Shown: positions 1 through 27,297 of the stretch, in pieces | How the letters are laid out: every line of letters starts with the position of its first letter | Numbering within the stretch: the stretch's first letter is position 1 | Translations under genes and position numbers: made by a program | The notes under the pieces: model-generated | Told to the model about the DNA's origin: nothing | What the model saw: the letters and a program-made list of their open reading frames with translations, nothing else | Databases searched by the model: none | NCBI GenBank assembly: GCA_008080735.1 | Contig: SHMW01000061.1 | Coordinates: 1 to 27,297, forward strand | Direction: 5' to 3' | Source of the DNA: Promethearchaeota archaeon | GTDB lineage: Archaea; Asgardarchaeota; Lokiarchaeia; Sigyniarchaeales; SOKP01 | Length of the DNA stretch: 27,297 nt

Positions 1-246
1 ATACCTCTAAGGAGTGCCACCGCTGTGGCACCTTAAATAAGGTGGGCTTTCATCGCAATTATGAGTGTTCTCGGTGCGGGCTCACCTACGATAGAGACTT
101 GAATGCTGCCATCAACATAGCTCAGCGGATAACGAGTTCGCTGGGATGGGGGACCCGTGAATGCCCCGAACAACCGAATGAAGTTAGCGTCGCAAAGGCC
201 TAGCCGAATGGTTGAAGCCACCCCCTTGAGGGAGTTTATAGTTCAC
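1..246 (+). mobile_element. Right end of an IS200/IS605-family (IS1341-like) insertion sequence
   Basis: The tnpB 3' end is followed by TGAAGCC, a subterminal hairpin ACCCCC-TTGA-GGGAGT (220-235) and TAGTTCAC ending at 246. The sequence then switches abruptly from GC-richer to very AT-rich. Confidence 0.85.
3..203 (+). CDS. tnpB: TnpB (IS200/IS605-family RNA-guided endonuclease), C-terminal part only; the 5' part lies outside the window
   Basis: Manual translation of frame 3 (not in the ORF track): TSKECHRCGTLNKVGFHRNYECSRCGLTYDRDLNAAINIAQRITSSLGWGTRECPEQPNEVSVAKA*. It shows the TS-x-x-CxxCG...CxxCG zinc finger and the DRDxNAAxNI RuvC-III motif typical of TnpB. Stop TAG at 201-203. Confidence 0.93.
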   Translation, partial: TSKECHRCGTLNKVGFHRNYECSRCGLTYDRDLNAAINIAQRITSSLGWGTRECPEQPNEVSVAKA

Positions 247-262
247 ATTAGTTCATATAGAA
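140..262 (+). ncRNA. Putative TnpB omegaRNA/reRNA: scaffold overlapping the tnpB 3' end and right end, guide taken from flanking host DNA after 246. Boundaries approximate.
   Basis: Established arrangement for TnpB elements. Visible pairings: GGGG/CCCC (about 149-167), CAACC (171-175) with GGTTG (210-214), the 220-235 hairpin, and TGAA (213-216) complementary to TTCA (242-245). Confidence 0.6.
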
Positions 263-456
263 TTATATTATTTTTCTATTTTCTTTTTCTGATTGAATTT
301 TTTTGAGGAATTCTAGAGATTACAATAAGTGTGAAGCACATTGTTTTAAAAGTTCAAAATTACTACAACTTAAGAATTCGCTAAAGCTTTATAATTGGTT
401 AATACGAATTAATAAATAGCAAAATTTTTCGAAATTTTAGAGAATGGTAAAATAAA

Positions 457-2172
457 ATGTCTGATTATGAAAATAAGTTTTGGAAGAAAAATTGGGATCC
501 GCACGTGAAAGATTTGGATCCAAGCGAATTTGATAAGATTTTCCTAGATGAGTTGTATCTCGTATTTGATGATTTTCCCGATAAAATGGTTTTTAGTTAT
601 TTAGGTGTTGAATTTACGTTTAAACAATTGGATGAATACTCAAATCAATTTGCGAATATGCTCATTGATAATGGATTTGGTAAAGGAGATGTCGTAGGGA
701 TTAATGTTCCTAATACACCGGAATATGTAATAGCTATTATAGGCGCGTGGAAGGCCGGGTGTATCGTATCGGGAGTTTCACCGCTTCTCTCTGCCGTTCA
801 AATTCAATACCAAGTGAATGACTTAGGAAGCGGAGGCAAAAAAGTCGCACTATTAACTTTGGATGCGATATTTGCTGGTCATATAACGAAAATTGCAGAT
901 AAAATGCCCCAATTAAAAGTGATTATCACCACAAGCGTCGGAGGGTTTCTTCCGAAGATCAAGCAAGTTCTTGGAAAGTTAATTGGGAAGATTCCAAAAG
1001 GAAAAGTGACGCCCTTAGAGGGAAAAACAGTTATTGAATTTCATAAAGACTTACTTAAGAATTATCCTACAACGGACCCAAAGGTCGAAACTACCCCAGA
1101 GGATATCGCATTTATCCAATATACGGGCGGAACTACTGGACCCCCAAAAGGCGCAATGCTTACACACAGAAATATCGTAGCGGATATTGTAATTTTTCAA
1201 AAATGGCTAAATTGGGAAAGAGGAAAAGGCGTAGTGCTTTCTGGATTCCCGTTCTTTCATATTGCGGGGGTATTTACATGCCTCAATTCTCTTTATTTGG
1301 GTTGGTCTCAAATCCTCATACCGAATCCAAGGGACACGGATCATATAATAGATGAAATTTTGAAGTATCGACCGACAGCCCTCGCGAATGTGCCTACTCT
1401 CTATCAAATGCTCCTAAAAAATCCGCGATTTACCGAAATAGATCCCGATATTGTTGATGACGTTATCTCAGCTGCGGCACCTTTTCCAAAAGAATCTCAA
1501 GAAATTTTGGAAAGCGTCATAGGAAAGGGTAAGCTTATTGAATTATACGGAATGACCGAAACAAGTCCATTAACGGCGGGAAATCCTTCAAAAGGGAATA
1601 AGAAGTTAGGCTCAATAGGATTACCCCTTACAAATACCGATTTTAAAATTGTAGATCCAAATACAGGTGAGCCCGTTCCGATTGGGGAGGCAGGAGAAAT
1701 TTGTGTGAGAGGACCAATGGTAATGAAAGGGTATTATAATAAACCCGAAGAAACCCAAAAAGCCATTGATAAAGACGGATTTATGCATACTGGAGATGTG
1801 GGTATCATGGATGAGGAGGGGTATGTTCGCATTGTGGATAGAACCAAAGATATGATTATTGTTGGAGGGTATAAAGTCTTTTCCACGAAACTTGAAGATA
1901 AACTTACAGAACATCCCGCAATTAATATGTGTGCGACGATTGGTGTGCCCAATCCCGATCGCCCAGGCTCAGAAATAGTGAAGGCGTGTATTCAAATCGA
2001 TCCTAATTTTGCGTTTGATGGTAATGAGGAGGCACTAAAAGAAAATATAATCGTATATTCGAAAGAAAATTGTGCACCATATGAAGTACCAAAAATCATT
2101 GAATTCGTCGAAGATATCCCGCTCACTGCGGTTGGAAAAATAGATAAAAAAGTTCTAAGAAAAACTCAATAA
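457..2172 (+). CDS. Long-chain fatty acid--CoA ligase (AMP-forming, FadD-like)
   Basis: AMP-binding motif IQYTGGTTGPPKG, plus YGMTE, HTGD, RTKDMIIVGG and C-terminal PLTAVGKIDKK. Confidence 0.93.
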   Translation: MSDYENKFWKKNWDPHVKDLDPSEFDKIFLDELYLVFDDFPDKMVFSYLGVEFTFKQLDEYSNQFANMLIDNGFGKGDVVGINVPNTPEYVIAIIGAWKAGCIVSGVSPLLSAVQIQYQVNDLGSGGKKVALLTLDAIFAGHITKIADKMPQLKVIITTSVGGFLPKIKQVLGKLIGKIPKGKVTPLEGKTVIEFHKDLLKNYPTTDPKVETTPEDIAFIQYTGGTTGPPKGAMLTHRNIVADIVIFQKWLNWERGKGVVLSGFPFFHIAGVFTCLNSLYLGWSQILIPNPRDTDHIIDEILKYRPTALANVPTLYQMLLKNPRFTEIDPDIVDDVISAAAPFPKESQEILESVIGKGKLIELYGMTETSPLTAGNPSKGNKKLGSIGLPLTNTDFKIVDPNTGEPVPIGEAGEICVRGPMVMKGYYNKPEETQKAIDKDGFMHTGDVGIMDEEGYVRIVDRTKDMIIVGGYKVFSTKLEDKLTEHPAINMCATIGVPNPDRPGSEIVKACIQIDPNFAFDGNEEALKENIIVYSKENCAPYEVPKIIEFVEDIPLTAVGKIDKKVLRKTQ

Positions 2173-2272
2173 TTTTCCTTTATTCTTTTTTTTAGTTATT
2201 TATTATTTTGATATCCTAATAGTATGAAAATTAGAAATTAAAAAAAATCAAATTTGTTTAAATTGATTATTC
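2173..2272. terminator. Shared termination region between the convergent ligase genes
   Basis: Oligo-T run on + after 2172 (TTTTCCTTTATTCTTTTTTT) and an A-run near 2240 that reads as oligo-T on the - strand. Confidence 0.5.
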
Positions 2273-3982
2273 TTATTCTTGCCGTAAAGCCTTCTTTTCT
2301 ACCTTACCGACCATTGTTTGAGGAAGTTCTTCTCTGAATTCCCATAATTTAGGAACTTCATACTTGGCAAGATGTTCTCGAGCATAATTTTTGATATCCT
2401 CTTTAACTTTCTCACTTGCTTCTACACCTTCCTTAAGCTGGATGACTGCTTTCACGATTTCCGAACCAGGTCTATCTGCATCAGGAACTCCAATTATTGC
2501 CATGATCTGGATCGCGGGATGTTTTGTAAGTACTTCCTCGACATGTACGCTATATACCTTAAATCCACTTACACTCAACATATCTTTTGTGCGATCTACA
2601 ATCTTTAGATAGCCATCTTCATCAAAAACACCCACATCACCTGTATGAAGCCAGCCATCAATCCACGTTTTCTCAGTTGCTTCGGGTTTATTATGATATG
2701 ATTTAGTCACTTGAGGGCCTTTCAACAGTATTTCTCCAGGTTCTCCCAATGGAACTTCTTCACCAGTTTCCACATTTATGAGCTTGACTTCTGTATCTGG
2801 TAAAGGTAATCCTACTTTTCCGATTTTCTTTTCTCCATAAGTAGGATTCACGGTTGCAAGAACTGCAGACTCAGTCATCCCATAGACTTCAACGAATTTA
2901 TTTTCCGTATGAAATCGCTTTTCAAAATCTCGAATCGCCTCTGAAGGAAAAGGGGCCGCGCCGGATACATACAAATTAATATTATCTAAGACCTCATCTG
3001 GGATTTCCTTGGAACGAGGATTTCTTTGGACCATCAAATAGAGAGTAGGAACATTCCCAAACACACTTGGTTTAATCTCCATTATTTGGTCGATGATATG
3101 ATCAGTATCCCTTGGGTTTGCGATGATAATATGGGAAGAGCCGATATATGTTAAATATAGCCCGATAAACAATCCAGCGATATGGAAATAGGGAAATGCT
3201 GATAATGTAATATCAGTTCCCTTATCGCGATCCAACCATACTTCGAACTGGTGCATATTGGATACCAGATTAGAATGGGTTATATTCACACCTTTTGGTC
3301 GACCCGTAGTTCCGCCTGTGTATTGAATTAGAGCACGGTCTTGTAGTGCGTTGATTGATACTGGTTTGACATTCGGTTTCGTCTTCAAGACTTCCAAGAA
3401 AGGGACCATATTTTTATTGGGATATGGATCCATTTTTCCTTTAGGAATTTTTCCGATAAGTTTGCCCATGAATACTTTAAATCCAGAAAAGCCCATAAAC
3501 TCAGAAATATTTGAAGGGATAATCGTTTCCATATGAGGGAGTTTTTCCAAGATTTTCTTCATAATTTTTTCGTAAATGATGTCCATGGTTACTAAAAATT
3601 TCGCACTGCAATCGTTGAGCTGATATACCATTTCGGGCGGACTAAGGAGGGGAGATAAGCCAGTTGCGATTCCTCCAGCAAGAAGAGTACCATAAAGTGA
3701 AATAAGATATTGTGGCGTATTAGGAAAACAAATTGCTACCACATCCCCTTTTTGCAAGCCTTTTTGTTGAAGAAAAGTGGCGAATCTTTGCGCATCATCC
3801 AGAATCTCACCGAATGTCATTTGGCGATCCATAAAATAAAATCCAGTTCTATCAGAATATTTGGTCATCGCACGGCTTAAAAGTGTCATTATATCTTCTT
3901 TTGGGTATTCTAAAGAGGGGGGTACGTGTTCATCATAGGAGTTGAGCCATAATTTTTCTTTTTCTTTAGCTATTTGAGTTAT
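2273..3982 (-). CDS. Long-chain fatty acid--CoA ligase, paralog of 457-2172. Start extended from the ORF-track ATG (3889) to a probable ATA at 3982.
   Basis: Motifs IQYTGGTTGRPKG, YGMTE, WLHTGD and LPQTMVGKVEKK. The frame stays open upstream of 3889 and encodes ITQIAKEKEKLWLNSYDEHVPPSLEYPKEDI, matching the paralog's KFWKKNWDPHV start. AGGTGA lies at 3994-3989 on the - strand. Confidence 0.9.
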   Translation of the reverse strand: MTQIAKEKEKLWLNSYDEHVPPSLEYPKEDIMTLLSRAMTKYSDRTGFYFMDRQMTFGEILDDAQRFATFLQQKGLQKGDVVAICFPNTPQYLISLYGTLLAGGIATGLSPLLSPPEMVYQLNDCSAKFLVTMDIIYEKIMKKILEKLPHMETIIPSNISEFMGFSGFKVFMGKLIGKIPKGKMDPYPNKNMVPFLEVLKTKPNVKPVSINALQDRALIQYTGGTTGRPKGVNITHSNLVSNMHQFEVWLDRDKGTDITLSAFPYFHIAGLFIGLYLTYIGSSHIIIANPRDTDHIIDQIMEIKPSVFGNVPTLYLMVQRNPRSKEIPDEVLDNINLYVSGAAPFPSEAIRDFEKRFHTENKFVEVYGMTESAVLATVNPTYGEKKIGKVGLPLPDTEVKLINVETGEEVPLGEPGEILLKGPQVTKSYHNKPEATEKTWIDGWLHTGDVGVFDEDGYLKIVDRTKDMLSVSGFKVYSVHVEEVLTKHPAIQIMAIIGVPDADRPGSEIVKAVIQLKEGVEASEKVKEDIKNYAREHLAKYEVPKLWEFREELPQTMVGKVEKKALRQE

Positions 3983-3988
3983 AATCTC

Positions 3989-3994
3989 TCACCT
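3989..3994 (-). promoter_or_regulatory. Archaeal Shine-Dalgarno AGGTGA for the second ligase
   Basis: The minus strand reads AAAAGGTGAGAGATTATAACTCAA, with GGTGA 6 nt before ATA (3982-3980). Confidence 0.7.
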
Positions 3995-4317
3995 TTTTTA
4001 TTGAAATACATATTTTTCAATAGATCAATTAATCGTTTTCCTATATATACTTAACATTTTTTTCTTTTTTAGTAAATCTTTTTCACAATTGAAAATGAAG
4101 AAATTATGTATCTAAGATTTTAAAAATAATGTCTTAAAAGGAGTGAGAATTTCAAAAACAATAAAAATCAATGAAGGTCAAAAAGATGTATCAAGTCTAA
4201 CTAATTTTTTTCAATTCTATGCTTGATTCCTCTATCTTTCAAAAATGATTGCAGCAAATTACAATCGATCCATAATATAATAGGAAGATCATCTATCAAA
4301 AGAAAATGTATTCAAAA

Positions 4318-5094
4318 TCATCGTTCTTCTAATTTTTCCTCGACATCTTTCACAATTTTTGGAAGGATATCACCAATTTTAGCATGGATAACTATTTCTG
4401 CTTTAGAGTCTAAATCAGTTTTCTGAATGTTGAGAATAGCAAGTTTTGAACCCTTTGAGATTGCCGTCCTTGGGTAAAATGCCACAGGATATACTAATAA
4501 TGAAGAACCTAACACAATTAATAAATCACAATCAGCTATCATCTTATCGGCTTTTTTGAGGGTGTCGGAATCTAATGCCTCCCCAAAAAAAACAGCGTTT
4601 GGTTTAAGCAATCCGTTACATTTATCACAAGTAGGAGAGGAATTATTATGTACCACTTGATTGACAAGTGCCGTGATTGGATATGTGGTATCACATCGCA
4701 TACAAATAGCTTCATTTGCAGTTCCATGGAGCTCGATAACGTTCTTAGTTCTTGCGCGTTGGTGAAGACCATCGATATTTTGCGTCATAACTCCATCTAA
4801 TTTTCCAAGTCTTTGTAATTTGGTTAATGCTTTATGTCCTTGGTGAGGTTTCGCTTTAAATATAGTCATACCTAACTCTAACATAAATCTAAGATTCTTC
4901 CCCGTATCTGAAACATACGCGTGGATGCTCGCAAACTTATCTGGGTCGACTTTGTTCCATAACCCCGTACCCGGACTTCGAAAATCGGGAATTCCAGACT
5001 CTGTACTCATCCCCGCACCTGTGAGAACGACGATATTCTCTGCCTCAACGATTAAATCCGCAAATTTTTCAATCTTCTTCTCTAATTCATCCAT
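4318..5094 (-). CDS. cobB: NAD-dependent protein deacylase, Sir2/CobB family
   Basis: GAGMSTESGIPDFR, TQNIDGLH, ELHG, CxxC...CxxC zinc site, KPNAVFFGE and GSSLLVYP motifs. Confidence 0.95.
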   Translation of the reverse strand: MDELEKKIEKFADLIVEAENIVVLTGAGMSTESGIPDFRSPGTGLWNKVDPDKFASIHAYVSDTGKNLRFMLELGMTIFKAKPHQGHKALTKLQRLGKLDGVMTQNIDGLHQRARTKNVIELHGTANEAICMRCDTTYPITALVNQVVHNNSSPTCDKCNGLLKPNAVFFGEALDSDTLKKADKMIADCDLLIVLGSSLLVYPVAFYPRTAISKGSKLAILNIQKTDLDSKAEIVIHAKIGDILPKIVKDVEEKLEER

Positions 5095-5440
5095 TTACAA
5101 TCACATAATAAAAATAGATAACAAAAAAATCTATTCGTATTTTATTTTATTTTATTTTTATTGCCACGATTATTTTAATCTTGTGATTTTTGCTTCAAGA
5201 TCAATTATAGTGTTATGAAAAGGACACAGTCTAAAAACAAATATTTTAATTTGGATAATTTTATAATATAATTACAACGCGAATTTGATTTTATTCGAAT
5301 ATGATACAGCTGAATTAGCATAGTGAAAACATATAGAGACATCAAAATTAGGAAAAAGTTGATTTTCACAAACTTATAAATAAAATCACTTGAAATCAAT
5401 AAATTTATCATAAAATAGTTTGAAATTAGTGAATTAGAAT

Positions 5441-5986
5441 ATGTCCGAGAAGAAAAGCTTTATCTATAAAGTCTGTTTACTTGGAGATGGCGGTGTGGGT
5501 AAGACCTCCTTGGTGTTGAGATACTGCGAAGGGAAATTCAAAGAAAATTATATGATGACGATAGGTTCTAACTTTTCAACTAAAAAGGTAGAGTTGGAGG
5601 ATTATCCAAATTTTGATATTAAACTCCAGGTCTGGGACTTAGCAGGTCAAAAGCACTTTTCATTTGTACGTCCTCCGTTTTATCGAGGGTCATCTGGAAT
5701 CTTAATGGTGTTTGACCTCACACGTAGAAGTTCATTTCAAAATCTTCTCGAATGGAAAGAAGAATACGAAAAAGTAGTAGGAACTAAACCGAACATATTA
5801 GTTGGGAATAAACTTGACCTTGCGGAAGATGGAGAGAGAGAGATTGGTACCCAAGAGGGCAATTCATTCAAGGACGAGATAGGCGCGCTTTCGTATCACG
5901 AGACAAGTGCGAAAGATGGGCGCGGGGTTGAAAATATTTTTAAAGAGATCACTCGGGACATCTTAGAGAAATCAGGAAAAATTTAA
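5441..5986 (+). CDS. Rab-like small GTPase (Ras superfamily; eukaryotic signature protein)
   Basis: G1 GDGGVGKT, G2 TIG, G3 WDLAGQ, G4 NKLD, G5 ETSAK. RabF-like motifs IGSNF, KLQVW, FYRGS and MVFDLT. No C-terminal prenylation cysteines. Confidence 0.93.
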   Translation: MSEKKSFIYKVCLLGDGGVGKTSLVLRYCEGKFKENYMMTIGSNFSTKKVELEDYPNFDIKLQVWDLAGQKHFSFVRPPFYRGSSGILMVFDLTRRSSFQNLLEWKEEYEKVVGTKPNILVGNKLDLAEDGEREIGTQEGNSFKDEIGALSYHETSAKDGRGVENIFKEITRDILEKSGKI

Positions 5987-6221
5987 GTTCTCCTTTTTTA
6001 AAATTCTTGGGCTTTCTTGTGAATTCTCCCACAAATGATTATATTATTCATAATTCATTATTCTCTACCACGAAAATTTTGAATGTTAGTAGAATCGCCA
6101 TAAATATGAGGATCACTAAATTATAAACATTAATTTAATATTTAGTAAAAATTTGTAAATAATACTATATTAAATCTATTACACATTCAACTAACTAATA
6201 ATAAAGGAATTCAAGAAAACT

Positions 6222-6941
6222 ATGTTTGGTGGAGGACAATTAAAGTACGATAGAGCTCTTACAGTATTCTCCCCAGAAGGGCGTCTCTATCAAGTAGAAT
6301 ATGCATTAGAAGCAGTCCGAAGAGGCACGCTAGCCGTTGCCGTGAAATCAAAGGACGCAGTCTGCTTAGTCGCACAGATAAAGATCCCGACGAAACTCAT
6401 GGACGCGGATGAGATAGATAAAATATTCCAAGTTGATGAACATATCGGTGTCGCAATTTCCGGACTTCATGCGGACTCTCGAACGCTGATTGATTATGCG
6501 CGTGTCCAAGCTCAATCGTTCCGTTTAACATATGATGAACCGGTTCGAATGAGTCTATTGGTAAAGGATGTTGCGGATGTTATGCAGCAATATACTCAAT
6601 ATGGGGGGATAAGGCCATGGGGTTGCGCGTTATTTTTTATTGGTATTGATACCGATGGGACCCAAGTATATACAGCCTCTCCCAGTGGGATTTATCGCTC
6701 ATTTAAAGCATATGCCATGGGAAATGGAGAAGCTACCGCTCGAGAGTATTTACGGGATAACTATAGCAAAGATTTAGGGTTTGATCAAATCATCCATTTA
6801 TGTCTAGATGCGCTGAAAGAGGCGATTGATGAGGAAGCAACTAAAGAAAATGTACGTCTTTCTTATATCAAAGCAAAGGATAAGCGATTTACAGTCGCAT
6901 CTAAGGATGAGATAGAGCAGTATTTAACTGATATAAAATAA
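6222..6941 (+). CDS. psmA: 20S proteasome alpha subunit
   Basis: N-terminal signature YDRALTVFSPEGRLYQVEYALEAV, plus SGLHADSR and YTQYGGIRPWG. Confidence 0.96.
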   Translation: MFGGGQLKYDRALTVFSPEGRLYQVEYALEAVRRGTLAVAVKSKDAVCLVAQIKIPTKLMDADEIDKIFQVDEHIGVAISGLHADSRTLIDYARVQAQSFRLTYDEPVRMSLLVKDVADVMQQYTQYGGIRPWGCALFFIGIDTDGTQVYTASPSGIYRSFKAYAMGNGEATAREYLRDNYSKDLGFDQIIHLCLDALKEAIDEEATKENVRLSYIKAKDKRFTVASKDEIEQYLTDIK

Positions 6942-7080
6942 TTTGTTTTTTCTCTTTTGTTCTAATTTTTCCAGGTTTTTTATTGAGCTAATTCAACTGT
7001 GAGAAAAAATCTAGATTATTACTCATTTTGAATATTTAAATCAAGAATTAAACAACATAAAATGAAAAAAAATAAAGAAA

Positions 7081-10000
7081 TTAGAATTTTAGTACAGATA
7101 TTGGCTCTAAATCAGTAATTTCAATGTCTTCACCTGGAATGACGATTGTCCAACGATACCGAATTATAGCATCTGAAATTGAAGAATTCACCCATCCAGA
7201 AACAATTAATCCTTCTCCAGATAATAACTCTTCATTATTAATTACAGTGTAATTTGTTTCAATAGAATTCAAAGTTTTTTGCGTTGTGTTAAGTAGTGGG
7301 GACTCAAAACCATAAATCGTGAATTCTGTGCTATTATTTTCTGCATACAAAGTTAGACTTACATTAATTCCCGATACTGGAGCAGCAGAGAAATTAGTAT
7401 TTATATTTTCCAATGTGATCCTGAATCGAGCTAAATCGTCAGGATGGACAATTTCTGTTTCCATTGAAACCTCATAATCAATCGTTATTAAAACGGTAAC
7501 CTCGATGTCATCAGAACTCTCACCATAATCATTTAAAGCCACGACTTCAAACTTATAATCACCATTTGTCAGACCAGAAATTTCGTAGGTTCTTTGTGAA
7601 GAATCTAACTCAGCTAATAAAGTATTATTTTGATATATCTCATAAGAATCAGCATATTGAGATTCTGACCAACTGAGTGTAAACCTACCATCTTTATCGG
7701 GACTATCTGCCGTAGAATTGAGCGTAAAGGATCCTGGAGGGAACTCTTCAATGTCATTATATGCATCATCAGCATCGTCTCCATATCCCACCGATCGTGA
7801 AAATCCATTTACAAATCCTGCCAGATTGAGATTCTGTATGTCTCCAACAGTACTATATGTAGGAATGTAATAATAGATGGAACTTAATAGTGGATATATG
7901 AGAGTGTTCCCATTTCGTGCACCTTCAATGAGCGTGAAGGTTTGGGTGGCCTCCGACACATAACTGTCTCTTGCGGTCTTCGGCCCTATTAATCTATTTA
8001 CCGTTTCTTGACGTGTATGGTAAAATATAGCCTCTCCCAGATATTCTCCGTGTCGGACGAAATACATCCCTGCAAGAGTTCGCGCTTCTTGCCCTAAATA
8101 CTCGACAAGATCAAGCCCTACAAATTCAATTCCCTCTCCCAAATTAGTCTCAATATAAAAAACATCGCCATCTTCGGGTCGTTCATGAAAATCATCTCCT
8201 CTACGCCATGTTACAAAATCATCAACATGATATCGATAATTCGCCTCAAGTTGTAATTCATATAATTCTTCGGGATAACGCATCTGTATTTCTAACCAGT
8301 CGGGTGCTGATTTCCAATCATAGGAATTACGTATAAACTTCCAGAGCGGATAAGTCGGGTCTCCAGTAGTATTAAGAGTTGGGTTTTCATAAAAAGTGAG
8401 TCCTCCATTCCATTGATCAATAAGACAAACTCCTAAAAAGCGATAAATCGGAGTAGTGGAATAGGAAGAAACGGGAATAGAGGTAAAAATCGAGATCGCA
8501 TAATACATTTCTCCGCTAGCACTGTTAAACACTAAATATGGGTCGGCATCAATTCTCATATTAGGAAGAAGAATGTTTTGTACACGTGATTTAATATTCC
8601 GGTTAATCAGATACTTATGTTCGGGTTGAGTGACATAACCCCATAGTCCTAGGCCAGCAGTATAATAAAATCCTTCGAGACCAGTGAGTGTTCCATCTGG
8701 GTCCCCCTGATATGTGAAATTGTTTTTTTCTATCCCTCCCTTCCATTCTGTGTCCAATAAAATATTGGTATCATATCCTCCAAGTCGTTCCGTAAATTCT
8801 AGCCCTTGCTGTCTTAAATATCTTGGGCTCTCTGACTCTCCAAAAAAGATGGGATAATTTTCAGTAATATTAAAGACTTCAGTCACATTTACTAAATCCC
8901 CATTAAAGGTATCAATTGCGAGGAATCCTTCTACGTGGTCATATAATTGTGTATTTGTCGCAACAGGATCTCCAGCAAATTGACTTAGCTTTACAGTCTT
9001 CGGAGCTACCCAGTATTCAGTATTATTAAAATACACGATATCTGAGTCTGCTAAGCCCTCAAATGTAGTCGCGATTTTTGCAGAGATAGTTTGTACTGCA
9101 AAATCTTGATCATATTGGCGAATTTGTCGAATCATTTGCTCATCCTCAGTACTGTTCGTGGTCCGAGTGAAATTTGCGATTGGTCTTTCTTCAAACATAT
9201 CCAATCCTGCAGTGACCGTGGTCCACTCCACTTGTCTTTTGAATTTTGTTTCCCATTGTTGAGTTCTATAGACTTCAGTATTGGTTAAGTTTATTATTGT
9301 GCCCACGCTGAGAATTAAAGGCATTACAATAATAATGAGAATAATTATTCCTGTAATTCCCAATAATTTTTTCTCTGGCGTAAAAATCATATAATTGCGA
9401 GGGTCTTGGGATTGTTTCAACCGTCCATACACCGTAACAAAAAGACCAAATCCAAGAAGGGCAAAAAATCCAAGCACAATCGCCCATATTTGCGTCAATT
9501 GAATGCCATCAAGTGCAAGGGTGGGTAGATAAAAGAAAATAATACCAAAAACCAGAGATCCAATAAAGAGCCCGTTGGCAACGAGTTGGTAATCGTTCCT
9601 TCGAATGTAGATATTCTGAAATACTTTGAGAGCCGCTCGAAAAATAAAAACCCCCAGAGTAAATAAGATAATTGGTAAGAATAAATTTTGATAGATGAAT
9701 ATCGAAGTAATATCAAGACTCTCGGGATTTAGGAGAACACCAAAGGCATTAGGAATAATGGTGAAAAGATTGAAATCGATCTCTCCTTGCTCTATCAAAT
9801 AGACTGTCCATGAAAATTGACCCGTCACGTCGATTAAATGCCCAAATAAGTAAAATATGAAAAATCCCGCAGTCCACCAGAATAAGAGGGTTTTTTTGCG
9901 TGAAGGCTTGCCAAATCTCAATCGAGTTCCGAGACTTGTTAGTAGAATCCTATCTGGAGGAATACTCATGATTATCGTGCCGATAAATGCACCTATTAAA

Positions 10001-10335
10001 CTAGTTTTATTCCAAAAGAAAAAATTACTCCAGAAATTAAGAAAATTAATGTCAATAAAATTCAACCCTCCAGCTTTATTATTGTAAAGTTGATAATTGA
10101 GATTTATGCTTGCCCAATAGATTGGCCAAAAGACAAAGATAGTAAGTAAGGTGATAGCAATTGCAGCGATGATGATGATGAGTATGATAGATCGTTTTCG
10201 AGATCCTTTTTTGAATGGACGATATTTGAATCTCCCACCACCTGATGGATCTCGTGCGCCAGTAAATCCGTATGTTTTGTAGTTTTTATAATTTTTATTG
10301 CTAAATTGTGATTTCATATAAATCTTTTTTTTCAT
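7081..10335 (-). CDS. Large polytopic membrane protein, UPF0182-like, with C-terminal fibronectin type III-like and further beta-rich domains
   Basis: About 8-9 hydrophobic segments, then a soluble region with UPF0182-like motifs (PIFFGE, NRNIKSRV, DADPYLV, MRYPEELY). An FN3-like stretch follows (FTLSWSES...YEIYQN...YEISGLTNGDYKFEVVALNDYG). Many N-x-S/T sequons. Confidence 0.72.
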   Translation of the reverse strand: MKKKIYMKSQFSNKNYKNYKTYGFTGARDPSGGGRFKYRPFKKGSRKRSIILIIIIAAIAITLLTIFVFWPIYWASINLNYQLYNNKAGGLNFIDINFLNFWSNFFFWNKTSLIGAFIGTIIMSIPPDRILLTSLGTRLRFGKPSRKKTLLFWWTAGFFIFYLFGHLIDVTGQFSWTVYLIEQGEIDFNLFTIIPNAFGVLLNPESLDITSIFIYQNLFLPIILFTLGVFIFRAALKVFQNIYIRRNDYQLVANGLFIGSLVFGIIFFYLPTLALDGIQLTQIWAIVLGFFALLGFGLFVTVYGRLKQSQDPRNYMIFTPEKKLLGITGIIILIIIVMPLILSVGTIINLTNTEVYRTQQWETKFKRQVEWTTVTAGLDMFEERPIANFTRTTNSTEDEQMIRQIRQYDQDFAVQTISAKIATTFEGLADSDIVYFNNTEYWVAPKTVKLSQFAGDPVATNTQLYDHVEGFLAIDTFNGDLVNVTEVFNITENYPIFFGESESPRYLRQQGLEFTERLGGYDTNILLDTEWKGGIEKNNFTYQGDPDGTLTGLEGFYYTAGLGLWGYVTQPEHKYLINRNIKSRVQNILLPNMRIDADPYLVFNSASGEMYYAISIFTSIPVSSYSTTPIYRFLGVCLIDQWNGGLTFYENPTLNTTGDPTYPLWKFIRNSYDWKSAPDWLEIQMRYPEELYELQLEANYRYHVDDFVTWRRGDDFHERPEDGDVFYIETNLGEGIEFVGLDLVEYLGQEARTLAGMYFVRHGEYLGEAIFYHTRQETVNRLIGPKTARDSYVSEATQTFTLIEGARNGNTLIYPLLSSIYYYIPTYSTVGDIQNLNLAGFVNGFSRSVGYGDDADDAYNDIEEFPPGSFTLNSTADSPDKDGRFTLSWSESQYADSYEIYQNNTLLAELDSSQRTYEISGLTNGDYKFEVVALNDYGESSDDIEVTVLITIDYEVSMETEIVHPDDLARFRITLENINTNFSAAPVSGINVSLTLYAENNSTEFTIYGFESPLLNTTQKTLNSIETNYTVINNEELLSGEGLIVSGWVNSSISDAIIRYRWTIVIPGEDIEITDLEPISVLKF

Positions 10336-10660
10336 TAGATTTTAATTGTAAAATATTAAAGTAATATAGAACAAAAAACTTAACTATGTTTTAAAATAAG
10401 AGGATTCCAGATTTTTTTCTAAAGGGTAAAGAATTCCTTTAAACATTTTGAAATTATCGAATGCGGATTTCTTCTGTAAACTCATCAAAAATATAGGTTT
10501 ATTTTAAATAAATTTTTGAATTGTGATTGATTATTTTTGAAACATCGTTTATAGTAGGATTTTTTTATGAAAATGAAAAATCTAAATATGTTTGGTTATA
10601 TTATTCTTAATAAACAAATAGTAAATTCTGAGTTCATAGCAATTTAAGGAGGTACTAGCA

Positions 10661-11056
10661 ATGTTTAAAAAGAAAAAAATTCGGGAGGAATTTGATGAGG
10701 TGTTTAAAGCGGGAGATGAGGGGAAAATTAAAGAAATGTTAGATGAAAACCCGTGGCTGTTGGAAGAGGTCTCCCATGAAATGAATGAAGTTATGGGAGA
10801 AGAGCAACAGATTATTGCCGCATTAGGCGTAATGGAAGATGAATTAGGAGGGACTGCTCCCCTAAATGAAATCATATTATCCTTGAAAGTAGATTTCGAA
10901 GTAAATAAATCCGAAGACGAGGTATTATCAATACTTGAAAATTTGCTTAGTTTAGAGTTAGTGAAAAAGCATTCCGATGGATGGAGTTTAACTAATGAAG
11001 GGGCCCGAATTTGTGATGATTATTTGAATCAGAATTTAGAAGGATTTGATATTTAA
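10661..11056 (+). CDS. Acidic hypothetical protein with a C-terminal winged-helix-like domain
   Basis: GGAGG ribosome-binding site upstream. The C-terminal pattern EVLSILENLLSLELVKKHSDGWSLTNEG resembles a recognition helix plus wing. Confidence 0.7.
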   Translation: MFKKKKIREEFDEVFKAGDEGKIKEMLDENPWLLEEVSHEMNEVMGEEQQIIAALGVMEDELGGTAPLNEIILSLKVDFEVNKSEDEVLSILENLLSLELVKKHSDGWSLTNEGARICDDYLNQNLEGFDI

Positions 11057-11212
11057 GTAACATAAAAATATACTCTATCTTAAGTCCGAGTTCAATCGAT
11101 TAGTATATTTTTGAAAATGAATTTTTAAATCTAATTTGATATATATTAACTTAGAAGTTTTTTTAATTATTATGAATGGGTTAGCTATAATTTCCTTAAG
11201 AGATGATTTCAT

Positions 11213-14200
11213 ATGAATGAACATAACAATAATAATGATTTGAATGAAGGGAGCGGAAAGGAACAAGATGAAGAAAAAATTGGCGTAGAAGAATTGGACA
11301 ATCAAGAATTACGCCAATTCCTTAGCAAAAAGAAAAAGGAGGAAGAGCTTTCTTCACACGCATATGAATTAATGGAAGAAGCCTCCGAACTTGCTAAAGT
11401 TAACGATTTTGATGAAGCAATAGCCCAATACCACCTTGCAGAAGAAATTTTCAAAGAATTAGGATGGGATTATGAAGTCGAACGTATACAAAAAACAATC
11501 AAAGAATTAGAAACATATAAAGAAGAGTTTTTAACGCAATTAGCGAGGCAGAGGAAGGAGCAAGAAAAAAAAATAGAATTGGAAAAGAAACAAAAGGAAA
11601 TTTTAGAAAAAGGAGCAAAACAAAAGCAGCAGGCCAGAGAACAACAGAAAGCTGCGAAAATTCGAGAATTGGAAACCCAAAAAAAAGAAATGGAATCATT
11701 CCAGCAAGAAATCTCCAATTTAACCGATAAAGCTGAAAAATTGGCACGGGAATATGAAATTCTTAGGAAAAAAAAGCTCAGAGATGGTGAATTTCCGCAG
11801 GAAAATCCTTATCCTGAAATAATTAACATATATGAGACAGTAAATAAAAAACTCTTAAATAAAGGGTGGAAACGACAAGCAGAAATCTATTCTGATCAAA
11901 TAACAATTTATAAGCAAAAATTAGAAAAAGACAAAAAGTTAAAGGAAATCGAGGCAGAAAAAATTAAAAAGCAGAAGCAAATAGAAGATCTTCATAAAAT
12001 CCGTGAACAGCCAGAGATGGAGATGGATAAGGGTTCAAAAATGGTGGATCATAAGGAAGATGAAAAAGGATTTGAGGAGGAGATTACGAAATTAGTAAAT
12101 AATGCTGAAAAATTGGCCCGAGAATACGAGATTATTCGGAAAAAAAAGCTCAGAGATGGTGAATTTCCGCAGGAAAATCCTTATCCTGAAATAATTGACA
12201 TATATGAAACAGTATATAAAAAACTTTTAAATAAAGGATGGAAGGCTCAAGCAGAAATCTATAAGAATCAAATTGAGATTTACAAGAAAAAAAAAGAGAA
12301 TGATAAACATTTGCGGGAAATCGAAGCACAAAAACACGAAAAACAAAAACAAATCGAGGAATCACATAAGATACCGAAAAAGGATGCAGATCATAAGGAA
12401 TTAATAGAACAAGTAAAAAAAGATAGCAAAGAAGCAAAATCCTTTGAAGAACAAATACTTGAATTGGTGGATAAGGCAGAATTATTAGCTAGGGAATATG
12501 AAATAGAGCTAAAGAAAAATATAAAAGAAGGAAAATTCCCCCAAAAAAATCCTTATCCCGAAATAATTGACATATATGAGACAGTATATAAAAAACTCCT
12601 AAATAAAGGATGGAAGGCTCAAGCAGAAATCTATATAAATCAAATTAAAATTTATCAAGAGAAACTCAAAAAAGAAGAGAAATTACGAGAAATCGAAGCT
12701 GAAAAGGTGGAAAAACAAAAACAAATCGAGGAAATGCACAAACTTACTCCCCAAAAATTAAAAGAAGAACAAATCCAAGAAATAGAGGGGGAACTTAAAT
12801 CGGAGTTAGAAGATAAGAAACTAGAAAATTATATTGATACTAAAGTGGATCAAGCAGAAAAAATGGCACGAGAATATGAAGTTGATCTTATGAAAGGAAA
12901 TTTTGCCCAAGAATGTCCTTATCGAGAAATTATTGAAATATATCGGGATTTAAGAGACAAAATACAAGAACATGGTTGGTATGAGGAAAGTGCTTTATAT
13001 GCCAAACAGATTCAATTCTATAAAGATAAATTGGAAAAGGATAAAAAATTACGACGGATTGAATCTCGAAAAGGTGATCAGGAATTAATCAAAGAAGTAA
13101 AAAAAAAAGTTAAGAAACCTATGGCAGTTAAATCTGCTGATGAAAAATTTCTAAAAGAGAGAAATAAAAAAGAAGAAGTGGAAGATTTTCAAGCAGAGAT
13201 TTCTAAGATGGTTGATAGAGCTGAAAAAGTAGCAAGAGAATATGAAAATGAATTGAAGAAAGGAAATTTTGAAATAGAGAATAAATATCCAAACGTAATC
13301 AAAATCTATAGAAAAATTAGAAAACAACTTATTGATCGAGGATGGTTGAAAGAAGCAGAGCTTTATTTGAGCCAAATAAATCTGTATAAAGAAAAAGCGC
13401 AGAGAGTGGAGAAATTAAAGAGGGTAGAGGCTCAAAAAGCGGAAAGAGAGAAAAGAATAGAGGAGATGTATAAAATACAAAAGCCCATTCAAAAGACAAC
13501 CCAAACTATTGATGAGTCGGAACTAGAAGAAAAGAAAAAGAAAGAAGAAAAACTAAACCAAGCAATGAGTCTTATAGATGAGGCGGAACAATTAGTAAAA
13601 ATTTATGAATCTAAATTAAAACCACAATTGGCCGATTATGAAAGTCCGTATCTAAAAGCGATAGATCTCTATGAAAAGGCCAAAGATTTACTTGTTGAGA
13701 TAGGATGGGAAAATGAAGCTGCTCGTTTGAATGAAACTATTGCATTTTATATGGAAAAGAAACAGAAAGACGATGAATTACGAGAACTCCAAAAGCAGAA
13801 AGCGGAGATAGAAATTCCGATAGAGCATAAACAAATTGATATTGAAGGAGAAACGCAAAAAGCATATATGGAAGTACAGACGCAACGGCAGAGAGAAAAA
13901 GAGATCTATGACCAAATTTTTGATATTATCACTCAAGCTGAAAATTTGGCTAAAGAGTATAACAAAAAAATTGAAAAAGGAAATGTATTGGATTATGAGC
14001 CACCCTATGAGCAAGTAATTCATTTATATAAAGATGCAAAACAAAAATTTCAACACGTTGGATGGGAGCGAGAAGCAAAAAAGCTTAATGAATCAATTAG
14101 TTACTATTCCAAAAAATTGGAAGAAGATAAATTGCTTAAAAGGAAAGAGAGAGAAAGAAGGGAACGAAAAGAACAAGAACTTTTAGAACAACAGAAATTA

Positions 14201-15877
14201 ATAGAAGAATCACAAAAAGAAGAAGAATTGCTATTAAAGGAGCAACAAGAAGCGATTCTAAGAGAAAAACAAGCCCAAAAGAAATTTGAACAACAAAAGG
14301 AAGAAGCTTTTCAGATTATCGATAATGCTTTAGGAATAGCCAGAAATTATAATAAAGATATCCAAGATGGGAATGTTTTAGAAATTGAATGTCCCTATGA
14401 GAAAGTTATTAATTTATATCAGAGGGCTAAAAACATTTTTCAAGAAATTGGTTGGATAAACGAAGCAGACAAAATGGATCAATCAATTAATTATTATCAG
14501 CAAAAGTTAGAAGAAGATATAAAATTACGTAAGGAAGAGGAGCAAAGATTAGCAAGACTAAAACAAGAGCGATTAGAACAGCAGAAATTAATCGAAGAGG
14601 CACGCAAAGAAGAACAAGAGATTTTAGAGCTTCAAGAAAAGACCATCGAAAAAGAGCGAAGAGAAAAGGAATTCTTTGAGAAGAAAAAGGATCAAGCTTT
14701 TGAATTAATGGATAAAGCTAAAAATGCATTGGAGGAAAAAGATTTCGAGGAATCGATAAGACTTTATAAAGAGACTAAAGAGATTTTTAAAAATATTAAC
14801 TGGAATGCAGGTTTAGATTTAGTAGAGGAGTCTATTAATTCAATCTTCAAACAGAAGCGGGAATATGAAAAGGAACAAAAATTTTTGATGAAGGAGAAAG
14901 AGAAACAGAAGAAGCTTCAAGAGCAAATTGAAGAGAAAATTGAGGAAATGGATCGAATTAAAAAATTAGAAGAAGAAGAAAAAAGAAAAGAGATATTACG
15001 CATTCAAGAAGAGAAGCGAAATGAAAAAGAAATAACAGATAAAGCATTTAAAATATTGGAAGAGGGTACTGACTTGGTTGAGAAGGAAGAATTTGATAGG
15101 GCTCAAGAGAAATATTTAAAGGCTCGGGACTTATTTACCCAAGTTGGTTGGGAGCGAGAAGTCTCTCGAATTAATTCCGAACTTTTAGTCAATCTCGAGA
15201 AGGAAAGAGAACGCGTCGAAAAGATAAAACAGGCACAAAAAAGACGGAGAATAGAAGAGGAAGAATTACAGGAGTTGTTAATCGAGGAGGAAAAAAAAAG
15301 AAAAGAGCAAAAACGCAGAGAAATCGAGGAAAAAAGGAAGAGATTAGCTGAAATGCGGCGGGCATCTAAGCCGAAAGAGGAAGTTATGGATAAGTTAGAA
15401 TTAGCACAAATCCATATTAAGAATTACAAATACAATGAGGCTTTCATCAGTTTGAAAGAAAAATTGAAAGAAGTCGAGAAAAAAGAAGTACAAGAAGAAA
15501 TTGAAAACATTATAGAAGTTATTAAAGAACAAGCAAATCTTCCCTTGATTGTCCCAATGGCACCTAACTTGATCGATAATGACCGGTTTATTTCTAGTTA
15601 TGAAGCTGTAGATAGAGCAGAACGTTCAATTAAGAATAGAAATTACATGAAAGCTATATCGGAGTTGAATGAAGCGCGTTTCAATCTCGAGAATCTCGAT
15701 ACTGATAAGAGAATCATATCAGCTTTAGATGAAAAAATCATATTCTATAAACAAGAAATGGGTCATGAAATCGCAGAAACCACTAAACATGAAGAAGCTC
15801 TTGAAGATTTAAAGTCTGAAATAGCAAAGCGAAGGGAAGAACGACGGAAACGCTTAAGAGGATTGGAAAGAAAGTAG
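11213..15877 (+). CDS. 1554-aa E/K-rich protein with about 11 helical (MIT/TPR-like) repeats joined by charged helical linkers
   Basis: Long uninterrupted ORF with a recurring unit A-E-K-L-A-R-E-Y...P-Y...I-Y...G-W...Y at roughly 120-130 aa spacing. Confidence 0.88.
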   Translation: MNEHNNNNDLNEGSGKEQDEEKIGVEELDNQELRQFLSKKKKEEELSSHAYELMEEASELAKVNDFDEAIAQYHLAEEIFKELGWDYEVERIQKTIKELETYKEEFLTQLARQRKEQEKKIELEKKQKEILEKGAKQKQQAREQQKAAKIRELETQKKEMESFQQEISNLTDKAEKLAREYEILRKKKLRDGEFPQENPYPEIINIYETVNKKLLNKGWKRQAEIYSDQITIYKQKLEKDKKLKEIEAEKIKKQKQIEDLHKIREQPEMEMDKGSKMVDHKEDEKGFEEEITKLVNNAEKLAREYEIIRKKKLRDGEFPQENPYPEIIDIYETVYKKLLNKGWKAQAEIYKNQIEIYKKKKENDKHLREIEAQKHEKQKQIEESHKIPKKDADHKELIEQVKKDSKEAKSFEEQILELVDKAELLAREYEIELKKNIKEGKFPQKNPYPEIIDIYETVYKKLLNKGWKAQAEIYINQIKIYQEKLKKEEKLREIEAEKVEKQKQIEEMHKLTPQKLKEEQIQEIEGELKSELEDKKLENYIDTKVDQAEKMAREYEVDLMKGNFAQECPYREIIEIYRDLRDKIQEHGWYEESALYAKQIQFYKDKLEKDKKLRRIESRKGDQELIKEVKKKVKKPMAVKSADEKFLKERNKKEEVEDFQAEISKMVDRAEKVAREYENELKKGNFEIENKYPNVIKIYRKIRKQLIDRGWLKEAELYLSQINLYKEKAQRVEKLKRVEAQKAEREKRIEEMYKIQKPIQKTTQTIDESELEEKKKKEEKLNQAMSLIDEAEQLVKIYESKLKPQLADYESPYLKAIDLYEKAKDLLVEIGWENEAARLNETIAFYMEKKQKDDELRELQKQKAEIEIPIEHKQIDIEGETQKAYMEVQTQRQREKEIYDQIFDIITQAENLAKEYNKKIEKGNVLDYEPPYEQVIHLYKDAKQKFQHVGWEREAKKLNESISYYSKKLEEDKLLKRKERERRERKEQELLEQQKLIEESQKEEELLLKEQQEAILREKQAQKKFEQQKEEAFQIIDNALGIARNYNKDIQDGNVLEIECPYEKVINLYQRAKNIFQEIGWINEADKMDQSINYYQQKLEEDIKLRKEEEQRLARLKQERLEQQKLIEEARKEEQEILELQEKTIEKERREKEFFEKKKDQAFELMDKAKNALEEKDFEESIRLYKETKEIFKNINWNAGLDLVEESINSIFKQKREYEKEQKFLMKEKEKQKKLQEQIEEKIEEMDRIKKLEEEEKRKEILRIQEEKRNEKEITDKAFKILEEGTDLVEKEEFDRAQEKYLKARDLFTQVGWEREVSRINSELLVNLEKERERVEKIKQAQKRRRIEEEELQELLIEEEKKRKEQKRREIEEKRKRLAEMRRASKPKEEVMDKLELAQIHIKNYKYNEAFISLKEKLKEVEKKEVQEEIENIIEVIKEQANLPLIVPMAPNLIDNDRFISSYEAVDRAERSIKNRNYMKAISELNEARFNLENLDTDKRIISALDEKIIFYKQEMGHEIAETTKHEEALEDLKSEIAKRREERRKRLRGLERK
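11730..12640 (+). repeat. Three intragenic DNA repeats with 372-nt period
   Basis: An identical 59-nt block at 11766-11824 and 12138-12196, and an identical 36-nt block at 12228-12263 and 12600-12635. Both offsets are 372 nt (124 codons). Confidence 0.9.
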
Positions 15878-15899
15878 ATAAATAAAAAATAAAAAATTA

Positions 15900-16118
15900 T
15901 TACAACATAATATTTTCTTGGGGTTCAGTTTCGAGTTCAGGCTCGGTAATGGAACCATAATTTCTTTTAATTCTCTCCTCAATGAGATATTCGGTTTTTA
16001 TTAAATCGCGAATTCCAACTCGGATCGCTTCTGATCTGTTGGGAAATTTACCATCTGCCACTAGAATTTCTAATATTTCCAAATATGTCTCGGGTAAGTT
16101 AACACTTATCAATTTCAT
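15900..16118 (-). CDS. Ribbon-helix-helix (CopG/Arc/MetJ) transcription regulator, CdrS-like
   Basis: N-terminal beta-strand KLISVNLP, then helices with GKFPNRSEAIRVGIRDLI. GGTGA ribosome-binding site at 16130-16126 on the - strand. Confidence 0.9.
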   Translation of the reverse strand: MKLISVNLPETYLEILEILVADGKFPNRSEAIRVGIRDLIKTEYLIEERIKRNYGSITEPELETEPQENIML

Positions 16119-16332
16119 TTGTATATCACCATTCTGATAATTTATTATTTATTATATTGATATATACCGAGGTGATATTTAAGTATTTAGTGGAAATAGC
16201 CCCCAAGAAATCCGACAGAAATAGAAACACCTATTTTTGGATGAATTGGGCGACAAAAACAATCCCTACCTCACTGTCGTCCATATAGTAACATTTTCTA
16301 AAAAAATAATGAAAAAATTATTTAAACTATAT

Positions 16333-16356
16333 CACAATATCATTGTGTAACACAAT
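16333..16356. promoter_or_regulatory. Candidate operator: three alternating CACAAT boxes at 9-nt spacing
   Basis: CACAAT (16333-38), ATTGTG (16342-47) and CACAAT (16351-56), just downstream of an A-rich tract and TTTAAA (16321-26). Confidence 0.45.
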
Positions 16357-16380
16357 ATATATAGAGAGTATGCTAAAAAA

Positions 16381-16701
16381 ATGTCTGATATTCAAGGTCA
16401 GTTAAAAGAGCATTTGGAAAATGCTGAAGAATGGGGAAAGATGGAAACTCCTATTCCAGGAGTATTTGTCGTAAAAGTCCCGGGAAGCAAAACCAGACCT
16501 CCGATGTTATTTTTAGAGATTAATCCCTTAAAATCGAACGGCAAACCTATGAAACGTAAAGGACTATTTGTCAGAGATTATGAGATGTTAGTGAAATTCA
16601 GTGAAGCTTTAACCGATGACAAGGTCGTTCGGTTAATTAAAGAATTGGAAGATGTTAATCCGGACGAAAAAAAGAATAAAACTAAAAAATTGAAGATGTA
16701 A
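16381..16701 (+). CDS. Small hypothetical protein, possibly PC4-like nucleic-acid-binding fold
   Basis: Clean ATG ORF with oligo-T downstream. Beta-rich first half and a GKPMKRKGLFV motif followed by a helix. Fold assignment is tentative. Confidence 0.75.
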   Translation: MSDIQGQLKEHLENAEEWGKMETPIPGVFVVKVPGSKTRPPMLFLEINPLKSNGKPMKRKGLFVRDYEMLVKFSEALTDDKVVRLIKELEDVNPDEKKNKTKKLKM

Positions 16702-16920
16702 ATAATCATTACGAATCTCTTTATGCTCACTTTTTCCCCTTTTTTCTTATGAGGACAGAATTACCATAGTCTCTTTTTTGTGAATTTCTGCTAAAACATA
16801 AATAGGTTTATTATTTAGTTTAAATCAAAAATAATTATATAAACTTAAAATTTTGAAATAATTCTATAAAACAGAAATTACAGAAAATTAAGTGTTAGTG
16901 ATTGAAAGAAGTGATATAAA

Positions 16921-17230
16921 ATGGCAGAGGAATTTGATGGTAAACATTGTTCAGAATGCGGTGGAGACTCATTTCGAATAGCCCACGATGAATGGATGAG
17001 AATTTAAGCATTTCGCTAACATCATCAATCGAACATTCAGATTCGTGGAAAACGGACAATTAAAAATGTGCAATTCTTGCGGGGCAAAATTCTTAGTCTG
17101 TGAGGAATGTGGAAATCTCTATACCCGTGTTCATCCAGCATTGGAAACTTGGGAAGTCTCTCAAAAATGTCCAGTCTGTGGGCACGTAGACCCCGAAGTG
17201 AAAGCCTGGGATGGCGTATCGGCTCGATAA
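16921..17230 (+). CDS. Double zinc-ribbon protein, split gene: join(16921..17000,17029..17230), 93 aa
   Basis: AAGTGAT ribosome-binding site at 16909-16915 and ATG at 16921. Exon 1 is MAEEFDGKHCSECGGDSFRIAHDEWM with one CxxC. The downstream +1 frame carries three more (CNSC, CEEC, CPVC). The joined product has four CxxC motifs. Oligo-T follows 17230. Confidence 0.8.
17001..17028 (+). other. Putative 28-nt bulge-helix-bulge (archaeal-type) mRNA intron
   Basis: Central 4-bp helix GAUG (16995-98)/CAUC (17023-26) with 3-nt bulges AG^A (16999-17001) and AA^U (17027-29). Excision at the canonical positions restores the reading frame. Confidence 0.68.
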
Positions 17231-17256
17231 TTTTTTTCTTCCTTTTTTTACTTTTC
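17231..17256 (+). terminator. Oligo-T archaeal terminator
   Basis: TTTTTTTCTTCCTTTTTTTACTTTT immediately after the stop codon. Confidence 0.6.
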
Positions 17257-17474
17257 CACCATTTATGATGAATAGGTTATGACTAATTTTATCGCAATTT
17301 TAGACAATATAGCACACCACATATATTTGAAATATTCATAGAGATTTATAAGGAGAGAAAATAAACTTAAGATATATATTCACAATTTATTTACCCAGAG
17401 AATACAAAATTTTAATTGCAAACCTTAAATTGTATTATATCATTAATTGATAAAACGAAGCTATTGTAAGGATT

Positions 17475-17954
17475 ATGAGTAAAAATAATATCAAAGTAGA
17501 AATCGCATCACCAGAGCAAATAGACGCATTAAAAGAGCTTACGAAACTATTAGTGGAAGGATTAGGACAAGATTTTGAGCCCAAAAGATTTGATTGGGGG
17601 ATTAGACGGCGATTATTTGATCCATTACAACGACATGGAATTTTAATCGCAACAGATGAGAGAACCGGAGATGTCGTTGGAATGATTATCGCGGAACTCC
17701 GAATCGATCCTTTTGGGAAGTCTGAAGGATATATCAAACAATTTTTCTTAAAAAACGATTATCGAGGACATGGGATTGGTCACCAGCTTTTACAACAAGC
17801 ACTCGGACATCTTAAAAAAATCCAAGTGGAGAAGGTCAAAGTGAATATTAGAGAAGAGGCAAAGCGCGCTGCAAAACTATATGAACGGATGAATTTCGAG
17901 AAAAAATATGAAGTGCTCGAATTAGACCTCGAAGAAGATTATCCAGATAAATAA
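17475..17954 (+). CDS. GNAT-family N-acetyltransferase
   Basis: Acetyl-CoA binding motif A (YRGHGIGHQLL) and C-terminal AAKLYERMNF. Confidence 0.9.
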   Translation: MSKNNIKVEIASPEQIDALKELTKLLVEGLGQDFEPKRFDWGIRRRLFDPLQRHGILIATDERTGDVVGMIIAELRIDPFGKSEGYIKQFFLKNDYRGHGIGHQLLQQALGHLKKIQVEKVKVNIREEAKRAAKLYERMNFEKKYEVLELDLEEDYPDK

Positions 17955-17979
17955 TTACATCTAATGGATCTACATTTTT

Positions 17980-18963
17980 ATGAGTATTGATTTAGAAGTT
18001 TGGGTTGAGAAATACAGGCCAGCTGATTTTGACGAGATAGTCAGCCAAAATATTGCGGTAAATAATTTAAAGTCGTTTGTAAAAGACAAATTTGATATGC
18101 CCCATATGATATTCGCAGGACCTGCGGGTACAGGAAAAACGAGTACCGCATTAATTATTGCGAATAAACTACTGAAAAAAGATAAATATTATAGAAATGT
18201 CTTAGAGCTAAATGCCTCGGATACGGTAAGAATGAAATTTGTCAGAGAAAAATTAAACGATTTTGTAAATCAAAACATGATTCTCACGGAAAACGAGCTC
18301 AAAATAGTTATATTGGATGAGGCAGATAATATCCCGAAAACGGTTCAGCAGACACTCAGAAGAATAATCGAGAGTGCCCCTACCAACGTGAAATTTATTT
18401 TAATGTGTAATTATATTAACCAAATTATTGATCCAATCGTTTCGAGATGTGCAGTCTTTAGATTTGTAAGTCTCCCAAAAGAAAAAGTGGTAGAAAAGCT
18501 CAAGTATATAGCCCAACAAGAAGATCTCTCCATTCCTAAAGAGAGAGAAAAAGAATTTTTTGATACATTATATTTCATCTCTTCTGGTGATTTACGGAAA
18601 GCAATTAATACCTTACAGATGGCAGTCTCCTTAGAATTATTAAAGGACCTTAATATCGATGAAATCTTAAAAATTTCTGGTTTTATAGAAAATGCTGTCT
18701 TTATAAACCTTAAAACCGCTTTGCTGGATGGCCATTTTCTCAAAGCAAGAGAAATTTTTACCTCAATAGATTATCTCGATAGTCGTAATTTTATCCGACA
18801 ATTGATGCAACTAATTCCAGATTTACATGAGATGGGTAATATCGAAAAATCAGAACTAATTTCCTATTTTGGAGATATTGATTATTATATTAGTCAAGGT
18901 GGAGATGAGGAGATTCAATTAACTTCCCTCTTAGCAGAAATTGCTACAAAAAAAAAGGTATAA
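17980..18963 (+). CDS. rfcS: Replication factor C small subunit 1
   Basis: WVEKYRP, Walker A GPAGTGKT, LELNASD, Walker B ILDEAD, SRC arginine finger and GDLRKAIN. Confidence 0.95.
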   Translation: MSIDLEVWVEKYRPADFDEIVSQNIAVNNLKSFVKDKFDMPHMIFAGPAGTGKTSTALIIANKLLKKDKYYRNVLELNASDTVRMKFVREKLNDFVNQNMILTENELKIVILDEADNIPKTVQQTLRRIIESAPTNVKFILMCNYINQIIDPIVSRCAVFRFVSLPKEKVVEKLKYIAQQEDLSIPKEREKEFFDTLYFISSGDLRKAINTLQMAVSLELLKDLNIDEILKISGFIENAVFINLKTALLDGHFLKAREIFTSIDYLDSRNFIRQLMQLIPDLHEMGNIEKSELISYFGDIDYYISQGGDEEIQLTSLLAEIATKKKV

Positions 18964-18997
18964 AAAATACTTCAAAAAAGAGTTAGAAACAAAAAAA

Positions 18998-20044
18998 ATG
19001 TCAGAAGATTCCCCTATTTGGCGCCTTAAGTATCAGCCGCAAGTATTAGATGATATCGCAGGACGAGAAAGTACGATTTCGAGATTGAAAGAAGTCATTC
19101 AAAAAGGAAATTTTCCTCACCTCTTATTTGTGGGGAGTGAAGGAATAGGAAAAACCACTATCGCCCGATTATTTGCTAAAGAATTTTTGGGGCGATATTA
19201 TGATGCCAATTTTAAATTGGTCTATGCGGATGTTCCCTTAAGTCAAGACGAAAGAAATCAAGCACGTTCTGAAGCCTATGTATCTACTAATAGAATAGGG
19301 AGTATGGCAGGGAAGAAAATAACGACTCCGGCTTTTATCCAAGTAAAGATAAAACCCTTTGTCCAATTGAAAATGATTGGTGATATTCCCTTTAAAATTC
19401 TCGTGGTTAAAAATTTTGAAGTGCTTGGCTCAGATCAGCAAGGATTTAGGAGATTAATGGAAATCTATGGCTCAAATTGCAGGATGATACTTATAACCAC
19501 CAAGATCTCTGGAATAATTGATCCAATAATCTCTAGATGTCAACTATTCCTAATTCCTCAAATTACATATGAAAATTTTGAAACTCTCATTAAGTCAATT
19601 GCACAAAAAGAATCTCTTGAATTAGCATCAGGAACATTAGAATTCTTATATAGAATTTCTGAAGGAAAAATAGCGAATGCAATAGATTTACTCCAATTAA
19701 GTAGCACAAGGGGTAAAAAGATAGATTTAAATGTGCTTTATAATAATATGAAAAAATTTCGAAATCAAGAGATTAGAGAGCTCTTAAAAAAGACTTTTAC
19801 TGATGAATTCAAAGAAGCTCGAGAACTCTTCAGAGAAATTTCATCTGAATATAAATATAACGCTCACGAATTTTTTGTGAAACTATTAGAGGAAATTCAC
19901 AGACTTCCATTTTCTCAATATACAAAAAGTAAAATAATTAATATGATTGCGGATGCGGATGTTCGAGCGCTTGAAGGATTAGATGATGACATTCAGATAT
20001 CCGCACTAATTACAAAATTAGCCGAATTAACTGAAGGGATGTGA
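18998..20044 (+). CDS. Replication factor C small subunit 2 with degenerate Walker B. Likely start is ATG 18998 rather than TTG 18941.
   Basis: WRLKYQP, PHLLFVG, Walker A GSEGIGKT and IISRC. The Walker B position reads KILVVKNFE, and there is an insertion after Walker A. Confidence 0.88.
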   Translation: MSEDSPIWRLKYQPQVLDDIAGRESTISRLKEVIQKGNFPHLLFVGSEGIGKTTIARLFAKEFLGRYYDANFKLVYADVPLSQDERNQARSEAYVSTNRIGSMAGKKITTPAFIQVKIKPFVQLKMIGDIPFKILVVKNFEVLGSDQQGFRRLMEIYGSNCRMILITTKISGIIDPIISRCQLFLIPQITYENFETLIKSIAQKESLELASGTLEFLYRISEGKIANAIDLLQLSSTRGKKIDLNVLYNNMKKFRNQEIRELLKKTFTDEFKEARELFREISSEYKYNAHEFFVKLLEEIHRLPFSQYTKSKIINMIADADVRALEGLDDDIQISALITKLAELTEGM

Positions 20045-21408
20045 AAAAATTGTCTGAAAGTTCCAAAGAACCTTGGGTTGAGAAATATAGGCCAGAATCC
20101 ATAAAAGATATGGCGCTTCCTTCTGCAAAATTGGGCAGACAGAGGGTAAATTTGGCAGAACACTTAACTGAATTTGTTAAATCCTTCTTCACTGAAATTG
20201 AAAAGATAAATAAAAAAAACAAGAAAATTCGGGCGTTCAATAGAACAGCTACTGAAAAACAGCAAAAGGAAGAAATGAGTTTACCCCCAGAGAAGGCTGC
20301 TGTTTTACTGGAGGGAAAACCGGGAATAGGGAAAACTTCAATAGTCTATGCGCTTGCTAATGATCTGAATATGGAAGTAATTGAGACTAACGCTTCAGAT
20401 ACCCGTACTCGAGAGAGTTTGGAAGCAAAACTTAAGGAAACTTCTAAATCCCGTGGAATAATGGATTTTATCACAGAAAAAAAGAAAAAATTACTCCTTG
20501 TGGATGAAATAGATGGTATTTATGGGACAAAAGATAGAGGGGCGGTACCTGCAATCCTTGATTTAGTCAAGGAGACACAATTTCCTATTATAATGTGCGC
20601 TAATGATTATAAATCAAATCTTCAATCGTTATATAATTTAATTCCTCGCTATGAAGTCCATCCCCTTCCGAAAGAAGAAGTTCTTAAAATCGTGAGTAAG
20701 ATAATCAAAAATGAAAAAATCACAAATATAACCGAAGGAGATTTAGAGCTTATTATTGATAAAAATGCGGGAGATCTGCGAGGCGTGATAAATGATCTTC
20801 AAGCATTAAGTAAGGGGGAGGGAATAGCTACAGAGGAAAAAAAGGATATGATTGACTCGCTACACAGAGATTCCACAGAAGAGATTTTTGGACTGATTCG
20901 TGATTTGTTCCAGAAAGTCCATTCTTTGAATGAGGCCCGAGCTCTTACAGACAAATCAGATGTGGATTATAACTTTTTATATAAATGGGTCAATCAAAAT
21001 ATTCCTTCCTTCATTACCTACAAGGATGAATTGAAAGAAGCATATGAAAATTTAGCGGTTGCAGATGAGGTATTTGGCAGAATTCGTCGAAATATGGAAT
21101 GGTCGTTGTTGCCGTATTTTTATGATTTATTCGCAGGTGGAGTCGTCCTTACGCAAAAAAAGAGTCATTCAACAGGATTTAGACCTGTGAGCTTTCCGCG
21201 CTATAGTTCTTCGGGGGGGATGTCTGTAAATGCCTCAGAACGGAGCTTATACCAAAAAATACGACAAGAATATGAAATCTCCCAAACTGAGGCGATTCGA
21301 GATTTTATTCCGTTTTTAAAGGTATTAGCGGGACTATCTAGACGAGATTTGAAAGATATTAGTGATTGGTTGGATCTTACCGCCAGAGAGAAAAATATCT
21401 TGAAATGA
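20041..21408 (+). CDS. rfcL: Replication factor C large subunit
   Basis: PWVEKYRP, GKPGIGKT, IETNASDTR, LVDEIDG, GDLRGVINDLQ and ADEVFGRIRR...WSLLPY. No SRC motif. The start overlaps the previous stop (GTGA). Confidence 0.92.
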   Translation: MKKLSESSKEPWVEKYRPESIKDMALPSAKLGRQRVNLAEHLTEFVKSFFTEIEKINKKNKKIRAFNRTATEKQQKEEMSLPPEKAAVLLEGKPGIGKTSIVYALANDLNMEVIETNASDTRTRESLEAKLKETSKSRGIMDFITEKKKKLLLVDEIDGIYGTKDRGAVPAILDLVKETQFPIIMCANDYKSNLQSLYNLIPRYEVHPLPKEEVLKIVSKIIKNEKITNITEGDLELIIDKNAGDLRGVINDLQALSKGEGIATEEKKDMIDSLHRDSTEEIFGLIRDLFQKVHSLNEARALTDKSDVDYNFLYKWVNQNIPSFITYKDELKEAYENLAVADEVFGRIRRNMEWSLLPYFYDLFAGGVVLTQKKSHSTGFRPVSFPRYSSSGGMSVNASERSLYQKIRQEYEISQTEAIRDFIPFLKVLAGLSRRDLKDISDWLDLTAREKNILK

Positions 21409-21419
21409 ACTTCATAAAT

Positions 21420-21435
21420 TACTCATTAATGAGTA
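21420..21435. promoter_or_regulatory. Perfect 16-bp palindrome TACTCATTAATGAGTA
   Basis: Read directly from the sequence. Intergenic between rfcL and the membrane-protein gene. Function unknown. Confidence 0.4.
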
Positions 21436-21651
21436 GTTGATAATATTAAATAATCGATTCAATTCTTCTGAAAAACCTTTCTAAATAAATTGGATCCCTA
21501 TTCGGTTGAATATTTCAGATATTTATTTTATTTGATGTCATAAATCCCTAAAAGATGATGCTATTAATACATATTATATTATCTATATTACTCATCAATT
21601 ATATATGAATTGCATTTTTATCCATTTTAAACAAATAAATCTATTCAAAAC

Positions 21652-22341
21652 ATGACGGAAGAATCAAAATCTATTATGGATTTGGGAAATGATGAGGAGG
21701 AAAAAGAAGCAATAATTTCAGAGAAAGCCGCTAGAACCTTGGAAGTAGCAGGATCAGCAATATTTGGGGCACTTTCAATCATAATTGGAGCTTTATTAGC
21801 GCCATCCATCCCCAGAATTGCGGGTTGGTTTATAGCAATAGTAGATCCAATTTCAATTATTTGGATTACTGCATTTCTATTATTCGGTGTTAGAGCGGGT
21901 ATTTTTACCACCTTAATAGGTACGGTTGGATTAATGCCATTCGATCCAACCACTTGGGTTGGACCTTCTATGAAAGCTGCTGCGACTTTATCAACTATGT
22001 TAGTTGCGATTATTGCATTAGAGCTATATAAAAGGAAAGCGGTTGTAAGAAGCAGCAAAAAATTAAAAAGACCAAGAAATTATGTGATATTTGGAGCTTT
22101 AGGACTAATATTGAGAATTTTTGTTATGGTAATTCTTAATGTGCTTGTGTTTACAACATTATATTCATCTGAACTTAATGGAATCACACTAGAATTCCTA
22201 GGGTTACCTGATGTAACTGGAATTACGGCGATTTTGGTAGGTGCTCCGCTTATAAATTTATGGCAAGGCGCAATCGACTTACTAATACCTTACCTCGTTG
22301 TATTTGGCCTTAATTTAGATGAGAAATTCCAAATTTGGTAA
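21652..22341 (+). CDS. Integral membrane protein, ECF transporter S-component-like
   Basis: About 6 hydrophobic helices, AIFGALSII first helix and DPISII...FLLFGVRAG pattern typical of S components. Confidence 0.62.
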   Translation: MTEESKSIMDLGNDEEEKEAIISEKAARTLEVAGSAIFGALSIIIGALLAPSIPRIAGWFIAIVDPISIIWITAFLLFGVRAGIFTTLIGTVGLMPFDPTTWVGPSMKAAATLSTMLVAIIALELYKRKAVVRSSKKLKRPRNYVIFGALGLILRIFVMVILNVLVFTTLYSSELNGITLEFLGLPDVTGITAILVGAPLINLWQGAIDLLIPYLVVFGLNLDEKFQIW

Positions 22342-22449
22342 TTTTGTAATTTTTTCTTTTTCTTTTTTCCTAGTATTTTAATGATATCTTTGAAAGAATA
22401 ATTTTTCTTATATAAAAACAAATCCTTTTTAGTATAACAAATGTAGGAG

Positions 22450-23256
22450 TTGAATTTTATATCAATTAATGACTATAAATATATTTTAGTAAGCTCCAGA
22501 GGAGGAATAATAAGAATTAAATTAAACCGACCTGAAAGATTAAACGCCTTAAATTATCCATTAATTATGGAAATCGTGGAGATATTAGAAAAGTCCATGA
22601 AAAATAAGAAAATAAGGGTCATTACAGTGCAAGGGGCGGGAAATAATTTTTGTTCTGGTGATGATTTACAGAGTATGGGACCCGAGGGGGTTAAGTTCAA
22701 ACCCCTTGATGACGGATCGCAACTTCCACATCAAAGGATGGTGAGATTAATCAGAAAAATTCGAAAACCCGTAATCGCATTATTGGAGGGTTATTGTTTA
22801 GGTGCTGGATTCGACCTCGCTTTAGCTTGTGATTTCAGAATCGCAGCAGATAACTTGGAAATAGGGGATCATCGCGCATCGCGGGCCATATGTGTAATGA
22901 GTGGAGGAAGCTGGCTACTTCCTCGAATTATAGGATTTGGGAGAGCTACAGAATTGGTCTTAACGGGGAGGCATTTAGATGCTAAGAAAGCTTATGAAAT
23001 CGGTCTGATTACACAATACTTTCCAGAAAACGAGTTCGGAACAAAATCAACCGAATTTATTCAAGATATAGCAACATTGGCCACAAAATGTTTAGGATAT
23101 AATAAAGCAATGTTAAATTATTCTCTGCGAAATGATTTCTTTCCCTCCCTACAAAATGAATTCAAACTGTATTGTAAGAATATCGCATCAAAGGATTTTG
23201 GAGAGGGAATGAAATCGTTTCAAGAAAAACGCGATCCAAAATTTATTGGACGCTGA
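22450..23256 (+). CDS. Enoyl-CoA hydratase/isomerase (crotonase superfamily)
   Basis: LNRPERLNAL, FCSGDDL, KPVIA, GAGFDLALACDFRIA and C-terminal EGMKSFQEKRDPKFIGR. AGGAG lies close upstream. Confidence 0.92.
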   Translation: MNFISINDYKYILVSSRGGIIRIKLNRPERLNALNYPLIMEIVEILEKSMKNKKIRVITVQGAGNNFCSGDDLQSMGPEGVKFKPLDDGSQLPHQRMVRLIRKIRKPVIALLEGYCLGAGFDLALACDFRIAADNLEIGDHRASRAICVMSGGSWLLPRIIGFGRATELVLTGRHLDAKKAYEIGLITQYFPENEFGTKSTEFIQDIATLATKCLGYNKAMLNYSLRNDFFPSLQNEFKLYCKNIASKDFGEGMKSFQEKRDPKFIGR

Positions 23257-23276
23257 CCAATTCTTAAATATTAGAA

Positions 23277-24554
23277 ATGGAACTTACAAGTCAAATTAAG
23301 GAATATATTCTCGAGGGAGTGGTTAAGAGATTTCTTAAATATGTTCAAATAGATTCCCAATCTGATGATAATTCTAACTCGTTTCCATCCACTCAAGAAC
23401 AAATTCAGTTTGGAAAGGTTTTAGTGGAAGAACTTAAACTTTTAGGATTGCAAAACATCATCCATGATAAATATGGTTATATTTATGCTCAATTGCGTGC
23501 ATCTAAGGGATACGAAAGTTCTCAAGAAATCGGACTAATTGCTCATTTAGATACCTCCCCTTCTGTGAATGGAAAAGATGTCAAACCCAAAATACATTCA
23601 AATTACCAAGGAGGCGTAATAAATTTTGAAAAAAATAAGAATTTGGTTCTCTCTCTGGAAGATTCGCCAGCATTAAATGACTATATGGGAGAAGATATCA
23701 TTACTTCAAAAGGTGATACTTTACTTGGAGCGGATGACAAGGCGGGAATAGCTGAGATAATGACGCTCTGTGATGTTTTATCTACATTCACGCAATTAGT
23801 ACATGGTCCCATTGTGATTTGTTTTTTTCCTGATGAAGAGTTAGGAAAAGGTACCGAAAAAATCGATATTTCCAAATTACCCCGCATTTGCTATACTGTC
23901 GATGGTTCTAGAATAGGTGAATTGGAATTTGAATGTTTTGATGCGTGGAAGGTCAATATAATTTTTAAGGGATTGAACGTTCATCCGGGTTATGCAAAAG
24001 GATTGATGATAAATTCGATTCATATAGCAGCGCAGTTCATTAGTGATCTGCCGGAATTTGAAACTCCACGAAATACCGAAGGAAGAGAAGGATTTTATCA
24101 TCTTATATCTCTTAAAGGAACGCCAGAAAAATCAAAAGCAACTCTCCTATTACGAGATTTCGAAGAGGAGAAGAATTCAGAGCGATTTAAATATCTCGAA
24201 ATTCTAAAAACTTTATATGAGAGAAAATATGAAGGGCTCAAAATTGAAATAGATGTAGAACATCAATATGAGAATATGAAAAAATATCTGGAGAGCGATT
24301 CTAAGGTAATTAAAATTGCTAAAGAGGCAATTCAAAAGGCTGGGTTAGATCCGATCATCCATTCCATTAGAGGAGGAACTGACGGTGCACACTTAAGCAA
24401 AAAAGGAATACCAACCCCAAACCTATTTACTGGTGGAATGCTCTTTCATTCTAAAAAGGAATATATACCAAAAATTGCTTTGCAAAAAGCAACAGAAGTT
24501 CTTTTGTATTTAAGCCTTTTATGGAAAAAACATAAAAAAATGAAAGAAAAATAA
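23277..24554 (+). CDS. pepT: Peptidase T (tripeptide aminopeptidase, M20B)
   Basis: RFLKYVQIDSQS, AHLDTSP, TLLGADDKAG, PDEELG, HPGYAKG, IRGGTDG and PTPNLFTGG. Confidence 0.93.
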   Translation: MELTSQIKEYILEGVVKRFLKYVQIDSQSDDNSNSFPSTQEQIQFGKVLVEELKLLGLQNIIHDKYGYIYAQLRASKGYESSQEIGLIAHLDTSPSVNGKDVKPKIHSNYQGGVINFEKNKNLVLSLEDSPALNDYMGEDIITSKGDTLLGADDKAGIAEIMTLCDVLSTFTQLVHGPIVICFFPDEELGKGTEKIDISKLPRICYTVDGSRIGELEFECFDAWKVNIIFKGLNVHPGYAKGLMINSIHIAAQFISDLPEFETPRNTEGREGFYHLISLKGTPEKSKATLLLRDFEEEKNSERFKYLEILKTLYERKYEGLKIEIDVEHQYENMKKYLESDSKVIKIAKEAIQKAGLDPIIHSIRGGTDGAHLSKKGIPTPNLFTGGMLFHSKKEYIPKIALQKATEVLLYLSLLWKKHKKMKEK

Positions 24555-24572
24555 AATAAGATGAGAAGATAA

Positions 24573-27221
24573 TTATTTTTTTGAGAAATACTTCTCAGAG
24601 ACAATTTTCGCTATTTCAATCCAGAAGCTAAAGGCAATTGAGATTCCAAAAATTAATACCCAATCTAAAAACCCTATTGCCGTCACATTCAATACGGACT
24701 GAAGCGGTGGAATATAGACGATAAGGAACATCACGCCAATCGCGCCTATTGCCCAGATAATCATCATTTTATTTGAGAGATATCCCACCTTTTTCAAGGG
24801 ATCTCTAATGGTTCTCATATTAAACGCTAATAAGACATGAGAGACCATCCATGTTGCAAATGCAATCGTTCTGGCAACCTCGTCGGGATGTATCACCAAG
24901 GCAATGAAATATACGATTAATACGGCTCCTATCAGACTAACCGCGCCCATCAGAATACCCAAATTCATTTCTTTATCCATAAATTTGGCCTCGGGATCGC
25001 GGGGTGGTAATTTCATAACATCGGTCTCACTGGGTTCTACGACAAATGTAGCAGATGCAGCTAAGTCCATAAAGAGTTCAAGTAGTATGATCTGAATTGG
25101 AGCAAATGGTAATTGGACTCCAAAAAGAACAGGAAGTAGAAATATAACAATAAGAGCCATTTTTACTGCAAGATAATATCTAACGCCTTTTCTAAGATTA
25201 TCATATAATTTCCTTCCTTGCTCGACCGCATAAGTGATAGTCGCGAAATTATCGTCTAATAAAACCATATCTCCCGTTTCTTTGGCAACATCAGTTCCAG
25301 TTTTTCCCATCGCAACACCTATATCCGCTTTTTTTAAGGCTGGAGCATCGTTTATTCCATCGCCTGTTACTGCGACTTGCTCTCCGTTTTCTTTAAGTGC
25401 TTCTACAATCTTGAGTTTATGTTCAGGAGTGGCTCTTGCAAATACATTGATATAATTCACCCGACCTTTCAAGCCGTCCTTATCCATTTCCTCAACTTCT
25501 CGACCGAGAAGTACTTTTCTCGCGTCAATTCCAACCTCTTGTCCAATAGCTTGAGCAGTCTGTTCATAATCTCCTGTGATCATCAAAACCCTAATTCCAG
25601 CGCTTTTACATTCCTCAATTGCATCTTTTACCTCTCCTCTCGGAGGATCAATAAACCCTCCAATACCGCAGAATATAAGGTCTTTTTCTGCTTCCTCTTG
25701 AGAAATATCAGGGGTATTAAGCTCTTTAAAGGCGAATCCTAATACTCTTAACCCATTTTCAGCCATATCTCTGACTTTAGCGAGGATCTCTTCCTTTATG
25801 TCTTCAGTGAGATCTTTTTTAGAGCCATCTGAAATAAATTGTTGAGCGTTGTTAAGTATTTGTTCTGTCGCGCCTTTTAAAAAGAGGTTATAACTTCCAT
25901 TCACTTTATAAATCTGAGACATCATCATACGCTTGTTATCAAAGGTAAATTCTTGAGTTAGCTTGTATTTTTGAGATAATTCCTTATAAGAAATATTGGC
26001 CTCTTCTGCGGCATGAATCAACGCGATCTCCATAGGATCTCCTTTATAGGAGAGTAAATCTCCGTCCTTCTCTATTAACACATCATTTACCATAGCACCA
26101 ATTTCCAATACTTGCCTTTGACATTCGGATAATTCTTTGCCATCTAACTCAATAGTATCTCCATCAGCGTATATTTTCGCAAGCCTCATCTCATTTTTCG
26201 TAAGTGTACCGGTTTTATCAGTTGCAATTACAGTGACACTTCCTAATGTCTCAGCAGTTTTCAAGTACTTTACCAATGCATTATTCTTGGATAAAGAATA
26301 TGCTCCTAACGCTAATACAACTGTGATAATGATGGGTAATTCTTCTGGAACTGTGGCAAAAGAAAGACTTAATCCCGTTAATATCATCTCGAAGATATTT
26401 TTACCCTGTAAAATGCCTACAACCGGTATCAATACTGCAAAAAAGACTGCAACACCCACAAGCCACAACGATAATTGCTTCATAGCTAATTGTAGCGGAG
26501 TTTTTGGCTCTTTAATGCTTTCCGTCAATCCAGCGATCTTCCCGAGTTCGGTGGTCATTGCTGTCGCTACAACGATACCCTTACCTTTTCCTCGTGTAAC
26601 CGTTGTCCCTGCAAACGCCATATTCTCACGTTCCAGCAGATCAGTCTTTCCCTCTAAAGTATGTTCAGCATTCTTGGTAACTGGAGTTGATTCACCCGTT
26701 AGGGCCGATTCATCTAATTGAAGACCATATGCTTCAGTTAATCTTAAATCCGCGGGTACTCTGTTCCCTACCTTTAGGAATACTATATCTCCCAAAACGA
26801 GATTTTCTGGTTTTATATCTTGGATTTTTCCGTCTCGTAAAACAGTTGCATCAGGCACTGCCAATTCTTTCAGTGATTCAATTGTTTTTTTGGCTCTGTA
26901 TTCGTTATAGATTTCCACAAATACTAAGATTGCGATAATCACGAAGATTGTAATTCCATCGAAAGGATCTCCTTCAAGGACTAATCCGAATATCGTATAT
27001 ACGATGCCTACACCAAATAATAAGAGTATCATCGGCTCAAAAATCTCGTGTAGTAATACCTTCAAAAAGCTAACCTCTCGCTTTTCTTGAAGCTTATTCT
27101 CTCCGTATTTCTCTAATCTATTTTGATAGTCTTCCTCAGAGAGTCCTTGAGAAGGATCCACTTCTAATTCTTGTGAAATCTCTTCGATTGTTTTTGTATA
27201 TGATTTTTTAGTTTCACTCAT
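24573..27221 (-). CDS. Cation-transporting P-type ATPase (type II-like)
   Basis: TGES, phosphorylation motif DKTGTLT, KGA, DPPR, MITGD and TGDGINDAPALK. About 10 transmembrane segments. Confidence 0.95.
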   Translation of the reverse strand: MSETKKSYTKTIEEISQELEVDPSQGLSEEDYQNRLEKYGENKLQEKREVSFLKVLLHEIFEPMILLLFGVGIVYTIFGLVLEGDPFDGITIFVIIAILVFVEIYNEYRAKKTIESLKELAVPDATVLRDGKIQDIKPENLVLGDIVFLKVGNRVPADLRLTEAYGLQLDESALTGESTPVTKNAEHTLEGKTDLLERENMAFAGTTVTRGKGKGIVVATAMTTELGKIAGLTESIKEPKTPLQLAMKQLSLWLVGVAVFFAVLIPVVGILQGKNIFEMILTGLSLSFATVPEELPIIITVVLALGAYSLSKNNALVKYLKTAETLGSVTVIATDKTGTLTKNEMRLAKIYADGDTIELDGKELSECQRQVLEIGAMVNDVLIEKDGDLLSYKGDPMEIALIHAAEEANISYKELSQKYKLTQEFTFDNKRMMMSQIYKVNGSYNLFLKGATEQILNNAQQFISDGSKKDLTEDIKEEILAKVRDMAENGLRVLGFAFKELNTPDISQEEAEKDLIFCGIGGFIDPPRGEVKDAIEECKSAGIRVLMITGDYEQTAQAIGQEVGIDARKVLLGREVEEMDKDGLKGRVNYINVFARATPEHKLKIVEALKENGEQVAVTGDGINDAPALKKADIGVAMGKTGTDVAKETGDMVLLDDNFATITYAVEQGRKLYDNLRKGVRYYLAVKMALIVIFLLPVLFGVQLPFAPIQIILLELFMDLAASATFVVEPSETDVMKLPPRDPEAKFMDKEMNLGILMGAVSLIGAVLIVYFIALVIHPDEVARTIAFATWMVSHVLLAFNMRTIRDPLKKVGYLSNKMMIIWAIGAIGVMFLIVYIPPLQSVLNVTAIGFLDWVLIFGISIAFSFWIEIAKIVSEKYFSKK

Positions 27222-27297
27222 TAAAATCCACTATCATAAATTTCAATTTTTAATTAGATTTGGTTTCAGTTTAAATATAAGTTCTAAAGACTTTAAA

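What the first reader, a model, noticed from the sequence alone, without database searches (positions are those of the whole stretch)
16921..17230. Candidate bulge-helix-bulge intron (28 nt) inside an Asgard protein-coding zinc-ribbon gene
Seen in sequence: an RBS-preceded ATG at 16921 opens MAEEFDGKHCSECGGDSFRIAHDEWMRI and stops at TAA 17005-07, with a second in-frame TAA at 17017-19. This leaves one orphan CxxC, and the other three CxxC motifs sit in the +1 frame to 17230. The RNA across the break can form a BHB: GAUG(16995-98) pairs with CAUC(17023-26), each followed by a 3-nt bulge (AGA, AAU). The intron side closes with A17002-U17022 and U17003-A17021, continuing imperfectly to GC/GC around an AUUUC loop. 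The exon side closes with G16994-C17030 and U16993-G17031. Established knowledge: the archaeal tRNA-splicing endonuclease EndA cuts after the second nucleotide of each bulge and RtcB ligates; mRNA introns of this kind are known mainly from crenarchaeal cbf5. Applying that rule removes exactly 17001-17028 (28 nt, 3n+1) and creates AG|U (Ser). The result is one 93-aa frame, ...HDEWM-S-RTFRFVENGQLKMCNSCGAKFLVCEECG...CPVCG..., with two complete zinc ribbons. Inference: this is a spliced mRNA. The structure-derived cut sites and the frame requirement agree independently. Weakness: the exon-side helix is short.
Basis: partly seen in the sequence, partly recalled or inferred. Interest (0 to 1): 0.93.

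Follow-up and report, generated by a model that had tools for sequence, protein, structure and literature searches.

The report
tRNA-type mini-intron in Asgard zinc-ribbon gene
A small zinc-binding protein gene of a Loki-type Asgard archaeon is broken by a 28-base insert shaped like a tRNA intron, and comparison with about 130 related genomes indicates that the insert is cut out of the messenger RNA by the tRNA-splicing enzymes, a kind of splicing published for only one archaeal protein gene (cbf5).

Summary
Window 16921-17230 holds one 93-codon gene for a four-CxxC zinc-ribbon protein, interrupted by 28 nt (17001-17028).

- **Orthologs.** The gene occurs in 131 of 154 genomes of the order. 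All inspected uninterrupted copies read DEWM-x-RTF with exactly one residue at the break.
- **Other carriers.** Thirteen distinct sequences carry 28-30-nt inserts at three sites of this gene. Each parses as a 4-bp helix with two 3-nt bulges. Cutting after the second bulge base restores the ortholog-length frame in every case.
- **Structure.** The helices covary. At the window's site 91% of cells pair, against 29-45% when partners are slid.
- **Selection.** Exons of intron carriers are under strong purifying selection (dN/dS 0.03-0.12), and the inserts change far less than synonymous sites.
- **Enzymes.** The genome encodes two EndA paralogs and two RtcB ligases.
- **Missing evidence.** No RNA data could be obtained, so excision itself is inferred.

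I put about 0.88 on a bulge-helix-bulge intron in an mRNA. That makes it a new member of the cbf5 kind, in a new phylum and a new gene. The scan has reported such introns before on other DNA of this and other Asgard genomes. I confirmed three further cases in this genome: DnaG, AMP phosphorylase and an acyl-CoA ligase.

The parts
16911..16915 (+). Shine-Dalgarno-like GTGAT, 5 nt before the start codon
   Evidence: read from sequence
16921..17000 (+). Exon 1: codons 1-26 (first CxxC, ...HDEWM) plus the first two bases (AG) of the junction codon
   Evidence: aligns to residues 1-27 of uninterrupted orthologs
16987..16994 (+). 5' strand of the exon-side helix h: 16993-94 pair with 17030-31; after a 2x2 internal loop, 16987-90 pair with 17034-37
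   Evidence: read from sequence; 97.9% of cells paired across 8 carriers, but nearly invariant because it is coding
16995..16998 (+). 5' strand of the central 4-bp helix H (GAUG), exon sequence
   Evidence: 100% paired in 8 sequences
16999..17001 (+). 5' three-nt bulge AGA; predicted cut between 17000 and 17001
   Evidence: archaeal EndA cleavage rule (established knowledge)
17001..17028 (+). The 28-nt intron; carries TAA 17005-07 and 17017-19 in the exon-1 frame and shifts the frame by +1
   Evidence: absent from all inspected uninterrupted orthologs; removal restores the 93-codon frame
17002..17022 (+). Intron-side helix h': 17002-09 pair with 17015-22 (6 of 8 pairs), 5-nt loop 17010-14
   Evidence: read from sequence; three inner pairs show compensatory changes in relatives
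17023..17026 (+). 3' strand of the central helix H (CAUC), intron sequence
   Evidence: becomes CGUC or CAUU in two relatives, still pairing by G-U
17027..17029 (+). 3' three-nt bulge AAU; predicted cut between 17028 and 17029
17029..17230 (+). Exon 2: last base of the junction codon, then RTFRF... with three CxxC motifs, stop TAA 17228-30
   Evidence: orthologs in 51 of 61 relatives match from RTF onward
17231..17249 (+). Two oligo-T runs after the stop, a likely archaeal terminator
   Evidence: read from sequence; inference

Best explanation
Window 16921-17230 is one gene for a 93-residue, four-CxxC zinc-ribbon protein of unknown function. The protein family is specific to Lokiarchaeia/Promethearchaeota.

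The primary transcript carries a 28-nt bulge-helix-bulge intron at 17001-17028. I infer the following mechanism:
1. The transcript folds so that exon bases 16995-98 pair with intron bases 17023-26, each strand followed by a 3-nt bulge.
2. The heterotetrameric tRNA-splicing endonuclease EndA, of which the genome encodes two paralogs, cuts after the second base of each bulge.
3. RtcB joins the exon ends, creating an AGU (Ser) codon and a continuous reading frame. The intron is released, probably as a circle.

Shown here: the insert, its motif, its absence from orthologs, covariation, selection on exons and on the intron, and the presence of the enzymes. Inferred: cleavage and ligation in vivo.

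Unspliced RNA can give only a 28-residue peptide, so making the full protein depends on splicing.
For: 1. **Orthologs.** The gene is found in 131 of 154 genomes of the order. All inspected uninterrupted copies read DEWM-x-RTF with one residue at the break.
2. **Independent assemblies.** The same insert stands in five independent assemblies of the window's lineage. These are G000, G006, GCA_014730295, JGI 3300007533 and JGI 3300022699, with 28 or 29 nt, so it is real DNA.
3. **Further carriers.** G016 and G075 (30 nt) and GCA_016839315 (30 nt) carry an insert at the same site with different inner sequences. G070, G073, G114 and G115 (29-30 nt) carry one 8 nt upstream. G156 (29 nt) carries one inside HPALE|SWEV.
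4. **Motif and frame.** All nine genome representatives parse with a fully paired 4-bp helix and two 3-nt bulges. The bulge rule restores the full frame for lengths 28, 29 and 30 alike. The four extra public carriers do the same when read by eye and spliced for the tree.
5. **Covariation, window's site.** 91.4% of cells pair, against 29-45% when partners are slid. H pairs in 100% of cells. Three inner pairs change on both sides.
6. **Covariation, upstream site.** 92% of cells pair, against 43-56% when slid. One H pair is seen as C-G, U-A and U-G.
7. **Selection on exons.** G000 versus G006 shows 36 synonymous and 10 nonsynonymous differences, dN/dS 0.03. G016 versus G075 gives 0.03, and the site-B carriers give 0.07-0.12.
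8. **Selection on the intron.** It changes far less than synonymous sites. G000 versus G006 differ by 2 substitutions and 1 indel while dS is 1.65. G016 and G075 are identical over 30 of 30 nt while dS is 0.47.
9. **Enzymes.** Two EndA paralogs (200 and 205 aa, TIGR00324) and two RtcB genes are present. Asgard EndA is reported as the (alpha-beta)2 type with the L1 loop, which gives broad substrate range (PMC5829648).
10. **Same genome.** DnaG, AMP phosphorylase and an acyl-CoA ligase carry 30-37-nt inserts with the same parse.
Against:
- The window's own motif is the weakest of the set. The inner helix has two mismatches, only 2 exon-side pairs adjoin the bulge, and free-energy folding prefers a 5-bp central helix with a 7-nt 3' bulge.
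- 0.5% of shuffled inserts pass the motif test, so the single locus is not decisive by itself.
- The exon-side helix is invariant because it is coding, so it says nothing for or against the structure.
- G016 and G075 lack an in-frame ATG, GTG or TTG start, which could mean decay in that lineage, although their dN/dS is 0.03.
- EndA activity on an mRNA has never been tested for any Asgard archaeon.
Confidence: 0.88

Rival explanations
1. Inactivated gene: the inserts are disruptive insertions and the gene is a pseudogene in the carriers.
For: Unspliced, the frame stops after 28 codons. G016 and G075 have also lost the canonical start codon, and G075 has a Gly-to-Arg change next to the first CxxC.
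Against: Exons of carriers are under strong purifying selection after long divergence (dN/dS 0.03-0.12 at dS 0.5-1.6). No carrier has any second lesion in either exon. The inserts are themselves conserved and always have the same motif and a frame-restoring cut.
Confidence: 0.04
2. Split gene: exon 1 (28 residues, one CxxC) and exon 2 (from GTG 17045 or a later ATG) are translated as two separate peptides.
For: Public annotation calls exon 2 alone as proteins of 54-79 residues. GTG 17045 is in frame.
Against: No Shine-Dalgarno-like motif precedes 17045. The conserved RTFRF residues upstream of that GTG stay under selection in carriers. The three insert sites would give three different splits. 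A split does not explain the conserved motif or the conservation of the insert.
Confidence: 0.03
3. Translational recoding: ribosomes bypass or frameshift across the insert, as in T4 gene 60 hopping.
For: In the window an AUU codon (17002-04) precedes the stop, and AUC codons at 17021-26 lie in the exon-2 frame, so a hop is formally possible.
Against: Such a hop would add 2-3 residues that no ortholog has. The carriers need shifts of +1, +2 and 0 (28, 29 and 30 nt). G016 has no matched take-off and landing codons. The only feature common to all carriers is the bulge-helix-bulge motif.
Confidence: 0.03
4. Assembly or sequencing artefact.
For: None beyond the fact that the source is a metagenome-assembled genome of 140 contigs.
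Against: The insert is present in five independent assemblies of this lineage and in eight other sequences. The site-C allele is present on at least 20 contigs from many samples.
Confidence: 0.01

Closest known systems
BHB intron in the cbf5 pre-mRNA of Crenarchaeota (Watanabe 2002; Yoshinari 2006; Yokobori 2009, PMC2738675)
   Same: [quoted passage not shown] The organism has a hetero-oligomeric EndA. Presence is patchy among close relatives, implying gain and loss.
   Different: The phylum (Asgard/Lokiarchaeia) and the host gene (a 93-residue zinc-ribbon protein) are different. Three alternative insertion sites occur in one tiny gene. The same site is occupied in three separated clades. Splicing is not yet shown experimentally here.
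Archaeal tRNA introns, including the heavily interrupted tRNA genes of Asgard archaea (bioRxiv 10.64898/2026.10.13.758758; Marck and Grosjean 2003)
   Same: Same motif geometry: a 4-bp helix with 3-nt bulges lying 3' of each strand. Same size class: ARAGORN calls tRNA introns of 24-31 nt in this genome. Same presumed enzymes. Half of the motif is made of exon sequence.
   Different: The host is an mRNA. The exon half of the motif is therefore constrained by codons, not by a cloverleaf, and excision must also preserve the reading frame.
HAC1/XBP1 unconventional mRNA splicing in eukaryotes (Ire1 endonuclease, RtcB or Trl1 ligase)
   Same: A protein endonuclease cuts a small structured intron out of an mRNA, and a tRNA ligase (RtcB in metazoa) joins the exons. 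Removal changes the frame and so allows synthesis of the full protein.
   Different: The nuclease (Ire1) and the recognition motif (twin stem-loops) are different. That system is a regulated stress response, and no regulation is shown here.

Membership tests
Archaeal bulge-helix-bulge (EndA-type) intron | 4-bp central helix flanked by two 3-nt bulges on opposite strands | tested here: met
   16995-98 pair with 17023-26, with bulges at 16999-17001 and 17027-29. H pairs in 100% of cells in 8 site-A carriers.
Archaeal bulge-helix-bulge (EndA-type) intron | Flanking helices h (exon) and h' (intron), or at least one of them (relaxed forms) | tested here: met
   h' pairs 6 of 8 positions. h has 2 pairs, a 2x2 loop, then 4 pairs. 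This is imperfect in the window. Relatives are stronger: G016 has a 7-bp h', G073 a 10-bp h', and in G156 the free-energy minimum is the full motif.
Archaeal bulge-helix-bulge (EndA-type) intron | Cuts placed by the motif give a product colinear with intron-less homologs | tested here: met
   Excision of 28, 29 or 30 nt restores DEWM-x-RTF or HPALE-SWEV in all 9 representatives and in 4 further public sequences.
Archaeal bulge-helix-bulge (EndA-type) intron | Structure maintained in evolution (covariation) | tested here: met
   Searches show compensatory changes in h' and H. Slid controls pair in 29-56% of cells, against 91-92% observed.
Archaeal bulge-helix-bulge (EndA-type) intron | Splicing endonuclease and RtcB ligase encoded by the organism | tested here: met
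   Two EndA paralogs and two RtcB genes.
Archaeal bulge-helix-bulge (EndA-type) intron | Excision observed in RNA (spliced junction, circular intron) or by EndA in vitro | not testable with these tools
cbf5 pre-mRNA intron family | Located in the cbf5 pseudouridine synthase gene of Desulfurococcales or Sulfolobales | tested here: not met
   The host is an uncharacterised zinc-ribbon gene of Lokiarchaeota/Promethearchaeota. It is the same kind of intron but not the same family.
Self-splicing group I or group II intron | Ribozyme core of hundreds of nucleotides | tested here: not met
   The insert is 28 nt. There is no Rfam match in 16000-18000 at E up to 1.
Programmed translational bypass (T4 gene 60 type) | Matched take-off and landing codons flanking the skipped stretch in all carriers | tested here: not met
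   A match is possible only in the window's lineage (AUU/AUC). It is absent in G016. The required frame shifts differ among carriers.

The most novel reading that the evidence does not exclude
This gene is one visible case of routine splicing of messenger RNAs by the tRNA-splicing machinery in Lokiarchaeial Asgard archaea. On this reading, mini-introns of about 30 nt are gained repeatedly, or move, wherever exon sequence can supply half of the motif. Here the same site is occupied in three separated clades. A second site lies 8 nt upstream at a repeat of the same GAUGA exon word. The introns at both sites share a central UUCG-type word. Expression of many proteins, DnaG included, would then depend on EndA and RtcB, and could be regulated through them.
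Probability: 0.55. Interest if true: 0.92.

Novelty: new member of a known kind. Interest (0 to 1): 0.8.

Why it matters
In the papers I could search, endonuclease-dependent splicing of a protein-coding message is documented in archaea only for cbf5 of Crenarchaeota.

Here the same mechanism is supported by comparative evidence in the archaeal group closest to eukaryotes. It affects an unrelated gene, at three positions, with signs of repeated gain or long retention. At least three other genes of the same genome are interrupted in the same way.

- **Origin of split genes.** If RNA data confirm it, interrupted protein genes and an enzymatic mRNA-splicing route existed in Asgard archaea independently of group II introns and the spliceosome. 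That bears on how split genes arose.
- **Annotation.** Gene callers currently mis-annotate these genes as truncated fragments. Public records hold 54-79-residue stubs of this family.
- **A compact test system.** A 64-nt transcript and two small recombinant EndA subunits would be enough to test cleavage.

Tried and rejected
- **Genome-wide scan.** I scanned G000 for the motif combined with fusion of two open frames, against a control with parallel pairing. It did not discriminate: 7209 versus 6737 hits with 4 inner pairs, and 800 versus 733 with 6. Boundaries between adjacent genes and the AT-rich composition give too many chance hits. It also missed the window's own intron, whose inner helix has only 2 contiguous pairs. 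No genome-wide count is claimed.
- **Free-energy folding.** It does not return the canonical motif in the window and gives weak z-scores. I therefore rejected it as a detection criterion.
- **Protein function.**
  - Pfam gives only sub-threshold zinc-ribbon matches.
  - The AlphaFold model is of moderate confidence (pLDDT 67.5).
  - The model has no PDB fold match at E up to 0.001.
- **Mobile element.** No second copy of the intron exists in the genome; the best other match is 17 nt.
- **L059.** A 56-residue call at a contig end has unrelated upstream sequence and could not be interpreted.
- **L060.** This 76-residue call is an uninterrupted gene called from an internal ATG.

Full report
**Observation**

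- An ATG at 16921, preceded by GTGAT at 16911-15, opens 28 codons (MAEEF...HDEWMRI) that end at TAA 17005-07. A second in-frame TAA lies at 17017-19.
- The +1 frame is open from 17000 to the stop at 17228-30 and carries three further CxxC motifs.
- GAUG (16995-98) is complementary to CAUC (17023-26), and each is followed by three unpaired bases.
- Deleting 17001-17028 gives a single 93-codon frame with AGU at the joint.
17002-09 pair with 17015-22 at 6 of 8 positions around a 5-nt loop. The exon-side helix resumes for four pairs (16987-90 with 17034-37) after a 2x2 internal loop.
- Taken alone the locus is only suggestive. 0.5% of shuffled inserts pass an equivalent motif test. Unconstrained folding prefers a 5-bp central helix with a 7-nt bulge.

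**The decisive comparison**

The exon-2 protein has matches in 51 of 61 relatives. A full-length ortholog finds the gene in 131 of 154 genomes of the order.
- In every uninterrupted locus that I read (about 40), the protein runs ...DEWM-x-RTFRF... with exactly one residue (K, R, S, Q or A) where the window has its 31 nt. The outcome named as refutation, an in-frame KHFANIIN-like stretch, was not seen.
- The insert is not an assembly error. It stands in G006, the closest species, where it is 29 nt. It also stands in three further public assemblies of the same lineage, with 28 or 29 nt: GCA_014730295, JGI 3300007533 and JGI 3300022699.
- In the ortholog tree these five sequences form one supported clade (98/90).

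**More introns in the same gene**

Nine of the genome representatives are interrupted, all within the window's family.
- **Site A (the window's site).** It is also occupied in G016 and G075, and in GCA_016839315, by 30-nt inserts that carry an in-frame stop. Their inner sequences are quite different from the window's: a 7-bp and a 5-bp perfect inner helix respectively.
- **Site B.** It lies 8 nt upstream, between HDE and WM, and holds 29-30-nt inserts in G070, G073, G114 and G115.
- **Site C.** It lies inside HPALE|SWEV and holds a 29-nt insert in G156. There the unconstrained minimum-energy fold is the complete helix-bulge-helix-bulge-helix motif. That allele is on at least 20 contigs from many samples.
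- **Common features.** In all thirteen sequences the central 4-bp helix is fully paired and followed on each strand by 3 unpaired bases. Cutting after the second bulge base restores the ortholog-length frame whether the insert is 28, 29 or 30 nt (for the nine representatives; for the four public sequences). At the joint G016 and GCA_016839315 regenerate AAA (Lys), the consensus residue.

**Covariation**

On eight site-A sequences the proposed structure pairs 91.4% of cells, against 29-45% when the 3' partners are slid by 1-3 columns.
- The central helix pairs in 100% of cells. Two changes keep pairing by wobble (CAUC to CGUC and to CAUU).
- Three inner-helix pairs change on both sides, six cells in all. 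No shuffle out of 500 reached that number.
- At site B 92% of cells pair, against 43-56% when slid. One central-helix pair occurs as C-G, U-A and U-G. With only three distinct rows the shuffle control says nothing there.
- The exon-side helix hardly varies because it is coding, so it neither supports nor opposes the structure.

**Selection**

Exons of intron carriers are under strong purifying selection.
- G000 versus G006 shows 36 synonymous against 10 nonsynonymous differences (dS 1.65, dN/dS 0.03).
- G016 versus G075 gives dN/dS 0.03. The site-B carriers give 0.07-0.12.
- Over the same divergence the inserts barely change. G000 and G006 differ by two substitutions and one indel. G016 and G075 are identical over all 30 nt while about a third of synonymous sites differ.

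A dead gene would show neither pattern. A neutral insert would not be more conserved than synonymous sites.

**Machinery and context**

- The genome encodes two EndA paralogs (200 and 205 residues, both above the TIGR00324 cut-off, one with a weak beta-subunit match) and two RtcB ligases. This fits the (alpha-beta)2 EndA with the L1 loop reported for Asgard archaea, the type that accepts relaxed motifs outside a tRNA context (PMC5829648).
- ARAGORN finds only 26 tRNA genes in this 93%-complete genome, 16 of them with introns, several of 24-31 nt. That agrees with a preprint on heavily interrupted Asgard tRNA genes (10.64898/2026.10.13.758758), which does not treat mRNAs.
- No tRNA gene or Rfam family overlaps the locus.
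- The intron is not a repeated element in the genome.

**Rivals**

- **Pseudogene.** Contradicted by the selection data and by the absence of any second lesion.
- **Split gene.** It does not explain the conserved motif, the conserved residues upstream of the candidate internal start, or the three different split points.
- **Ribosomal bypass or frameshifting.** It would need shifts of +1, +2 and 0 in different carriers and would add residues that no ortholog has.
- **Artefact.** Excluded by the independent assemblies.

What remains unproven is excision itself. I put 0.88 on the intron reading.

**Evolution (inference)**

- Site A is occupied in three separated clades of the tree. This needs either three gains at one position or an old intron with many precise losses.
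- Sites A and B both use a GAUGA exon word that occurs twice, 8 nt apart. Their introns share a central UUCG-type word at the same offset. That is compatible with an 8-nt move of one intron, but it is not shown.

**Comparison with what is known**

- The closest published case is the cbf5 intron of Crenarchaeota (PMC2738675). It is the same kind of element and presumably uses the same enzymes, but the gene and phylum differ.
- Four literature searches found no report of such introns in Asgard protein-coding genes.
- Earlier notes of this scan describe similar inserts in other genes of this genome and in other Asgard genomes.
- I checked three of the same-genome notes at the level of sequence. 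An acyl-CoA ligase (contig C30) has a 37-nt insert, AMP phosphorylase (C49) a 30-nt insert and DnaG (C77) a 32-nt insert. Each interrupts a conserved motif and parses with a 4-bp helix and 3-nt bulges.
- My own genome-wide scan did not separate signal from control, so I give no total.

**The protein**

The product is an uncharacterised 93-residue protein with four CxxC motifs, annotated as hypothetical in Lokiarchaeota/Promethearchaeota records.
- It has only sub-threshold zinc-ribbon Pfam matches.
- Its model is of moderate confidence and has no PDB fold match.
- In several assemblies it sits between a 106-residue ORF and a GNAT acetyltransferase gene.

**Verdict**

This is a new member of the known kind "BHB intron in an archaeal pre-mRNA". 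It is unusually well supported by comparison and still lacks RNA proof.

Noticed in passing
G000 contigs C30 (+, cut near 24052), C49 (-, near 18458 on the reverse strand), C77 (-, near 3060 on the reverse strand): Three other conserved genes of the same genome carry inserts of 37, 30 and 32 nt. They are an acyl-CoA ligase (DNYWQTE|TGWPIL), AMP phosphorylase (DKHS..GGVPGN) and DnaG (GAIFGQ|TEGL). Each insert lies exactly inside a conserved motif and parses as a 4-bp helix plus two 3-nt bulges.
   Followed up: partly
L042:261-290, L045:284-312, L044:261-290, L043 (reverse strand): A second intron position in the same gene lies 8 nt upstream of the window's site, at a repeat of the GAUGA exon word. 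The introns at both sites share a central UUCG-type word at the same offset, which hints at an 8-nt intron move or a common origin.
   Followed up: partly
L046 (reverse strand, intron 399-427 of the reverse complement); L061, L062: A third intron position (HPALE|SWEV) has a palindromic central helix CUAG/CUAG and AAA bulges, so the splice sites look like an 8-nt direct repeat. The read-through stub protein of this allele is on record from at least 20 contigs of many samples.
   Followed up: partly
L022:296-320 and L041 (reverse strand): In G016 and G075 the gene has no in-frame ATG, GTG or TTG. A GGTG Shine-Dalgarno-like motif is followed by ATT and CTG codons in frame, so the start may be non-canonical. 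G075 also has Gly-to-Arg next to the first CxxC.
   Followed up: no
whole genome G000: ARAGORN calls only 26 tRNA genes in a 93%-complete genome, 16 of them with an intron. Many tRNA genes are probably interrupted at non-canonical positions and were missed.
   Followed up: no
L035, L037, L038, L039, L040, L027: In several genera the zinc-ribbon gene has a tandem paralog about 100 nt away that reads DSILKRK instead of DEWMKRT at the intron site. None of the paralog copies seen was interrupted.
   Followed up: no
window 17980-21408: Three RFC-like AAA+ genes stand in a row (327, 367 and 455 residues). In the third, the Rad17 P-loop match (residues 5-32) and the AAA match (from residue 88) are separated by an unmatched stretch.
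   Followed up: no
L059:1-69: A JGI contig end has sequence upstream of the KMC...CG motif that is unrelated to the rest of the gene. It may be a larger insertion, a rearrangement or a chimeric contig.
   Followed up: no
public protein records P0054, P0058, P0062-P0067: Gene callers record intron-bearing copies of this family as stubs of 54-79 residues (exon 2 alone, or exon 1 read into the intron). Such introns are therefore hidden as truncated 'hypothetical proteins' in databases.
   Followed up: partly
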